From the NCBI GenBank assembly GCA_040218735.1, contig JAVJQW010000061.1:292768-356767 (forward strand): a stretch of 64,000 bases of DNA, read 5' to 3'. Each line of letters begins with the position of its first letter. The first letter of the stretch is position 1. Below the pieces are notes generated by a model that saw nothing but the letters and a program-made list of their open reading frames with translations, searched no databases and was not told the origin of the DNA. The stretch comes from Deltaproteobacteria bacterium (lineage in GTDB: Bacteria; Myxococcota; Kuafuiibacteriia; Kuafuiibacteriales; Kuafuiibacteriaceae). Positions 1-64,000 of this stretch are shown one piece after another. The translations under genes and the position numbers were made by a program.

Positions 1-1038
1 CTCGCCGCGGAACCCGTCGCGGCGTTGAAGCTGGTGTGGGTCGCCGTGTGGTGGTGGGCCGCAACGTCGAAGCTCAACCGCCACTTCCCGTCCGTCGTCT
101 GCGTGATGATGAGCAACAGCCCGTGGGTGCCGCAGTTCTTCCGCAAGAAGATGTACGTGGCGTTCCCGGACGACCTCCGCCCATCCCGCCTCGCGACGGT
201 GCTCGCGCACGCCGGCACCGTCGTCGAGTACGCGTTCCCCGTGGTGTTGCTCCTCGGCGACGGCGGCCCCCTCACCTTCGGCGCGCTCATCACGATGCTC
301 GGCTTCCACGCCTTCATCACGAGCAACGTTCCGATGGGCGTGCCGATCGAGTGGAACGTCGTGATGGTGTACGGCGGCTTCCTCCTCTTCGGCGCGCACG
401 CCGACGTCTCCGTGAGCACCGCGGGCTCAATCCCGCTCTACGCGATCCTCGCGTTTGCGCTCGTCCTCGTCCCGGCGTTCGGCAACCGCTTCCCGCAGTT
501 CGTCTCGTTCTTGCTGTCGATGCGCTACTACGCGGGCAACTGGGCCTACAGCGTGTGGCTCTTCAGGGGCGACGCCTCCGAGAAGCTCGACCGCCACCTC
601 ACCAAGTCCGCGCCGCGCGTCTACGATCAGCTCACCAAGTTCTACGAGCACGAGACGATCGTCGCGATGCTCTCCAAGGTCGTCGCGTTCCGCGCCATGC
701 ACCTGCACGGGCGACTGCTCACCCTCCTCGTCCCCAAGGCCGTCGACGACATCGACGCCTACGAGTGGCTCGACGGCGAGCTGGTCGCCGGCGTCGTCAT
801 CGGGTGGAACTTCGGCGACGGGCACCTGCACGACCACCGCCTCCTCGCCGCCGTCCAAGACGCGTGCGGGTTCGAGCCGGGTGAGCTGCGCTGCATCTTC
901 GTCGAGTCGCAGCCCATGCTCGACCCGAAGCTGTCCTGGCGGATCTGGGACGCCGCGACCGGCGAGGTCGAAACCGGCGAGACGTCGATCGACACCCTCG
1001 AAGCCCGCCAGCCCTGGGGCGCCGCGCCGAACACGTGA
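1..1038 (+). CDS. DUF3556-like integral membrane protein (5'-partial)
   Basis: Frame 1 is open from base 1. Motifs SKLNxHFPxVV, PMGVPIEWN, SMRYYAGNW and GWNFGDGHLH resemble the DUF3556 family. Confidence 0.7.
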   Translation, partial: LAAEPVAALKLVWVAVWWWAATSKLNRHFPSVVCVMMSNSPWVPQFFRKKMYVAFPDDLRPSRLATVLAHAGTVVEYAFPVVLLLGDGGPLTFGALITMLGFHAFITSNVPMGVPIEWNVVMVYGGFLLFGAHADVSVSTAGSIPLYAILAFALVLVPAFGNRFPQFVSFLLSMRYYAGNWAYSVWLFRGDASEKLDRHLTKSAPRVYDQLTKFYEHETIVAMLSKVVAFRAMHLHGRLLTLLVPKAVDDIDAYEWLDGELVAGVVIGWNFGDGHLHDHRLLAAVQDACGFEPGELRCIFVESQPMLDPKLSWRIWDAATGEVETGETSIDTLEARQPWGAAPNT

Positions 1039-1078
1039 CATCACCGTCGGTCGGCCGCATGATGGGCCCCCGGCGGCG

Positions 1079-1723
1079 ATGACCACCCAGACGGAACAGA
1101 GCGTCGAGACCAACGTCGAGCTGAAGAAACGCGCCGGCCTGATCGCCTCGTTCTCCTACGCGATCGACGGCGTGCTCCGCACCCTCTGCTCCCAGCGCAA
1201 CATGAAGATCCACTGGGTCTCCGGCCTCGCGGTCATGCTCGTGGGGATGGCGCTCGAGCTCGACCTCGCCTCCCGCGCCAGCGTCATCTTCTGCGTCTTC
1301 GTCGTGATCTGCATGGAGGTCCTCAACACGGCCTTCGAGGCGTTCGTCGATCTCCACATCAAGAACTTCGCGCGCCACGCGATGGTCGCGAAGGACGCCG
1401 CCGCGGCCGCCGTCCTCGTGCTCGCGGTGTGCGCGGTTGTGGTCTTCGCGGACGTGCTCTTCCACCGGTGGGCCATGGTCGAGGCCAGCGGTCCCGCAAT
1501 TCAGCGCACCGTGCTCTGGGGCCTACCGCTCCTCGGCATGGTGGGGCTGATCCTCGGCATGACACGCCGTGTCGTCCTCATCGTCGCGCTCGGATTCGCC
1601 GCCGTCGGAGCCCTCTCCGTGCTCGCGTGGTTCTCGCGCGACGAGATCTTCAGCCTCGGCGCGCTCGGCTTCGTCGTCAGCGCAGTGGTTGCACGGCTCC
1701 GCGAACCGGCCCTCGAGGCGTAA
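1079..1723 (+). CDS. Diacylglycerol/undecaprenol kinase (DgkA family) with extra C-terminal TM helices
   Basis: SFSYAIDG, RNMKIH, EVLNTAFEAFVD and AKDAAAAAVL match prokaryotic DAGK. ATG at 1079 lies in the frame of the 455..1723 ORF. Confidence 0.8.
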   Translation: MTTQTEQSVETNVELKKRAGLIASFSYAIDGVLRTLCSQRNMKIHWVSGLAVMLVGMALELDLASRASVIFCVFVVICMEVLNTAFEAFVDLHIKNFARHAMVAKDAAAAAVLVLAVCAVVVFADVLFHRWAMVEASGPAIQRTVLWGLPLLGMVGLILGMTRRVVLIVALGFAAVGALSVLAWFSRDEIFSLGALGFVVSAVVARLREPALEA

Positions 1724-1794
1724 GTCGCGCCGCCGAACGAAACGACTCAAGTTGAATCCAATCGCGTCCGATACATAATCGCGGAAGAGAGCAG

Positions 1795-2910
1795 ATGGAG
1801 TTCATATCGCTCATCTTCGACACCTTTGGCTTCCCACCGCGGTGGAGCTGCGGCGTTTGGTCGCAGTCGCTCGGGTGGACGCACATCGTCTCGGACCTCG
1901 CGATCTTCGCGGCCTACGTCGCGATCCCGATCGTCCTCGCGTACTTCATTCGCGAACGACGCGACCTCCCCTTCCCGGGGATCGTGTGGATGTTCGCGCT
2001 GTTCATCCTGTCGTGCGGCAGCGGTCACTTGATCGAGGCCATCATCTTCTACTTCCCCGTCTATCGACTGTCGGCGGTCGTGAAGGTCGTCACCGCCGTC
2101 GCTTCCTGGGGCACGGTGATCGGTCTCATCCCGGTCGTACCCAAGCTCCTCGCGCTGCGTAGCCCCAAGGAGCTGCAGGACGAGATCGACCGACGCGTCG
2201 TCGTCGAGTCCGAGCTGCGCAAGAAGAACGAAGAGCTGAACGAGTTCGCGTACGTCGTCTCGCACGATCTCAAGGCGCCGATCCGCGCCATCGCGAGCAC
2301 GGCGCAGTTCCTCCGCGAGGACATCGAAGACCGCGCCGCCGTCTTCGAGCACCTCGACACCATCGAACGACGCACCGTCCGTATGGAGCGGCTCATCGCG
2401 GGGCTGCTCGAAGTCGCGCGCGCCGGGCAGGTCACCGGCAAGGTCGAACACGTCGACCTCGACACGCTGGTGCGCGAAGTCGTGGACCAGCTCGGCGACG
2501 CCGCGAAGGCACGCGTCGAGCTCGAGGGGAACGTCCCCACCTTCTTCACGTACCGCCTCGGCTTGGAGCAGGTCCTCGCAAACCTGATCTCCAACGGCCT
2601 CAAACACTCCGAGAGCGACGGCTCCAAGGTCACCGTGTCGCTCGACGACGAGGACGGCGGCTTCGTGCGCTTCGTGGTCGCGGACGACGGCCCCGGCATC
2701 CCCGCCGAATATCGCGACCGTGTCTTCGGCATCTTCCAGACCCTCAAACCGCGCGACACCTTCGAGTCCACGGGGATCGGGCTCGCCGTCGTGCGCAAGG
2801 TCGTCGAGTCCGTACAAGGGCAGATCTGGGTGGAGGACAGCCCGAGCGGCGGCGCCGCGTTCGTCGTGCGCTGGCCGAAGCGGATCGAAACGGAGGCGTC
2901 GAAGCTGTGA
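1795..2910 (+). CDS. Sensor histidine kinase with N-terminal ethylene-receptor-like (ETR1-type) 3-TM domain
   Basis: N-terminal SDLAIFAAYVAIP...FILSCGSGHL; HisKA SHDLKAP; N box NLISNGLKH; G1 DDGPGI; G2 GIGLA. Confidence 0.85.
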   Translation: MEFISLIFDTFGFPPRWSCGVWSQSLGWTHIVSDLAIFAAYVAIPIVLAYFIRERRDLPFPGIVWMFALFILSCGSGHLIEAIIFYFPVYRLSAVVKVVTAVASWGTVIGLIPVVPKLLALRSPKELQDEIDRRVVVESELRKKNEELNEFAYVVSHDLKAPIRAIASTAQFLREDIEDRAAVFEHLDTIERRTVRMERLIAGLLEVARAGQVTGKVEHVDLDTLVREVVDQLGDAAKARVELEGNVPTFFTYRLGLEQVLANLISNGLKHSESDGSKVTVSLDDEDGGFVRFVVADDGPGIPAEYRDRVFGIFQTLKPRDTFESTGIGLAVVRKVVESVQGQIWVEDSPSGGAAFVVRWPKRIETEASKL

Positions 2911-3554
2911 ACGACCTCGTCTACCGACTCTCCCACGATCTCCGCGCACCGCTCCGCGGCGCGGCTTCCTCCACGGAGTGGATCGTCGAAGGCCTCGGCG
3001 ACGAGATGCCCGAGGACGTCGCCGACGCCGTGTTCTCGCTTCGCCACTGCGTCACCCGCATGCAGTCGCTGCTCGACGGGTTGCTCGAGGTGTCACGCGC
3101 TGGGAGCGCCGACGGCACGTCGACGTTCGACCTCGCCGAGCAAATCGAAATCGCGGCCGAAGCGATCGAAGGCCTCGACGTCGAGGTCCGCGGCCACGCC
3201 ACCTGCGTCGGTCGGAGCGCCGACTTCTCGCGCGCCTTCGCTCCGTTGCTGGAGAACGTGCTTCACCACAGCGACGGCGCCACGCGCGCGTTCGTCGACG
3301 TGAGCGTCCAAGACGGCACGGCGTTCATCCTCGTGAAGGACGAAGGCCCCGGCGTCGCGGATCCGAACCGTGCGTTCGAGCTGTACGTCACGCGCTTCGG
3401 CGCCTCCAACCCGCAGCACGTCGGCGTCGGGCTCACGATCGCCCGCACCGCCGCCGAAGCCCACGGCGGCACCGTCACGTTCATCGCGGCGCCCACGCCC
3501 GGCACCACGGTCCAGATGACCTGGCCCTGCGCACCCCCCGGAGACCCACCATGA
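2907..3554 (+). CDS. Sensor-less histidine kinase (HisKA + HATPase_c)
   Basis: LSHDLRAPL, LLENVLHH, DEGPGV, GVGL; GTGA overlap with the upstream gene. Confidence 0.75.
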   Translation: MNDLVYRLSHDLRAPLRGAASSTEWIVEGLGDEMPEDVADAVFSLRHCVTRMQSLLDGLLEVSRAGSADGTSTFDLAEQIEIAAEAIEGLDVEVRGHATCVGRSADFSRAFAPLLENVLHHSDGATRAFVDVSVQDGTAFILVKDEGPGVADPNRAFELYVTRFGASNPQHVGVGLTIARTAAEAHGGTVTFIAAPTPGTTVQMTWPCAPPGDPP

Positions 3555-3982
3555 CCCGACAAGCCCTCCTCATCGACGACGACATCGTCGACGTCGAGAC
3601 CGTCCGTCGCGCGATTCGCCGCAACCGGATGGACGTCGAGCTCACCGTAGCGCACGACGGTGTCGAAGGACTCGAAGTGCTCCGGCGAGCCAGCACCACG
3701 CCGCCGATCCCGATCCTCCTCGACCTCAACATGCCGCGCATGAACGGCTTCGAGTTCCTCGACGTCATCCGCGCGGACCCGAAGCTGAGGCTCCACCAAG
3801 TCTTCGTCCTGACCACGTCGAAAGCCGACGTCGATCTGCTGCGCGCGTACGACCGCTGCGTCGCGGGTTACATCATCAAGCCGCTCACCTTCTCGAAGTT
3901 CTGCGAAGCCCTTCAGGCCATCGACGGCCTGTGGCGGGTCAACGAGCTCGTCCCAACGACCGCCGTCGGCGCGGAGCGCTGA
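3551..3982 (+). CDS. Single-domain response regulator (Rcp1-like)
   Basis: LLIDDD...LLDLNMPRMNGFE...VLTTS...YIIKP; ATGA overlap with the upstream kinase. Confidence 0.85.
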   Translation: MTRQALLIDDDIVDVETVRRAIRRNRMDVELTVAHDGVEGLEVLRRASTTPPIPILLDLNMPRMNGFEFLDVIRADPKLRLHQVFVLTTSKADVDLLRAYDRCVAGYIIKPLTFSKFCEALQAIDGLWRVNELVPTTAVGAER

Positions 3983-3996
3983 AGGGGTCCCGGCGC

Positions 3997-6141
3997 GTGA
4001 AGACTCCAGGCTCCGACCACGCACGCGCCTCCTCCGGCCGCGTCCTCTTCGTCGACGACGACACCCTCTGCGCCCGCGCGTTCCGACGCTCGCTCGTGCG
4101 GCGCGGCTACGCCGTCGACATCGCGACGACCGCCTCCGAAGCCCTGTCGCTCGCGCGCCGCTTTCACTACGCCGTGATCGCGACGGACCTCATGATGCCC
4201 GACGCCGACGGCCTCGACATCATCCGCCGCATCCGAAGCCTCCAACCCGACGCCGCGTATCTGATGATCACCGGCAAGACCGACCTCCGCCTCCCGGACA
4301 CCGAAGAGGCCGGGATGATCTCGCAGATCGTCTACAAACCCTGGGACGACAAGATGCTCATTCAAGCGATCTCGTCGGCCAGCAACCGCCACGCAGAACG
4401 CATCGCGGACCGCTTCGTCGCGCTCGCGACCGTCGACGAGAGTCAGGACGCACACGTCCTCCTCGTCGAAGACGACCCGACCGACGCCGCTCGCGTGCGG
4501 CGCGCGCTCAAGCGCGCTGGCCCGACACGCTACATCGTCACCCACGTCGAACGCCTGAGCGACGCGATGACGCTGCTCGGCGAGTCGTCCTTCGACCTCG
4601 TCCTCCTCGACCTGACCCTCCCCGACGCGCGCGGGCTCACCGCCATCGCGATGGTGCACGCGACCGTGCCCAACACCCCGATCCTCGTGGTGAGCGGCAT
4701 GAACGCCGAGTCGATCGCGTACCAGTCGGTGCAGATCGGCGCGGAGGATCACCTCGTCAAGGACAAGGTCGACGACGCGAGCCTCGTGCGTGCCATGCGC
4801 TTTGCGATCGAGCGCAACCGCGCGCGCGATCGCATCGCGTACCTGTCGAACTTCAACGCCCTCACCGGACTACCGAACCGTTCCACCTTCCGTGAAAAGC
4901 TCGGCGCGCTGTTGCACGCGCCGGAGCTCGATGGGCGCGAGATCGGCGTCCTGATGTTCGACCTCGACGGCTTCCGCAACGTCAACAGCGTCTACTCCGC
5001 CGACGTGGGCGACGCCGTCCTCCGCGAGATCGGCGAGCGGCTCCGCGCCGAAGCGAAGAAGACGGAGTTCGTCGCGCACCTCGCTGGCGACGAGTTCGCG
5101 GTCATCGTGGACCACATCGACAACGTGCTCGATCTCGAAGACGCCGCACGCCGGATCCTCAAGGTCGTCACGATGCCGATGCGCCTCGGCGCGAGCGAAG
5201 TGATGACCACCGCGAGCGCGGGCGCCTGCGCCGCCGCCCTGGGCGACGATGCGGACGAGGTCATCCGCAACGCGGAGGAAGCGATGCTCGCCGCCAAGCG
5301 CAGCGGGCGCGGACGCTTCGCGATGCACCGACGCGAGGTCATCACCACCGACCTCGGCCGGCTCTCCCTCGAAGCCGACCTCGCCAACGCCCTCGGACGC
5401 GACGAGTTCGTCGTCTACTACCAGCCGAAGATCGACACCCGCGCGGGGCGCGTCGTCGGGCTGGAGGCCCTGATCCGCTGGCAGCACGAAGACCGCGGCC
5501 TCGTCCCGCCCGGCGAGTTCATCCCGCTGTTGGAGGAGACCGGCCTGATCGTCCCCGTGGGTGAGTGGGTCCTTGAGACGGCCTGCCGGCAGCTCGAAAC
5601 GTGGCAGACGCGGATGGAAGACCCGGACCTGAGCGTCGCGGTGAACATCGCGGCGCGCCAGCTTCGTGATCCGATGCTCGTCGAACAGGTGTGGCGGTCG
5701 CTCTCCCGACTGAACGTGAACCCCAAGACGGTCGAGCTCGAGCTCACCGAGAGCGCGCTGATCGACGGGGACGACGCGCTCGAACGACTTCAAGCGCTCG
5801 GCGAGCTCGGCGTCACCCTCGCGGTCGACGACTTCGGCACGGGGTACAGCTCACTCGCCTACCTCGAGCGCTTCCCCGTCGACGTGCTCAAGATCGACCG
5901 CGCCTTCGTCGGGCGCTGCGACACCAACGACTCCTCGCGCTCGCTCACCAACGCGATCATCCTCCTCGCCCGCGCGCTGGAGCTCGACGTGGTCGCCGAG
6001 GGCGCCGAGACCCAGGCGCAAGTCGACTTGCTCTCGGAGCTCGGGTGCGACGTCGTCCAGGGGTACTACTTCGCCAAGCCGATGCCCGCCTCGGTGTGTG
6101 GCCGCTGGCTCGACGACTTCTCAGGCCGCCGCGTCGCCTGA
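3997..6141 (+). CDS. REC-REC-GGDEF-EAL diguanylate cyclase/phosphodiesterase
   Basis: Two receiver domains; LTGLPNR and an AGDEF variant; YQPK, EALIRW, ELTES, DDFGTGYSS, KIDRAF, QGYYFAKP. Start (GTG 3997) uncertain. Confidence 0.9.
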   Translation: MKTPGSDHARASSGRVLFVDDDTLCARAFRRSLVRRGYAVDIATTASEALSLARRFHYAVIATDLMMPDADGLDIIRRIRSLQPDAAYLMITGKTDLRLPDTEEAGMISQIVYKPWDDKMLIQAISSASNRHAERIADRFVALATVDESQDAHVLLVEDDPTDAARVRRALKRAGPTRYIVTHVERLSDAMTLLGESSFDLVLLDLTLPDARGLTAIAMVHATVPNTPILVVSGMNAESIAYQSVQIGAEDHLVKDKVDDASLVRAMRFAIERNRARDRIAYLSNFNALTGLPNRSTFREKLGALLHAPELDGREIGVLMFDLDGFRNVNSVYSADVGDAVLREIGERLRAEAKKTEFVAHLAGDEFAVIVDHIDNVLDLEDAARRILKVVTMPMRLGASEVMTTASAGACAAALGDDADEVIRNAEEAMLAAKRSGRGRFAMHRREVITTDLGRLSLEADLANALGRDEFVVYYQPKIDTRAGRVVGLEALIRWQHEDRGLVPPGEFIPLLEETGLIVPVGEWVLETACRQLETWQTRMEDPDLSVAVNIAARQLRDPMLVEQVWRSLSRLNVNPKTVELELTESALIDGDDALERLQALGELGVTLAVDDFGTGYSSLAYLERFPVDVLKIDRAFVGRCDTNDSSRSLTNAIILLARALELDVVAEGAETQAQVDLLSELGCDVVQGYYFAKPMPASVCGRWLDDFSGRRVA

Positions 6142-6191
6142 GTTAGGCCATAACGGTCCCTCGCTTCGCGAGTGACCTCGGCACAGACCTC

Positions 6192-6217
6192 AGACCCGCC
6201 GCATTCGCGGCGGTCTT
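6192..6217 (+). terminator. Hairpin after the GGDEF-EAL gene, possible terminator
   Basis: AGACCCGCCGC ATTC GCGGCGGTCT imperfect stem-loop with a weak U tract. Confidence 0.35.
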
Positions 6218-6222
6218 CGACG

Positions 6223-6456
6223 TAGGAGGCCGTATCAGATAGCCGGGGTGGGAGTGCCCAGGATCGGCTTCGCTTTCGGCGACGGGCGGGGACCTCCCCT
6301 CCGGTCAGAAGCCGTTCGTCTCGCCGGATGTGGCCCCTCGGCTTCGCTGTTTGCCGCGGTGGGCGAGCCGCTGACCGGAAGAGCGTCCCCGGCCGACGCC
6401 AAAAGCGAAACCGGACCTGGGCACTCCCCCGCCGGCTATCCGATACGGCCCCCTAG
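6223..6456. mobile_element. ~235-bp palindromic MITE/REP-like element with ~85-bp imperfect inverted arms
   Basis: Left arm TAGGAGGCCGTATCAGATAGCCGG...GGGAGTGCCCAGG...CCGGTCAG (6223-6308) pairs with right arm CTGACCGG...CCTGGGCACTCCC...CCGGCTATCCGATACGGCCCCCTAG (6371-6456). Confidence 0.6.
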
Positions 6457-8357
6457 ACCGCGGTCGGCTCGGCGCCGGCGGCGGACTTCGGCGCCTCGTC
6501 CTTCGCGGACGGCACGCGCCCCGCGTAGACCGTTGTCACGATGCCCGCGACCGCGGCGCACCACGGGAACAGGACGCCGCCGAAGGCGAGGCCCGCGACG
6601 ACCAAGGGCGGCAGCAACGTCGCGACCCACGCGCGGCGGCTCGACGCGGAGGCGATCCGCTCCAGGCGATCGACGAGCTTCGGGACCTGGCCGATCGCCG
6701 TGACCGCGATGCGGGGGGCGGAGGGTTCGAGCTTCATCCCCGGCCGCGGGGACACGACGCGGAGGCGCAGCCCCTTGCTCGGCGGCTCGGTGGTCTCGGC
6801 GAGGAGCGTGCCGTCGCGGCCCTTCGTCGGCGGCCCGTCGCGCGTGACGCCGGCGGCCTTCGCGACGGCCTCGCGCGTCGCATCCGGGAGGCCCGGCATC
6901 AGCGTCGCCTCCAGCGCCTGCGCCGCGGCCTTCGCGTCGGCGTCGGCGCGAACGTCGATGCCGATGGCGCCGACGATCCCCTGCGCGGGCTCCCCGAGCA
7001 GGAACACCACCGGCTTCTGGCCGCGCAAGAAGTCGAGCGTGCCCTGCGTCGATTCGTCGAGCGCGAGCCCGTCGACCTTCTCGATGGCGGCCTCGGGCCC
7101 GAGGTACCAGCGACGCCCGTTCACCGTCCCGCGGTAGACGCCGTCGACCTTCTCCAACGCCGCGCCGGCCAGCGACTCGAGCTTCTTCTTCTCCATCGCC
7201 GCACGGACACTCGTGCGTTCGGGGATCGGGTCCTCCGACAGCAGCGCCGCAGAGAGCGCGAGGATCGTGTCACTCGCGACGTCGGCGAACGGTGCCGCCT
7301 CGACCGCGCCGGGCGCCGCGAGGAGCAGCGGATCGATCTGCCACCGACGCACGTGCGCCAGCGCGAGCACGTCCTTCGCCCGTGTGACGAACACACCGGC
7401 GCGCTTCGCCTCCAGGAGCAAACTCACCCGCCCGAGGGTCCCCGCGAGCGCAGGCGCCGCCGCGGCCGCCGCGACACACGCCGCCGCGACCCCCGGGAGC
7501 CAGGTCGAAACCGTCTGAAGATCCGATCGCCACAGCACGATCGCCACCGCACCCGCCCCCAACAACAACACCCACAGCGCCGCCGCGCGGTGCGCGCCGC
7601 TCGTCTCCAACAGCTCGGCCCCGACCGACGCCGCGAAACGATCACGCTGCAGGATCAGGCTGTCGTCCTGGGTCGCGCCGACCGCGATCTGGAGATCGGG
7701 GATCGACGGGACCGTGCCGGCGAAGACGTACTCACCGACCTTCTTCGCGGTCGGGAGCCCGGGCCCGCACAGCTGTGTCTCGTCGACGAAGCCGGTGCCG
7801 TTGAGGATGACGCCGTCGACGACGAGCTCCTCCTCCATCTCGGCCGCGAATCGATCACCCTTCACGAGCGACGCCGCCGGGACGTCCGCGTGTTTCGACG
7901 CCTCTTCGCGAAGCAGACGGACGCGGTGATCGGCGTCGAGCGTGCGCGGCTGGAGGCGCTTCGCGGCGCGTGCCTTCTGCAGCCGAACGAACGAGACGAG
8001 GAACGTCACCGCCCCCGCGACCTCGAGCCCGGCCGGCAGATAGACCACGCGCTCGGCGGGCTGCCACAGCGCGAGGACCGGCATCGCCACGCCGAGGAGC
8101 GCCGCGATCGGCCACAGCCCGAGGTCCACGAACACGTCGCGCTCGGGGCGCGCGTACCACGCGAAGAACACGGCGACGCCGACGAGGATCAGCGCGGAGA
8201 ACAGCACCGCGTCGTCCCGCGGTACGTCCGGCGCTCCGACGAAGAGGAGCCCGCGCAGCCCGAGGCCGGCCAGGAGCGCGATCGTCCCCACCGCGAGCCC
8301 GAGGGACGCGCGGGCGCGCCCCATCACCTTCGATTCGACGTCTTTGGAGTCGGCCAA
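6453..8357 (-). CDS. Degenerate P1B-type ATPase-like membrane protein
   Basis: Actuator-like segment VDGVILNGTGFVDETQLCGPGLPTAKKVGEYVFAGT and other P1B-like segments occur in order. TGE, CPC, DKTGT, HP and GDGxND are not conserved. Confidence 0.6.
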   Translation of the reverse strand: MADSKDVESKVMGRARASLGLAVGTIALLAGLGLRGLLFVGAPDVPRDDAVLFSALILVGVAVFFAWYARPERDVFVDLGLWPIAALLGVAMPVLALWQPAERVVYLPAGLEVAGAVTFLVSFVRLQKARAAKRLQPRTLDADHRVRLLREEASKHADVPAASLVKGDRFAAEMEEELVVDGVILNGTGFVDETQLCGPGLPTAKKVGEYVFAGTVPSIPDLQIAVGATQDDSLILQRDRFAASVGAELLETSGAHRAAALWVLLLGAGAVAIVLWRSDLQTVSTWLPGVAAACVAAAAAAPALAGTLGRVSLLLEAKRAGVFVTRAKDVLALAHVRRWQIDPLLLAAPGAVEAAPFADVASDTILALSAALLSEDPIPERTSVRAAMEKKKLESLAGAALEKVDGVYRGTVNGRRWYLGPEAAIEKVDGLALDESTQGTLDFLRGQKPVVFLLGEPAQGIVGAIGIDVRADADAKAAAQALEATLMPGLPDATREAVAKAAGVTRDGPPTKGRDGTLLAETTEPPSKGLRLRVVSPRPGMKLEPSAPRIAVTAIGQVPKLVDRLERIASASSRRAWVATLLPPLVVAGLAFGGVLFPWCAAVAGIVTTVYAGRVPSAKDEAPKSAAGAEPTAV

Positions 8358-8376
8358 GCCAGTGTTCAGCGCTTGT

Positions 8377-9456
8377 TCAGCGAGGCCGGACCGCGAGGGC
8401 CCACGGAGAGATGTCGTCGAGGTGGATCTTCTTCACGTGTTGACCGTCGGCCACGGAGATCGCGTGGATCGCGCCGCCCGTGCCGTCGACGACCTGCGCG
8501 GTGTAGACGTGTTTGCCGTCGCTCGCGAACGCGATCTGCGACGTCGGGTCCGGCGTCTCGACGCGGTGGCGAATCTCGCCGCTCGCCGCGTCGATCAGGA
8601 CCACGCCGATGCCGACGTTGACCGCGACCGTCGCGCCGTCCGGCGACACCGCGACGCCGCGCAGCGGGTACGCACGGTCGAGCATCAGCGCCGACGTCGC
8701 GCCGCTCTTCAGGTCCACGACCAGGACCCGCGACGGGTAGCCCTCGACGGGGAGGTACGCGCGGCTGCCGTGGCGGACCGCTTCGTGACGCACGCGGAAG
8801 GGCTGGTCGGCGCCGCCCTGCCCGGCGAGCGGATCGATCTTCGTGCCGTCGGAGGACAGGGGCTCGGAGCCGCTGATGGTGCGGACCCGACCGTCCTCGG
8901 TGAGGACGAGATCGTGGCCGCCGTCTCCCGCGCGGCGCGCGGCGAAGAAGATGCGCTGGCCGATGGTCTCCTTGTTCGTCACGCGCTTGGACGCGACGTC
9001 GTACGTCGACAAGAAGAACGGCAGCACCTCACGCGACTTGTCCGGGTTCACGATCACTTGGTGCGACAGCGCGGTCACCGTCTTGCCGTCGTCCGCGATG
9101 TCGATCGCACGCACCGGCGTGGTGATCGGGTTCGCGAGCTGCTGATGCGCGTGCCCGTCGAAGACGAACATCCCGCCGCTCGCCGCGACGTACGCGGTGC
9201 CATCGTCGGCGAACCGAATCTGTCGCACCGCGCGCCCGAGCGGCACCGACGCGACGACTTCACCCTTCGCGAAGTCGACGACGCGCAGCACCGTCGACGC
9301 CGCGTACACGACGTCCGTCGGTCCTTCGACCTCGGGCGCCGCGGTGACCGCCTTCGCCTCGGTCGCGACCTCGGGTTTGCTCGCGTCTTTGCAGGCGAAC
9401 AGGCTCGCCCCCGCCATGAACACGGCCAGCGCCGCGGTTGATGTCGTTCGCTTCAT
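8377..9456 (-). CDS. Beta-propeller lipoprotein (YncE / QHNDH beta-subunit-like)
   Basis: Lipobox SLFA-C; repeated S/A-x-DG blade motifs; DGKTVTAL...EVLPFFLSTYD resembles QhpB. Confidence 0.65.
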   Translation of the reverse strand: MKRTTSTAALAVFMAGASLFACKDASKPEVATEAKAVTAAPEVEGPTDVVYAASTVLRVVDFAKGEVVASVPLGRAVRQIRFADDGTAYVAASGGMFVFDGHAHQQLANPITTPVRAIDIADDGKTVTALSHQVIVNPDKSREVLPFFLSTYDVASKRVTNKETIGQRIFFAARRAGDGGHDLVLTEDGRVRTISGSEPLSSDGTKIDPLAGQGGADQPFRVRHEAVRHGSRAYLPVEGYPSRVLVVDLKSGATSALMLDRAYPLRGVAVSPDGATVAVNVGIGVVLIDAASGEIRHRVETPDPTSQIAFASDGKHVYTAQVVDGTGGAIHAISVADGQHVKKIHLDDISPWALAVRPR

Positions 9457-9476
9457 GGTCACCGCCCTACTCTCTA

Positions 9477-10949
9477 TCACTGACCCTGCGTCTGGTTGCA
9501 CCCCGTCCCCACGAAGTTGCCGCGGAGGCGAGGAACGATGCCGGGGGCCTCGTCCACGATGCGCGCGTAGGTGTGCAGCCCCAGCCGATACCACCCGCGC
9601 AGGAAATCACAGAAGTCGTCGCCGATCGTCCACGGCGCCGCGCCTTGCTCGGTGTGCAGCCACGCGATGTGGTGGCAGCCGCCGCCGCAGAGGTACCGCG
9701 CCCAGCACGCCTCACACGGCGCACGCGACGCGGGGTTCATGCCGTCGAGGATCTGCTGCCGCAGCCCCGCGTCGATCCCGGACTCGACGTGCCCCATCTT
9801 GAAGGCCTCCTGCCCCACGAGCCGGTGGCACGCGTACAGGTCACCCTTGTTGTCCGCGGCGACGAGCTTCGTCCCCGCGCCGCACGGCACCGGACGCGGA
9901 TCGCCGATCGCGATCTGCTCGAGCACGGTGCGGAGGTTCGAAAACGGCATCACCTCGCCGGCCTTCGCGGCCTCGACGAAGTCGTCCGCGAGGATCCGCA
10001 TCTCGTCGAGGAGCCGCTTCAGATCCTCACCCTGCAGATCGAAACGCTCCTGGCCCGTCGCGACCGGCGACACGCCGACCTCTTGGAACCCGACGCCGAT
10101 CAGGTGTCGAACGATGCGCGCGACGTCGAGGCACTTCCGCGTGAGGGTCACGCGTGCGTTGGCCTTCAGCCCCGACTCGGCGATCTTCGCCATGATGACG
10201 TCGTAGCTCTTCGCGCCGTCCTGGATCGGGCGCAGGCGATCGTTGACGTCTGGCGGGCCGTCGATGCTGACGGTCATCGAGAAGCGCTCTTGCTCGAACC
10301 ACTCCACGAGCTCCCGCGTGAGGAGCGTCCCGTTCGTCGTCAACGCGAAGCCGACCCGACGCCCCTCCTCGGCCGCGCGCCGCTTCGCGTACGCGTGCGC
10401 CGCGTAGACGACGTCGAGGTTCATTAGCGGCTCCCCACCGAAGAACGTGACACTCACGCTGCGGGTGTCGCCGAGCTGGTCGAAGAACTTCTTCGTGTGC
10501 TCTACGGCGAGCTCCGGGTTCATGTACCCGTAGTCGCCGCCGTACCGACCGTAGTCGGCGTAGCAATAACCGCAACGCATGTTGCAGTCGTGGCTGACAT
10601 GCAGGACGAGCGCGGACACCGGATCCTGCGGCAGCGACGCCGGCACGCGCCGCACCGAAGGGCGGTCACTCGGCGTGAGGATCTGGAGCTGCTCGAACGC
10701 CGACCACGTGTCGTCCGCCTCGGTGTCGCCGAACGACGCCGCGAGCTTCTCCTTGAGCTGAGAGCGGCGCACGCGACCCTGCCCCGCGAGCTGCTCCGCG
10801 AGCGCCCAGGCCGGATCGTCGAGCTCCGCGAACGCAGCCGAGTCGACGACGAACACGAGGCGTCGGCCGCCCTCCTCGAAGGGATAGAAACGCTCCACCC
10901 GGAACAGATCGTCCGGGCGCGCGGGCATGGCTACGAGCTCAGCAGACAT
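9477..10949 (-). CDS. Radical SAM/SPASM peptide maturase with N-terminal RRE-like domain (QhpD/thioether-forming type)
   Basis: CNMRCGYC; FFGGEP; TTNGTLL; SIDGP; SPASM CGAG...ACH and CEACWARYLCGGGC...C; SD AAGGAG upstream. Confidence 0.9.
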   Translation of the reverse strand: MSAELVAMPARPDDLFRVERFYPFEEGGRRLVFVVDSAAFAELDDPAWALAEQLAGQGRVRRSQLKEKLAASFGDTEADDTWSAFEQLQILTPSDRPSVRRVPASLPQDPVSALVLHVSHDCNMRCGYCYADYGRYGGDYGYMNPELAVEHTKKFFDQLGDTRSVSVTFFGGEPLMNLDVVYAAHAYAKRRAAEEGRRVGFALTTNGTLLTRELVEWFEQERFSMTVSIDGPPDVNDRLRPIQDGAKSYDVIMAKIAESGLKANARVTLTRKCLDVARIVRHLIGVGFQEVGVSPVATGQERFDLQGEDLKRLLDEMRILADDFVEAAKAGEVMPFSNLRTVLEQIAIGDPRPVPCGAGTKLVAADNKGDLYACHRLVGQEAFKMGHVESGIDAGLRQQILDGMNPASRAPCEACWARYLCGGGCHHIAWLHTEQGAAPWTIGDDFCDFLRGWYRLGLHTYARIVDEAPGIVPRLRGNFVGTGCNQTQGQ

Positions 10950-10960
10950 CCACGCTCCTT

Positions 10961-12901
10961 TCAGTAGAGTCGCGAGTCACGGACCCACGAAGGCGGCGAG
11001 AAGTGAACGGGGACGGTGACGTTCGTGCCGACGATACGCAGCGTCGCGGTGCCGGTGGCCGAGCCGCTCGTGACGTGACCGTCGGGCGAGACGTTCCCGT
11101 CGAACGGGAGGTCGCTCTGCCCGCGTTGGAAGCCACCCATCTCCCACGTCAGCGTGGTGGGGTCCGCGACGTCGTCGCCCTTGCCCCCCTCGCGGACGCC
11201 GTTGGGACCGACGCTGTAGCGCGTCGCGGTGAGGAACAGCTCGTTCTCCTCGACGCCGCCGCCGGTGATCCTCAGCCACGGCTCACCGAGGCGGTTGTTC
11301 GGCGTCCAGCCACCGATGACGTAGTAGTCGTCGGTCTCTCGGTCGTCGCGGATCGAAAGCTCCACGAGATCGATCGTCCCGGTGTTGTTGCAGTTGGGGT
11401 TCGACACGCCGACGAGCAGCCGCCACGTGCCCTGGGCGTTCTCGCCGTTCACCCGCGACAGCGGCAGCTCGGGCCGGCTCGCCTGCCCGCCCTGATCGTT
11501 GAACGTGAGATTGAAGCCGTTGCTCCCGCCGCAGAAGACACCGCCCGGCACGCGACCGGGATTCTGGCGCCCGCGGTACACGCCGTCGCCGCACAGCACG
11601 ACGGGGTGGCCCGACGGCGCGATCAACGCGAGGCGTGTGTTGCGGTTGTTGCCGGAGAAGCTGATGTCGACCGTGACGTCGAGGTCCTCGATCGCAAACG
11701 AGTCGGCGACCGGGATGTCGACCGAGGTGTACGAGACCGTCGTGCCCGTGCAGACCGGCGGGAACGCCGCCTGCGGGCTGACGCCGTAGGTGTAGCGGTC
11801 CGCGACGCGCAGCGTGAACAGCGCGGAGCGCCTGAAGCCGTCGGCGTCCGTCACGCGGAGCGTGATCGGGTAGTCGCCGAATTCCATGCTCGCGCCCGTG
11901 AGGTGCCCCTCCGCGGAGAGCGTCACGCCCGCCGGGAGGTCCCCCGTGAAGCTCCACGCGTAGGGCGGCTCGCCGCCCGACGCCTCGAGGTCGTAGTCGA
12001 TGCCCCGCCCCGCCACGATCTGCGGCAGCGCGATGGTCGCGATCTCCAGCGGCGCGAGGACCCGCAGCATCAGCGGCAGCTCCGCGCGCTCCGACGCGCT
12101 GTCGACGACCTCCACCGTGAACATGAACGCGCCGTCCTCCTCGGGCGTCCCGCTGAGCGCACCGTCGGTGCCGAGCGCGAGCCCGGCCGGGAGCGCGCCC
12201 GTCGCGATGGCGAAGGTGTACGGGGGGGCGCCGCCCTCGGCTTCGATCGTCGCGTCGTAGGGTGTGAGCACGCGAGCCTTCTCGAGCATCATCGTCGTGA
12301 ACATCGGGGCGCGCGCTGCGACCATCAGCGACAAGCGCTGGGTCCGCGCGGCGCCGTCCGCGTCCTCGACGGCGACCGTCACCTGGAATGCGCCCGACTC
12401 CGTCGGGGTCCCCGCGATCTGCGTGCCGCTCACGGTGAGGCCGTCGGGGAGCGTCCCGCTCTCGAGGCGCCAGGTGTACGGGGCGACGCCGTCCATCGCT
12501 TCGAGGTCCGCGGCGTAGGCGTCGCCGACGCGTCCCTCGGGGAGGGTCTCGGTCACGATGGTGAGGGGATCGGGGATGACGTACAGCTCGATCGCGCCGG
12601 AGTCGGTCGCGCCGTCGGCGTCGGTCACCGTGAAAGTGAGGCTGCGGCGCCCGGGCTCGGTCGGGGTGCCCACGAGCTGGCCGGTGTCCTTCCGCAGCTC
12701 GATCCCGGCGTGGAGGGTGCCCTCGGCCACCGCGAAGCTGTACGGGGTCGTGCCGCCGGTCGCCGCGATGCGTTCGTCGTAGTTTTCGCCGAGGCGTGCC
12801 TGCGGCAGCTCGGCGGTGGCGAGCGACAGATCCGGGGTGTCTTCGCCGGAGCACGCAAACAGCGCGGCGGCGAGGACCAAGCTCAGACGACGATCGGGCA
12901 T
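10961..12901 (-). CDS. Lipoprotein with putative Ig (He_PIG) repeats and a P-proprotein-like domain
   Basis: Lipobox LFA-C; four GGxxPYx(F/W)...G.LP.G repeats; IEDLDVTV...GENAQGTWRL. Confidence 0.7.
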   Translation of the reverse strand: MPDRRLSLVLAAALFACSGEDTPDLSLATAELPQARLGENYDERIAATGGTTPYSFAVAEGTLHAGIELRKDTGQLVGTPTEPGRRSLTFTVTDADGATDSGAIELYVIPDPLTIVTETLPEGRVGDAYAADLEAMDGVAPYTWRLESGTLPDGLTVSGTQIAGTPTESGAFQVTVAVEDADGAARTQRLSLMVAARAPMFTTMMLEKARVLTPYDATIEAEGGAPPYTFAIATGALPAGLALGTDGALSGTPEEDGAFMFTVEVVDSASERAELPLMLRVLAPLEIATIALPQIVAGRGIDYDLEASGGEPPYAWSFTGDLPAGVTLSAEGHLTGASMEFGDYPITLRVTDADGFRRSALFTLRVADRYTYGVSPQAAFPPVCTGTTVSYTSVDIPVADSFAIEDLDVTVDISFSGNNRNTRLALIAPSGHPVVLCGDGVYRGRQNPGRVPGGVFCGGSNGFNLTFNDQGGQASRPELPLSRVNGENAQGTWRLLVGVSNPNCNNTGTIDLVELSIRDDRETDDYYVIGGWTPNNRLGEPWLRITGGGVEENELFLTATRYSVGPNGVREGGKGDDVADPTTLTWEMGGFQRGQSDLPFDGNVSPDGHVTSGSATGTATLRIVGTNVTVPVHFSPPSWVRDSRLY

Positions 12902-12991
12902 CGACGACCTACTTTCCGCGCCGAAACAGGCGCGCGGTACGCATAACAAACCGGGCCGAACTGCACCATCGGCGGGGTTCATCGGCGGGGT

Positions 12992-14647
12992 TCACGAGGA
13001 CCGGCGGCGCAGGACCAGCAGGCCGAGCAGGAGGAGCCCGAGCGTCCCTTCGGAACCGCCCGAGTCGGCCGTGCAGCCGCACCCGCCCTCCTCGTCCGGC
13101 GGCGCCACGCCCGCGTCGGCGAAGCCCCCATCCCGTGTGCCGCCGCCGTCGCGGGTTCCCGCGTCGACGAAGCCGGCGTCGGGGGGATCACACGTCGACG
13201 CCGGATCGACGGTGAGCGTCACGTCCAGCTCCGCCATCAGCGCGGGGCCTGGATCCGTCTCCTCGAACACGACGTCGAGGGTGGATCCGCGCGGGTCCGC
13301 GCCGTTGTCGGCGACGAGCGCCTCCACGTAACGCTTCGTGACGGACTGGTACCAAAGGCGCGCGTCGACCTCGATCGTGTCGCCGGCGAAGTCGCAGGGG
13401 ATCGTGGCGGTCACCGTCAGGTCGTCCCAGTGCGCGAGCACGCCGGGAGACACCTCCGGGTAGACCTTGCCGACGGGCGCCGTGGTCGCGGTGACGACGA
13501 ACCCGCGGGGCGGGATGCGGTTGTCGAAGTAGATGGTGTCGTTGAGGACCAGCCGGTGGCCGGGCCCCACCCCGGATCGGCCCTGGATCGATGCGTAGGT
13601 GACGACGGGATCGACCGGCTCGCCGCCTTCGGCGTCGTAGGCGCCGCGCACCACGCCCACGGCGGGCGCCGCGACCTCGAGCCACACGCGCCGCCCCTCC
13701 GGGTAGCCGGTGGGGAGCTTGTGCCCGGTGAGGTTGGTGATCCGAAACGTCAGGTCGACGACGTCGCCGCGGCCCACGACGTCCGGGCCCGCCTCGAGCG
13801 CGAGATCCGCCGCCGTACGCAGCATGGCGCCGACCCGGGTCTGACCGCGGACGAGCTCCGTCGACAGGTCCAGGTCCGAACGGAGGAACGCCACCGCCCC
13901 CAACAGGAACGCGTTGCCACCCGCGAACGCGTGGCTGGAGCGGTCGGGGCGCACCGGCCCGCTCATCGCCACGCGCCCCTCGTCCGGCGGCATGTGGCAG
14001 TCCTGGCAGGTCTCCCCTTCGGCCGCGTACGCGCTCGTCGCCCACTCCGTGAACGTGGTCTGCTCCGGGAACGGCTGCCCGGTGGGGTTGCCGTCGAGAT
14101 CGAGGCGCTCGACGAGCGGGTTCCTCAGGTCGTGGCAGCTCCCGCACATCCGGCCGTCGCTGAACCAGTCCGAGAACTCGACGCGGTGGGGGGCCTGAGG
14201 ATCCATGATCGGCCCGCGCATGTAGATGTCGTCCGCGACGAGGTACTGCCCGTTGCGCTGCCAGGTCGAGGGCGTCATGCGGTGGCACGAGGAGCAGGTC
14301 ACGCCCCCGTCGGAGTCGGTCAGGGCGCTGCCGTCGGTCGGGAAGCAGCGCCCCTCCATCCACGCGGCGGGCGCGTGGCAGCGCAGGCAGTAGTCGCCGG
14401 CGCCGGGGTAGTCCTTCTCGGCTTCCACCAGCGCGGACAGGAACAGGGGATCACGCGCCGCGTGGGCCATCGCGCTGCCGGCCCACGTCGGATACGCGGT
14501 CGCGTCCTCGTCGAACCCGCCGTGGCATCCGTTGCAGACCGCGGGATCTTGAAAGAACACGGAAACACTGCTGGTTCCCGGGAGCTCGACCTGCGCGGTC
14601 GACAAGCCCAAGAAGGCGACGGCGATGAAGCCAGCCGAGGTGACCAC
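12992..14647 (-). CDS. Multiheme (5 x CxxCH) cytochrome c with MYXO-CTERM anchor
   Basis: CNGCH, CLRCH, CSSCH, CGSCH, CQDCH; signal peptide; C-terminal GCGC...LLLLGLLVLRRR. Confidence 0.85.
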   Translation of the reverse strand: MVTSAGFIAVAFLGLSTAQVELPGTSSVSVFFQDPAVCNGCHGGFDEDATAYPTWAGSAMAHAARDPLFLSALVEAEKDYPGAGDYCLRCHAPAAWMEGRCFPTDGSALTDSDGGVTCSSCHRMTPSTWQRNGQYLVADDIYMRGPIMDPQAPHRVEFSDWFSDGRMCGSCHDLRNPLVERLDLDGNPTGQPFPEQTTFTEWATSAYAAEGETCQDCHMPPDEGRVAMSGPVRPDRSSHAFAGGNAFLLGAVAFLRSDLDLSTELVRGQTRVGAMLRTAADLALEAGPDVVGRGDVVDLTFRITNLTGHKLPTGYPEGRRVWLEVAAPAVGVVRGAYDAEGGEPVDPVVTYASIQGRSGVGPGHRLVLNDTIYFDNRIPPRGFVVTATTAPVGKVYPEVSPGVLAHWDDLTVTATIPCDFAGDTIEVDARLWYQSVTKRYVEALVADNGADPRGSTLDVVFEETDPGPALMAELDVTLTVDPASTCDPPDAGFVDAGTRDGGGTRDGGFADAGVAPPDEEGGCGCTADSGGSEGTLGLLLLGLLVLRRRSS

Positions 14648-14772
14648 AGGGACGCTATAGCGCCTGTGTTGTCACGCGGGCCACGATCTTCGTCGATTGA
14701 CAGGGCCGGGCGCGCTCCCTACATCCGACATCGCACCCCCGATGCCCACGCCGGCACGAAGGTCCTGAACAC

Positions 14773-16338
14773 ATGCGCATCACAAAGCTCTCCTCACTCC
14801 TCCTCCTGATCCCCGCGCTCGCGTGCAGCGGTAGCTCGAACAGCGATGACGACACCGTCATCATTCCCCCGTCCGAGCTGACCTGTCCGACGCCGACGGA
14901 CGGCACCCTCTCCGTCTGCGACCTGAAGCTCGACGGCGGCGCCGGTCAGCCGCAGTTCGGCGACGCGGTCGTCGTCACCAACGTCGTCGTCACCACGCCG
15001 ACCTACTCGATCCTCGAAGACTCGATGACGAACGAGACGACCCTCGGCGGGTTCTTCGTCCAGGACGCCCAGAGCACGGCGGAGCTCGCCGGCCGCTACG
15101 GCGGTATCCTCGTCACCTACCGCCCCGACATGATCGCCGGGACCCTCCCGAGCGAGGGCGACGTCGTGCAGGTGACCGGCAGCTTCCGTGACTTCGGTCA
15201 GGAGGGCGGCGCCCGTCAGAAGCAGATCGAGGCCACCGCGGTCGACATCATCAGCGCCGGCTCGGGCGCCGTGCAGGCGGTCTCGGTCGACGACGCCACC
15301 AGCATCATCGCGGGCGGCGCGCGCGCCGAGGGGCTCGAGGGCACGCTCGTGAAGATCAGCAACGTCGCTGCGACGGTCGTGCGCGACGTGCCCGGCTCGG
15401 GCGGCAGCGCGATCTTCGGCGCGTTCCAGGTGACGGGCGGGCTCGTCATCTCCGGCGAGATCTTCCAGTACCGCGCCATCGAGCAGGAGTCGTTCATCAC
15501 GATCACCGGCGTCCTTCGCGTCGGCACCGCGCCGTTCGACAGCGGCATCTACCAGCTCACGCCGCGCAGCCGCGCGGACGTCGTCTCCTCGAACCCCACG
15601 CAGACGATCACCAGCATCCCCGAGCTCCAGGACCCGTCGACGCCCGACCGCCCGCAGCTCTGCTCGCGCTCGGGCGCGACGACGGTGGGGCGCTGCCCGC
15701 CGGTGCGCCTGTCGGACGTCGTGGTCACGGGCTCGGGCGGCTACGTCAGCTCGAACCTGCGCTCGATCTGGGTGCAGGACACGACGGTCGCCGACGGTCG
15801 ATTCGCCGGGGTGAAGGTCGTGTACTTCGTCGACGACACCGGCATCCCGCAGGTCGGCGACATCATCGACATCGAGGGTGAGGCCATCGAGTGGTTCCGC
15901 GGCACGCAGGTGCAGAACGCGACCTTCACGCAGAAGGGCACCGTAACCTCGTCGACCGCGCCGATCGTGGTCGCCGCCGCGGACGTGGCGCGCACCTCGG
16001 CGCCCGAGACCAACCCCTACGAGGGTGTGCTCGTCGAGATTCAGAACGTGGCGGTCACCGAGCGCTGCGTCGACAGCAACGGCCGTGACTTCGGCAACTG
16101 GGTCGTCGACGGCCCGGTCTTCCTCGGCACCGCGTTCGAGTACACGTACAACGGTGGCTTCGGCCCCTCGACCGCGATGTGCGACATGCCGAACGTCGAC
16201 TGCAGCTGCGCCGGGATGTCGCGCCCCGACGACCTACGCATGACGGGCGACAACTTCCGCGCGATCCGCGGCATCATGAACTACAGCTTCGACGAGTTCC
16301 GCATGGAGCCGCGCGGCGACGGTGACATCGTCCAGTAA
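14773..16338 (+). CDS. Lipoprotein with repeated OB-fold-like domains
   Basis: Lipobox ALA-C; two internal repeats (VVT...FFVQD / IWVQD...GDxV.V.G...EGxLV.I.NV). Confidence 0.55.
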   Translation: MRITKLSSLLLLIPALACSGSSNSDDDTVIIPPSELTCPTPTDGTLSVCDLKLDGGAGQPQFGDAVVVTNVVVTTPTYSILEDSMTNETTLGGFFVQDAQSTAELAGRYGGILVTYRPDMIAGTLPSEGDVVQVTGSFRDFGQEGGARQKQIEATAVDIISAGSGAVQAVSVDDATSIIAGGARAEGLEGTLVKISNVAATVVRDVPGSGGSAIFGAFQVTGGLVISGEIFQYRAIEQESFITITGVLRVGTAPFDSGIYQLTPRSRADVVSSNPTQTITSIPELQDPSTPDRPQLCSRSGATTVGRCPPVRLSDVVVTGSGGYVSSNLRSIWVQDTTVADGRFAGVKVVYFVDDTGIPQVGDIIDIEGEAIEWFRGTQVQNATFTQKGTVTSSTAPIVVAAADVARTSAPETNPYEGVLVEIQNVAVTERCVDSNGRDFGNWVVDGPVFLGTAFEYTYNGGFGPSTAMCDMPNVDCSCAGMSRPDDLRMTGDNFRAIRGIMNYSFDEFRMEPRGDGDIVQ

Positions 16339-16343
16339 CGCGA

Positions 16344-18188
16344 TCAGCGGCGGCGGCGTAGCGCGAGCACCAAGAAGGCCAGCGCGAGCGCAGGCCAGGC
16401 CGCGCCGTCCCCGCCCGTCGTCGTGCAGCTGCACGTCCCGCCGCCACACTCTGGATCGCAGTCGCAGTCGCTGTCGCAGCTGTTCGACGTGTCACACGCG
16501 CAGTAGCCCGAGATGTTCGTCGTGATGTTGCGACGGGGGGTCTCCTCGTTCGTGTCGAACGCCTCGGGCCAGCAGAAACCTTGCGTGGTGCCGGACGGCG
16601 CGAGGCAGCGCAGGCCGGGGGAGCAGTCGTCGACCTCGTTGCTCGTCGAGCACTCGCGCGTACAGAGTTTGTTGTCGCCGAAGACGGTGCACACCGTCGA
16701 CTCACACTCCGCGCCCGACTGACACGGCTGGCCGTCGTACTTGAAACCTTCGCCCGGGACACACGCGCCGACGGCGAGGCCCTCGGTGACACACATCGTG
16801 TTCGCCTGGCACTGCGCCTGGCTCGTGCAGCTCGCGTAGCAGAGCGCCGAGTCGACGCCGAGCGTCTCGTCGAAGAGGCACTGCGCGTTGTTCAGGCAGA
16901 CCTCGGGGAGGCACGGCTCGCCGATGCCCGCCTTCGTGAGGCAGACGTATGTGTTCATTCGGCCCGCCACCGCCGTGCACTCCTGGCGGTAGCCGCACCC
17001 TGCGACGCCGGGGGCGCACTCGGCGAAGCAGTACGTGATGCCCGACCCCGGCGCCCACTCGAGGCACATGTGGCCCGCTTTGCAGGTCCCGTTCGCGTAA
17101 CAGGCCTCGTTGTGGCCGCCCTTCCCGCTCGGTGAGCACACGCCCGAGTTGGGGACACACACGCCGATCTGCGTCGTGTCGAGCTGCGTGAGCTCACACT
17201 GATAGCCGCCCGGACACTGACCGCTCGGGTTCGCGGGGTCACACGGTTTGGTGCAGAACGGCTGCCCGAAGTTGCGGAACGGGACCCCGACACACAGCCC
17301 GGACGAACACTGGTTGCCGTTGCTGCAGAAGTCACAAAGCTCGTCGGTCACGATCGCCGCGAGGCAGTAGTCGCCGACGGAGGTCGCCGTGCACGGGAAC
17401 CCGGCCGGACACGTTCCGGGGTTGGCGACCGCGCACTCGGCCGTGCAGTAGCTCCGTCCGATCTCGTCGTCCTGCGCGCACAGGCTCGAGGCGCAGTCCG
17501 GGTTCGAGGTGCACGGCGCACCGATCGGTCCGCCGTTGCCGGTGCCCGGCGTCTGCCCCGGGACGGGCTGTCCGTTCGGGTACAGCGAGCAAACACCTTG
17601 CACGTCGTCCTGGGCGGCGCTGCGCTGCATCATCTTGTTGTTCGACGGGTACATCGCCGCCTCGGGATCGTTGGAGTGGTCCAGGCCGAGGAAGTGCCCC
17701 GCTTCGTGGAACGCCACGGTCTCGACGTCGACCTTGCCCGGCGTCCCCTGGCCGATCTCGGAGTCCACCGTGGTCCAGGTCCAGGTCAGGCCGTTGAAGA
17801 TCATGTCGGCGTCGGTGATCGCGCGGCTGTCGTCGAGGGAGTAGAAGACGTACGTCAGCGCGAGCGTCGCGTCCTGCCCGGGCCACTGGTTCTGGGTGTC
17901 GACCCAGAAGATGCGATTCGTGCCGTCGTTCTGGACGACGCGCGGCGTGGTCCAGTTCCGCTCCGCGAACTTCAGGTAGGAGCAGGAGACCTCCTCCCAG
18001 GTGTTGAACGCGCGCCGGAGCGCGGCGAGCTCCGAGTCGTCGGGGATGTCGTCGGAGCCCAGCGGGTCGAGCTGATAGGGGACCGGCTGGTCGGAGGGGT
18101 TCTGCCAGCGCTGCCCCTGGGCCGAGAAGCCCGACGTGAAGAGCGCACACGCGACGACAAGGGGACGGAGGACCCGCATCCTTCGCAT
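16344..18188 (-). CDS. Matrixin (M10-like) metalloprotease with Cys-rich repeats and MYXO-CTERM
   Basis: HEAGHFLGLDH and Met-turn AAMYP; long Cys-rich region; TCSC...LVLALRRRR. Confidence 0.85.
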   Translation of the reverse strand: MRRMRVLRPLVVACALFTSGFSAQGQRWQNPSDQPVPYQLDPLGSDDIPDDSELAALRRAFNTWEEVSCSYLKFAERNWTTPRVVQNDGTNRIFWVDTQNQWPGQDATLALTYVFYSLDDSRAITDADMIFNGLTWTWTTVDSEIGQGTPGKVDVETVAFHEAGHFLGLDHSNDPEAAMYPSNNKMMQRSAAQDDVQGVCSLYPNGQPVPGQTPGTGNGGPIGAPCTSNPDCASSLCAQDDEIGRSYCTAECAVANPGTCPAGFPCTATSVGDYCLAAIVTDELCDFCSNGNQCSSGLCVGVPFRNFGQPFCTKPCDPANPSGQCPGGYQCELTQLDTTQIGVCVPNSGVCSPSGKGGHNEACYANGTCKAGHMCLEWAPGSGITYCFAECAPGVAGCGYRQECTAVAGRMNTYVCLTKAGIGEPCLPEVCLNNAQCLFDETLGVDSALCYASCTSQAQCQANTMCVTEGLAVGACVPGEGFKYDGQPCQSGAECESTVCTVFGDNKLCTRECSTSNEVDDCSPGLRCLAPSGTTQGFCWPEAFDTNEETPRRNITTNISGYCACDTSNSCDSDCDCDPECGGGTCSCTTTGGDGAAWPALALAFLVLALRRRR

Positions 18189-18360
18189 TGTCGGTGCCGG
18201 ACGACGCTTCGCGCAACTCGCCACACTTCGAGTATCGGGTGTGCGGGCCGGTTGGTTGCGAAAATCCGACGGATGCCGTGCACACGCGGACGTATCGCGC
18301 TGAGCCGCGTGCGGGCCGTGGAGGCTCAACCTCGGTTGTCAGCGCGTCGAAAGGGAGGAC

Positions 18361-19236
18361 ATGCCGACGTCCCGCGCGCCCGCCCTCGACACCGACCAAC
18401 TCGCGCCGCCCGACCCGGCCGCGGTGGGTCGCATCTGCGTCCACGCGGTCCTCGGAACGTCGGCGGCCCGCCACGTCGACCTGTATCGCCTCACCCAGCT
18501 CGTCCAGCAGCACGTGGTCAGCGGCTGCTACGGCCGAACCGTCGACTTCAACCCGGTCCTTCAGGAGCTCCTCAAGATGGAGCACGTGACCGAGGAGGAC
18601 CTGTTCATCGGCCTCATCAACATGATCGAATGCCTGAGCTGGCTGGGGGTCAACATGGCGCTCCCGAAACTCTCGCTCAGCGAAGAGACCCGCCGCCACA
18701 TCATCGAAGCCGGCGAGGCCGCGACGCACAGCGCGCGCGCCGCCTTCGAGCTCCGTCGGCTACGCGCCGCGATCCACCGCGTAGAACACCAACAGCTGGG
18801 GACACTGCTGGTGCAAGGCCACCACATCAGCGAGACGCAGCTCGAACAGGCGCTGGAGGCGCAGCAGCGACATGGCCGTCGTCTGGGCACGAACCTCGTC
18901 GAGATGGGTTTCATCTCCGCGCAGGCGCTCGCACGCTTCCTAGGGCACCAGCTCGAGTTGGAGTGCGTGACACGGATCGACGAGATCGATCCCGAGGTGC
19001 TCGCGTTGGTCCCGAAGGGCCTCGCGCTGCAGTACCGCGTGCTCCCGATCGGGTTCGACGAGAAGGGACGGTTGCAGCTCGCGATGGAGGACCCGCTCGA
19101 CGTTCAGGTGATGGAGAAGGTCCACCTGCTGACGGGACGGGTCGTACACCCCCTGGTCGCGCCGGAGACGACGCTCGTGTACGCGATGAGTCGCTACTAC
19201 GGCCACGTGCAGCCGTCGCGCGTGCGCGGCCGCTGA
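18361..19236 (+). CDS. MshEN/T2SSE_N domain protein without ATPase domain
   Basis: QLGTLLVQGHHISETQLEQALEAQ...RRLGTNLVEMGFIS; LAMEDP; SD GGGAGG. Confidence 0.75.
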   Translation: MPTSRAPALDTDQLAPPDPAAVGRICVHAVLGTSAARHVDLYRLTQLVQQHVVSGCYGRTVDFNPVLQELLKMEHVTEEDLFIGLINMIECLSWLGVNMALPKLSLSEETRRHIIEAGEAATHSARAAFELRRLRAAIHRVEHQQLGTLLVQGHHISETQLEQALEAQQRHGRRLGTNLVEMGFISAQALARFLGHQLELECVTRIDEIDPEVLALVPKGLALQYRVLPIGFDEKGRLQLAMEDPLDVQVMEKVHLLTGRVVHPLVAPETTLVYAMSRYYGHVQPSRVRGR

Positions 19237-19249
19237 AGCAGGCTCGGCC

Positions 19250-20881
19250 TCAGCGTCCGAAGTAGCGGTCGATGTCCTGGACCATCTTCGGGACCTTGCG
19301 CTTGCAGATCTTCACGACCGAGGTCGCCGCCGCAGCGCGCACGCCACCGCGCGAGCCCTTGTCGCTGTCGGTGATGGTCCGGAGGATCTTCTTCGTCTTC
19401 CCGTTGATCAGCTTCAGCGTGAGCGTCGTCTTCACGACCTCGGCGCCGCGGATCTGCCCGCGCTTCTCGGCGCGGACCTGGCCCTTGATGATGACGTCGA
19501 AGTCACCGGCGATCTCGATCTCGTCCTCGTCCTCGTCGACGTTGGCGTTGATCTGATAGCCGCGGTTCGTCAGCGCCTCCTCGAGGCAGCCCCGCAGGTC
19601 CTCCGCCGCCGCGCCCGCGAGGGCGAGCCCGAAGCTCAGGTTGCCCGCCGCCTCCTCGAGGAGCGCGGTGAGGTCCGCCATTTTGTACGGCGACGGGATG
19701 CCACGGCCGTCGGTGCGCACGACGCGGAGGTCGGAGTTCATCGTCTCGCGGTGCACGAACGCGATGACCGCCTTCTTGAGCGCCTTGAGCCGCTGCAACT
19801 TGTCTTGCGACGCCTTCGCGGCGTTCAGGTTCGCGCCGACCTCGGCGTCCTTCGCCTGGATCTGCTCGCGGAGCGCCGTCGAAGCCTTCGCGCGGTCGAT
19901 CACCGCCAGCGTGTAGAAGGTGCCCTTCCCGTCCGCCCAGCGGTCCGCGATCTCGGACATCGAGACCTGCTTGTCGGTCGACACCAGGGACATCTGCGAG
20001 ACACTCGACGCCTCGATCCACGCCTCCCCGGTCTTCGAGGAGATGACACTCGCCGCGCTGTCGAAGCTCTTCACCACCGCCTGCACGTGCGACTCGAAGA
20101 TACGGCCGAGCTCGGCGCGCGCGTCGTTGTCCGCGGCGCGCTGGCTGGTCCCGCTGCCGAGGCCACACAGGTATGCGTTGCGATCGCACTGCCCCTTCGT
20201 CCAACCGGGCTGCGGGCCGCCGACCTTCACGGTCGGTCCCGGCTCCGCCGCGGGCGGCGCGACCGGGGGCGGCGGCGGCGGCGTGTCGTCACCACCGGCG
20301 ACCGCTTCGGGCGGCTCGGCCGGCGCCGGCGGGCGCGGCTTCATCTCACCCTCGAGATCGTCGAGGACCTTGCCGCCGTTTTTGTCGACCCAGTCCTTCA
20401 TCGACGTGCCCATCTCGGCCTTCGCGGCCGCGATCGTCTTCGCCTTGTCGAAGTCGAGCTGCACGAGCACGAACAGCGTCTGTGCGTTCGGGTCGACCCA
20501 CTGATTGGTCACCTCGGTGCCCGTCATGAGGTTCGCCGAGAACGTCTTCACGGCCTGCTCGACGTGCTGCTCCTCCGACGAGGCGTCCCCGGCCGAAGTC
20601 GACGCGGAGTAGTCCTTCATCAGCGACGCCGAGTAGGTCTCCAGGACCTTCGAGATCTCCGCGCGCCCGCGGTTCGCCGCGGTGTCGCGCGCGAGCGCCG
20701 GGTTCTTCACGCCCTTGACCGCGCCCACGCCGTAGATGACGCGGCTCTCGACGACGTTGCCCCGGTTCACCCAATCGGGTGCGCCCGCGGGTGCCGCGGG
20801 GTGATCGACCTTCGCCTGCGATCCGCCGCAAGCGGCGAGCGCCATGGCCGTCATCGTCATCGTCCAACTGAAGTGCTTCAC
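19250..20881 (-). CDS. LPP20-family lipoprotein with two LPP20-like domains
   Basis: Lipobox LAA-C; PDWV...ARDTAANRGRAEIS; second domain AADNDARAELGRIF; Pro-rich linker. Confidence 0.7.
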   Translation of the reverse strand: MKHFSWTMTMTAMALAACGGSQAKVDHPAAPAGAPDWVNRGNVVESRVIYGVGAVKGVKNPALARDTAANRGRAEISKVLETYSASLMKDYSASTSAGDASSEEQHVEQAVKTFSANLMTGTEVTNQWVDPNAQTLFVLVQLDFDKAKTIAAAKAEMGTSMKDWVDKNGGKVLDDLEGEMKPRPPAPAEPPEAVAGGDDTPPPPPPVAPPAAEPGPTVKVGGPQPGWTKGQCDRNAYLCGLGSGTSQRAADNDARAELGRIFESHVQAVVKSFDSAASVISSKTGEAWIEASSVSQMSLVSTDKQVSMSEIADRWADGKGTFYTLAVIDRAKASTALREQIQAKDAEVGANLNAAKASQDKLQRLKALKKAVIAFVHRETMNSDLRVVRTDGRGIPSPYKMADLTALLEEAAGNLSFGLALAGAAAEDLRGCLEEALTNRGYQINANVDEDEDEIEIAGDFDVIIKGQVRAEKRGQIRGAEVVKTTLTLKLINGKTKKILRTITDSDKGSRGGVRAAAATSVVKICKRKVPKMVQDIDRYFGR

Positions 20882-20956
20882 GAGTGCCACCTTTACGTAA
20901 TCCAGGACGCCACTGTCGGCGGCGTCCTTCAAGCTCGTCCTACCTTGTGCGCGCGC

Positions 20957-22318
20957 TCATTGGAGCGTGCGCAAGCTGATGATCTTCCGCTCGCCCGCCG
21001 CGACCTGCACCGGGATGGTCCGTGCGCCGCCGCCGACGAAGTCGATCTGCACCGAGTGCTGCCCGGCCGGGACCCACATCCGCGTCACGCCGATCGCCGC
21101 GGGGAGCGTGGTCCACGCGCGAAGGTCGGCGTGCTCCGACGCCGCCGACGCGACGTTGCCGATCAGACCGATGAGCGCACCGGCGACTTTACGACCCGTC
21201 GACGAGTCCTTGCCGCCCGACACGGCCTTCGACGTGCCCTTCGTCGCCACGTACTTCACGATCGCACGCGCGATCGCCCGCGCCTTGATCGCGGGGAGCC
21301 GGTGCTCGAAGTTGCGCAACGCGATCGTCGTGATCGGCTCCGCCATCACCGTCGTCGACGACGCCCCTGCCGCCGTCACCTTCGCCTTCGTGATCCGGAA
21401 CGGCCGCGCCTCGAACTTCGGGATCGCGATCCGCATCACGTAGCCGTCCGGCATCCGACCGTCGATGAACAGGTCCTTCTTCGACGGCGCCTCGCCGGCA
21501 CCGTGGAACACGATGAGCTCCGACATCCCGCTGTTGAGCTTTTCGTAGGTGTCCCCCGCGACTTGGAGGCGGCCCTTGAGCTCGTCGGCGTCGGCGGTCA
21601 TCCCGGCGAGGTACGCGGAGCGCACCACGTCCTCCTTCAGGTACTGCGGCGCCGGCGTGCCGAACTTGCCGGCGTACTCCTTGTCGTACGCCCGCAGCGC
21701 GGCCTTGTAGGCGAGGTGCGCGTCGTTGTGGCTGCCTTCCATCTCGTAGAACAGCCCCACGAGCCACAGGATGAAGGCGTCCTGCTTGTACAACAGCCCG
21801 ACGGCCTTGCCGTCGTCGCCCGCCTCCTTCTCGTAGTGGACCTGCATCTTCTTGAGGAACTCGTCGGCGCGGCGGGCCTCGACGAGCGCGTCGTCGATGC
21901 GCCCCTGCTCCACCGCGTTGAGCGCCGTGAAGAAGTACAGGAGGATCTTCTCGAACTCCTCGCCGCCGTAGTCCTGGACCGTCTCGCTGACGATGAACTT
22001 CGTCGCCTCCGAGGAGATCGACGTCGTCCACAGCTTCTGCATCTCGGCTTCTGCCGCGACGAAGTTCTTGTTCGATTTCTGATAGTCGCCCGCGTAGTGG
22101 TACAGCGTCCCGAGGTTGAGCCAGTACATGACTCGATCCTCTTCCTTGTAGGCCTTGTCCTTGGACGCCTCGAGGGCCGAGGCGGCCGCGCCCCACTCGC
22201 CCCGCACCATCTGCGGGCGCATCTGCGTGTACTGCGTGCGCAGGCCCTGTTGGCTTCGACAAGCCACGGAGCCCGACGCCATCAGGGCGACGACGGAAGC
22301 GAGAACGAAGCTACGCAC
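20957..22318 (-). CDS. COG3014-like TPR lipoprotein
   Basis: Lipobox SVA-C; YxGEEFEK, ALVEARRA, ADLRAWTTLP; adjacent to LpoB-like gene. Confidence 0.7.
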   Translation of the reverse strand: MRSFVLASVVALMASGSVACRSQQGLRTQYTQMRPQMVRGEWGAAASALEASKDKAYKEEDRVMYWLNLGTLYHYAGDYQKSNKNFVAAEAEMQKLWTTSISSEATKFIVSETVQDYGGEEFEKILLYFFTALNAVEQGRIDDALVEARRADEFLKKMQVHYEKEAGDDGKAVGLLYKQDAFILWLVGLFYEMEGSHNDAHLAYKAALRAYDKEYAGKFGTPAPQYLKEDVVRSAYLAGMTADADELKGRLQVAGDTYEKLNSGMSELIVFHGAGEAPSKKDLFIDGRMPDGYVMRIAIPKFEARPFRITKAKVTAAGASSTTVMAEPITTIALRNFEHRLPAIKARAIARAIVKYVATKGTSKAVSGGKDSSTGRKVAGALIGLIGNVASAASEHADLRAWTTLPAAIGVTRMWVPAGQHSVQIDFVGGGARTIPVQVAAGERKIISLRTLQ

Positions 22319-22324
22319 GACGCG

Positions 22325-22945
22325 CTACCAGGAGGTTCCGGCCTGGTCGATCACCTTGCGAATCGTGTGGCTCTTCGTCCAGACCTTCTCGTTGGTCTCG
22401 ACGTTGAGCAGCTCCATGTTCACGAGGTACGCGCGCACGCTCTTGCCGCCACCGTCGGTCTCGTTCTGCGAGTTGATGATGGTCTGGAGCGTGTAGTCCG
22501 CGCCGACCTCCATCTGGTGGCTCTTCGCGGTCTCGTCGCTGGCGTGCGTCGCCTGACGCGAGCGCTCGGAGACGTTGATGTCCTCCTGCCCGCCCGCGGC
22601 GACGACGCGCACGCGACCGGAGTTGAGGAGCTCCTCTTCCAGCTTCTTCGAGAAGAACTGCGTGTTGATGTTGCGATCGTCGGTGCGCTTGATGACACCC
22701 GCGAGCTTCACCACCGCGCGCTGGCCGCCGTTCTCCGACTGGTAGTTCGAAGACCACGGGTGCCGGAGGCAGGATTCGATCATCACCTTCGCGACCTGCT
22801 GCGCGTCGATGTCGTTCCAGTAGCCGGACAGGTCGCCGCCCGCCGTGCTGTCGGAAGACGTGCGCGTGACGCGCTTGTTCGGGCCGCAGGCCACCATCGT
22901 CGTGGTGAGCGCGGCGCAGATCGCCATCGTACGGATCGTGTTCAT
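22325..22945 (-). CDS. Penicillin-binding protein activator LpoB-like lipoprotein
   Basis: Lipobox MVA-C; WNDIDAQ, GADYTL, Y.VNMELLNVETNEKVW. Confidence 0.75.
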   Translation of the reverse strand: MNTIRTMAICAALTTTMVACGPNKRVTRTSSDSTAGGDLSGYWNDIDAQQVAKVMIESCLRHPWSSNYQSENGGQRAVVKLAGVIKRTDDRNINTQFFSKKLEEELLNSGRVRVVAAGGQEDINVSERSRQATHASDETAKSHQMEVGADYTLQTIINSQNETDGGGKSVRAYLVNMELLNVETNEKVWTKSHTIRKVIDQAGTSW

Positions 22946-23021
22946 GATTCCCCTCGTGCCTCCTTACGCGGGTGGGGTCCTACCACCCGGTCGAGTCCCG
23001 CACCACCCCCACGGGGTGGCA

Positions 23022-24206
23022 TCAAATCGAGGTCTCGAAGCGCAAGCGCCCCCAGACCTCGCCCGTGAATGCGCTGATCACCTTGAAGTCGGCGCGCCGA
23101 CTCCCCGGGTCCCCGATCAACTTCCCTTCGATCAGGAAGTCGACGCCCTCACGGTGCAGTTTCTTCAGATTCTTCTTCCGCGCGGAGCCGCGGCCGAGGT
23201 CCATCGCCACCGGCGTGATCTCTGAGCCGGTCTTCGCGATGAACTTGTCCGACTCCTCGAGTCGCTCGAGCATCTTGTCGCGGAACATCGCGACGAGCTC
23301 GGCGTTGTCCTCCGCCTCGTCGTCGACGCGACCGATCGCGATCCGGTAGCGGTACCGCGAGTTCGAGACCCGCGCGCCCAGCCCGAAGCTGCCGCGCTTC
23401 TTCTTGTCCTTGTCCCGCTCCTTGATCCACTTCGCGAGGAAGCCGGATCCGCGCTCGTCGGGCTCCACCACGTAGACCACGCCGACGGGGCGATCGTTCT
23501 CGCCGAGCCCCTCTTCGAACACCGCGAGCGGCATCCCGGCCTTCGGCTTGCCGTAGCGCAGCTTCACGTGGACCTTCTTGCCGCCGAGCTCCTCGTCGAC
23601 CTCGCCCTCGTAGCGCCACGCGTCGAGACGCTTCAGCGCGTCGATGCAGCGGTCGGCGGTGTCGTAGAACGCGCGCGCGTCGATGTTGAGGAACGCGTCG
23701 CTCTTCTTCGCCTGCGACCCCGTCCCGCTCACCAGCCCCGCGATCTTCCGCGCCGCGGTGCGGACCGCGCGACGCATCTTCTTCGCGTTGCGGAAGTCGA
23801 CGTCCTCGGCCATCTCCAGCTCGAGCGTCTCCACGTTCGTGACGTGCACCGTCATCGTGAACGCGTCACCAAGATACGAGATCTGCCCGGACACGACGTA
23901 GTCGGCCTTCAGGAAGCGCCCGATCTGCCGGATGGTCTTCTGCTCGTAGAGCCCGGTCATCTCGCGCTCGAAGCGCTTCACGGCGTTGGTCGCGCGCTTC
24001 TCGTCGACGACGCGCACCTTCCGTGACTTCACGAGCTCGGTGATGAACGAAGGCTGGGCGTTGCGGCCCATGTTCCCGTACTTCGTCGGCGACGAGAACG
24101 GGAGCACCGCGACGACCTTCTTGTCGGCGTAGGCTTCGGCGGCGGCAGCGCAGAGGAGACCGGTGGCGACGAGCGTGACGCTCGTGAGGCGGGACAGGCG
24201 GGACAT
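23022..24206 (-). CDS. CsgG/FlgO/TolB-N-like periplasmic protein
   Basis: Signal peptide AYA; VAVLPF...ELVKS...VRVVD...IGRFLKADYVVSG. Confidence 0.6.
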   Translation of the reverse strand: MSRLSRLTSVTLVATGLLCAAAAEAYADKKVVAVLPFSSPTKYGNMGRNAQPSFITELVKSRKVRVVDEKRATNAVKRFEREMTGLYEQKTIRQIGRFLKADYVVSGQISYLGDAFTMTVHVTNVETLELEMAEDVDFRNAKKMRRAVRTAARKIAGLVSGTGSQAKKSDAFLNIDARAFYDTADRCIDALKRLDAWRYEGEVDEELGGKKVHVKLRYGKPKAGMPLAVFEEGLGENDRPVGVVYVVEPDERGSGFLAKWIKERDKDKKKRGSFGLGARVSNSRYRYRIAIGRVDDEAEDNAELVAMFRDKMLERLEESDKFIAKTGSEITPVAMDLGRGSARKKNLKKLHREGVDFLIEGKLIGDPGSRRADFKVISAFTGEVWGRLRFETSI

Positions 24207-24240
24207 CGTTTCTCTCGATCCAGGTGCGCGAACGCGCGAC

Positions 24241-25461
24241 CTACAGGTCGTCGAACATCGACTTCGACTTGTTCTTGGTCTTGTTGCCGGTGCGGCCGCG
24301 CTTCGCGTCGATCTTGCGGCTCGCGTCCTTCATGATCGCCTCCAGCTTGCGCGTCTCCTTGACGCGCTCCGAGACGAACTTGTCGAGCTTGTACGGGCGC
24401 GCCTTCGTGAGCTGCTTCGGCTTCACGGTCGGCTTCGCGATCGACTTCGACTTGCCGCGGACCTTGATCTTCTGCTCGCCGCGCATCCCGCGCGACACGG
24501 TCTGCGTCTCGGACGCGACCGACGAGAACTCCGGATCCTCGGCGACGACCTCGTCCTGCTCCGGCTCCACCACCGCGACGAGCGTCTTCCCGTCGCCGCC
24601 GTCGACCGTGTACGTCTCCCCCGCGGGCTTCGCGGGCTTGGTGTCCGTCGCCTTCGGCGGCGGCGCCGCGGCGACGACGGCGCCGCCGAACAGCGACTTG
24701 TCGACGGCGGCCGGCGCGTACGCGACTGTCATGTGGCGGTTCCGCTCCAGCCACTTCTTCGCGACCGAGCTCTTGAGGCTGAAGTTGATGTCGGTGATCG
24801 CGAGCCCGTCCTGCGCGCGGCGCGAGATGCTCGTGTTGATGCCGACCATGTGGCCGTACTGGTTGATCAGCGGGCCGCCGGAGTTGCCGCGGTTCACGGA
24901 CGCTTCCGTCTGGTAGACGTCCTTACCGCCCACGCCCTGGAAGTCCGCGACGATCGACGAGATCGATCCCGTCGTCAGCGTCCAAAGGCCGCCCGTCTCG
25001 GGGTGTCCGATCGCGACGACCGGATCGCCGATCTCCACGTCGTCCGGGTTCGCCATCTGGATCGTCATCAGATCCGGCGGCGGGTCGACCATGCGCAGCA
25101 ACGCGAGGTCGAGCTCGGGATCGATGTCGATGATCGTGGCCTGGTAGCGGTGCTTCAGGTCCTTCTTCATCGAGCCCTGGATCTTGTCCGGCTTGATGTA
25201 GACGAAGACCTTCTTGAACTTCTGCCCGCTCTTCGCGACGACGTGCGCGTTGGTGATCACCTGGCCATCGCTGGAGATGATCGAGCCGGTGCCGGCGCTG
25301 CCCTGCGCGGATCCGTCCGTCGCGAAGACGAGCACGACGGCTTTGCCGTACGTCTTGTAGATCTGCTTGGGCGAAAGCCCATCGGCGAACGCCGACGCGC
25401 TGACGAACATCAGCGCACCGGCCATCACCATCGATGCGGCGTAGGCTCTCTTCGACATCAT
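24241..25461 (-). CDS. Trypsin-like (S1C/HtrA-type, no PDZ) serine protease
   Basis: GTGSII, TNAHVV, DLALL, GNSGGP; basic C-terminal tail. Confidence 0.85.
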   Translation of the reverse strand: MMSKRAYAASMVMAGALMFVSASAFADGLSPKQIYKTYGKAVVLVFATDGSAQGSAGTGSIISSDGQVITNAHVVAKSGQKFKKVFVYIKPDKIQGSMKKDLKHRYQATIIDIDPELDLALLRMVDPPPDLMTIQMANPDDVEIGDPVVAIGHPETGGLWTLTTGSISSIVADFQGVGGKDVYQTEASVNRGNSGGPLINQYGHMVGINTSISRRAQDGLAITDINFSLKSSVAKKWLERNRHMTVAYAPAAVDKSLFGGAVVAAAPPPKATDTKPAKPAGETYTVDGGDGKTLVAVVEPEQDEVVAEDPEFSSVASETQTVSRGMRGEQKIKVRGKSKSIAKPTVKPKQLTKARPYKLDKFVSERVKETRKLEAIMKDASRKIDAKRGRTGNKTKNKSKSMFDDL

Positions 25462-26108
25462 CACTGCTCCATGGTCTCTTCGGGGTTGGCGGCGGGGGGT
25501 GGGACGTCTGCCGTCCCGGATTTCTTCTCGGCGTGTTTCGCTTCCATGGCTTCGAGCTCGTCGAAGGCCTTTTCCGCGCGCTGCCTCACCCCTTCGAGCG
25601 CCGCCTCGCGCTCCTCTTCGGGGTAGGCTTCCTTGATCTTCTCGGCGAGGTCGGCGACGGACTGGTCCTTCTTCATGCAGGCCAGCGCGTAGGTCATGCC
25701 GGGGTTCGCGACGTTGCCGTATTTGTCGTACCAGGAGTGGACGATCTCGGCGCCGTTGAGGACACCTCCGGCCACGGCGCTCTCCACCTCGCTGACGATG
25801 TACTGACGAACGCTCCCGCCGCGGTTGCTCTCGTAGTCGTACATCACGCTGTAGATCGTCACCTGAATCGTGCGCGCAAGCTCGTTGCGCGCGGCCTCGG
25901 CCGCGTACACGCGACCGTCCTGCTGATAGTAGGTCTTGTCGACCGCCCCCGTCGCACAGATGTACCCCGGCTTCGAGGGCGTCTCGTAGACCCAGTCGGG
26001 AACCTTCACGTCCGGCGGAGGCGTCTTCACGACCTTCACCGGCGGCTTGCTCCCTCCGCACGCGACGAGATGGGCGGCCAAGGCGGCGAGCGCAAAGCGC
26101 CGCATCAT
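25461..26108 (-). CDS. LPP20-like lipoprotein
   Basis: Lipobox LVA-C; PDWV...AAEAARNELARTI. Confidence 0.6.
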   Translation of the reverse strand: MMRRFALAALAAHLVACGGSKPPVKVVKTPPPDVKVPDWVYETPSKPGYICATGAVDKTYYQQDGRVYAAEAARNELARTIQVTIYSVMYDYESNRGGSVRQYIVSEVESAVAGGVLNGAEIVHSWYDKYGNVANPGMTYALACMKKDQSVADLAEKIKEAYPEEEREAALEGVRQRAEKAFDELEAMEAKHAEKKSGTADVPPPAANPEETMEQ

Positions 26109-26161
26109 GATGATTCGGCTACTCGCCACCTCGAGCCTCCCTCCTCGGTTCGCGTGACCGA

Positions 26162-26752
26162 CTACATGCCGTCGGCGTGCTTGGCTTCCTCGCGCTCGAG
26201 CTCGGCGAAGCTCTTCTCGGCCGCGCGCTTCACGCGCTCCTTGACCTTCGCGTTGAGCTCTTTGCTCTGGTCGAGCATGCCCATGAACTTCTCGAAGTCG
26301 AGACGCGCCAGGGCGTAGAACGTGCCATCCACGGGGTGAATCCACTGCTCGACGATCTCTACGCCGTTCAGGGTGCCGGCCGCAAACGTCTTCACGGCCT
26401 GCTCGACGTGCTGCTCTTCGGACGACGCGGAGAAGTCCCCGGCCGTGGTCGAAGCCGCGTAGTCCTTCATGAGGGACGCGGTGTACGTCTCGAATATTTT
26501 CTGCATCTCGGCGCGGGCCTGGTTGCCGGCCGCCGAGCGCAGGAGCGCGGGGTTCTTGATGCCGGACTTGGCACCGACCGCGTAGATCACGCGGGTTTCA
26601 CCGCCAAAGGCGCCGCTGCCGCGGGTCACCCACTCGGGGTGCTCGACGACCGGGCCGTGGGCGGAGAGCTGGCTCTCTTGGTTGGAGCTGCCGGAGCAGG
26701 CGACCAAGGTGGGAAGGGCAAGGGTGAGTGCTGCGAACGCGAACCGATTCAT
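26162..26752 (-). CDS. LPP20-family lipoprotein
   Basis: Lipobox LVA-C; PEWV...ARAEMQK; closely similar to the N-terminal domain of 19250..20881. Confidence 0.7.
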   Translation of the reverse strand: MNRFAFAALTLALPTLVACSGSSNQESQLSAHGPVVEHPEWVTRGSGAFGGETRVIYAVGAKSGIKNPALLRSAAGNQARAEMQKIFETYTASLMKDYAASTTAGDFSASSEEQHVEQAVKTFAAGTLNGVEIVEQWIHPVDGTFYALARLDFEKFMGMLDQSKELNAKVKERVKRAAEKSFAELEREEAKHADGM

Positions 26753-26957
26753 GACTGAATGAACTCCTTGGACATAGGGCCGTGTCTACCACGCCCTGGG
26801 CTGTCATCTATCGCATAGCAAGACGCTTCAATCGACCGGTCGATGCAGACATGACCGCCCTCACGAGCCTGAATGCGGCCCCCGGGACCGGCTCGCCGGA
26901 CCGCAAACGGCCCTCACCGGTGACCCAAGGCCTGGTCCCTGGTACGGGTGACTACGT

Positions 26958-28169
26958 ATGGGGCGAAGGCGCAGGATCCGGCTGTGTCAGCTCACGCCCT
27001 GTCTGTGGAGCGGGGGCACCGAGGAGCGCCTGGCCCGGGTCATGGCCGCGATGGACCGCTCGGAGTTCGAGCTGACGTGGATGGGGTTCGGCCCGGTCCG
27101 CGAGGCGCTGATCGACCGCGCGGGGCCGTCGATCGACGTCGTGCCGTTTTTGCGTAACGTCGGCGGCGGCGTCGAGCCGCAGCTCGTGCTGCAGATCGCG
27201 AGGCAGCTGCGAAAGCGTCGCCCGGATGTCATGCACATCCACAACTGGTCGACGTCCCTGTACGGCATCGCCGCCGCCCGCCTCGCCGGCGTCCCGTGCG
27301 TCGCGTACGGGTTGGGGGGTGCGGAGAGCGCCGACGAGGCCCCACCCCGCCGCAAGAAGGCGATGCGAGCGCTCGCGCCCCACGTGGATCGCTTCACAGC
27401 GGTGTGTCGGTTCCTCGGGGATCGGATCCAGGAGAACTGGGCGGTCCCGTCCTCGCGGGTGTCGGTGCTGCGGACCGGGATCGACCTCGACTGGATCGAC
27501 CGGGGTCCGAGCGGCGCCGAGATTCGGGAGCGGCTCGGCCTGGCGCCCGACGCGCTGATCGTCGGCGCGGTGAGCGTGCTTCGGCCGGTGAAGCGCATCC
27601 ACGACCTGATCGAAGCGGTCGGGCGGATCGCGCCGCGGTTCCCGAGGCTTCAGCTCGTCATCGGCGGCAACCCGCTCGGCGTCTCCCTCGACGAGCTGCG
27701 CGCGCAGGCCGAGGCGCTCGGGTTGGAGGATCGGATCGTCCTGCTGGGCCGGGTCGTGCACCCGGAGCACCTGCTGCGAGCGTTCGATGTGTTCGTAAAC
27801 TGCTCCGCGTTCGAGGGCGCGTCGAACGCGATCCTGGAGGCGATGGCGGCGCGGGTACCCGTGGTCGCGACGGCGGTAGGCGGCACGCCGGAGCTGATCG
27901 ACGACGGCGTCGAGGGCCTCCTCGTCCCGCCCGCCGCTCCGGCCCGGCTCGGTGACGCCCTCGCCCGCCTCCTCGCCGATCCCGAGCTGCGGACGAGCGC
28001 GCAAGAGGCCGGTCGGCGCCGAATCGAGTCCCGTCACACGTTCACGCATATGGTGGACGGATACCTCGCCTTCTACCGCGAGAGCGGAGCGCGCGCCGCG
28101 GACGTCGGCCGCGCAGCCCGCACGGCCTCCGCAATGTGGACGACGCTTCAGCGGCTCGCCGCGTCCTGA
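26958..28169 (+). CDS. Glycosyltransferase family 4 (GT-B)
   Basis: GGTE; K motif in RPVKR; EGASNAILEAMA; VGGTPE. Confidence 0.85.
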   Translation: MGRRRRIRLCQLTPCLWSGGTEERLARVMAAMDRSEFELTWMGFGPVREALIDRAGPSIDVVPFLRNVGGGVEPQLVLQIARQLRKRRPDVMHIHNWSTSLYGIAAARLAGVPCVAYGLGGAESADEAPPRRKKAMRALAPHVDRFTAVCRFLGDRIQENWAVPSSRVSVLRTGIDLDWIDRGPSGAEIRERLGLAPDALIVGAVSVLRPVKRIHDLIEAVGRIAPRFPRLQLVIGGNPLGVSLDELRAQAEALGLEDRIVLLGRVVHPEHLLRAFDVFVNCSAFEGASNAILEAMAARVPVVATAVGGTPELIDDGVEGLLVPPAAPARLGDALARLLADPELRTSAQEAGRRRIESRHTFTHMVDGYLAFYRESGARAADVGRAARTASAMWTTLQRLAAS

Positions 28170-28987
28170 GTTCGCGCCGGCGGCCACCGCGTGGGGAGCG
28201 GATGAACGAGACGCGCCGCGGTCGAACGCGGGAAGGTCTCGTCGCCGGCGAAGCCGAGGGCCTCCGGCTGCTCGGTGTCGCCCGGTAGGTACGCCGTCCC
28301 GAACAGGAAGTCCCACGCAGGGAAGATGATCGCGAAGTTCTGTCCGTGTGATACGTGCAGCGTTCGGTCGTGGTGCCAGACGTGGAAGCGCGGAGAGTTG
28401 ATCACGTAGCGGAGCGGCCCCCAGTCCCAGCGGATGTTCGCGTGATTCAGGTGGCCGATCAGCGTGCCGACCACCGCGATCGCCAGCATAGCGCGGCCGT
28501 CGATACCGAGGATCACGAGCGGGAGGTAGGTGAGCGCCCGGTAGATGACGATCTCCATCCAGTGGAATCGGAAGCTCCCGATCCAGTCGAGCGCTTCGAT
28601 GGAGTGGTGGACCTTGTGGAACGTCCACAGCCACGGGACGCGATGAAGTAGCCTATGGATCGACCACTCGAGGAAGTCCTTCAGCACGAGCACGACGACG
28701 AACTGAACGGCGAGCGGCGCGGCACCGAGCCACGCGATCGACGCCGGCTCGGCGAGCCCGACGAGCCCAAACAGGGCGGCGATTTCCTCGACAGCGCGCG
28801 CGGCGGGGATCGCGATCAGCACGCCCGCGAAGTGCCCGTTGAAAACGAGCCAGAAGATGTCCTGCAAGAGGTCGCGCCGGAGGACCGGCTGCTTCGTTCG
28901 CCACGTGAAGAGGCGCTCGAGCCCGAAGCTGAGCGCGGATACCACCAGCAGCCAGAAGAAGTAACCGCGAGGCTCCAACGACGGCAC
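28148..28987 (-). CDS. Sterol desaturase / fatty acid hydroxylase family protein
   Basis: His boxes HRLLH, HKVHHS, HAN and HVWHH; WDFLFGT. Confidence 0.85.
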   Translation of the reverse strand: MPSLEPRGYFFWLLVVSALSFGLERLFTWRTKQPVLRRDLLQDIFWLVFNGHFAGVLIAIPAARAVEEIAALFGLVGLAEPASIAWLGAAPLAVQFVVVLVLKDFLEWSIHRLLHRVPWLWTFHKVHHSIEALDWIGSFRFHWMEIVIYRALTYLPLVILGIDGRAMLAIAVVGTLIGHLNHANIRWDWGPLRYVINSPRFHVWHHDRTLHVSHGQNFAIIFPAWDFLFGTAYLPGDTEQPEALGFAGDETFPRSTAARLVHPLPTRWPPARTQDAASR

Positions 28988-28996
28988 CTCGTCACA

Positions 28997-29040
28997 TTGA
29001 CGGCTCCGTTCGAAATATTCAATAATTCAATTGAATTGAA
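28997..29040 (+). promoter_or_regulatory. Putative promoter and ArsR operator
   Basis: TTGACG (28997) followed by an AT-rich island containing the inverted repeat ATTCAAT-N6-ATTGAAT (29017-29036). Confidence 0.5.
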
Positions 29041-29722
29041 GAACAAAAAGTACAGCTCGTCGCCCCGTGCGTTCAAGGACGCGATCTTCGGGCACCTCGC
29101 GCGGGTGGGAAAAGCGGTCTCGAACCCGGTCCGGGTCGAGCTGTTGGAGCTGCTGTCGCAGGCGCCGCGAACCGTGGAGGCGTTGGCGAAGGCGTCGAAC
29201 CAGAGCGTCGCGAACACGTCGCAGCACCTTCGGGTGCTGAAGAACGCGAGGTTCGTGGAAGCCGAGAAGCGCGGGCTCTTCGTCACCTACCGTCTCGCCG
29301 ACGAAGTGGTCGCCGACTTCTGCGTTTCACTTCGGAGCCTCGCGGAGCGGCGCATCCTGGAGATCGAGGCGCTGACGGAGGCGTTTCTGAGCGAGCGCGA
29401 CGCGCTCGAGGCCGTGGACCAAGACGACCTAGCCCTGCGCGTCGCGCGCAGCGAGGTGACGGTGCTCGATGTCCGTCCCGCGGAGGAGTACCGGGAGGCG
29501 CACATCGCGGGGGCGATCTCGGTGCCGCTCGAAGAGCTCGAACAACGGTTCAAGAAGCTGCCCAAGCGCAAACAGATCGTCGCGTACTGCCGCGGACCGT
29601 ATTGCGTGTTCGCAATCGAAGCGGTCGAGCGACTCCGGCGTAGCGGCTACGACGCGGTTCGACTCGAGCTCGGAGTGCAGGACTGGCGTGCGCGCGGTTT
29701 TGCGATCGAGGGCGCGTCGTGA
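29036..29722 (+). CDS. ArsR/SmtB transcription factor fused to a rhodanese domain
   Basis: KAVSNPVRVELLELL...SQHLRVLK; LDVRP.EEY..AHI.GA; YCRGPYC; TTG start at 29036 inferred. Confidence 0.88.
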   Translation: MKNKKYSSSPRAFKDAIFGHLARVGKAVSNPVRVELLELLSQAPRTVEALAKASNQSVANTSQHLRVLKNARFVEAEKRGLFVTYRLADEVVADFCVSLRSLAERRILEIEALTEAFLSERDALEAVDQDDLALRVARSEVTVLDVRPAEEYREAHIAGAISVPLEELEQRFKKLPKRKQIVAYCRGPYCVFAIEAVERLRRSGYDAVRLELGVQDWRARGFAIEGAS

Positions 29723-30690
29723 CGTTCGTCTTCACGGGCCTCCTCGTCGGGGCGCTCTACGGGTACATCGCCAAGCGCGGCGCGTTCTGAATGAGCTCCG
29801 GCTTTCGCTTCGTGGTCACGAAGCGCGACACGACGAAGCTCGAGGCCTATCTCCTCGCGATCGCCGTGCAGATGATCCTCGTCCCGCCGCTCCTCCTCGT
29901 GATGGGCGTAGATCCGATCCATCCGTCGTTCTTCCCGGTCGGCGCAGTGGTGGGCGGGTTGTTGTTCGGGGCGTCGATGTCGGTGGCCGGTGGGTGCGCC
30001 GCGGGCGTGTGGTTCAAACTCGGCGGCGGGAGCCTCGAAGCCGGCGCGGCCGTCCTCGGGATGATCGTCGGCGCGGCGTCCTTGGAGGTGGGGCCACTCG
30101 CGTTCGTTCGGCGCACCCTCCACTCGGTGTCGGTGCCGTCGTTCGAGTTCGACGGTGCGCTCGCCGCGGTCAGCGTCGTCGCGGGTTTGGTGATCGCCGG
30201 GCTGCTGATGCGAGCGAAGGTCACGATGGCCGGCGACTGGACCTGGCGCCGGACGGGGCTGCTCGTGGGGCTGACGGGCGTGCTCGCGTGGCCGCTGTCG
30301 ATCGCCGCGGGGCGCCCGTTCGGGATGGCCGTCATCCCGGGCGCGGTGTCGCTGCTGTCACGCCCACTTGGCGTGAACTACGCGGCGTCAGCGTGGGACC
30401 TGTTGTTCGTCGTTGGGGTTCCGCTCGGCGGCCTCCTCGCTGTGCGCGGCCGTGCCGCCTTCACGGCGATGCCCACCCTTGGCGCGGCCGCGCGCCGGTT
30501 TGCGGGCGGCCTCGGCCTGGGCCTCGGCGCCTCACTCGCCGCCGGGTGCACCGTGGGCCATGGCCTGACGGGGCTCCCCCTCTTCGCCCCGGGCAGCGCT
30601 GTGACGATGCTCGCGATCTTCGCCGGAAGCGTCGCGGCGCCCGTCGCCGCGGCGTGGCGGCAGAAGGCGAAGGTGAGCGGGCGGGCTTGA
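29719..30690 (+). CDS. YeeE/YedE (TsuA-like) thiosulfate/selenium transporter, predicted selenoprotein (Sec24)
   Basis: GTG start overlaps the upstream stop (GTGA). Reads VTFVFTGLLVGALYGYIAKRGAF-TGA-MSSGFR, in frame with the 29791 ORF. GGCAAG and AGCTVG motifs follow; SECIS-like hairpin downstream. Confidence 0.85.
29793..29841 (+). promoter_or_regulatory. Bacterial SECIS element
   Basis: Upper stem CGCTTCGT (29806-13) / ACGAAGCG (29818-25), loop GGTC starting 24 nt after the TGA; lower stem GAGCT/AGCTC. Confidence 0.75.
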
Positions 30691-30700
30691 TCGGCCGACC

Positions 30701-30802
30701 GAGACCGATTCCGATTCCGAGGCCGATTCGGAGGCCGATTCCGAGGCCGATTCCGAGGCCGATTCCGAATCCGAGGCCGATTCCGATTCCGAGGCCGAAT
30801 CC
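30701..30802. repeat. Intergenic tandem repeat of 6/12-bp units (GAGGCCGATTCC)n
   Basis: Directly visible, with minor unit variants. Confidence 0.9.
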
Positions 30803-30951
30803 ATGGCCTCGACGGAGTCCGGGTCCGCGTCGAGCCCCCACCTCCCCAGGCGCCTCGACGCGCGCGCCCGTCACGGGCCCACCCGCCCGAAAGATTCCAT
30901 GGCCTGGCGATCCACGGCGCTCCGTCGAGCGTACCGATCCCGAGGTCCCCC

Positions 30952-31395
30952 ATGCGCCCCGACGAGCTCACCCGCCGCCTTGGATTCCACGCCGCCCTGC
31001 TCTTCGCGATCGGGGCGTTGACCGGCCTGCTGCTGGCGGGCGCCGCGACCGGGGTGCTGCCGGCGGAGACGGACGCCGTCCTCGCCGCTCACCTCAACGC
31101 GATCCTCGGGACGTTCCTCCTTCTCGGGTTGGCGTTCACGTCGCGGCACTGGTGTCTGTCTGAGCGCGGTCGACGCGCGCTCGTCTTTGCGTTCCTCGTC
31201 TCGAGCTACGCGAACTGGGCGGTGACGCTCACGAAGGCCTTCCTGCACGTGCGTGGGCTCGAGATCAGCGGCAACGTCACGAACGACGCGATCGCGGGGC
31301 TGCTCACGCTCTTCGTCGCCGTGCCGACGCTCGTCGGCGCCGCGCTGTGGACGTTTGCGATGCGCAAGCCGATCGCCGCCGTCGCCGCGAGCTGA
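30952..31395 (+). CDS. Hydroxylaminobenzene mutase / styrene-oxide isomerase-like membrane protein
   Basis: Four TM helices; LLFAIGALTG, AAHLNAI, SYANW. Confidence 0.55.
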   Translation: MRPDELTRRLGFHAALLFAIGALTGLLLAGAATGVLPAETDAVLAAHLNAILGTFLLLGLAFTSRHWCLSERGRRALVFAFLVSSYANWAVTLTKAFLHVRGLEISGNVTNDAIAGLLTLFVAVPTLVGAALWTFAMRKPIAAVAAS

Positions 31396-31432
31396 GGCTT
31401 GTCCTCGAACCGCGCGCGATCGATACCGGGGC

Positions 31433-34400
31433 ATGGCTCCGCCTCGCCTGCTGCTCGACGCGCTCGGCCTCGTCGAGGCCGCCGACGCCCTGGAGACCGC
31501 GGCGACGGTGCGCTTCCTCCGTCCGAACGGTGACACGACGAAGGCGGACGTCTGGCTCGTCCGAGACGCCGACCGCGTCTGGCTCGCAGCGGCGAGCAAA
31601 CGCGGCGCCTGGTCCGTGGAGGCCCGCGACGCCGAAGACGCCGAGCTCCGACGCGCACTCACCCGCGACACGGTGACCGTCGCGGGCTACACCGCGCCGC
31701 TCCGCCGCCGAACGTCCGACGCCGCGCAGTCGATCCTCACCGCATTCATCGAGGCCACGCGCGAAACGTCCAAAACCGGTCGGAGCGCAGACGACGCTGG
31801 AGCCGAAGCCAACGCCACCGCCCTAGCCAACGCCACCGCCCCAGCTAACGCCACCGCCCCATCCGAAGCCACCGCCCCGGCTAACGCCACCGCCCCAGCC
31901 AACGCCACCGGCCCCGCCGAAGCCACCGCCCCCGCCGAAGCCAACGCCCCTTCCGAAGCCAACGCCCCATCCGAAGCCACCGCCACAGCCAAAGCCACCG
32001 ACCTGGCCGACCCCAACGCCACCGCAGAAGCCGCCGGACCTGCCGACGCCCCGGAACGGGCCCCAGCCACCGAAGCTCCCGAAGCCACCGGCCCCCGTGG
32101 CTTGGCGGACACTCCAAAGGCGGCGACCACGAACCACTCGGCGCCCCCCGCGTTCCTCGACGTGGCCCCGTGGTGGTCCCACGTCCCCGCCGTCGAGGGC
32201 GACCCGTGGCTGTTCGCGGTCGTCACGCGCTCCACGCTGCCGTTCGTCGACGCCCGGTTCGGCGTCGTCGACATCCCGCTCGCCGTCGCCGTGAGCGAGC
32301 GCTCGCTGCACCTCGCGGCGTACCACGCGCGCTCGGCGCCGCGCGCCCGATGGGCACTCGACGGCTTCGACATCGTCGAGTCCGCGGAACACGTCATCGC
32401 GGCCTGCGCGCTCGAGGGCGAAGTCGAGCACATCGCGAAGCTCGGACGCGACGAGCTCCGTATTGGCCCGTGGCGGCTGTCGCTGGACGATGACGACGCG
32501 GTCGCGCTCGCCACCGTCGCGAAGCTCGACGGCGAAGCAAGACTCGCGTGGTTGCTCGAACACGCCCTCACCCGCCGTGACCCACGCGCCGCCGAGGCCT
32601 ACGTCGAACACATCGTGCACCGGCTGAGCCTCGACCCCGGCGGCGCCGCCCCCTCAACCCCCCGATGGCCGATCCACGCCGCGCCGGCGCTCGCGGCGCT
32701 CGACCTCGCGACCGAGCGCTTCGACGATGCGCTCGCGCTCCTCGCCCAGCCCGGCGTCGCGCTCGACGCGCGCGCCGACGTCCTGCGCCTCGCCGAGCAC
32801 GCGGCAGCGACCCTCGACGACGCGCTCCGCGATCGCCTCTCGATCGTCCCGTCCCCTCCGCCCGCCGCACCGCCGCGCGACTTCGTGTGGCCGCCCGAGA
32901 GCGCCGACGTCCTGTGGAGCGCCGCCGCAGCGCTGCAAGGGCGCGTGGAGGACGCCGTCGCCTACCTCGAGTCCGTCCCCGAACCGGAGCGCACCCACGC
33001 CCGCCTCGCGATCGAGGCCAACGTGGACGAAGGTGTGGTGTCGATCGACGCGTGGCGCGAGGTCGCCGAAGCGTTCGCGGCCACGGGCGCCTTCGATCGC
33101 GCCGCCACCATCACCGCGCGCGCCATCGAGCGCTCACCGACGGCGGCGCTATACGTACGCGCCGCCGGGTGGCGCTGGCGCGATGGTCAGACCGACGCCG
33201 CCTGCGACGCGATCGAAGCCGCGGCCGAAGCCGATCCCACCGCGGAAGAGCTCGCGTGGCTCGTCGCTGCCGTCGCACCGGCCGAGCGCGCCGAACCCTC
33301 CGTGGCCGAACGGCTCCTCGGGAAGATCGTGGAGATGACCAAGGGCGCCTCCGCGGATCCGCTCGAGGCGTTCGTCGAGCGCCTCACGGAGCGCGGGCAT
33401 TCGCGCGTCGCGGCGAAGCTCCTCGTCGAGCACGCGTTCTTCGGACTCGTCGACGACACCGTCCTGGACGCCGCCGCCACGCGCTGCGCCGGAGCGCTCG
33501 ACGCCCCCCACGAAGCGGCGCTCCTCGTCGAAGCCCTCGCGCGGCGCGCCGACGAACGCGAAGAGGAAACCGGTCCGCACTGGCTCCGCGCCGCCGCGTA
33601 TCGCGCGCGCGCCGACGAACACGCGGTCGCCACGCACGACCTCGCCTGCGCGATCGCCGCCGACTTCCTCCGCCCCGCCACTTACCGCGCCGCGCTCACG
33701 ACCGACCGTGTCGCGCTCCCGAGCGACGTCGAAGCCTGGTGGCGCCACCTCCTCGCGAGCCTCGAAGGAGACTCCGCGGAGCGCTCCCCGATCGGCGCTG
33801 CACCCAAGCTCGACGCCAACACGCTCGACACGCTCCACCCCGGAGGCGTCGGCTGGCTCGACCAGCTCCGGCAGGCGGTGCAGGAGGTCGAGCCACCGAG
33901 TCACGCTTCACTGACGCGCGGCCTCGAACGACTCTCCGCCGAGCGACACCCCGAGACCGCAGCAACGATCGACGATCTCTGCCGCGCGCTCGGCATCGCC
34001 CAGCCGGACTGCTTCCTCTATCGCGGCGACGACGCGCACGGCGTCTGCGTCTGGCCGATCGACAAGCCGGTACTCCTCCTCGGCCACCGCCACCTCGAGC
34101 CCGGCCCGTTCGAGCTTGCCGCGGATGCGCTCCGCTTCGTCATCGGCGTCGAGCTCACACACTTGGCCTGCCGCCACCCCCTGCTGTCGTTCGAAGCCGA
34201 CTTCCTCGGCACGAGCCACTCCGTCTACCAACAGTTCGGCCGCTACGCCGGCGCCGCCGAGACCCTCGTCGACGTGGTGACGATGCTCCCGGGTGTCGAC
34301 CAAGTCGCGAAGCTCCAACGCATCGTGAAGCTCTCTCGCCGGGTGTTCACGGCGAAGTCGGCCGTCGACAAGGTCGGCTCCCTCGCGGCCCCGCTCACGA

Positions 34401-34723
34401 AGCTGTTCGGCGACGGCGCCGACGGACCGCGCGGCATCGGGCGCAACGCGATGGCCGGCGCCGCCCTGCAATTCCGCATGCAGGCCGACCGCGCCGCCCT
34501 GCTCCTGACGCCCGACTTCGTCACCGCGGTCGACGCGCTCCTCGCTGCATCCGGACGCGCCGCCGACGACCGACGCGCGATCCTCGAGCGGGGCCTCGCG
34601 GCCGCGTTGGAGTCCGACGCGCTCGAGGGGCCGGAGAAGCTCCGCATCAGCGCGCTCGCCGAGTTCGCGGCCAAGCAGATGCCGTTCGCTCCGAGCGCGC
34701 GCGGCATGGAAAACGCGACCTGA
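31433..34723 (+). CDS. Large hypothetical protein: Ala-rich hexapeptide repeats, TPR-like helices, degenerate M48-like C-terminus
   Basis: ANATAP/SEATAP repeats; LRFVIGVELTHL; ADRAALL. Confidence 0.5.
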   Translation: MAPPRLLLDALGLVEAADALETAATVRFLRPNGDTTKADVWLVRDADRVWLAAASKRGAWSVEARDAEDAELRRALTRDTVTVAGYTAPLRRRTSDAAQSILTAFIEATRETSKTGRSADDAGAEANATALANATAPANATAPSEATAPANATAPANATGPAEATAPAEANAPSEANAPSEATATAKATDLADPNATAEAAGPADAPERAPATEAPEATGPRGLADTPKAATTNHSAPPAFLDVAPWWSHVPAVEGDPWLFAVVTRSTLPFVDARFGVVDIPLAVAVSERSLHLAAYHARSAPRARWALDGFDIVESAEHVIAACALEGEVEHIAKLGRDELRIGPWRLSLDDDDAVALATVAKLDGEARLAWLLEHALTRRDPRAAEAYVEHIVHRLSLDPGGAAPSTPRWPIHAAPALAALDLATERFDDALALLAQPGVALDARADVLRLAEHAAATLDDALRDRLSIVPSPPPAAPPRDFVWPPESADVLWSAAAALQGRVEDAVAYLESVPEPERTHARLAIEANVDEGVVSIDAWREVAEAFAATGAFDRAATITARAIERSPTAALYVRAAGWRWRDGQTDAACDAIEAAAEADPTAEELAWLVAAVAPAERAEPSVAERLLGKIVEMTKGASADPLEAFVERLTERGHSRVAAKLLVEHAFFGLVDDTVLDAAATRCAGALDAPHEAALLVEALARRADEREEETGPHWLRAAAYRARADEHAVATHDLACAIAADFLRPATYRAALTTDRVALPSDVEAWWRHLLASLEGDSAERSPIGAAPKLDANTLDTLHPGGVGWLDQLRQAVQEVEPPSHASLTRGLERLSAERHPETAATIDDLCRALGIAQPDCFLYRGDDAHGVCVWPIDKPVLLLGHRHLEPGPFELAADALRFVIGVELTHLACRHPLLSFEADFLGTSHSVYQQFGRYAGAAETLVDVVTMLPGVDQVAKLQRIVKLSRRVFTAKSAVDKVGSLAAPLTKLFGDGADGPRGIGRNAMAGAALQFRMQADRAALLLTPDFVTAVDALLAASGRAADDRRAILERGLAAALESDALEGPEKLRISALAEFAAKQMPFAPSARGMENAT
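31802..32090 (+). repeat. Intragenic 18-bp repeats encoding (A/S)(N/E)ATAP
   Basis: GCCAACGCCACCGCCCCA-type units in tandem. Confidence 0.8.
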
Positions 34724-34750
34724 CCGACCCCCGGAGGGGTACAACCGGCC

Positions 34751-35584
34751 ATGCTCCGCACACACGTTGGCGCCCTCGTTGCCGCGCTCCTCGTCACGGG
34801 TGTGACCCAGCGCGCCGACGCGCTGTCGTGTACACCGTGCGGCTGGGTCGACACCCCGCGCGTGCTCGATTCACTCCCGGAGAACTTCGAGATCCGCTTC
34901 GCCGGGGACGGCAACAAGATCGCGCCCGAGGCCCCCGTGCTCGCCGCGACCGGGACCGCGTCGGTCGCGCTGACCTGCACACGGATCGCACACCTCGACG
35001 GCTTCCGATTCCGCTGCCGCCCCGCGACGCCGCTCGTCGCGGGGATGACCTACGACCTCACGTACCCCTCTTGGTTCACGTCGATGCCCGTCCGCGTCGC
35101 GGCCTCCGCGGACCACACGGCCCCCGAGGCGCCATCGCTGACGGCGGTCACGCGCGTGATGGAGACCGACGCCGAGACGTTCCCGAACCTGCCGCGGACG
35201 GGGTTCCTCCTCGCGCTCGACACGGCGGAGGCAATCACCCTCGCGGCCTTCGAGGTCGGCGTCACCCCCGCGGGCGGTACGGAGTCGATCTTCTCCGGTG
35301 CGGCGCAGTCCGCTGCCCAGGGTGTGGAGGTCTTCCTCGGGTTCCAGGGCTGCACGTGCAGCGCGTTCTCGAGCGCCTTGCTCGAACAAGAGGTCGCGAT
35401 TCGAGTCCGGGTCGTCGACGCCGCCGGCAACGTCGGCGCCTGGTCGACCTCCATCGAGAGCGAGCCGCCGGCCCTCGAAGGCGACGGCGGTTGCACCTGC
35501 GTCGGCGGGAGCACAGCGCACCCCGCCGGGTTCGTCTTGGCGCTCGGCGTGGTGGCCGCGCTCAGCCGACGCCGCCGCCCTTGA
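34751..35584 (+). CDS. Secreted MYXO-CTERM protein
   Basis: Signal peptide ADA-LSC; C-terminal GCTC...VVAALSRRRRP. Confidence 0.65.
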   Translation: MLRTHVGALVAALLVTGVTQRADALSCTPCGWVDTPRVLDSLPENFEIRFAGDGNKIAPEAPVLAATGTASVALTCTRIAHLDGFRFRCRPATPLVAGMTYDLTYPSWFTSMPVRVAASADHTAPEAPSLTAVTRVMETDAETFPNLPRTGFLLALDTAEAITLAAFEVGVTPAGGTESIFSGAAQSAAQGVEVFLGFQGCTCSAFSSALLEQEVAIRVRVVDAAGNVGAWSTSIESEPPALEGDGGCTCVGGSTAHPAGFVLALGVVAALSRRRRP

Positions 35585-36050
35585 TGTACTCCACGAGCTG
35601 GGTGACCACCGTGCCCCAGCCTTCCGCGAAGCCCATCTCCTCGTGCTGCTTGCGGCCGTCCGGATCCGAGTGCATCGCGATCGCGGTGTACTTCGTGCCG
35701 GTGTCGGTCGGCTCGAACGTCAGCGCCGCCGTGAAGTGAAAGCCGGGACCGTCGGGGGCCGGCTGCGGGCGGAACTCCGGCAGCAGCGCGCTGGTCCAGA
35801 CCAACCGCTTCTCGGGGACGACCTCGAGGTAACAACCCGTGTTCGGCATCTCTTGGCCCTCGGGGGATCGCATCACCGTGAAGAACTTCCCGCCGGGGCG
35901 CAGATCGATCTCACACCGCGGCACGGTCCACGGCTTCGGCACGAACCAGTGCACGACGTGCTCCGGCTCGGTCCACGCGCGCCACACGAGCGAGGTCGGC
36001 ACGTCGAGGACGCGCTCCAGCTTGAGGTCGAGTTTGGGGTCGAAAGTCAT
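35562..36050 (-). CDS. SRPBCC (Aha1/CalC-like) family protein
   Basis: LERVLDVP..LVWRAWTEPE..WF.P; DLRPGG; HEEMGFAEGW. Confidence 0.85.
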   Translation of the reverse strand: MTFDPKLDLKLERVLDVPTSLVWRAWTEPEHVVHWFVPKPWTVPRCEIDLRPGGKFFTVMRSPEGQEMPNTGCYLEVVPEKRLVWTSALLPEFRPQPAPDGPGFHFTAALTFEPTDTGTKYTAIAMHSDPDGRKQHEEMGFAEGWGTVVTQLVEYIKGGGVG

Positions 36051-36424
36051 TTCTTCTTCTTCTCCGTTTTGCCGGCGCCTTGCGCCGACTGCTTGGCGAG
36101 CCCTTCGACGTACGCGTCGAACCGATCCAGGCGCTGCTCCCACTGCCGGCGCTGCACGCCGAGCCACCCTTCGGCGGCCTCCAGGGGGCCCTGCGCCATG
36201 CGGTAGGTCCGTACACGGCCCGTCTTCTCCGACCGCACGAGCCCGGATCGTTCGAGGACGTCGAGGTGCTGCAGAAACGATGGCAGCGCCATGTCGAAGG
36301 GTGCCGCGAGCTCGCTCACCGGGGCCGCGCCACCGGTGAGGCGCTCCACCACCGCCCGACGCGTCGGGTGGGCGAGCGCCTTGAACACGAGGTCGAGGTC
36401 CGCCTTCGCCATTTGCTTAGCCAT
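36047..36424 (-). CDS. ArsR-family transcriptional regulator
   Basis: VFKALAHPTRR...LPSFLQHLDVLERSGLV.SEKTGR; overlaps the SRPBCC start. Confidence 0.88.
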   Translation of the reverse strand: MAKQMAKADLDLVFKALAHPTRRAVVERLTGGAAPVSELAAPFDMALPSFLQHLDVLERSGLVRSEKTGRVRTYRMAQGPLEAAEGWLGVQRRQWEQRLDRFDAYVEGLAKQSAQGAGKTEKKKK

Positions 36425-36469
36425 CAACCTAACTATTACGCGACACCAAAAACCTAGGTCAATGGCTAA
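36417..36469. promoter_or_regulatory. Two related operator-like boxes upstream of ArsR
   Basis: TTAGCCATCAACCTAA (36417-32) and an inverted near-copy CTAGGTCAATGGCTAA (36454-69), which contains TTGACC on the minus strand. Confidence 0.5.
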
Positions 36470-36590
36470 CTTTCAAGACGAGGCGAATCGGCGCCCGAGG
36501 CGGCCGACGAGCGCACCTCGGCGATGACCGCCGATGCGTAGGTGGAATGGAATGGGACGGAGGAGCGCCCGCGAACGCGGGCACCCTGGC

Positions 36591-37019
36591 CTACTCGGCG
36601 GCTTCGTCGCCGACGGCGGCGGGCTCGAAGCCCACGAACTCGATGAAGCTCATCGGGGCGTTGTCGCCCTTACGCGGTCCGATCTTGATGACCCGCGTGT
36701 AACCACCGGGGCGCTGCTTGAAGCGCTCCGCGAGCTCGCCGAAGAGCTGGTCGACGACCTTCTCCACACGCGACGAATCCTCGCCGATCGCCTTCTTCCC
36801 CGAGCCACCGAGCTGCGAGTAGACCTGCCGCTTGGCGTCCGAGGTGCCCTTCTTGCCGAGCGTCACGAGGCGGTCCGCCACGCGGCGCAGGTCCTTGGCC
36901 TTGGCGTCGGTCGTCTTGATGCGGCCGTTCTCGATCAGCGCCATGGCGAGGTTGTTGAACATCGCCTTGCGGTGCGAGGCCGTCCGCGAAAACTTCCGAA
37001 ATGCATTCCTGTGTCGCAT
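36591..37019 (-). CDS. rplQ: 50S ribosomal protein L17
   Basis: MRHR...RTASHRKAM...RPGGYTR. Confidence 0.97.
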
Positions 37020-37031
37020 GACCCGACTCCC

Positions 37032-38039
<1,008 letters not shown>

Positions 38040-38090
38040 ACCTTCTCCTCACGCACCACTCGTCGCTCGAAGCGACGCACCTCTCGTGCG

Positions 38091-38126
38091 AAGAAAAGAG
38101 GCCGGCGCCCGTGAGGGTGCCGGCCT
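38091..38126 (-). terminator. Intrinsic terminator-like hairpin between rpsK and rpoA
   Basis: AGGCCGGCGCCC-GTGA-GGGTGCCGGCCT, followed on the minus strand by CTTTTCTT. Confidence 0.55.
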
Positions 38127-38144
38127 GGTTTCAAAGACTGTTTT

Positions 38145-38534
38145 CTAGACGCGACGCCGCTTCGGCGGCCGGCACCCGTTGTGCGGCAGGGGCGTCACGT
38201 CCTTCACGAGCGTGACCTTGATGCCCGCCGCGGCGACCGCGCGGAGCGCGGCCTCACGACCCGAACCCGGACCGTTCACGAGCACGATCGCCGTGCGCAT
38301 GCCGTTGTCCATCGCGATGCGCGCCGCGTCGTCCGCCGCGACCTGCGCCGCGAACGGCGTCGACTTACGCGACCCGCGGAAGCCTTTGCTCCCCGCGGAG
38401 CTCCACGAGATGGCGTTGCCCGCCATGTCCGTGAACGTGATGATCGTGTTGTTGAACGTCGCCTGGATGTGGACGATGCCACTCGGGATGTTCTTCTTGG
38501 CCTTCTTCTTCTGGCCGGCTTTCGGGTTCGCCAT
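38145..38534 (-). CDS. rpsK: 30S ribosomal protein S11
   Basis: ATFNNTI; RKSTPFAAQ; [13 protein letters not shown]. Confidence 0.98.
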
Positions 38535-38551
38535 CGCTCAGGGTCCTCGCC

Positions 38552-38917
38552 TTACTTCTTCTTGATGCTGCCCTTGCGAGGGCCCTTGCGCGTGCGCGCG
38601 TTCGTGTGCGTGCGCTGACCGCGAACCGGAAGCCCACGGCGGTGACGAATCCCCCGGTAACAACCGAGGTCCATCAGACGCTTGATGTTCATCGAGATGT
38701 CGCGACGGAGATCACCTTCGACCTTGTACTCGGTCTCCAGGATCTCACGAATCTTCGCGACCTCGGCCTCCGACGCCTCGTCGGAGTTACGGTCGAACGG
38801 GATGTCCGCCTTCTCGAGGACTTCGCGCGAGATGGCCGGCCCTACGCCGTAGATGTACGTGAGCGCGATGCCCATCTGCTTGTTGCGCGGCAGGTCGACG
38901 CCAGCAATACGTGCCAC
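38552..38917 (-). CDS. rpsM: 30S ribosomal protein S13
   Basis: ARIAGVDLP; [18 protein letters not shown]. Confidence 0.98.
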
Positions 38918-38930
38918 AGTTCGTTACCTC

Positions 38931-39047
38931 TTAGCCCTGCCGCTGCTTGTGGCTGGGCGTCTCCTTGCAGATGACGCGGACGACGCCACGCCGACGAATG
39001 ATCTTGCACTTCGCGCACATCTTCTTGACCGACGTTCGCACCTTCAT
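38931..39047 (-). CDS. rpmJ: 50S ribosomal protein L36 (Zn-binding form); not in ORF track
   Basis: Manual translation: [38 protein letters not shown]. Confidence 0.97.
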
Positions 39048-39137
39048 CGCACTACACCTTTCGAAATCGAAACCGGGATGGGCTACCACAAGGGGTCCAA
39101 GGCCCAAACCAAAAAATCGTCTTCCCCGCTAACGGGG

Positions 39138-39797
39138 TCAGGCCTCCACGATCCGGCCGATCGCCTCGAACACCGCATCCGGCGTTCCCAGACCATCGAC
39201 GCGGGCCACGAGACCCTGCGCTTCGTAATGGGGAATCACGGCGCCCGTCTGGCTGTGGAAGGCGTCGAGACGAACCCGCACCTTCTCCTCCGTGTCGTCC
39301 GCGCGCTGGTACAGCGCCTCGGCCCCGCAGTTGTCACAGACGCCGTCCTTCGCGGGCGGCGAAAACTTCACGTGATACACCGTGCCGCACTCCTTACAAG
39401 AGCGGCGCCCGGTGATGCGCTCCACGATGGCGTCGTCCGGCACCGCGATGACGATGACCTTCGACAACGAGGAACCGTTCTTCGCAAGCATCGCGTCGAG
39501 CGCCTCCGCCTGCGCGACCGTGCGCGGGAAGCCATCGAGCACGAAGCCCGCCTTCGTGTCGTCCTCGGCGAGGCGCGCCTCGATGATCCCGACGATCAGC
39601 TCGTCGGGCACCAGCTTGCCCTCGTCCATGAACGCCTGAGCCTGCTTCCCGAGCGGCGTCCCCTCGCGCTTCGCCGCGCGGAGGATGTCGCCCGTGGAGA
39701 TCTGCGGCAGCTGGTACTTCTCCTCGAGCCGCTTCGCCTGCGTGCCCTTACCGGAGCCCGGCGCGCCGACCAGGATCAGATTGCGAGGTGACGTCAT
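39138..39797 (-). CDS. adk: Adenylate kinase (Zn-lid)
   Basis: GAPGSGKGTQA; LDGFPRT; CKEC...CDNC. Confidence 0.97.
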   Translation of the reverse strand: MTSPRNLILVGAPGSGKGTQAKRLEEKYQLPQISTGDILRAAKREGTPLGKQAQAFMDEGKLVPDELIVGIIEARLAEDDTKAGFVLDGFPRTVAQAEALDAMLAKNGSSLSKVIVIAVPDDAIVERITGRRSCKECGTVYHVKFSPPAKDGVCDNCGAEALYQRADDTEEKVRVRLDAFHSQTGAVIPHYEAQGLVARVDGLGTPDAVFEAIGRIVEA

Positions 39798-39809
39798 CGA
39801 GGAGGTCTC

Positions 39810-41126
39810 CTAGGCACGCCGCCCGCGGATCTTGCCGCCGCCACCCGTGAAGCCTTCGTAGCTCCGCGTGATGAGGTGCGACTCGATCTGCTGAACGGTG
39901 TCCAACGCCACACCGACCACGATCAGCAGCCCCGTCCCACCGAAGTAGAACGGCAGGCTCGGGAACACGGTGATGAGCGCGTTCGGCAGCACACACACCG
40001 CAGCCAGGTAGATGGCCGCGCCGGTCGTCAGGCGCGTCAGCACCGTCTCGATGTACTCCGCCGTCCGCTTACCCGGACGGATGCCCGGGATGTAGCCACC
40101 GAACTTCTTCAGGTTGTCCGCTACGTCGACCGGATTGAAGATCACGGACGTGTAGAAGAACGTGAAGAAGACGATCATCCCCGCGTAGACGACGTTGTAG
40201 CCCCACTCCGTGGGCGCCAGCATCGCCTGCATCTGCTGCATGATGTCCGAGTCCGGGAAGAACTGGACGAGCGTCGCCGGGAACAGCAGCAACGAGGACG
40301 CGAAGATCGGCGGAATCACGTTCGCCGTGTTCACCTTCAAGGGAAGGTGCGTCGACTGACCGCCGTACATCTTCCGGCCCACGACGCGCTTACTGTACTG
40401 GACCGGGATGCGACGCTGCGCGCGCTCCACCCAGACCACGAACGCAATCGCGAACACCACCAGCGCGCCGATGACCAACAGCGAGATGGGCTGAATCGTC
40501 TCCGCGCCCACCATCTGGGTCAGGGTGACGAAGCCACCCGGCAGCCCCGCGATGATGCCCGCGAAGATGATCAGCGACATGCCGTTGCCGATGCCACGCT
40601 CGGTGATCTGCTCGCCGAGCCACATGATGAACGCCGTTCCCGCCGTCAGCGAGAGGATCGTCATCAGCTTGAAGGCCATGCCCGGCTCGGACACGACCGC
40701 CTGCCCCTGGAAGTCCAAGCCCTCCAGGTTCGTCGCGATGATCGAGCCCTGAACGATCGACAGACCGATCGTGCCGTAGCGCGTGTACTGCGTGATCTTC
40801 TTGCGGCCCTGGTCACCCTCCTTGGAGAGGCGCTCCAGGGTCGGCACGACCACCGTCAGCAGCTGCAGGATGATGCTCGACGAGATGTACGGCATGATCC
40901 CCAGCGAGAAGACCGATGCCTGCTCGAGGGCGCCGCCCACGAACAGGTTGAACATCCCGAACAGCGTACCGGACTGCGACTCGATGACCTGCTGCATCAG
41001 GCCACGGTCCACACCCGGGACCGTGACGAAGATGCCGAGCCGGTACACGGCCAGCAGCGCCAGCGTGAAGAGGATCCGTTGCCGAAGCTCCGGGACCTTG
41101 CCGATGTTGGCGAACGAAGCGGTCAT
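39810..41126 (-). CDS. secY: Preprotein translocase SecY
   Basis: [13 protein letters not shown]; GIGNG.SLIIF; IPGIRPG; [11 protein letters not shown]. Confidence 0.98.
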
Positions 41127-41635
41127 GCCTGCTTCTTTTCAGCCCGCAGCGCCTTCCGCGAGTTCGTGCGAACCCACTTCTCGCGGTCGGGGATGAGCTC
41201 CACCTTTCCGCCCGCGCCTTCGATGATCGCCCGCGCACCCGCGCTGATGCGGTTCACCTTGACGCTGACCTTCGCCGTGAGCTCGCCGTTGCCGATGATC
41301 TTCACACCGTCGACGCGGCCCTTCGCGAGGCCGGCCTCACGGAGCTTGGTGATGTCCACCGTGTCGCCATCGTCGAAGCGGTTCAGGTGCGCGATGCGCA
41401 CCTCCGCGAACGTCTTCTTGAAGTGGTTCTTGAAGCCGCGCTTCGGCAGGCGCCGGTGCAGCGGCATCGAGCCACCCTCGAAGCCCGGACGCGTGCCGCC
41501 GGACTTACGGGCCTTCTGACCCTTCTGTCCCCGACCGGCCGTCTTGCCGTTGCCGGATCCGAGGCCACGCCCCTTGTGCTTCGGGCGCCGGTTCGCGCCC
41601 GGGGTGGGCTTCAGTCTGCTCAGCTCGCCACTCAT
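41123..41635 (-). CDS. rplO: 50S ribosomal protein L15
   Basis: [19 protein letters not shown]; [15 protein letters not shown]. Confidence 0.96.
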
Positions 41636-41678
41636 CTTCGTTCTCCTCGTCGACCCGTCGTTCCGTCGATCGCGTCGC

Positions 41679-41924
41679 TCAGGCGTTGGCTTCGGCGCGC
41701 GCCTTGCGGAGGCGGGCGCTGTCGCGATCGCTGTCGTCACCGTCGTAGCGCTCGACCTCGAGCATGTGCTGAAGCTTCATCACCATGCCGCGGATCGGTG
41801 CCGTGTCCTTCAGGACCTTCTCCTGCCCGCGCCGGAACAGGCCGAGCCCGTTCGCCGTACCGATCTGCTTGTCGGTGCACTTGCTCAGGCTGCGAATCAG
41901 CTTCACTTTGATCAGGCTCGCCAT
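41679..41924 (-). CDS. rpmD: 50S ribosomal protein L30
   Basis: IKVKLIRS...LGL...DTAPIRGM; position between rpsE and rplO. Confidence 0.92.
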   Translation of the reverse strand: MASLIKVKLIRSLSKCTDKQIGTANGLGLFRRGQEKVLKDTAPIRGMVMKLQHMLEVERYDGDDSDRDSARLRKARAEANA

Positions 41925-41935
41925 GATGGTTCTCC

Positions 41936-42487
41936 TCAGGTGGTGCTCATGCCCGTGGGCACCTGGAACTTGAGCTGGACCGCCTGAAGGTTGTCCGCCT
42001 CGATGTTTCGGCGCTCGGCCTGCCGCTTCACCGTGTGCAGGTGCTTCAGCCCCGACACCGCCGCGTTCACGACGTTGTGTTTGTTGGAGGTCCCGAACGA
42101 CTTCGTCAAGACATCACGGATGCCCGCGCTCTCGAGCACCGCGCGCACCGGACCACCGGCGATCACGCCCGTACCCGGACGAGCCGGACGCATGACCACC
42201 TTGCCGGCGCCGAAGCGCCCGATGATCTCGTGCGGGATGGTGCGGTCCACGAGCGGCACCTTGAACAGGCTCTTCTCCGCCTGGTCGCGGCCCTTGCGGA
42301 TCGCCTCCGGAACCTCGTTCGCCTTGCCGAGCCCCACGCCCACGTGACCTTCGCCATCGCCCACGACGACGAGCGCCGAGAACGAGAAGCGACGGCCGCC
42401 CTTTACGACCTTCGCCACGCGGTTGATGTGAATGACCCGGTCGACGAGCTCGAGCTCCTTCGGGTTGATGATCTCTCTTCGCGCCAT
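41936..42487 (-). CDS. rpsE: 30S ribosomal protein S5
   Basis: [24 protein letters not shown]. Confidence 0.98.
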
Positions 42488-42524
42488 GATTCGTATTTCC
42501 CTGCTCTTTCGAGGCCGGCCTTGG

Positions 42525-42899
42525 CTAGAACTTCAGCCCACCATCGCGGGCGCCCTTCGCGAGCGCGGCGATGCGGCCATGGAACGGCCAGCCGTTGCGA
42601 TCGAACACGACCGCCTCGACGCCCTTGGCCTTCGCGGCCTCCGCCAGCGCAGCCCCGACCTTCTCGGCCGCCTCGGACTTCTTGAGGTCCTTGACGCCCT
42701 CGCGCGAAGTCTTGTCGCGCGTGGAGGCCGACGCGATCGTCGTCCCGCTGCGGTCGTCGATGAGCTGAGCGTAGATGTGCTTGGCGCTCCGATACACGGA
42801 GAGGCGCGGACGTTCCGCCGAACCCTCGACCTTGTTCCGGATCGACATCGCGCGCCGCAGGCGCCGACGTCGGTTGTCGTCTCGTACTTTGCGTCGCAT
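42525..42899 (-). CDS. rplR: 50S ribosomal protein L18
   Basis: [19 protein letters not shown]; VFDR. Confidence 0.97.
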
Positions 42900-42902
42900 G
42901 AC

Positions 42903-43439
42903 TTACGCCCCCGTCTTGCCTTCCTTACGACGCACGCGCTCGTCGTCGTACTTGATGCCCTTGCCGTTGTACGGCTCGCAGGGGCGATACGCGCGAATCT
43001 CCGCGGCGACGCGCCCGACGAGCTCCTTGTCGATCGACTCGAGGCGCACCGTGGTGAGCTTCTCGACCTGACAATCCACGAGCTTCGGGATCGGGTGGTT
43101 CACTTCGTGCGACAGCCCGACCTGGAGGTTCAGGTTGTCGCCCTTCAGCTCCGCACGATAGCCGACGCCCGAAATCTCGAGCGCCTTCTTGTACGGCGTG
43201 ACCACGCCTTGGACCATGTTGCCGATCAGCGTGCGGGCGAGCCCGTGCATGCTGCGCGCGACGCGGTCGTCCCCGCCGCGATCGACGATGACCACGTTGC
43301 CCTCGACCTTCACCGAGACGGCGTCGGGCAGCGTACGCTCCAGCTGCCCCTTGGGCCCCTTCACGGTCACGTGCAGACCGTCGACGGTGACAGTCACGCC
43401 GCTGGGGATCGTGATGGGCTTCTTACCGATGCGAGACAT
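42903..43439 (-). CDS. rplF: 50S ribosomal protein L6
   Basis: MSRIGKKPI; EPY.GKGI. Confidence 0.98.
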   Translation of the reverse strand: MSRIGKKPITIPSGVTVTVDGLHVTVKGPKGQLERTLPDAVSVKVEGNVVIVDRGGDDRVARSMHGLARTLIGNMVQGVVTPYKKALEISGVGYRAELKGDNLNLQVGLSHEVNHPIPKLVDCQVEKLTTVRLESIDKELVGRVAAEIRAYRPCEPYNGKGIKYDDERVRRKEGKTGA

Positions 43440-43450
43440 CTTCTAGCTCC

Positions 43451-43855
43451 TCACCAGACCGTGCACATCAGCTCGCCGCCGACCCGCTGGCGTCGCGCTT
43501 CGCGATCCGTCATCACGCCCTTCGACGTGCTGACGACCGCGATGCCGAGACCGTTACGGATCGTCGGGATGTGGTCTGCGTTGACGTACTGCCGAAGCCC
43601 CGGGCGACTGATGCGCTTGAGCCCCGTGATCACCGGATCGCGGTTGCGGTCGTACCGCAGCTGCACGGTGAGGGTCGGGCGCTCGCCCGCGTTCTGCACC
43701 TCGTAGTCCTCGATGAACCCTTCGGTCTTGAGAACCTCGGCGATGCGAACCTTCAGCTTCGACAGCGGCATCGGCACCTTCATGTGGCGCGCGTTGATGC
43801 CGTTCCGAATTCGCGTGAGCATGTCCGCGACAGGATCGTTGATGACACCTGACAT
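43451..43855 (-). CDS. rpsH: 30S ribosomal protein S8
   Basis: DPVADMLTRIRN; STSKGVMTD. Confidence 0.98.
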   Translation of the reverse strand: MSGVINDPVADMLTRIRNGINARHMKVPMPLSKLKVRIAEVLKTEGFIEDYEVQNAGERPTLTVQLRYDRNRDPVITGLKRISRPGLRQYVNADHIPTIRNGLGIAVVSTSKGVMTDREARRQRVGGELMCTVW

Positions 43856-43873
43856 GGTGATCTCCTCCGCCCC

Positions 43874-44059
43874 TTACCAGCTCGCCTTGACGACGCCCGC
43901 CAGCTGCCCCTGAAGGGCGAGCTCGCGGAAGCACACGCGGCAAAGTTGGAACTTCCTCAGGTACGCGCGCGGGCGCCCGCACCGACGGCACCGGTTGTGG
44001 TGCCGCACCTTGAACTTCGGCTTCCGCCTGGAAGCAACGATCTTCGACGTCTTAGCCAT
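43874..44059 (-). CDS. rpsN: 30S ribosomal protein S14 (type Z, Zn-binding)
   Basis: RCRRCGR...LCRVCFRE...KASW. Confidence 0.97.
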
Positions 44060-44714
44060 GAGCCTCTGCTCCTCGCCGACGGAAGGGCACACCGAGCGCC
44101 TTCAACAGCGCCATACCCTGCTCGTCGTTCTCCGCCGAAGTGACGAAGCAAATGTTCATCCCGCGGACCTTGTCGACCTTGTCGTACTCGATCTCCGGGA
44201 AGATGATCTGTTCCTTGACCCCGAGCGTGTAGTTCCCGCGGCCGTCGAAGGCCTTGTCCGAGACACCCTTGAAGTCACGTACGCGCGGGAGCGCGAGCGC
44301 CACCAGGCGGTCGAGGAACTCCCACATGTGCTTGCGGCGCAGCGTGACCATCGCGCCGATCGGCATCCCCTCACGCAGCTTGAAGTTCGAGATCGACTTC
44401 TTCGCCTTCGTGACGACCGCCTTTTGGCCCGTGATGGTCTGCAGCTCATCGACCGCAGCATCCAGGATCTTGTTGTTCGAGATTGCCTCGCCGAGACCCA
44501 TGTTCACGACGATCTTCTCGAGCTTCGGGACCTGGCTCACCGACTTGAGGTTCAGCTCCTTCTTGAGCTGAGGGATCACCTCTTCACGGTACTTCGCCGC
44601 CAGGCGTGCCGGGGGACGCGGCTTGTCGGGCAGTACGGGCTTCTTTTCCTTCTTGCCCTTCTTGCCGCCGTCGCCGCCCTTCTTGGACTTCTTCGACTTC
44701 TTGTCGTCCGCCAT
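44052..44714 (-). CDS. rplE: 50S ribosomal protein L5 with Lys-rich N-terminal extension
   Basis: [12 protein letters not shown]; [10 protein letters not shown]. Confidence 0.97.
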
Positions 44715-44738
44715 CTCAATCGCTCCTATAGGCGCTCG

Positions 44739-45062
44739 TTAGTCGAGCGCCGTCCCGGACACGCCTTGTCCACGCGCGACGCGAACCTTCGACTCACCTT
44801 CGAGCTCGAAGCCGACGCGCACGCTCTTGTCCAACTTCTCGGAGAAGTACCGAACGTTGGAGATGTGAATGGGCCCCGGACGATCCAGGATCCCGCCCTG
44901 CGGCAGGCTCTGCCGAGCCCCCGCCTTGACGTGACGCTTCTGAATGTTCACGCCCTCGACCACCACGCGGTCATCCGCGCGGACCTCGAGGACCTTCCCC
45001 TTCGCGCCCTTGTCCTTGCCGGCGATCACCTCGACGGTGTCGCCCTTCTTGATCTTCGCCAT
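44739..45062 (-). CDS. rplX: 50S ribosomal protein L24
   Basis: IKKGDTVEVIAGKDKG; IHISNV. Confidence 0.97.
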   Translation of the reverse strand: MAKIKKGDTVEVIAGKDKGAKGKVLEVRADDRVVVEGVNIQKRHVKAGARQSLPQGGILDRPGPIHISNVRYFSEKLDKSVRVGFELEGESKVRVARGQGVSGTALD

Positions 45063-45430
45063 CAGAGCACCTCCGGCGCGAGCGACACGATCTTCATGAA
45101 GAGCTTGCCGCGCAGCTCGCGCGCGACCGGCCCGAAGATACGCGTGCCGACCGGGTCCTGGTCCTTGTTGACCAGCACGCCCGCGTTCTCGTCGAACTTG
45201 ATGTAGGTGCCGTCGTCGCGGCTGCTCGGGTAACGCGAGCGCACCACGACCGCCTTCACGACGTCACCCTTCTTGACCTTGCTGTTCGGCGCCGCCTCGC
45301 GGACCGAGCAGACCACGATGTCACCGATCCGCGCGTACCGACGCCGCGACCCGCCGAGCACCTTGATGGTGAACAGCTTACGGGCGCCGCTGTTGTCGGC
45401 CACGTGGAGGATGGAAGTCATCTGAATCAT
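45062..45430 (-). CDS. rplN: 50S ribosomal protein L14
   Basis: VADNSGA; [12 protein letters not shown]; SLAPEVL. Confidence 0.98.
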
Positions 45431-45436
45431 GACTGC

Positions 45437-45766
45437 TCACGCGTCCTTTCCCAGCTTCTTGGCGACACGCCAGTGCTTGGTCTTCGAGATCGGCGCGGTC
45501 TCGCGGATGACGACGATGTCGCCCTCCTCGCAGCCGATCGTGTCGTGTACGGCGTAGCGCTTCTTCAGCGTTACGTACTTCTTGTAGCGGGGGTGCTTCA
45601 CGCGACGCTCGACGCTGACGATCACCGTCTTCGCCGACTTCGCCGAAACCACCACGCCGCGGCGCTGCTTCGTGCGACCGCGGTCGCCGTCGCTGGTGAG
45701 CGCCTTGGTGTCCGCCTTCGTGGCCGCCTCGGGCGCGCCCTCTGCGTTGTTCTCGGCTTCGCTCAT
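45437..45766 (-). CDS. rpsQ: 30S ribosomal protein S17
   Basis: GVVVS...HPRYKK...PISKTK.W. Confidence 0.96.
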   Translation of the reverse strand: MSEAENNAEGAPEAATKADTKALTSDGDRGRTKQRRGVVVSAKSAKTVIVSVERRVKHPRYKKYVTLKKRYAVHDTIGCEEGDIVVIRETAPISKTKHWRVAKKLGKDA

Positions 45767-45984
45767 GCCTCAGCTCCCTGGTCCTTCCGCTTCTCGCTCA
45801 GGATCGTCTTCGCCCGGGCGATCTCGCGGCGCGTGTGCCGCATCTTCGTCACGTTCTCGAGCTGCCCGGTGAAGTGCTGGAACTTGAGCTTGAACAGCTC
45901 CTCCGACTTCTCCCGGATGAACCCGTCGATCTCCTCCTCCGTACGCGTACGGAGGTCCGTCGACTTCACGATCTCGCTAGCCAT
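45763..45984 (-). CDS. rpmC: 50S ribosomal protein L29
   Basis: [14 protein letters not shown]...RREIAR. Confidence 0.95.
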
Positions 45985-46399
45985 AGATCTCTTCCTCCCG
46001 GCTCAGCACGCGCGTCTTGAGCGGCAACTTGTGCCCGGCGAGGCGGAACGCCTCCTTCGCGGTCTCGAGCGGAACGCCGTCGATTTCGTACAGGATTCGG
46101 CCCGGCTTCACGACGGCCACGAAGTGGTCCGGCGAGCCCTTACCTTTACCCATTCGAGTCTCGAGCGGCTTCTTCGAAACCGGCTTGTCCGGGAAGATGC
46201 GGATCCACACGCGACCACCACGCTTGATGTAGCGGGTCATTGCGATACGAGCGGCCTCGATCTGACGCGAGGTAATCCACCCGGACTCCAACACCTGGAG
46301 CGCCACCGATCCGAACGCGATCGAGCTACCGCGATAGGCGTACCCGCGCCGGCGGCCCTTCTGCTGCTTCCGGAACTTCTGTCGTGACGGCTGAAGCAT
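45977..46399 (-). CDS. rplP: 50S ribosomal protein L16
   Basis: RQIEAARIA; RMGKGKG. Confidence 0.98.
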
Positions 46400-46434
46400 C
46401 GTCTCGTCTCCTCAATGCGCCCTGGCCCTCAGGC

Positions 46435-47127
46435 TCAGCGCGCTTCCTGGTCCCGACGCGGCGGCCGCGGCACACGACGGTCACGCGCTTCGCGCCCGCC
46501 CTGCTGCAGCACCTCGCCCTTGAAGATCCAGCACTTCACTCCGCTCGTGCCCTGCTTCGTCTTCGCCACCGCGAAGCCGTACTCCACGTCCGCACGCAGC
46601 GTGTGGAGCGGGACGCGACCGTCGCGGTACCACTCGTAACGCGACATGTCGGCGCCACCGAGGCGGCCCGAGCAGGCGACGCGGATGCCCTTCGCACCGA
46701 ACTTCATCGAGATCGTCACGGCCTTCTTCATGGCGCGACGGAACGCGATGCGGCGCTCGAGCTGCGTGGCGATGTTCTCCGCGACCAGCTGCGCGTCGAT
46801 CTCCGCCTTCCGGATCTCCTGGATGTTGATCAGGACCTCGTACTTGGTGAGCTTCTGCAGCTCCTTCTTGAGCTGCTCGATGCCCGCACCCTTCTTGCCG
46901 ATCACGATCCCCGGACGTGCGGTGTAGATGTTCACCTTCACCTTGTCCGCGGCGCGCTCGATCTCCACGCGGGAGATACCGGCCGAGTAGTGCTTCTTCT
47001 TCACGTGACTCCGCAGCGCGAGGTCCTCGTGAAGCCAGTCGGCGTAGTTCTTCTCTTCGAACCACTTGCTGTCCCACGTGCGCGTAATGCCCAGGCGGAA
47101 ACCGATCGGATGTGTCTTCTGGCCCAT
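46435..47127 (-). CDS. rpsC: 30S ribosomal protein S3
   Basis: MGQK.HP.GFRLG; [11 protein letters not shown]. Confidence 0.98.
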
Positions 47128-47139
47128 GGAAACTCCCGT

Positions 47140-47484
47140 CTAGTCCTTCTGCTCGAGGCCGACGAACACGTGCGACGTCCGCTTCAGAATCGGCGTCGCG
47201 CGGCCCATGGCGCGCGGGCGGAACCGCTTGATCGTCGGTCCACCGTCCACCGTGATCTTCGAGATGAAGAGCTTGTCGACGTTCACGCCGGGCTTTTCGT
47301 CCGCGTTCGACACCGCGCTCTTCAGCAGCTTCGCGAGCGGCTGCGAGCTCTTCTTCTCGGTGAACTGCAGGATCTCGAGCGCCTCTTCGACGCCCTTCCC
47401 GCGAATCAGATCTGCGACCAACCGCACCTTCCGGGGCGCGATGCGCAGATGACGTAGCTTGGCCGTAGCGAGCATATCCATCAC
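47140..47484 (-). CDS. rplV: 50S ribosomal protein L22
   Basis: [13 protein letters not shown]; [14 protein letters not shown]; exact start uncertain. Confidence 0.97.
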
Positions 47485-47763
47485 CTACTTCTTCTTGCCC
47501 TTGGTCGCGGCGTGCCCGTGGAACGTCCGCGTCGGCGAGAACTCGCCGAGCTTGTGACCGACCATGTGCTCGGTCACGAACACCGGAACGAACTTCTTGC
47601 CGTTGTGCACCGCGAACGTGTGGCCGATGAAGTCCGGGGTGATCATCGAACGCCGAGACCAGGTCTTGATCACCGACTTCTTCACGCCCGGGGCGTTCAT
47701 CTTCTCGACCTTCTTGTCGAGGTGCTCGTCCACGAAGGGACCCTTCTTCAGTGAGCGCGCCAT
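47485..47763 (-). CDS. rpsS: 30S ribosomal protein S19
   Basis: [10 protein letters not shown]; [11 protein letters not shown]. Confidence 0.98.
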
Positions 47764-47766
47764 GTC

Positions 47767-48615
47767 TTACTTCCCACCCGACTGCTTGCCGCGACGCCGC
47801 GGCGTCACGATGAACTTCGTCGAAGTCTTGTTCGTGCGCGTACGTAGACCGCGCGCCATCTTGCCCCACGGGGTACGCGGCGGCTTACCGCCCTTGCTGC
47901 GACCCTCGCCACCACCGTTGTTGTGGTCGACCGGGTTCATGCAAGCACCACGGACCGTCGGACGAACGCCGAGCCAGCGCGACCGACCGGCCTTGCCCAG
48001 CACGATGTTCTCGTTCTGCTCGTTGCCGAGCTGACCGACCGACGCCATGCACGTCCCGAGGATGCGCCGCATCTCGGTGGAGGGCAGACGCACGGTGACG
48101 TACTTGCCTTCCTTCGCCATCAGCTGCGCGCTGTTGCCCGCGGACCGCACCATCTGGCCGCCCTTACCGGGCCGCATCTCGATGTTGTGGATCTGCGTAC
48201 CGAGCGGCATCTGCATCAGCGGCATCGCGTTACCCGGCACCGGGTCGATCGACTTCTTCGAAGCCATCACCGTCATGCCCGGCTTCAGAGCGCCCGGCGC
48301 GAGGATGTAGGCCTTTTCGCCGTCCGCGTAGTGCACCAAGGCGATGCGCGCGGAGCGGTTCGGGTCGTACTCGATCGCCGCGACCTTGCCCGGCACGTCG
48401 ATCTTGTTCCGCTTGAAGTCGATGACGCGGTAGCGACGACGGTGACCACCACCCTTGTGTCGGGTCGTGATGTTGCCACGCTCGCCGCGTCCGCCCGTCC
48501 GCTTCATCTTCCGGAGAAGTTTCTTCTCCGGCTTGTCCTTCGTGACTTCCGAGAAGTCCGAGGCCGTCATGTGCCGACGCGAGGGGGTGGTCGGCTTGAA
48601 TGTCTTGACACCCAT
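47767..48615 (-). CDS. rplB: 50S ribosomal protein L2
   Basis: IEYDPNRSA; MNPVDH..GGGEG. Confidence 0.98.
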
Positions 48616-48630
48616 CTGGTCCTCCTTGCG

Positions 48631-48930
48631 CTAGGCCACGCCGCCGAAGAAATCGATGTCCTGGCCTTCGGCCAGCGTGACGATCGCCTTCTTCCAGTTG
48701 GAGCGCTTGCCGATGTGCCGGCCACGGCGCTTGATCTTGCCGCGCACGATCATCGTGCGGACGTCCTGAACCTCGACCCCGAACACCGACGAAACGGCGT
48801 GCTTGATCTCGGTCTTGTTGGCGTCGACCGGCACCTCGAACATCACGATCGAGGTCGTCTCCGACATCATCGAGCCCTTCTCGGTGATGCGCGGCTTCTT
48901 CAGAATGCTGTGCGGATCACGCGTCGTCAC
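48631..48930 (-). CDS. rplW: 50S ribosomal protein L23
   Basis: P.ITEK...ANKTEIK...WKKAIVTL; GTG start overlapping the rplD stop. Confidence 0.96.
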
Positions 48931-49589
48931 GCCGTCGCCTCCTTCAGCGCCTGCTCCTTGCGCGACGGCGCAGTCTGCAGACGCTCCACGATGCCCTCGA
49001 CGACGTCCTTCGCGATGAAGAGGTGGTCGTGCTTGAGGATGTCGTAGACGTTGAGCGCCTCGACGGCCAGGAACTTCGACTTCTCGAGGTTCCGCACCGA
49101 GCGCGCCAAGCCCTCGTTGGCCGAGCTGTCGACCACGAGCGCCTTGTCCGTGTCGAAGCGAGCCAGCACGGCGGCGGCGTCCTTCGTCTTCGGCGTGCCG
49201 GGCTTCCAACCGTCGATGATGTGCAGCGTGCCCTGCTGAGCCCGCAGCGACAGCGCGGAGCGCAGCGCAGCGCGCACCATCTTCTTGGGCAGCTGGTAGC
49301 TGTAGTCGCGCGGACGCGGTCCGTGGACCACGCCACCGCCCTTCATGTTCATCGCCCGCTTCGTGCCGTGACGCGCGCGGCCCGTACCCTTTTGCCGGTA
49401 CGGCTTCGCGCCGGAGCCACGAACCTCGGAGACCGTCTTCGTGCTGTGCGTACCGGCGCGCCGGTTCGCCATCTGCATTTTGACGACCTCCCAGAAGAGG
49501 TGCTCTCGGACGACCGCGCCGAAGACGGAGTCATCGAGCTCGATGTCTCCCGCCTTGCCGGCCTCCGTGTTGACGACGTCGTACTTCAT
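48927..49589 (-). CDS. rplD: 50S ribosomal protein L4
   Basis: KPYRQKGTGRARHG; GGVVHGPRPRDY. Confidence 0.97.
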   Translation of the reverse strand: MKYDVVNTEAGKAGDIELDDSVFGAVVREHLFWEVVKMQMANRRAGTHSTKTVSEVRGSGAKPYRQKGTGRARHGTKRAMNMKGGGVVHGPRPRDYSYQLPKKMVRAALRSALSLRAQQGTLHIIDGWKPGTPKTKDAAAVLARFDTDKALVVDSSANEGLARSVRNLEKSKFLAVEALNVYDILKHDHLFIAKDVVEGIVERLQTAPSRKEQALKEATA

Positions 49590-49599
49590 GGTCGCCCTC

Positions 49600-49911
49600 T
49601 TAGCTCTTGATCTCCACGTCCACGCCCGCGGACAGGTCGAGCTTCATCAGCGCGTCCAGGGTCTGCGGGGTCGGGTCGTGAATGTCGACGAGACGCTTGT
49701 GCGTCCGAATCTCGAATTGCTCGCGGCTCTTCTTGTCCACGTGCGGTCCACGGAGAACCGTGTACCGGTTGATGCGCGTGGGCAGCGGGATGGGTCCAGC
49801 CACCTGGGCGCCGGTCCGACGCGCGGACTCGACGATCTCCGCCACGGCCTGATCGAGGAGCCGGTGATCGTAGGCCTTCAAACGGATGCGGATTTTCTGC
49901 TTCGCTGCCAT
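49600..49911 (-). CDS. rpsJ: 30S ribosomal protein S10
   Basis: [10 protein letters not shown]; GPIPLPT; [11 protein letters not shown]. Confidence 0.98.
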
Positions 49912-49975
49912 CCCAATCTCTCTCCAATGAAATCCCGAAGGTCGCTGTTCCCTGAGGCGCAGTGACTCCTGAAGT

Positions 49976-50005
49976 ACGGCACCCCGCGCGGACGCGGAGT
50001 GCCGT
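49976..50005. other. Stem-loop between tuf and rpsJ
   Basis: ACGGCACCCCGCG-CGGA-CGCGGAGTGCCGT. Confidence 0.45.
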
Positions 50006-50028
50006 GTTCGTCAGGACAATCGATCTTC

Positions 50029-51231
<1,203 letters not shown>

Positions 51232-51287
51232 CTTGTTCCCACTCCATCACTGCCGCGGCGAGACGCGGCTTGGGTTGGCTCGAAGCG

Positions 51288-53384
51288 CTATAGGCGCCCT
51301 TGAGCCTTCGCAAGCACCTCCTCCGCAATGTGCGAAGGTACGGGGTTGTAGAATCCAAACTTCATCGAGAACGTGGCGCGCCCCTGCGTACGCGAGCGGA
51401 GATCCGTCGCGTAGCCGAACATCGTCGAAAGGGGCACGTCCGCCCTCACCACCTGAATCCCCCCACGGGGATCCATGCCCGACACCTTTCCGCGTCGAGC
51501 GTTGAGATCGCCGATCACATCGCCGCAATAGTCATCGGGCGTCGTGATCTCGACCAGCATCACCGGCTCGAGCAGGATCGCGGCGGCCTTCTTTACGGCC
51601 TCCTTGAATCCCATCGAGCCCGCGACCTTGAACGCAAGCTCCGAAGAGTCCACTTCGTGGTAGCTGCCGTCGAGCAGCGTTGCGCGAACGTCCACCACCG
51701 GGAAGTGGGCGAGCACGCCTTCGGATGCCGCCTCCTCCAAGCCGCGCTGGACGGCCGGGATGAACTCTTTCGGAATGGCGCCACCGGTGACCTTGCTCTC
51801 GAAGGTGATCCCTTCGCCGCGCTCGCCCGGCTCGATCTCCAGGACGACGTGCGCGAACTGACCACGACCACCGGACTGCCGCACGAAGCGGTGCTCGACC
51901 TTGGTCTTCTTGGTCACCGTCTCTCGGTAGGCCACCTGCGGCCGACCGATGTTGGCATCGACCTTCCACTCCCGACGGAGGCGGTCGACGATGATCTCGA
52001 GGTGCAGCTCGCCCATACCCGCGATGAGCGTCTGCCCCGTCTCCTCGTCCGTCTTCACGGAGAACGACGGGTCCTCCATCGCGAGCTTCGCGAGGGACGC
52101 GGAGAGCTTCTCCTGGTCCGCCTTCGTCTTCGGCTCGATCGCGATGGTGATGACGGGCTTCGGAATCTCGATCGACTCGAGCAGCACCGGGTTGTCGTTG
52201 GTGCAGAGCGTGTCGCCCGTCGTCGTGTACTTGAGGCCGACCACCGCGACGATCGCGCCGGCCGAGACCTCGGTGAGGTCCTCGCGCTTGTTCGCGTGCA
52301 TGCGGAGGATGCGACCGATGCGCTCCTTCTTGCCCTTGCTCGCGTTGTACAGCGCCGTCCCCGCCTCGAGCTTGCCCGAGTAGATGCGGAGGTAGGTCAG
52401 GTTGCCGACGTGCTGGTCGGCCATGATCTTGAACGCCAGGGCGACGAACGGGCCCTTGGGATCCGGCTCGATGAGGACCGTCTCGTCCTCGCGACCCACG
52501 CGGTCGGCCTCGAGCTTCTTCACCTCGACCGGCGACGGGAGGTAGTCGACCGTCGCGTCGAGGAGCGGCTGCACGCCCTTGTTCTTGAAGGCGGAGCCAC
52601 AGAGGACGGGGAACGCCTTGAGCTGCAGACACGCGGCACGCACCGCGCGGCGGAGCTCGTCCGGGGTGACCTTTTCACCCTCGAGGTACTTGCGCTCGAC
52701 CTCTTCGTCACACTCCGCGACGACGTCGAACAGCGCATCACGCGCCGCTGTCACCTCGTCCTCGCGGTCGGCCGGGATGGCCTCGACGTGGAACTTCGCG
52801 CCGAGGGTCTCGGCGTCCCAGATGATCTGCTTCTCCTCGATGAGGTCGATGACGCCCTTGAGCTGGTCCTCGGCCCCGATCGGGAGCTGCACCGGCACCG
52901 GCACCGCGCCGAGCCGCTTGCGGATGGAGTCGACCGCCTTGTCGAAGTCGGCGCCCGTCTTGTCCATCTTGTTGATGAAGCAGATCCGCGGAACGCTGTA
53001 CTTGTCGGCCTGACGCCACACCGTCTCCGACTGCGGCTCGACCCCGCTCACCGCATCGAACACCGCGACCGCGCCGTCGAGCACGCGCAGCGACCGCTCC
53101 ACCTCGATGGTGAAGTCGACGTGGCCGGGCGTGTCGATGATGTTGATCCGGTGGTCACGCCAGGAACACGCCGTCGCGGCGCTCGTGATCGTGATGCCGC
53201 GCTCCTGCTCCTGAACCATCCAGTCCATCGTCGCCGCGCCGTCATGGACCTCGCCCATGCGGTGCTCCACACCCGTGTAGAACAGGATCCGCTCGGTCGT
53301 GGTCGTCTTACCGGCATCGATGTGCGCCATGATGCCGATGTTCCGAACGCGTGCGAGCGGAATCGCTTGTGCTGCGGCAGCCAT
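51288..53384 (-). CDS. fusA: Elongation factor G
   Basis: AHIDAGKTT; RGITI; DTPGHVDF; GMGELHL. Confidence 0.98.
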
Positions 53385-53434
53385 GACGTTCTCGAGGGGT
53401 CGACTAGGGTCCTTTTCGGTTCAGGGGGTTCGAG

Positions 53435-53908
53435 CTACCAGCGGAAGTGCGCGAACGCCTTGTTCGCGTCCGCCATCTTGTGCGTCTCTTCGCGCTTCTT
53501 CACCGCGGCGCCACGGCCAGCGGCGGCGTCGAGGATCTCGCCCGCGAGCTTCTCGCGCATCGTCTTCTCACCGCGCTTCTCGCTGTAGGTGATGAGCCAG
53601 CGCATCCCGAGCGACGTGCGGCGCTCCGGCCGAACCTCGATCGGGACCTGGAAGGTCGCACCACCGACGCGCCGAGACTTCACCTCGATGCGCGGCTTCA
53701 CGTTCTCCAGGGCCTTCTTGAAGACCTGGAGCGGGTCGTCGTCCGTGTTCTTGTTCGCGACGATGTCGAACGCGCCGTAGCAAATGCGCTCGGCGGTCGA
53801 CTTCTTGCCGTCGCTCATGATCGCGTTGATGAACTTCGTCACCAGACGATCGTGGTACTTGGGATCCGGGAGCAGCTTCCGCTTGGGAGCTTCGCGACGC
53901 CGTGCCAT
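53435..53908 (-). CDS. rpsG: 30S ribosomal protein S7
   Basis: RRVGGA..QVP; [13 protein letters not shown]. Confidence 0.98.
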
Positions 53909-53912
53909 CTGA

Positions 53913-54308
53913 CTACCTCGCCTTCTTCACGCCGTACTTGGAGCGGCCCTTGTTGCGCTTGAGCTTGTTCGTGTTCGACGGGCCCTCGCCCGCCGACGCG
54001 TCCAGCGCGCCACGCACGATGTGGTAGCGGACACCCGGGAGGTCCTTCACACGACCTCCGCGCACCAGGACCACCGAGTGCTCCTGGAGGTTGTGCCCCT
54101 CGCCGCCGATGTACGCCGTCACTTCGATGGCGTTCGTCAGACGAACACGCGCCACCTTGCGGAGCGCCGAGTTCGGCTTCTTGGGCGTGGCGGTATAGAC
54201 ACGCACGCAAACGCCACGGCGCTGCGGGCAGTTCTTGAGCGCCGGGCTCTTGGTCTTGACCTTCGGCTCGTTCCGGGCGTTCCGAATCAGCTGGTTGATC
54301 GTCGGCAT
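53913..54308 (-). CDS. rpsL: 30S ribosomal protein S12
   Basis: MPTINQL; [10 protein letters not shown]; [10 protein letters not shown]. Confidence 0.98.
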
Positions 54309-54801
54309 CCGCTCAACTCCAAGACCGACGGCCTCACGCGCCCTCCTCGACGAGAAGAGATACGTATCCGTCGATCCGTTCGCGCCCCCTCGCCTCGTCC
54401 TTACGAGGCCTACGAGGGCTCGATGGTTCTTCGTTTCAGGTGTGTTGGTGACTCTTCGGGAGTACGTTTCGTCAGCCGCGGGGGGTCACGGTCGTGACCG
54501 AGCCGCTTTGGCTACCGCCTCAGGTATAACTGCGCGCACGCTTTGCACCTGGGGTCGGTTCGAGTGTCTCGTCCGGCTGAGGGTTCTGAAGTGACGATCA
54601 TTTCCCCACGCGCTTCAGGGCGAAGCTCGCGAAGACGATATCCGTCCGGATCGAATCCTCAGTGTGTCGCCAGCACCTCCTTTGCACCTCGAAAACGATC
54701 CCGATCCCGTTGTGGGTCGGTCACGTACCCGCGGTGGAAGCGCGCATAAATCAAAAGTCGGCGGGCGGGTCAAGGCCCAATCGACACCGACCTTCGGTTT
54801 G

Positions 54802-56001
54802 TCACCGCCGCCGTCGTCCGGCGAGGCAGAGCCCCACCACGACCGCGAAGATCCCCGCCCCACCGAGGCCCTCGGCGGGCATCGCGACACACGTGCAGCC
54901 GTCGTCGCGGAGGCTCCCGCCGCCGCCTCCCCCGCCGCCGGATCCACCGGAGCCGGTGCCCGCGTCGACGAAGCCGGCGTCCACGGGCGCTGGTCCCCCA
55001 TCGCGGGGCGGCGGCGCCGTCCCGAAGTCCGGGGGGAGGATGCCGGGCACGTCGCACCAAGTACGGGTGCCGTCGGCGCAGGCGGCCTGCATCCGGTCGT
55101 CGATCCAGTCGAGGTAGGCGTCCACCCGTGTGTCGATGCCCCCCTTGGCGCAGTCGCTCTGGTCGTAGGCGTGGGACGTGATGCCGACGACCCGGCGCCC
55201 CGGCCACATCCCCGAGGTGACGTGCATGTAACTCGGGCCCCCGGAGTCGCCGTGGCACTTGCGGGACGTCGTCTGGTCCCCGCCGACCTGGAATTCGTGG
55301 GGCCCGACCTCGTTGATGAAGGACTCGGCGCAGTGTTTGGCGCCGACGGTGCCGGCGGGGGGCGGCATGAAGATGTTGCCGCCCTCCATGGTCTGCTGGC
55401 CCCAACCCGCGATCGCGACCTCGGCCCCCGTGACGAGCTCCGCGGCCTCGTCGGCGGTGATCACGATCTCCGGGTCCACGTCCATGAGCGGGCGCGACAG
55501 GAACATCAGGCCCACGTCGTCGAACTTGCCCGGGCCGTTCACCATCGCCGTCGACTCGAGGTCGAAGCCCTCGTGGAAGACCACCGCGGTGGCCTCGATG
55601 GCGTCGGCCGGGAACGTCATGCTCTGACCGGAGGCGAGCCCGGTCAGGTCGGGCTCGAACGTCACCGAGTAGACGAAGTCGCGCGGCGTCCCGAACCCGC
55701 CGGCGATCGCGGTGGGATCGATGCAGTGGGCCGCGGTGAGGACCACGTCGGGCGCGATGAGCGTCCCCGTACAGACGACGGTCTTCACCGGGAAGCTGCC
55801 GAAGCCGCCGAGGTCGATCTCCCCCTCGGCCAGGAGGGCGACGCTGGTCGGCTCGTCCGCGATCGTGCAGGCGGCGCCGTTGATGATGCCGGCCCGGGTT
55901 GATGCGACGGCCCGGGTTGATTCGACGGATCGGCTGGACTCGACCGGGGCCTGTTCGACGCAGGCGGTCAGGAGTAGCGGGACCAGGAAGAGTCTACGCA
56001 T
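54802..56001 (-). CDS. Trypsin-like S1 serine protease with lipobox and MYXO-CTERM
   Basis: IINGA, LTAAHC, DDVGL, GDSGGP; LTA-C; GCTC...GRRRR. Confidence 0.85.
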   Translation of the reverse strand: MRRLFLVPLLLTACVEQAPVESSRSVESTRAVASTRAGIINGAACTIADEPTSVALLAEGEIDLGGFGSFPVKTVVCTGTLIAPDVVLTAAHCIDPTAIAGGFGTPRDFVYSVTFEPDLTGLASGQSMTFPADAIEATAVVFHEGFDLESTAMVNGPGKFDDVGLMFLSRPLMDVDPEIVITADEAAELVTGAEVAIAGWGQQTMEGGNIFMPPPAGTVGAKHCAESFINEVGPHEFQVGGDQTTSRKCHGDSGGPSYMHVTSGMWPGRRVVGITSHAYDQSDCAKGGIDTRVDAYLDWIDDRMQAACADGTRTWCDVPGILPPDFGTAPPPRDGGPAPVDAGFVDAGTGSGGSGGGGGGGGSLRDDGCTCVAMPAEGLGGAGIFAVVVGLCLAGRRRR

Positions 56002-56070
56002 GGCGGGCGGCATGTTGCCCGCCCGGGTTGCGACGCCGAAATCGGAGACTCGTCCGAGGTCACAGACGCC

Positions 56071-57561
56071 CTACGGCGCCCTCTTGTAATGAACACACCC
56101 GTGGAGGGCCGCCGGCCTGAAGTTGCAGTGCTGAACCCAGCTCGCCGTGAGCTCGTCGACCTCCACCTCACCGCCCACAGCCACCGTCGTGGTCACGATT
56201 GTGTCGATGGTGAACGCGCCCGACAGCATGTTGCATCCCCGACCATCGCCCGAGACGTCGAGACCAGGGTGCCCCGGATCGGCGAAGGATGCTCGCATCG
56301 CGTCGGTGTATTGGCCGGGGGCGAGCTCGACGCCGAGCTGGTTCGTTCCCAGCGTGACGTTCCACCACAGTCCCTGTCCGTCGTCGGTCGGATCCACCGA
56401 GAACCTCAGGAAGTCACAGGCGGTGCCCGTCGAGGTCGACACCCTGCAGCGACCGCTGAAGTCGGCCGACGTAATCTCGACGAAGCCAGGGTGGATCGGG
56501 TCCGTGTTGTCGGGGTCCGGTGGATCACTATTGTCGATGTCGCCCCTCAGAATGAATGTATTGACGGCGCCGTTGCGGCACCGCTCCGTGGAGATCGAAC
56601 CCGCCTCCTCTTCGACCACGACCCGAACGGAATCGGCGGCGCTGTAGAAGCCATCCGATACGGTCACCCTCGCCTCGAACACCCCGACCAGGTCCGGTGT
56701 GAAGGCCGGGCTCGCGACGGTCGGGTCCACGAAGGCGGCCTGGCTCCCCGGAGGGATCACCGCGAACGTCCAATCGAAGGTCAACGGATCGCCGTCGACG
56801 TCCGAAGCCGTCGCCTGGAGGCGTACGACGTTCCCCGGGCCCGTGACGAGATCGAGCCCCGCGTCCACGGTCGGCGGCGTGGCGGAGACCGCGTACCCCA
56901 CGCGAACCGAATCCGGATCGCTCGACAGCTCGCCGTCGCTCACCACCAGCGAGAGTTCGTAAAAGCCCGGGATGTCCGGCGTGAACATCGGCTCGGGGCT
57001 TTGGGGATCATCGAGCGCGACCTGGCTGCGGTCTGGCCGCAGCACGAATTCCCACCGGTACGTGAGGGGGTCCTGGTCGGGGTCCGAGCTCCCGCGCCCG
57101 CTGAGGTGAGCCAGTGCGCCCTCCGGCACGAGGAAGTTTTCGCCGGCATCCGCCGTCGGGGCGAAGTTGCGCGCCGTGATGACGGTGGTGGCCTCCGACG
57201 CGAGCTCACCATCGCTGACGACGAGCTTCGCGGTGTACTCACCTTCGACGTCCGAAATGAACGCAGCCGTGTCGTCCATGACCTCCAGCGTCGCGGCGCT
57301 CCCGCTCGGAGCGTCGAGCGCCCAGCTGAACGTCAACGGCTCGTCGTTCGGGTCGGCGCTCATCGAGCCGTCGAGCTCGACGCGCGCGTTGCGAGGTACG
57401 CCGACCAGCCCCCGAAGGACCGCGACGGGCGCCGCGTTGCAGCTGTCGAGCGCGACGTCGAGGCGAACCCGAGGGCCGGCCTCGGTACCTTCCCCACATG
57501 GCCGACGGCCGCACCCAACCAGCACGGACGTAGCCACGACGACGATGGGGAGCAGCCGCAT
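56071..57561 (-). CDS. PKD/K319L-like Ig-repeat lipoprotein
   Basis: LVG-C; three repeats of the type (A)DAG...S.DP..DPLT(F/Y).W...VSDG. Confidence 0.7.
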   Translation of the reverse strand: MRLLPIVVVATSVLVGCGRRPCGEGTEAGPRVRLDVALDSCNAAPVAVLRGLVGVPRNARVELDGSMSADPNDEPLTFSWALDAPSGSAATLEVMDDTAAFISDVEGEYTAKLVVSDGELASEATTVITARNFAPTADAGENFLVPEGALAHLSGRGSSDPDQDPLTYRWEFVLRPDRSQVALDDPQSPEPMFTPDIPGFYELSLVVSDGELSSDPDSVRVGYAVSATPPTVDAGLDLVTGPGNVVRLQATASDVDGDPLTFDWTFAVIPPGSQAAFVDPTVASPAFTPDLVGVFEARVTVSDGFYSAADSVRVVVEEEAGSISTERCRNGAVNTFILRGDIDNSDPPDPDNTDPIHPGFVEITSADFSGRCRVSTSTGTACDFLRFSVDPTDDGQGLWWNVTLGTNQLGVELAPGQYTDAMRASFADPGHPGLDVSGDGRGCNMLSGAFTIDTIVTTTVAVGGEVEVDELTASWVQHCNFRPAALHGCVHYKRAP

Positions 57562-57632
57562 TCCATCAAGAAACCACACAACCGAAGTCGAGGACATAGC
57601 TGACGCCTTGGGTCCGTGAAATACTCGGACGC

Positions 57633-58508
57633 GTGAACGAACACGCTCCGTGGGCGGGTGTCGTGCTGCTCTCGGTCTGCTTCACCACGGCGACCCCGGC
57701 CCACGCGCAGAGTGACAAGCCCAAGGCCCCGCCGCGTCCCGCGGTGGGATGGTCGACCGAGCTGTTGGATCCGATCGGTCTGACGCGCCTCCATCTGACT
57801 TCGCGGGCCGTGTTTGCGAACAAGACGGGCTACGCGGTGGAGGGCAAGGTGCAGTTTCGTCTGACCGACGGGATGGCGCTCTCAGCGACGCTCCCGTTTG
57901 CGATCGACGCGTCCGACGGCACGGTGGGGAACATCACGGCGGGGTTCACGTGGGCCGGGACCTCGGGCGATCACGCCGAGGGCTTCGACTTCGGCGGAGG
58001 CCTCGACGTGTACCTGCCCGTCGCCGGCAAGAACGTGGGCAACGGGCTGGTCGCCGCGCTTCGTGCGTACGAGCCCATGCTCTACGTGCCGGACCTGTTC
58101 TCGTTCCGCGCGCGCGGCTATGCGGCGTACCGGACGCCCCGGTTCTTCGCGGCCGCCGAGCTCGGCTTGGTGCCGGCGTTCTACCTCGAAGGCGGAGGCG
58201 GGACCGCGATCCTGCTCTCGGCCGCCGGCCGCGTCGGCGCGACGCTGGGATCCGTCGAGCCCTATCTGGAGGTTGCTGCGACGCCCCAGATCGCGGGCGA
58301 CGGGGAGATTGCCCCGCCGCTGCTCGTCACGCCCGGCGTGCGCTTCCACATCGCGGACATCTTCGACCCGGCGCTGTTCGTGTCGTTCAACTTCGTCGAG
58401 GCGTCGGCGATCATCGTGGGGCTCGATCTCGCGCTCGCGTTCCGCCCGGGTGAGAAGGACCGGCTCGAAAAGTCCTACGAGGACGACTTCCTCGACGGCG
58501 GCTTCTGA
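57633..58508 (+). CDS. Hypothetical secreted, possible outer-membrane beta-barrel protein
   Basis: Signal peptide AHA; amphipathic strand-like segments. Confidence 0.45.
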   Translation: MNEHAPWAGVVLLSVCFTTATPAHAQSDKPKAPPRPAVGWSTELLDPIGLTRLHLTSRAVFANKTGYAVEGKVQFRLTDGMALSATLPFAIDASDGTVGNITAGFTWAGTSGDHAEGFDFGGGLDVYLPVAGKNVGNGLVAALRAYEPMLYVPDLFSFRARGYAAYRTPRFFAAAELGLVPAFYLEGGGGTAILLSAAGRVGATLGSVEPYLEVAATPQIAGDGEIAPPLLVTPGVRFHIADIFDPALFVSFNFVEASAIIVGLDLALAFRPGEKDRLEKSYEDDFLDGGF

Positions 58509-58617
58509 GCCGCGTCCGATTTTCGAACACCGAGCGTCGGACGAACGGACGTTTCGGACTTCGTAGGTCCGCCGCGGTGCGGCTACGCCTGGCACGGCGC
58601 GTGGAGTCGTGCGCGCC

Positions 58618-59694
58618 GTGGCGACCAAGCCCCATGACCACCTCTTCCGGTACGTGTTCGGTCTGCCCGAGTACGCGGCTGCCGTGATGGAGGCGTTCCT
58701 CCCGGAGCACCTCGCGCGGCGGCTCGACCTGTCTCGCCTGACGCTGCTGGATCCGTCGCTGATCGACGCGGAGCTGAAGAAGACGATCGGCGACTTCGTC
58801 TACGCGGTCCCGATGACGGCCGAGGGATCGTCCGTGGTCGTCTGGCTGCTCCACGAGCACCAGTCGACCTCGCCGCGGCGGATGGCGCTGCGCCTGCTGA
58901 GGTACATGGTGCGGCTGTGGACGTTCGCGAAGGTGGGGGAGCACCTGCCGCTGATCGTGCCCGTCGTGTTGAGCAATGCGCTTCGGCCGTGGCGGGCGCC
59001 GCGGCGGTTCTCGGAGCTGTACGGCCTGAGCGAGGAGACTTGGGCGCCGTTCGCTCGGTCCGCCGTGGACTTCGAGTACGTGGTCGCGGACCTCGCGGCC
59101 GCCAGCGAGGAAGCCATCGCGGCGCGCGTGCCCTTACCGTTCCTGCGGCTGGTGCTGTGGTCGCTGCGTGCGCGGGGCTCCCCAGCGACCGAGCGCGACG
59201 CCGCGTGGATCGCGATGTTCCGGGCGCTTCGGCCGCTGGAGAAGCAGGATCCACTGCGCGCGTTGGTGCGTTATCATTTGAGCATGACGAAGGGCGCCGC
59301 CTCGAGGATCATCGAGGCGGCGGCCGAAGCCGACCGGGAGGTCGAGATGACCGCGATGAGCTTGTACGACCGCCTCGTCGAGCGAGGCCGAGAAGAAGGG
59401 CGCGAGCAGGGCCTGCGGGCGGGACGTGAGGAAGGCCGCGAGCAAGGCCTCGAAGCCGGACGTGAGGAAGGCCGCGAGCAAGGCCGCGAGCAAGGCCTCG
59501 TAGCCGGACGCGAGGAAGCCCGCGAGGAAGCCCGCCGCGGCGTCGCCGCCACGCTGCGACAACTCCTCACGCTGCGGTTCGGCCCCCTCGACGCCGCCGC
59601 GCTCGAGCGCATCGACGCCGCGCCCCTGTCGACCCTCGAGCGTTGGACGCTCCGCGTCCTCACCGCCGAGCGCCTCGACGACGTCTTCAGCTAG
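58618..59694 (+). CDS. Rpn/YhgA-family (Transposase_31) PD-(D/E)XK nuclease
   Basis: PHD.LF; GDFVYAV; HEHQS; MALRLLRY; C-terminal GREEG repeats and L..RFG. Confidence 0.85.
   Translation: MATKPHDHLFRYVFGLPEYAAAVMEAFLPEHLARRLDLSRLTLLDPSLIDAELKKTIGDFVYAVPMTAEGSSVVVWLLHEHQSTSPRRMALRLLRYMVRLWTFAKVGEHLPLIVPVVLSNALRPWRAPRRFSELYGLSEETWAPFARSAVDFEYVVADLAAASEEAIAARVPLPFLRLVLWSLRARGSPATERDAAWIAMFRALRPLEKQDPLRALVRYHLSMTKGAASRIIEAAAEADREVEMTAMSLYDRLVERGREEGREQGLRAGREEGREQGLEAGREEGREQGREQGLVAGREEAREEARRGVAATLRQLLTLRFGPLDAAALERIDAAPLSTLERWTLRVLTAERLDDVFS
59384..59531 (+). repeat. Intragenic 12-bp repeats encoding GREE/GREQ/GLxA
   Basis: GGCCGCGAGCAA / GGACGTGAGGAA units. Confidence 0.8.
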
Positions 59695-59769
59695 GCTGGG
59701 GCCCGGCGCGGAGCGGCGGGTCCGCAGACTGTGCCGAGCGCTCCCGCGGAGCGGGCGTGCGTCAACGGC

Positions 59770-61866
59770 CTAGCGCACCACGCCGAGCGGCGTCCCCTCG
59801 GGCGCGAACGCGATCAGCACGTCGTCGTCCGTCGTCACCCCCAAATCCGTCCGCGCCTGCGGGGACAGATCGATCACCCGCCCCGTTCGAGTGTGCGGGC
59901 CCCAGTCCACGGCGCGCGCGACGAGCGTCGCCCCCGTCGACGGGTTCATCACCACGAAGCGCTGCCGGCGCCAGAACGAGACGCTATTCGGCGAGTACGC
60001 CCACCGCATCGCGACGAAGTAGTAGTCCTCCGGCCGCGACGAAAGCGTGCTCGCGCTCGGGTTCGTCGGGCTGTTGAGGCTGCGCAAGCGCTCGCCCGTG
60101 ATCGCGCCGGTCTCCGTCGACGACACCCCGCTGTCGTTCGGCCCGCCGAACCAGCTCATCCGGCCCCGCACCCACGACAACCCCTGATGCGTCATGACGG
60201 TGCCGAGCGGCTCGGTCGCGACGCCGAGCGTCGCATTCAGCGTCGGGTTCGCCAGCCCCTGCCGCGGGATCTGCGATCCGCCGAGCGTGAGGCCGGCGTG
60301 CGGCATCGTCGACATCGGCGGAGCGCCCTGCCCCCCGCAACCCTGCGCGCCGGTCCCCTCCTCGCAGGTGCACGTCCCGCAGCCGTTCGTTCGTGTGCGC
60401 CACGCCCCGTCGCAGCACTGGTAACTCGTCGAGCACGCGAGGTGCCCGTAGACGCCACCGAAGCTGTGCGCGCAGCTCTGCCCGGACGGCGGCGGCGGGG
60501 GCGGCGCGTTGCACCCCGACTGCCCGCTCGTCTCCGTGCACGCGCACGTCCCGCAGCCGCCCGCCTGCGTTCGCCACGTGCCATCGCAACACTGGTAGTC
60601 CGCCGAGCAGCCGAGGTGCCCGTACACACCGCCGAAGCTGTGCGTGCAGCTGGCCCCCGTCGAAGGCGGCGTGGGCGGCGGGGCCGGGGGCGGCGTCGGC
60701 GCCGAGCATCCGGTCTGACCGCTCGTCTCCGTGCAGACACAGGCGCCGCACCCGCTGCTCTGCGTTCGCCACGTACCGCCGCAGCACTGGTAGTCCGCCG
60801 AGCACGCGCCGTCGGCGTACTGCCCGCCGAAGCTGTGGGTGCAACTGCCCCCCGACGGCGGCGGCGTTCCTCCACCCGCGCCACCGCGGAGGGCCTGGGC
60901 GTCACTGACGATCGAGGCCATGCGCGGGTACAGGCGGCTCCCCGGGCAGTCGGTGCTGGAGTACTCGCGGTGCCCCTTGATCGCCGACCTCGTCAGATCG
61001 ATCCCGTAGATCGACGACAGGCGCTCCACCAGCCGCGCCGTGCTCGCCAACATCGCGGCCGGGGGCGTCAGGTTGTGGAAGTTGCCGATGTGCGAGATCC
61101 CGATGTTGCCGGTGTTGTTGTTCGCCGCGTGGACCCCTCGGCGCGACAGCTCGCGGCCTTCGTAAATCGTGCCGTCGACATCGATCAGGAAGTGGTACCC
61201 GACGTCGCACCAGCCCTTGTTCGCGTGGAACGCCTGGATCCCGCGGAGCTGTCGGGTCGGATCCGAAGACGCCCCCTCGGTGTGGTGAATCGCCATCCGA
61301 TACTTGCTGGGGTTCGACGCCATGCTGCACCGGGGCGACGCCGCCCCCCACTGCGCGCGTGTCACGATCGACAGCCCGGACAGCTCCGCGCGCAGACCGC
61401 TCGCCGTCGTCTCGATCGCGGGCTCGGGCACCTCCGTCGGCGGGACCACCGAAGCCCAGCGCAACGTCGACACCACCTCGAGGGACGCCCGCGAAAAGCG
61501 CAGATCGACGGCATCGGCGTCCGCGAGATCGATGCGCACCACGTGCTGATCCCGTTCGCTCCACACGACCTCGAGCGGCGCCCACGATCCGATCGCGACG
61601 CCGTCGAGCCGCGCCCGCGCCTCGAAGCGTGGCGCCTCACCCGGCGCGCCGAGCGCGACGAGCGCCACCACCCGCTGCGGCCCCTCCGCCTCCAGCTCCG
61701 CCGCGAGCGTCACGTAGTCGCCATCGACGTGCGTCGCGAGCGTCTCCGCCGAGAGCATGCGGTCGGCGCCGTCCCCGACGTCCGACAGATCCCGGCCCTC
61801 CGGCACACACGCCGCCAGCGCCATCACCATCCACGTCCCGAGCATTCGCGCGATCGATCGTCCCAT
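59770..61866 (-). CDS. Lipoprotein: PGRP-like amidase_2 domain, three Cys-rich repeats, C-terminal RlpA/DPBB-like domain
   Basis: LAA-C; TRAQWGA, IHHT, DVGYHF, GHRE...DCPG; VDWGP...RVIDLS. Confidence 0.8.
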   Translation of the reverse strand: MGRSIARMLGTWMVMALAACVPEGRDLSDVGDGADRMLSAETLATHVDGDYVTLAAELEAEGPQRVVALVALGAPGEAPRFEARARLDGVAIGSWAPLEVVWSERDQHVVRIDLADADAVDLRFSRASLEVVSTLRWASVVPPTEVPEPAIETTASGLRAELSGLSIVTRAQWGAASPRCSMASNPSKYRMAIHHTEGASSDPTRQLRGIQAFHANKGWCDVGYHFLIDVDGTIYEGRELSRRGVHAANNNTGNIGISHIGNFHNLTPPAAMLASTARLVERLSSIYGIDLTRSAIKGHREYSSTDCPGSRLYPRMASIVSDAQALRGGAGGGTPPPSGGSCTHSFGGQYADGACSADYQCCGGTWRTQSSGCGACVCTETSGQTGCSAPTPPPAPPPTPPSTGASCTHSFGGVYGHLGCSADYQCCDGTWRTQAGGCGTCACTETSGQSGCNAPPPPPPSGQSCAHSFGGVYGHLACSTSYQCCDGAWRTRTNGCGTCTCEEGTGAQGCGGQGAPPMSTMPHAGLTLGGSQIPRQGLANPTLNATLGVATEPLGTVMTHQGLSWVRGRMSWFGGPNDSGVSSTETGAITGERLRSLNSPTNPSASTLSSRPEDYYFVAMRWAYSPNSVSFWRRQRFVVMNPSTGATLVARAVDWGPHTRTGRVIDLSPQARTDLGVTTDDDVLIAFAPEGTPLGVVR

Positions 61867-62001
61867 CGCGTCCACCCTGACCAAACCTGACGGCAGCGCC
61901 CTTCCAGCCGCCTACGTATGTGGACTCGATGATCCATGTGTGCCGACCGACGGTCCGTACAGACGTTGTGAAAACCTCGGTCGAGGTCGCACCATGGCGT
62001 C

Positions 62002-62406
62002 GTGACGTCACCGTTCGACCCGCCTGCGCACACGTCCCCTGCATCTCCCGCGGCCGAGCCCGGCGTGCTCGTCTGGGCGAAGATCTACACGACGGTGATG
62101 GCGCTGATGAACCTGTGCCTCATCCCGGTGGGCGGCGCGATGTTCTTCATCGACGTGCCGCCCGACGACACCCCGCGGTGGATGTTCCTCGGCCAGGCCG
62201 TGTTGGTCGCGGGGATGGGCGTCGTGTTCGGGATCGGGAACCTCGCTCCGTGGTTCATGCAGCGGAGCAAGGCGAAGTGGATCGTCTACATCGTGCTGAT
62301 CGCTTGGTCGTGCACGAGCTGCTGCACGTGGCCGTTCTCGATCCCGCTCCTCATCTTCTGGCTCAAACCCGAAGTGAAGGCGTACTTCGAAGAAGCTCAG
62401 GCGTAG
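62002..62406 (+). CDS. Small hypothetical membrane protein
   Basis: Three to four hydrophobic helices; ends W.KPEVKAYF. Confidence 0.55.
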   Translation: MTSPFDPPAHTSPASPAAEPGVLVWAKIYTTVMALMNLCLIPVGGAMFFIDVPPDDTPRWMFLGQAVLVAGMGVVFGIGNLAPWFMQRSKAKWIVYIVLIAWSCTSCCTWPFSIPLLIFWLKPEVKAYFEEAQA

Positions 62407-62804
62407 GCGACGGGGTTCGTGAGCGCGCGTGCCGACGCACGGTCGGCGGCCGCCCCCATCGGATCGATTGGGTCACGCAGCTCGGCACGCAGCGCGAGCG
62501 CCGGCGTCGCGTCGACACCCTCGCGCGCGAGGTAGCGGTTGAGGCAGGCGATCGCCACGTTCGGTCGTCCCGCCGAAGCCTCGGCTCTCGCCCGCGACAG
62601 CAGGTGGTCGGGACGCTCCGGCGCGAACACCGACAACACCTCGAAGATCTCCGCCGCCTGCGCATGGCGCCCCTCGAACGAGGCCGCCTCGGCCAGCGCC
62701 TCGAGCCGAGCGAGGGCCTCCGCCCCGAGCCCGAACAGCGCACCAAACGCGATCCGACCTTCACAGGCGGCGAGGAGGTTCGTCAGGTTGAAGGGCGACT
62801 TCAT
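62397..62804 (-). CDS. Small TPR protein (SycD/LcrH chaperone-like)
   Basis: GR..QA.EIFEVL...P TPR pattern. Confidence 0.45.
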   Translation of the reverse strand: MKSPFNLTNLLAACEGRIAFGALFGLGAEALARLEALAEAASFEGRHAQAAEIFEVLSVFAPERPDHLLSRARAEASAGRPNVAIACLNRYLAREGVDATPALALRAELRDPIDPMGAAADRASARALTNPVAYA

Positions 62805-63619
62805 GAACCCGAGCCTAAGCCCGCCGCCGACGCGGTTCGATGACCGCGCGCTTACGTCGCCGAGGACGCCGCAGGCCGGCTGGCCGGCCGGAGAGCGGCG
62901 AACGGCCCCCCGGCTATCCGACACACGCTCTTGGGCCCAACGCCGTTCACCTGGCAGATCTGGCCACCTGTAAAGGCCGAAGGCGGAGAATGACGCGCCC
63001 GACGCACCTTGGAACCATCGCCCGACACTGGAGTGCCCCCGCCGGCCCACGGCCCGCGCTCCACGTAGGCTGGAGGACGGCGGTCGACTCCGCTCGATGG
63101 TCGGCGACACTCGCCATGCTCCCCACGTCGCGCTCGCTGCGCGGTCATCCCCCAGGTGGATCTTCGCGGCTTTGCCCGCGAGTAACCCAAGCCGCCTTCG
63201 ACGCGTTCACGAGACCATTGGATTTGAGGGTCGGATGATTGCGCCGGCGCCGGTCGAGGGCTGCGATGGACCGGTGAGATTCGCCGGCTGGGTAGGGGGA
63301 ATGGGCGGTCGCGCAAGTTGAGTTGCGGAAGAGGTTTCTTTCTCTCTCTTGGGGGTTGACGGAATTGGAGGCCCCGTCCGGGCCATCTCCTCGACGAACG
63401 CAGTCCGTTTCGAAGTTTTCGAGCTTGGACAGTCTTGCGGCGCTGACGGTCAGTCTTGCGCGTCCTCGCGGTTCGCAGACCGTCCTCCTCGCTCCGTGCC
63501 GAATCGCGTTTCGAGGGCTCGATGATACCTTCGATGCGTGAGCCCGGACCCTTGCAACCTGTCTTGCATGACCCAGAACGATCTCCTGAGCGGACTTCGC
63601 GAAGCGCTTCAAATGGAGC

Positions 63620-63727
63620 GATGACATCCAAGATGAAGTAGGCGAGGTGGCCGTCGGGCAACCAGTCCGATGGCGACGGCGGAAGGAGATGCGACTGCAT
63701 CGGCGACCACGGTTTGTAGGACTTCAC
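63620..63727 (-). pseudogene. N-terminal fragment of an IS1182-family transposase
   Basis: MKSYKPWSPMQSHLLPPSPSDWLPDGHLAYFILDVI resembles the IS1182 N-terminus; similarity ends after about 36 aa. Confidence 0.6.
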
Positions 63728-64000
63728 ATCAGCACGAGATCACGACGACGCTGCCGTTGGGATCGGGCAACTCGTCGAGCGGAGCGCAGACATCGGGCGC
63801 GGCGATTCCGACAGCCGGACCGCCCCGCCGATGCACCCAGGTACTGCCGAGCGTCGCAACGCGATCCCCGCGCCGGACGGTCGCCCGGCAAGCCGAACCG
63901 AGGTCGCCGCGCCCGATGTCGGAGCGGAGTGGGAGCCTGGGCAGCGCGTCGCATTGGCGGGGCGTTGGGTCGAAGCTCCACGGGTCACCCCACTCATCAG

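Follow-up and report, generated by a model that had tools for sequence, protein, structure and literature searches.

The window, as we call the whole 64,000-nt stretch of DNA that was analysed, holds a two-gene operon that pairs the gene of an ArsR-rhodanese regulator with that of a full-length YeeE/TsuA-like transporter, the two being translationally coupled. The GTG start of the transporter gene (29719-21) overlaps the TGA stop of the ArsR-rhodanese gene (29720-22) in a GTGA overlap, and its reading frame contains a TGA that is predicted to encode selenocysteine (Sec). The features of the locus, in window coordinates, are:

28148-28987, minus strand: gene for an FA_hydroxylase-family membrane protein, divergent from the operon (Pfam PF04116 at 9.3e-30)
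28997-29026, plus strand: promoter-like site TTGACG-18-AATAAT in the AT-rich divergent intergenic region (10 of 12 matches, a consensus match only)
29036-29722, plus strand: gene for an ArsR-type HTH fused to a rhodanese domain (Pfam HTH_5 and Rhodanese; 228 aa from TTG 29036, start uncertain)
29708-29712, plus strand: Shine-Dalgarno-like GAGGG, 6 nt before GTG 29719, as read from the sequence
29719-30690, plus strand: YeeE/TsuA-like coding sequence of 323 codons with the UGA at codon 24 read as selenocysteine, as predicted from PF04143, the 6LEO alignment and homologue N-termini
29788-29790, plus strand: in-frame UGA, proposed Sec24, at the column of Cys22 of Spirochaeta thermophila YeeE and also TGA in 20 other homologues
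29806-29825, plus strand: bacterial SECIS-type hairpin with an 8-bp stem and apical loop GGUC, assigned from model criteria, a compensatory change in homologue L098 and counterparts in other Sec forms
29995-29997, plus strand: codon of Cys93 (in AGGCAAG), aligned with Cys91 of S. thermophila YeeE
30547-30549, plus strand: codon of Cys277 (in AAGCTVGHG), aligned with Cys293 of S. thermophila YeeE

Read from GTG 29719, codons 1-23 encode VTFVFTGLLVGALYGYIAKRGAF, TGA 29788-90 follows as codon 24 and sole interruption, and the frame continues through ATG AGC TCC GGC TTT CGC to TGA 30688-90, giving 323 residues. The preliminary description had pointed to the coupled GTG start, the codon-24 TGA with MSSGFR in frame behind it, the perfect 8-bp stem with loop GGUC downstream and two further, intact cysteines (Cys93 in GGCAAG, Cys277 in AGCTVG), all of which we find in the sequence. 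The 323-codon product matches Pfam PF04143 at 3.9e-48 over residues 20-305 and profile positions 1-309 of 310, and its score of 165 bits against a gathering cut-off of 27 places it in the YeeE/YedE family at full length. Because the match spans profile positions 1-309, the profile starts upstream of the TGA. Residues 4-300 also align with chain A of PDB 6LEO (E 1.7e-23). All three Cys columns are kept, U24, C93 and C277 falling on Cys22, Cys91 and Cys293 of S. thermophila YeeE, with the predicted Sec standing in for the first. In the public protein collection the gene is present only as a 299-aa product (P0002) beginning at Met25, and the first membrane helix is lost from this gene-finder product because of the in-frame UGA, the predicted Sec codon.

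Upstream, the promoter-like site is the only one found, with 0.1 expected. The ArsR-rhodanese protein scores 70 bits with the NCBIfam ArsR/SmtB model and is a probable sulfur-responsive regulator. At 15 of 61 loci an orthologue immediately precedes YeeE, and the AYCRGxxC motif is invariant in 13 aligned sequences.

A search for Cys/TGA pairs at this column, which the preliminary description had called for, found them in number. Among 120 listed homologues, 111 have a Cys in the motif RGAFC[ML][NS]SGFR exactly at the window's TGA, preceded by N-termini of 23-26 residues, and the remaining nine, the window's own product included, begin at the residue right after the column, as would what a gene caller leaves of a TGA form. 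One of these short products (P0095) shares a 90% cluster with a full-length Cys form (P0122). At the DNA level, the column reads TGA in 7 and TGC or TGT in 38 of 45 readable GTDB loci, and a TGA-specific pattern scan of metagenome contigs gave 14 matches, 12 of them TGA homologues and two chance matches. Within the phylum sample, a homologue at E<=1e-20 occurs in 2 of 401 genomes, the window's own (G000) and G291, both with TGA. The 20 further TGA homologues thus comprise 7 GTDB loci, 12 metagenome contigs and 1 of the 400 other phylum genomes, and with the window they make 21 Sec forms, spread over at least three named phyla and further, unnamed lineages. An in-frame UGA aligned with a homologue's Cys, the Sec/Cys pair by which bacterial selenoproteins are recognised, is therefore found at this locus. 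The tree needs at least two or three switches between Sec and Cys.

Closer to home the gene is sporadic within its lineage. It was found in none of 19 other genomes of the window's class (order and class being the same 20 genomes), and a search of 60 relatives returned no homologue.

A TGA in place of a Cys codon could also mark a nonsense pseudogene or an N-terminally truncated gene, in which translation stops after 23 residues or, at best, restarts at AUG 29791 to give 299 residues without helix 1 and the first Cys. An AUG does stand right after the UGA and gene callers report exactly the restarted product (P0002), the gene's absence from 19 of 19 class relatives would suit a decaying gene, and the available text of PMC7449682 reports that C22A of S. 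thermophila YeeE still complements, so the position is not essential in every member. This explanation is nevertheless highly improbable, since the same TGA recurs in 20 other homologues from several phyla, in all of which the upstream frame is under purifying selection. In the large Sec clade, pN/pS is 0.24 over the 20 codons upstream of the UGA vs 0.17 downstream, and between the window and L098, its nearest TGA homologue at 50% identity, it is 0.35 upstream vs 0.41 downstream. The residue after the UGA is Leu, not Met, in L098 and in a second homologue, L048, and there is therefore no restart codon in these two genes. Together, the pN/pS values and the missing restart codons indicate that the frame upstream of the UGA is translated. 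Helix 1, which truncation would remove, belongs to the aligned YeeE fold.

The remaining objections to a pseudogene come from a close relative and from the RNA structure. A contig of 636 nt, from another study's DNA run, matches this DNA at 95% identity and keeps both the TGA and the hairpin; within the gene it has 15 listed differences, 9 of them synonymous, and the TGA and hairpin are free of any. The same variant reaches across the TGA in a 151-nt contig of an RNA library. The RNA-library contigs X3 and X6 span the TGA as sequence and are not a readout of transcription or translation, and only 4 of the 11 differences of X3 are listed, so not every base of it is certain.

The same comparisons bear on a sequencing or assembly error, in which the true codon would be TGC or TGT. 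The preliminary description had named this as a way to be wrong, TGA lies one base from either codon, and the assembly behind the window is a draft in 70 contigs. We regard such an error as scarcely credible: over 29500-30100 the sequence is matched exactly by a Logan contig (depth 17.6) of what is probably the source run, and contigs of three other runs span 29788-90 with no listed difference there. The contigs compared over the TGA are of low depth (2-4), and the identical one is probably from the source sample. An error would, moreover, leave the matching hairpin and the homologues' TGA unexplained.

The hairpin pairs CGCUUCGU (29806-13) with ACGAAGCG (29818-25) around the loop GGUC at 29814-17, 23 nt past the UGA. 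Folded alone it has an energy of -10.5 to -11 kcal/mol (z -2.03, with 7 of 200 shuffles equally good). According to the available text of PMC13188914, the bSECIS model allows a loop of 3-9 nt with a G in its first two positions, a stem of 4-16 bp, 16-37 nt from the UGA and an MFE of at most -7.5 kcal/mol; the window's hairpin, with GGUC, 8 bp, 23 nt and -10.5 to -11 kcal/mol, falls within every one of these limits, a check of the kind that the preliminary description had proposed. A model-fitting ungapped hairpin of equal or greater stability follows 4.3% of 18,264 sampled window positions, and 73 of the window's 1,451 UGA triplets (5%) have one downstream. At about 1 in 20 by chance in GC-rich DNA the hairpin alone is weak evidence, so the case rests on comparative data. 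The 66-nt region is unremarkable overall (z -1.11), and its MFE favours pairing with a downstream copy of ACGACGAAGC. An Rfam scan of 29700-29900 gave chance-level matches only (E>1). The preliminary description had also extended the structure by a lower GAGCU/AGCUC helix; its two strands are present (29793-97 with 29837-41), but the pairing is not kept in L098 and we do not retain it.

Across homologues, a hairpin with a 4-nt loop starting GG lies at +23 or +26 in 19 of the 21 Sec forms, its position differing by one codon between two Sec groups. Hairpins at or below -6 kcal/mol that fit the other model criteria occur in 16 of 21 Sec forms vs 4 of 38 Cys forms, rows that are not independent, the -6 kcal/mol cut being our own choice and laxer than the model's -7.5. 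In L098 the stem reads CGCUUUGU/ACAAAGCG against the window's CGCUUCGU/ACGAAGCG, a compensatory change on both sides of one pair that is synonymous in each codon (Phe UUC to UUU, Thr ACG to ACA). For the window's hairpin type (+23, 8 bp), covariation thus amounts to one homologue and one compensated pair. The other Sec clade adds to this: 81.3% of cells are paired there vs 33-54% for slid partners, a score reached by none of 500 shuffles, and pair 27-42 alternates between UA (11 sequences) and CG (6 sequences). In Cys forms with an identical RFVVTKRD peptide, the stem is broken and the GG loop lost. Other UGA-bearing homologues thus show coding conservation on both sides of the UGA together with a conserved structure, and a hairpin conserved through compensatory changes argues against the pseudogene.

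The preliminary description had likened the hairpin to the SECIS of E. coli fdhF, and the likeness holds in its main points. There the UGA is codon 140, and UGCA-GGUC-UGCA follows with its loop 18 nt past the UGA, so both elements have an apical tetraloop GGUC on a short stem inside the coding sequence just past the UGA. The spacing differs (18 vs 23 nt), and the fdhF stem has a 4-bp apical part with further paired segments and bulges, whereas the window's is a perfect 8 bp whose binding by SelB is putative.

Machinery for selenocysteine was another check proposed at the outset, and selA, selB, selC and selD are all present. The window's genome (G000) has tRNA-Sec at 70.4 bits, selA at 493, selB at 341 and selD at 326, all over curated cut-offs. 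Its selD has an in-frame TGA of its own. In the other TGA-bearing genomes (n=8), selB was over its cut-off in 5 of 7 tested, and the two genomes without selB over the cut-off, as well as G291, have tRNA-Sec and selA over theirs. As far as tested, TGA forms were seen only in genomes with Sec machinery. A SECIS-like hairpin persists in some Cys forms whose genomes yielded neither selA nor selB.

Alternatively, the UGA could serve as a regulated stop, or a different tRNA (Trp or Cys near-cognate) could read through it, with the hairpin acting as a pause or attenuation signal or a selenium-dependent switch and no catalytic Sec involved. The modest hairpin energy and the alternative pairings leave room for this, and the inserted residue is here a prediction from sequence. 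It is very unlikely all the same: the position is that of a conserved, functionally important Cys, which makes the Sec/Cys pair a classic one, the SelB-type model accommodates both loop and spacing, the loop is the very one of E. coli fdhF, and the TGA forms, as far as tested, keep to genomes with Sec machinery. We consider it highly probable that the YeeE/TsuA-like gene is a real, working selenoprotein gene whose UGA is read as selenocysteine. The preliminary description's Sec-containing 323-aa transporter, shortened by gene callers, accords with the Cys column, the hairpin, the machinery and P0002. A 299-residue by-product, re-initiated from the AUG directly after the UGA, may accompany it.

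The preliminary description had called selenocysteine in a transporter relay residue unusual, which now appears less novel. A YeeE/YedE selenoprotein with motif GUxSG appears in two reviews, along with several other predicted transporter selenoproteins, and the window gene is for that reason not a new selenoprotein family. The catalogued form, whose example is WP_012471001.1, shares the Pfam family and is also predicted to be a membrane transporter containing Sec, but the window has F-U-M-S-S-G (L-U-M-N-S/A-G in the other clade) where the catalogued motif is GUxSG. That motif fits the second or third Cys motif of the family (GGCASG at Cys91 of 6LEO; GGCASG, GGCPSG or SGCTSG in half-size members). 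The Sec of the catalogued form is therefore probably at another Cys than the window's. The window's Sec position is thus apparently different from the catalogued one, in a family that already had selenoprotein members. The main texts of the two source papers cited for the catalogued form do not mention the family. In our search for the catalogued type, PF04143 was present in 240 of 401 phylum genomes; among the 150 of 547 matches listed, the extra TGA-flagged ones examined in G036, G054 and G391 proved to be natural stops at gene ends.

The nearest systems of known structure are the TsuA/YeeE-TsuB/YeeD pairs of S. thermophila and E. coli (PDB 6LEO, 6LEP, 8J4C, 8K1R), whose fold the window's protein likely shares, along with a relay of Cys residues across a thin central region, but with Sec in place of the cytoplasm-side Cys22. 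The available portions of PMC7449682 and PMC11073785 propose a thiosulfate path over C293, C91 and C22 to YeeD C17, with C22 on the cytoplasmic side at the YeeE-YeeD interface. The residue described earlier as the first of three Cys in the transport path is accordingly first in the sequence but last in the proposed path. The protein falls far short of the cut-offs of the NCBIfam TsuA equivalogs NF052577 and NF041049 (117.6 vs 400 and 116.7 vs 645). The TusA-like partner YeeD/TsuB is essential in E. coli, whereas the window's transporter gene has the ArsR-rhodanese gene as its neighbour instead; in the whole 96.5%-complete genome no TusA/YeeD family member (PF01206) was over the cut-off (best 22.7 bits).

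A YeeE-like transporter is likewise encoded with an ArsR-type regulator in Hyphomicrobium denitrificans, where, in the available text of PMC11582611, SoxT1B signals to the repressor SoxR and all three Cys are essential, with C24S among the substitutions. The window differs in the fused rhodanese domain of its regulator, with the invariant CRGxxC, in the Sec predicted at the first Cys and in the lack of sox or shdr genes in the neighbourhood examined. The YedE/FdhT selenium-metabolism protein (NF033796, TIGR04112) belongs to the same superfamily and is selenium-linked, but only the N-terminal third matches, far below the cut-offs (58.5 vs 350 and 34.5 vs 200), and that family is thought to move selenium and is not defined by containing Sec.

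In the mechanism we propose, SelB with Sec-tRNA(Sec) would bind the hairpin while the ribosome stands at the UGA, and selenocysteine would be inserted. The product would be a 323-residue, nine-helix protein of the hourglass YeeE fold, with Sec24 in loop LA at the cytoplasmic end of a Cys277-Cys93-Sec24 line through the narrow centre, a geometry taken from the published YeeE work. More speculatively, the substrate could be thiosulfate or a related sulfur or selenium species, and the selenolate, a stronger nucleophile or leaving group at the exit site, could form Se-S bonds with the substrate or Cys93. Sulfane sulfur might then be handed to an acceptor in the cytoplasm. As the genome yielded no TusA/YeeD-type partner, the rhodanese domain of the co-transcribed regulator is the most plausible candidate. 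The substrate, the Se-S chemistry and the hand-off to the rhodanese are inference only.

A bolder version makes the transporter itself catalytic: the exit-site selenolate would attack thiosulfate or a sulfane species, form an Se-S intermediate and give the sulfur directly to the CRGxxC rhodanese of the co-translated ArsR regulator, replacing TusA/YeeD. We hold this to be rather doubtful; if true, a single relay would join transport to substrate activation and transcriptional sensing. Being deprotonated at cell pH, a selenolate cannot donate the S-H...S hydrogen bond that the YeeE literature proposes for the Cys site; natural Sec forms would therefore favour covalent chemistry family-wide. Whether thiosulfate is relayed by hydrogen bonds or covalently, and whether YeeE is a transporter or a channel, is treated as undecided in the discussion of PMC7449682. 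The YeeE-YeeD structure would put the window's predicted Sec residue at the hand-off point to the cytoplasmic partner, and the natural Sec and Cys forms would offer a ready-made Sec/Cys/Ser series for the YeeE mechanism.

For annotation, the gene's only record at present is a 299-residue fragment that lacks the first helix and the predicted first catalytic residue, and at least eight other clusters of the public protein collection seem to be clipped likewise. The Sec/Cys switches, the shifted hairpin and the SECIS-like hairpins in Cys forms would together make a compact case of SECIS rise and decay within a coding sequence. The divergent FA_hydroxylase gene is part of a three-gene module that recurs beside YeeE homologues, and its relatives are found next to YeeE at 11 of 61 loci, the Sec forms L048, L093, L044 and L087 among them.

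Every coordinate given for the YeeE/YedE gene in the preliminary description was borne out on re-reading the window sequence. The frame starts at a GTG (29719) that forms GTGA with the overlapping TGA stop of the preceding gene, with GAGGG 6 nt 5' of it, and continues through 23 hydrophobic codons, the TGA at 29788-90 and an ATG, after which it stays open to a TGA at 30688-90. Read-through of the first TGA gives 323 residues, the length originally proposed (the translation, P0001, has 324 letters, the last being the terminal stop). Pfam family PF04143 (Sulf_transp) matched residues 20-305 at 3.9e-48 over profile positions 1-309 of 310, and since profile position 1 falls on residue 20, the family profile starts upstream of the TGA. 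Comparison with solved structures aligned residues 4-300 of P0001 with S. thermophila YeeE/TsuA (6LEO, E 1.7e-23), placing residue 24 on Cys22, Cys93 on Cys91 and Cys277 on Cys293, and NCBIfam contained no model claiming this subfamily. There is a high probability that the window gene is a real Sec-encoding gene; the function and chemistry proposed for it below are inference.

Contigs from several runs without a listed change at the TGA make an assembly slip very unlikely. A Logan contig of the probable source run was identical across 29500-30100 at depth 17.6, and another study's DNA run gave a 636-nt contig over 29626-30100 whose 23 differences all lie outside the TGA and the hairpin discussed below; 9 of the 15 listed in-gene differences in this variant were synonymous. 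A third study's RNA library contained the same variant in a 151-nt contig across 29743-29893, and a 369-nt contig from another RNA library covered 29755-29906 with 11 differences, none listed at the TGA. All these contigs are of low depth, and those from RNA libraries are no measure of transcription.

Of 8,000 candidates scored in a search of the public protein collection, 498 were homologues at E<=1e-5. Among the best 120 of these, a MAFFT alignment placed Cys, within RGAFC[ML][NS]SGFR, at the TGA column in 111, and the remaining 9 begin exactly one residue past it. One of these late-starting proteins is the window's own public product of 299 residues, the truncation by gene calling that had been predicted. 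Two near-identical proteins from one 90% cluster, P0095 and P0122, have unlike N-termini, one lacking everything before the Met that follows the column, the other full length with Cys; these protein sequences hint at either a very recent Sec/Cys difference or a gene-calling artefact. Some Cys-form relatives are fused to DsrE (PF02635; P0062, P0074 and others, about 480-520 aa), and P0126 (534 aa) is fused to an LMW-phosphatase/arsenate-reductase-like C-terminal part.

At the DNA level, GTDB species genomes returned 61 loci, and the column could be read in 45. The proposed Cys/TGA pairing was present there, with TGC/TGT in 38 loci and TGA in 7 (L040, L044, L045, L046, L048, L049 and L050, with labels including KSB1, Gemmatimonas and 'Cytophagia'). 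A TGA-specific degenerate pattern found 14 places in JGI metagenome contigs, 12 of them YeeE genes with TGA at the column; the other two were chance matches. In an even sample of the window's phylum, a homologue at E<=1e-20 was confined to 2 of 401 genomes, that of the window and G291 (50% identity), each with the TGA, and the gene was absent from the 19 other genomes of the window's class. Including the window, 21 TGA forms were read at the DNA level.

By its substitution pattern, the segment upstream of the UGA is coding sequence in TGA forms. Within the large Sec clade, the 20 codons before the UGA gave a pN/pS of 0.24 and the 20 after it 0.17, and between the window and L098, its nearest TGA homologue, it was 0.35 before and 0.41 after. 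The residue following the UGA is Leu in L098 and L048, where translation would have to restart at a Met much further on.

The candidate SECIS element was assessed against the bacterial model in section 5 of a review (PMC13188914), and is as follows:
29806-25, plus strand, hairpin CGCUUCGU-GGUC-ACGAAGCG, alone -11 kcal/mol, z -2.03

Taken alone, this hairpin exceeds chance only weakly. An equally stable, model-fitting ungapped hairpin followed 4.3% of 18,264 sampled window positions and 73 of 1,451 UGA triplets in the window, and the 66-nt region around it has a z of -1.11, its MFE structure pairing with a competing downstream arm. The verdict therefore rests on homologue comparison, in which the proposed hairpin was kept and covaried across Sec forms. 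Both the window and L098 encode the peptide RFVVTKR and have an 8-bp stem with a GGUC loop 23 nt after the UGA. Their stems differ at a single base pair, where a synonymous Phe change (UUC to UUU) is compensated by a synonymous Thr change (ACG to ACA) in the opposite arm. In Cys forms L036 and L030, with the same peptide, GUC and ACC break the stem and abolish the GG loop. The other Sec forms encode N-L-L-V/G-R-R, with a 5-6 bp stem, (C/U)CUCCU with AGGAG(G/A), and a GGUC, GGGC or GGGA loop 26 nt after the UGA. Across the 21-row alignment, 81.3% of cells were paired in the two-helix structure versus 33-54% with slid partners, the two window-type rows being counted as unpaired because their hairpin lies one codon upstream; none of 500 shuffles reached the observed pairing or covariation score, and at pair 27-42 U-A stands in 11 sequences and C-G in 6. 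With a cut of -6 kcal/mol, our own and laxer than the model's -7.5, and the other model criteria kept, 16 of the 21 Sec forms had a hairpin, as did 4 of the 38 Cys forms; because these sequences are related, p-values exaggerate the difference. The E. coli fdhF element, UGCA-GGUC-UGCA, differs in lying 18 nt after its UGA rather than 23.

Strong SECIS-like hairpins also occupy this place in three Cys (TGC) forms, L029 (3058 onward), L033 (185 onward) and L035 (3055 onward), those of L029 and L033 having an 11-bp stem, a CGGUGA loop and -17.6 kcal/mol. Neither selA nor selB was over cut-offs in these three genomes, MAGs of uncertain completeness, and the hairpin may be the remnant of a SECIS in a gene that went from Sec to Cys.

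The Sec machinery that the preliminary description called for was found in the window's genome (G000; 11.6 Mb, 96.5% complete), with tRNA-Sec (70.4 bits), selA (493), selB (341) and selD (326) all over cut-offs. A selenoprotein is also encoded by its selD (contig C18, locus L018, minus strand), where an in-frame UGA (SGGUAAK) is followed 16 nt later by a 7-bp hairpin with loop CGGGU. Five of the seven GTDB genomes with a TGA form had selB over cut-off; the other two and G291 had tRNA-Sec at 69.3, 64.3 and 77.9 bits and selA at 541, 577 and 570 bits.

A YeeE/YedE selenoprotein family is already catalogued (example WP_012471001.1), and the window gene is a variant within it. The GUxSG motif given for the catalogued form in a 2026 review is unlike the F-U-M-S-S-G or L-U-M-N-S-G of the Sec forms here but fits the GGCxSG motifs at the second and third Cys; judged by motif, Sec probably occupies a different position here. 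The main texts of the two source papers cited for the catalogued family do not mention it, and full-text literature searches found no other Sec form of YeeE/TsuA. Translations of 53 loci, with short-product loci (L065, L067, L068, L086) and contig-end loci (L088, L096) left out, were placed in a quick IQ-TREE tree, which gave a Bacteroidota Cys clade (n=16), a Sec clade (n=16) and a mixed clade (n=21, SH-aLRT 98). Within the mixed clade, 13 Myxococcota Cys forms make up the sister group of the window (support 82), and the branching of L098 is unresolved. The Sec/Cys label requires three changes on this tree, two of them forced by well-supported branches.

The genes and sites around the transporter are as follows:
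28148-28987, minus strand, FA_hydroxylase-family gene beside the YeeE operon
28997-29026, promoter-like site, consensus-type match
directly upstream of YeeE, its stop overlapping the YeeE start, ArsR-type HTH fused to a rhodanese domain, by domain matches

In 15 of 61 loci (6 Sec and 9 Cys forms), the gene immediately 5' of the YeeE homologue encodes an ArsR-rhodanese protein, and AYCRGxxC is invariant in 13 aligned ArsR-rhodanese sequences; an FA_hydroxylase-family gene adjoins the YeeE homologue in 11 of 61, and an SQR/FCSD-like flavoprotein or DsrE is present as well at some loci. Apart from the window gene, no full-length YeeE is encoded in the genome, whose three remaining PF04143 matches are half-size. 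No TusA/YeeD (PF01206) match was over cut-off in the whole genome (best 22.7 bits); YeeD is reported to be essential for YeeE in E. coli (PMC11073785).

According to Tanaka et al. 2020 (PMC7449682), the thin centre of YeeE is crossed by a row of three cysteines spaced at about 7 Å, Cys22, Cys91 and Cys293, of which Cys22 is the one at the cytoplasmic side and can be disulfide-bonded to Cys91. Cys22 is also described as the third cysteine of the path, at the YeeD interface beside the YeeD catalytic Cys17 (Ikei et al. 2024, PMC11073785). In SoxT1B of Hyphomicrobium, a transporter that signals to an ArsR-type repressor, the equivalent C24S variant is inactive (PMC11582611). By analogy with this placement and with C24S, Sec24 would be the exit and hand-off residue. 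The acceptor would most likely be a rhodanese domain, with the regulator's own as the obvious candidate.

The FA_hydroxylase-family membrane protein (a di-iron lipid-hydroxylase-type protein), the ArsR-rhodanese fusion and YeeE form a three-gene module (window 28148-30690) that recurs in several phyla with both Cys and Sec forms (L027, L039-L044, L046, L048, L053, L060-L062, L064, L066-L068, L085, L087, L088, L093, L094, L096). In metagenome contig L094 (10-654), the ArsR-rhodanese gene that precedes a Sec-form YeeE is broken by a non-TGA stop in the interdomain linker. Further along the window, 31253-34723 is a long ORF (1,156 aa, no Pfam match) with ANATAP-like repeats near its N-terminus. 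Right after the YeeE stop and before the next ORF, 30699-30802 holds about 7.7 copies of a tandem repeat with a 12-nt period, CCGATTCCGAGG.
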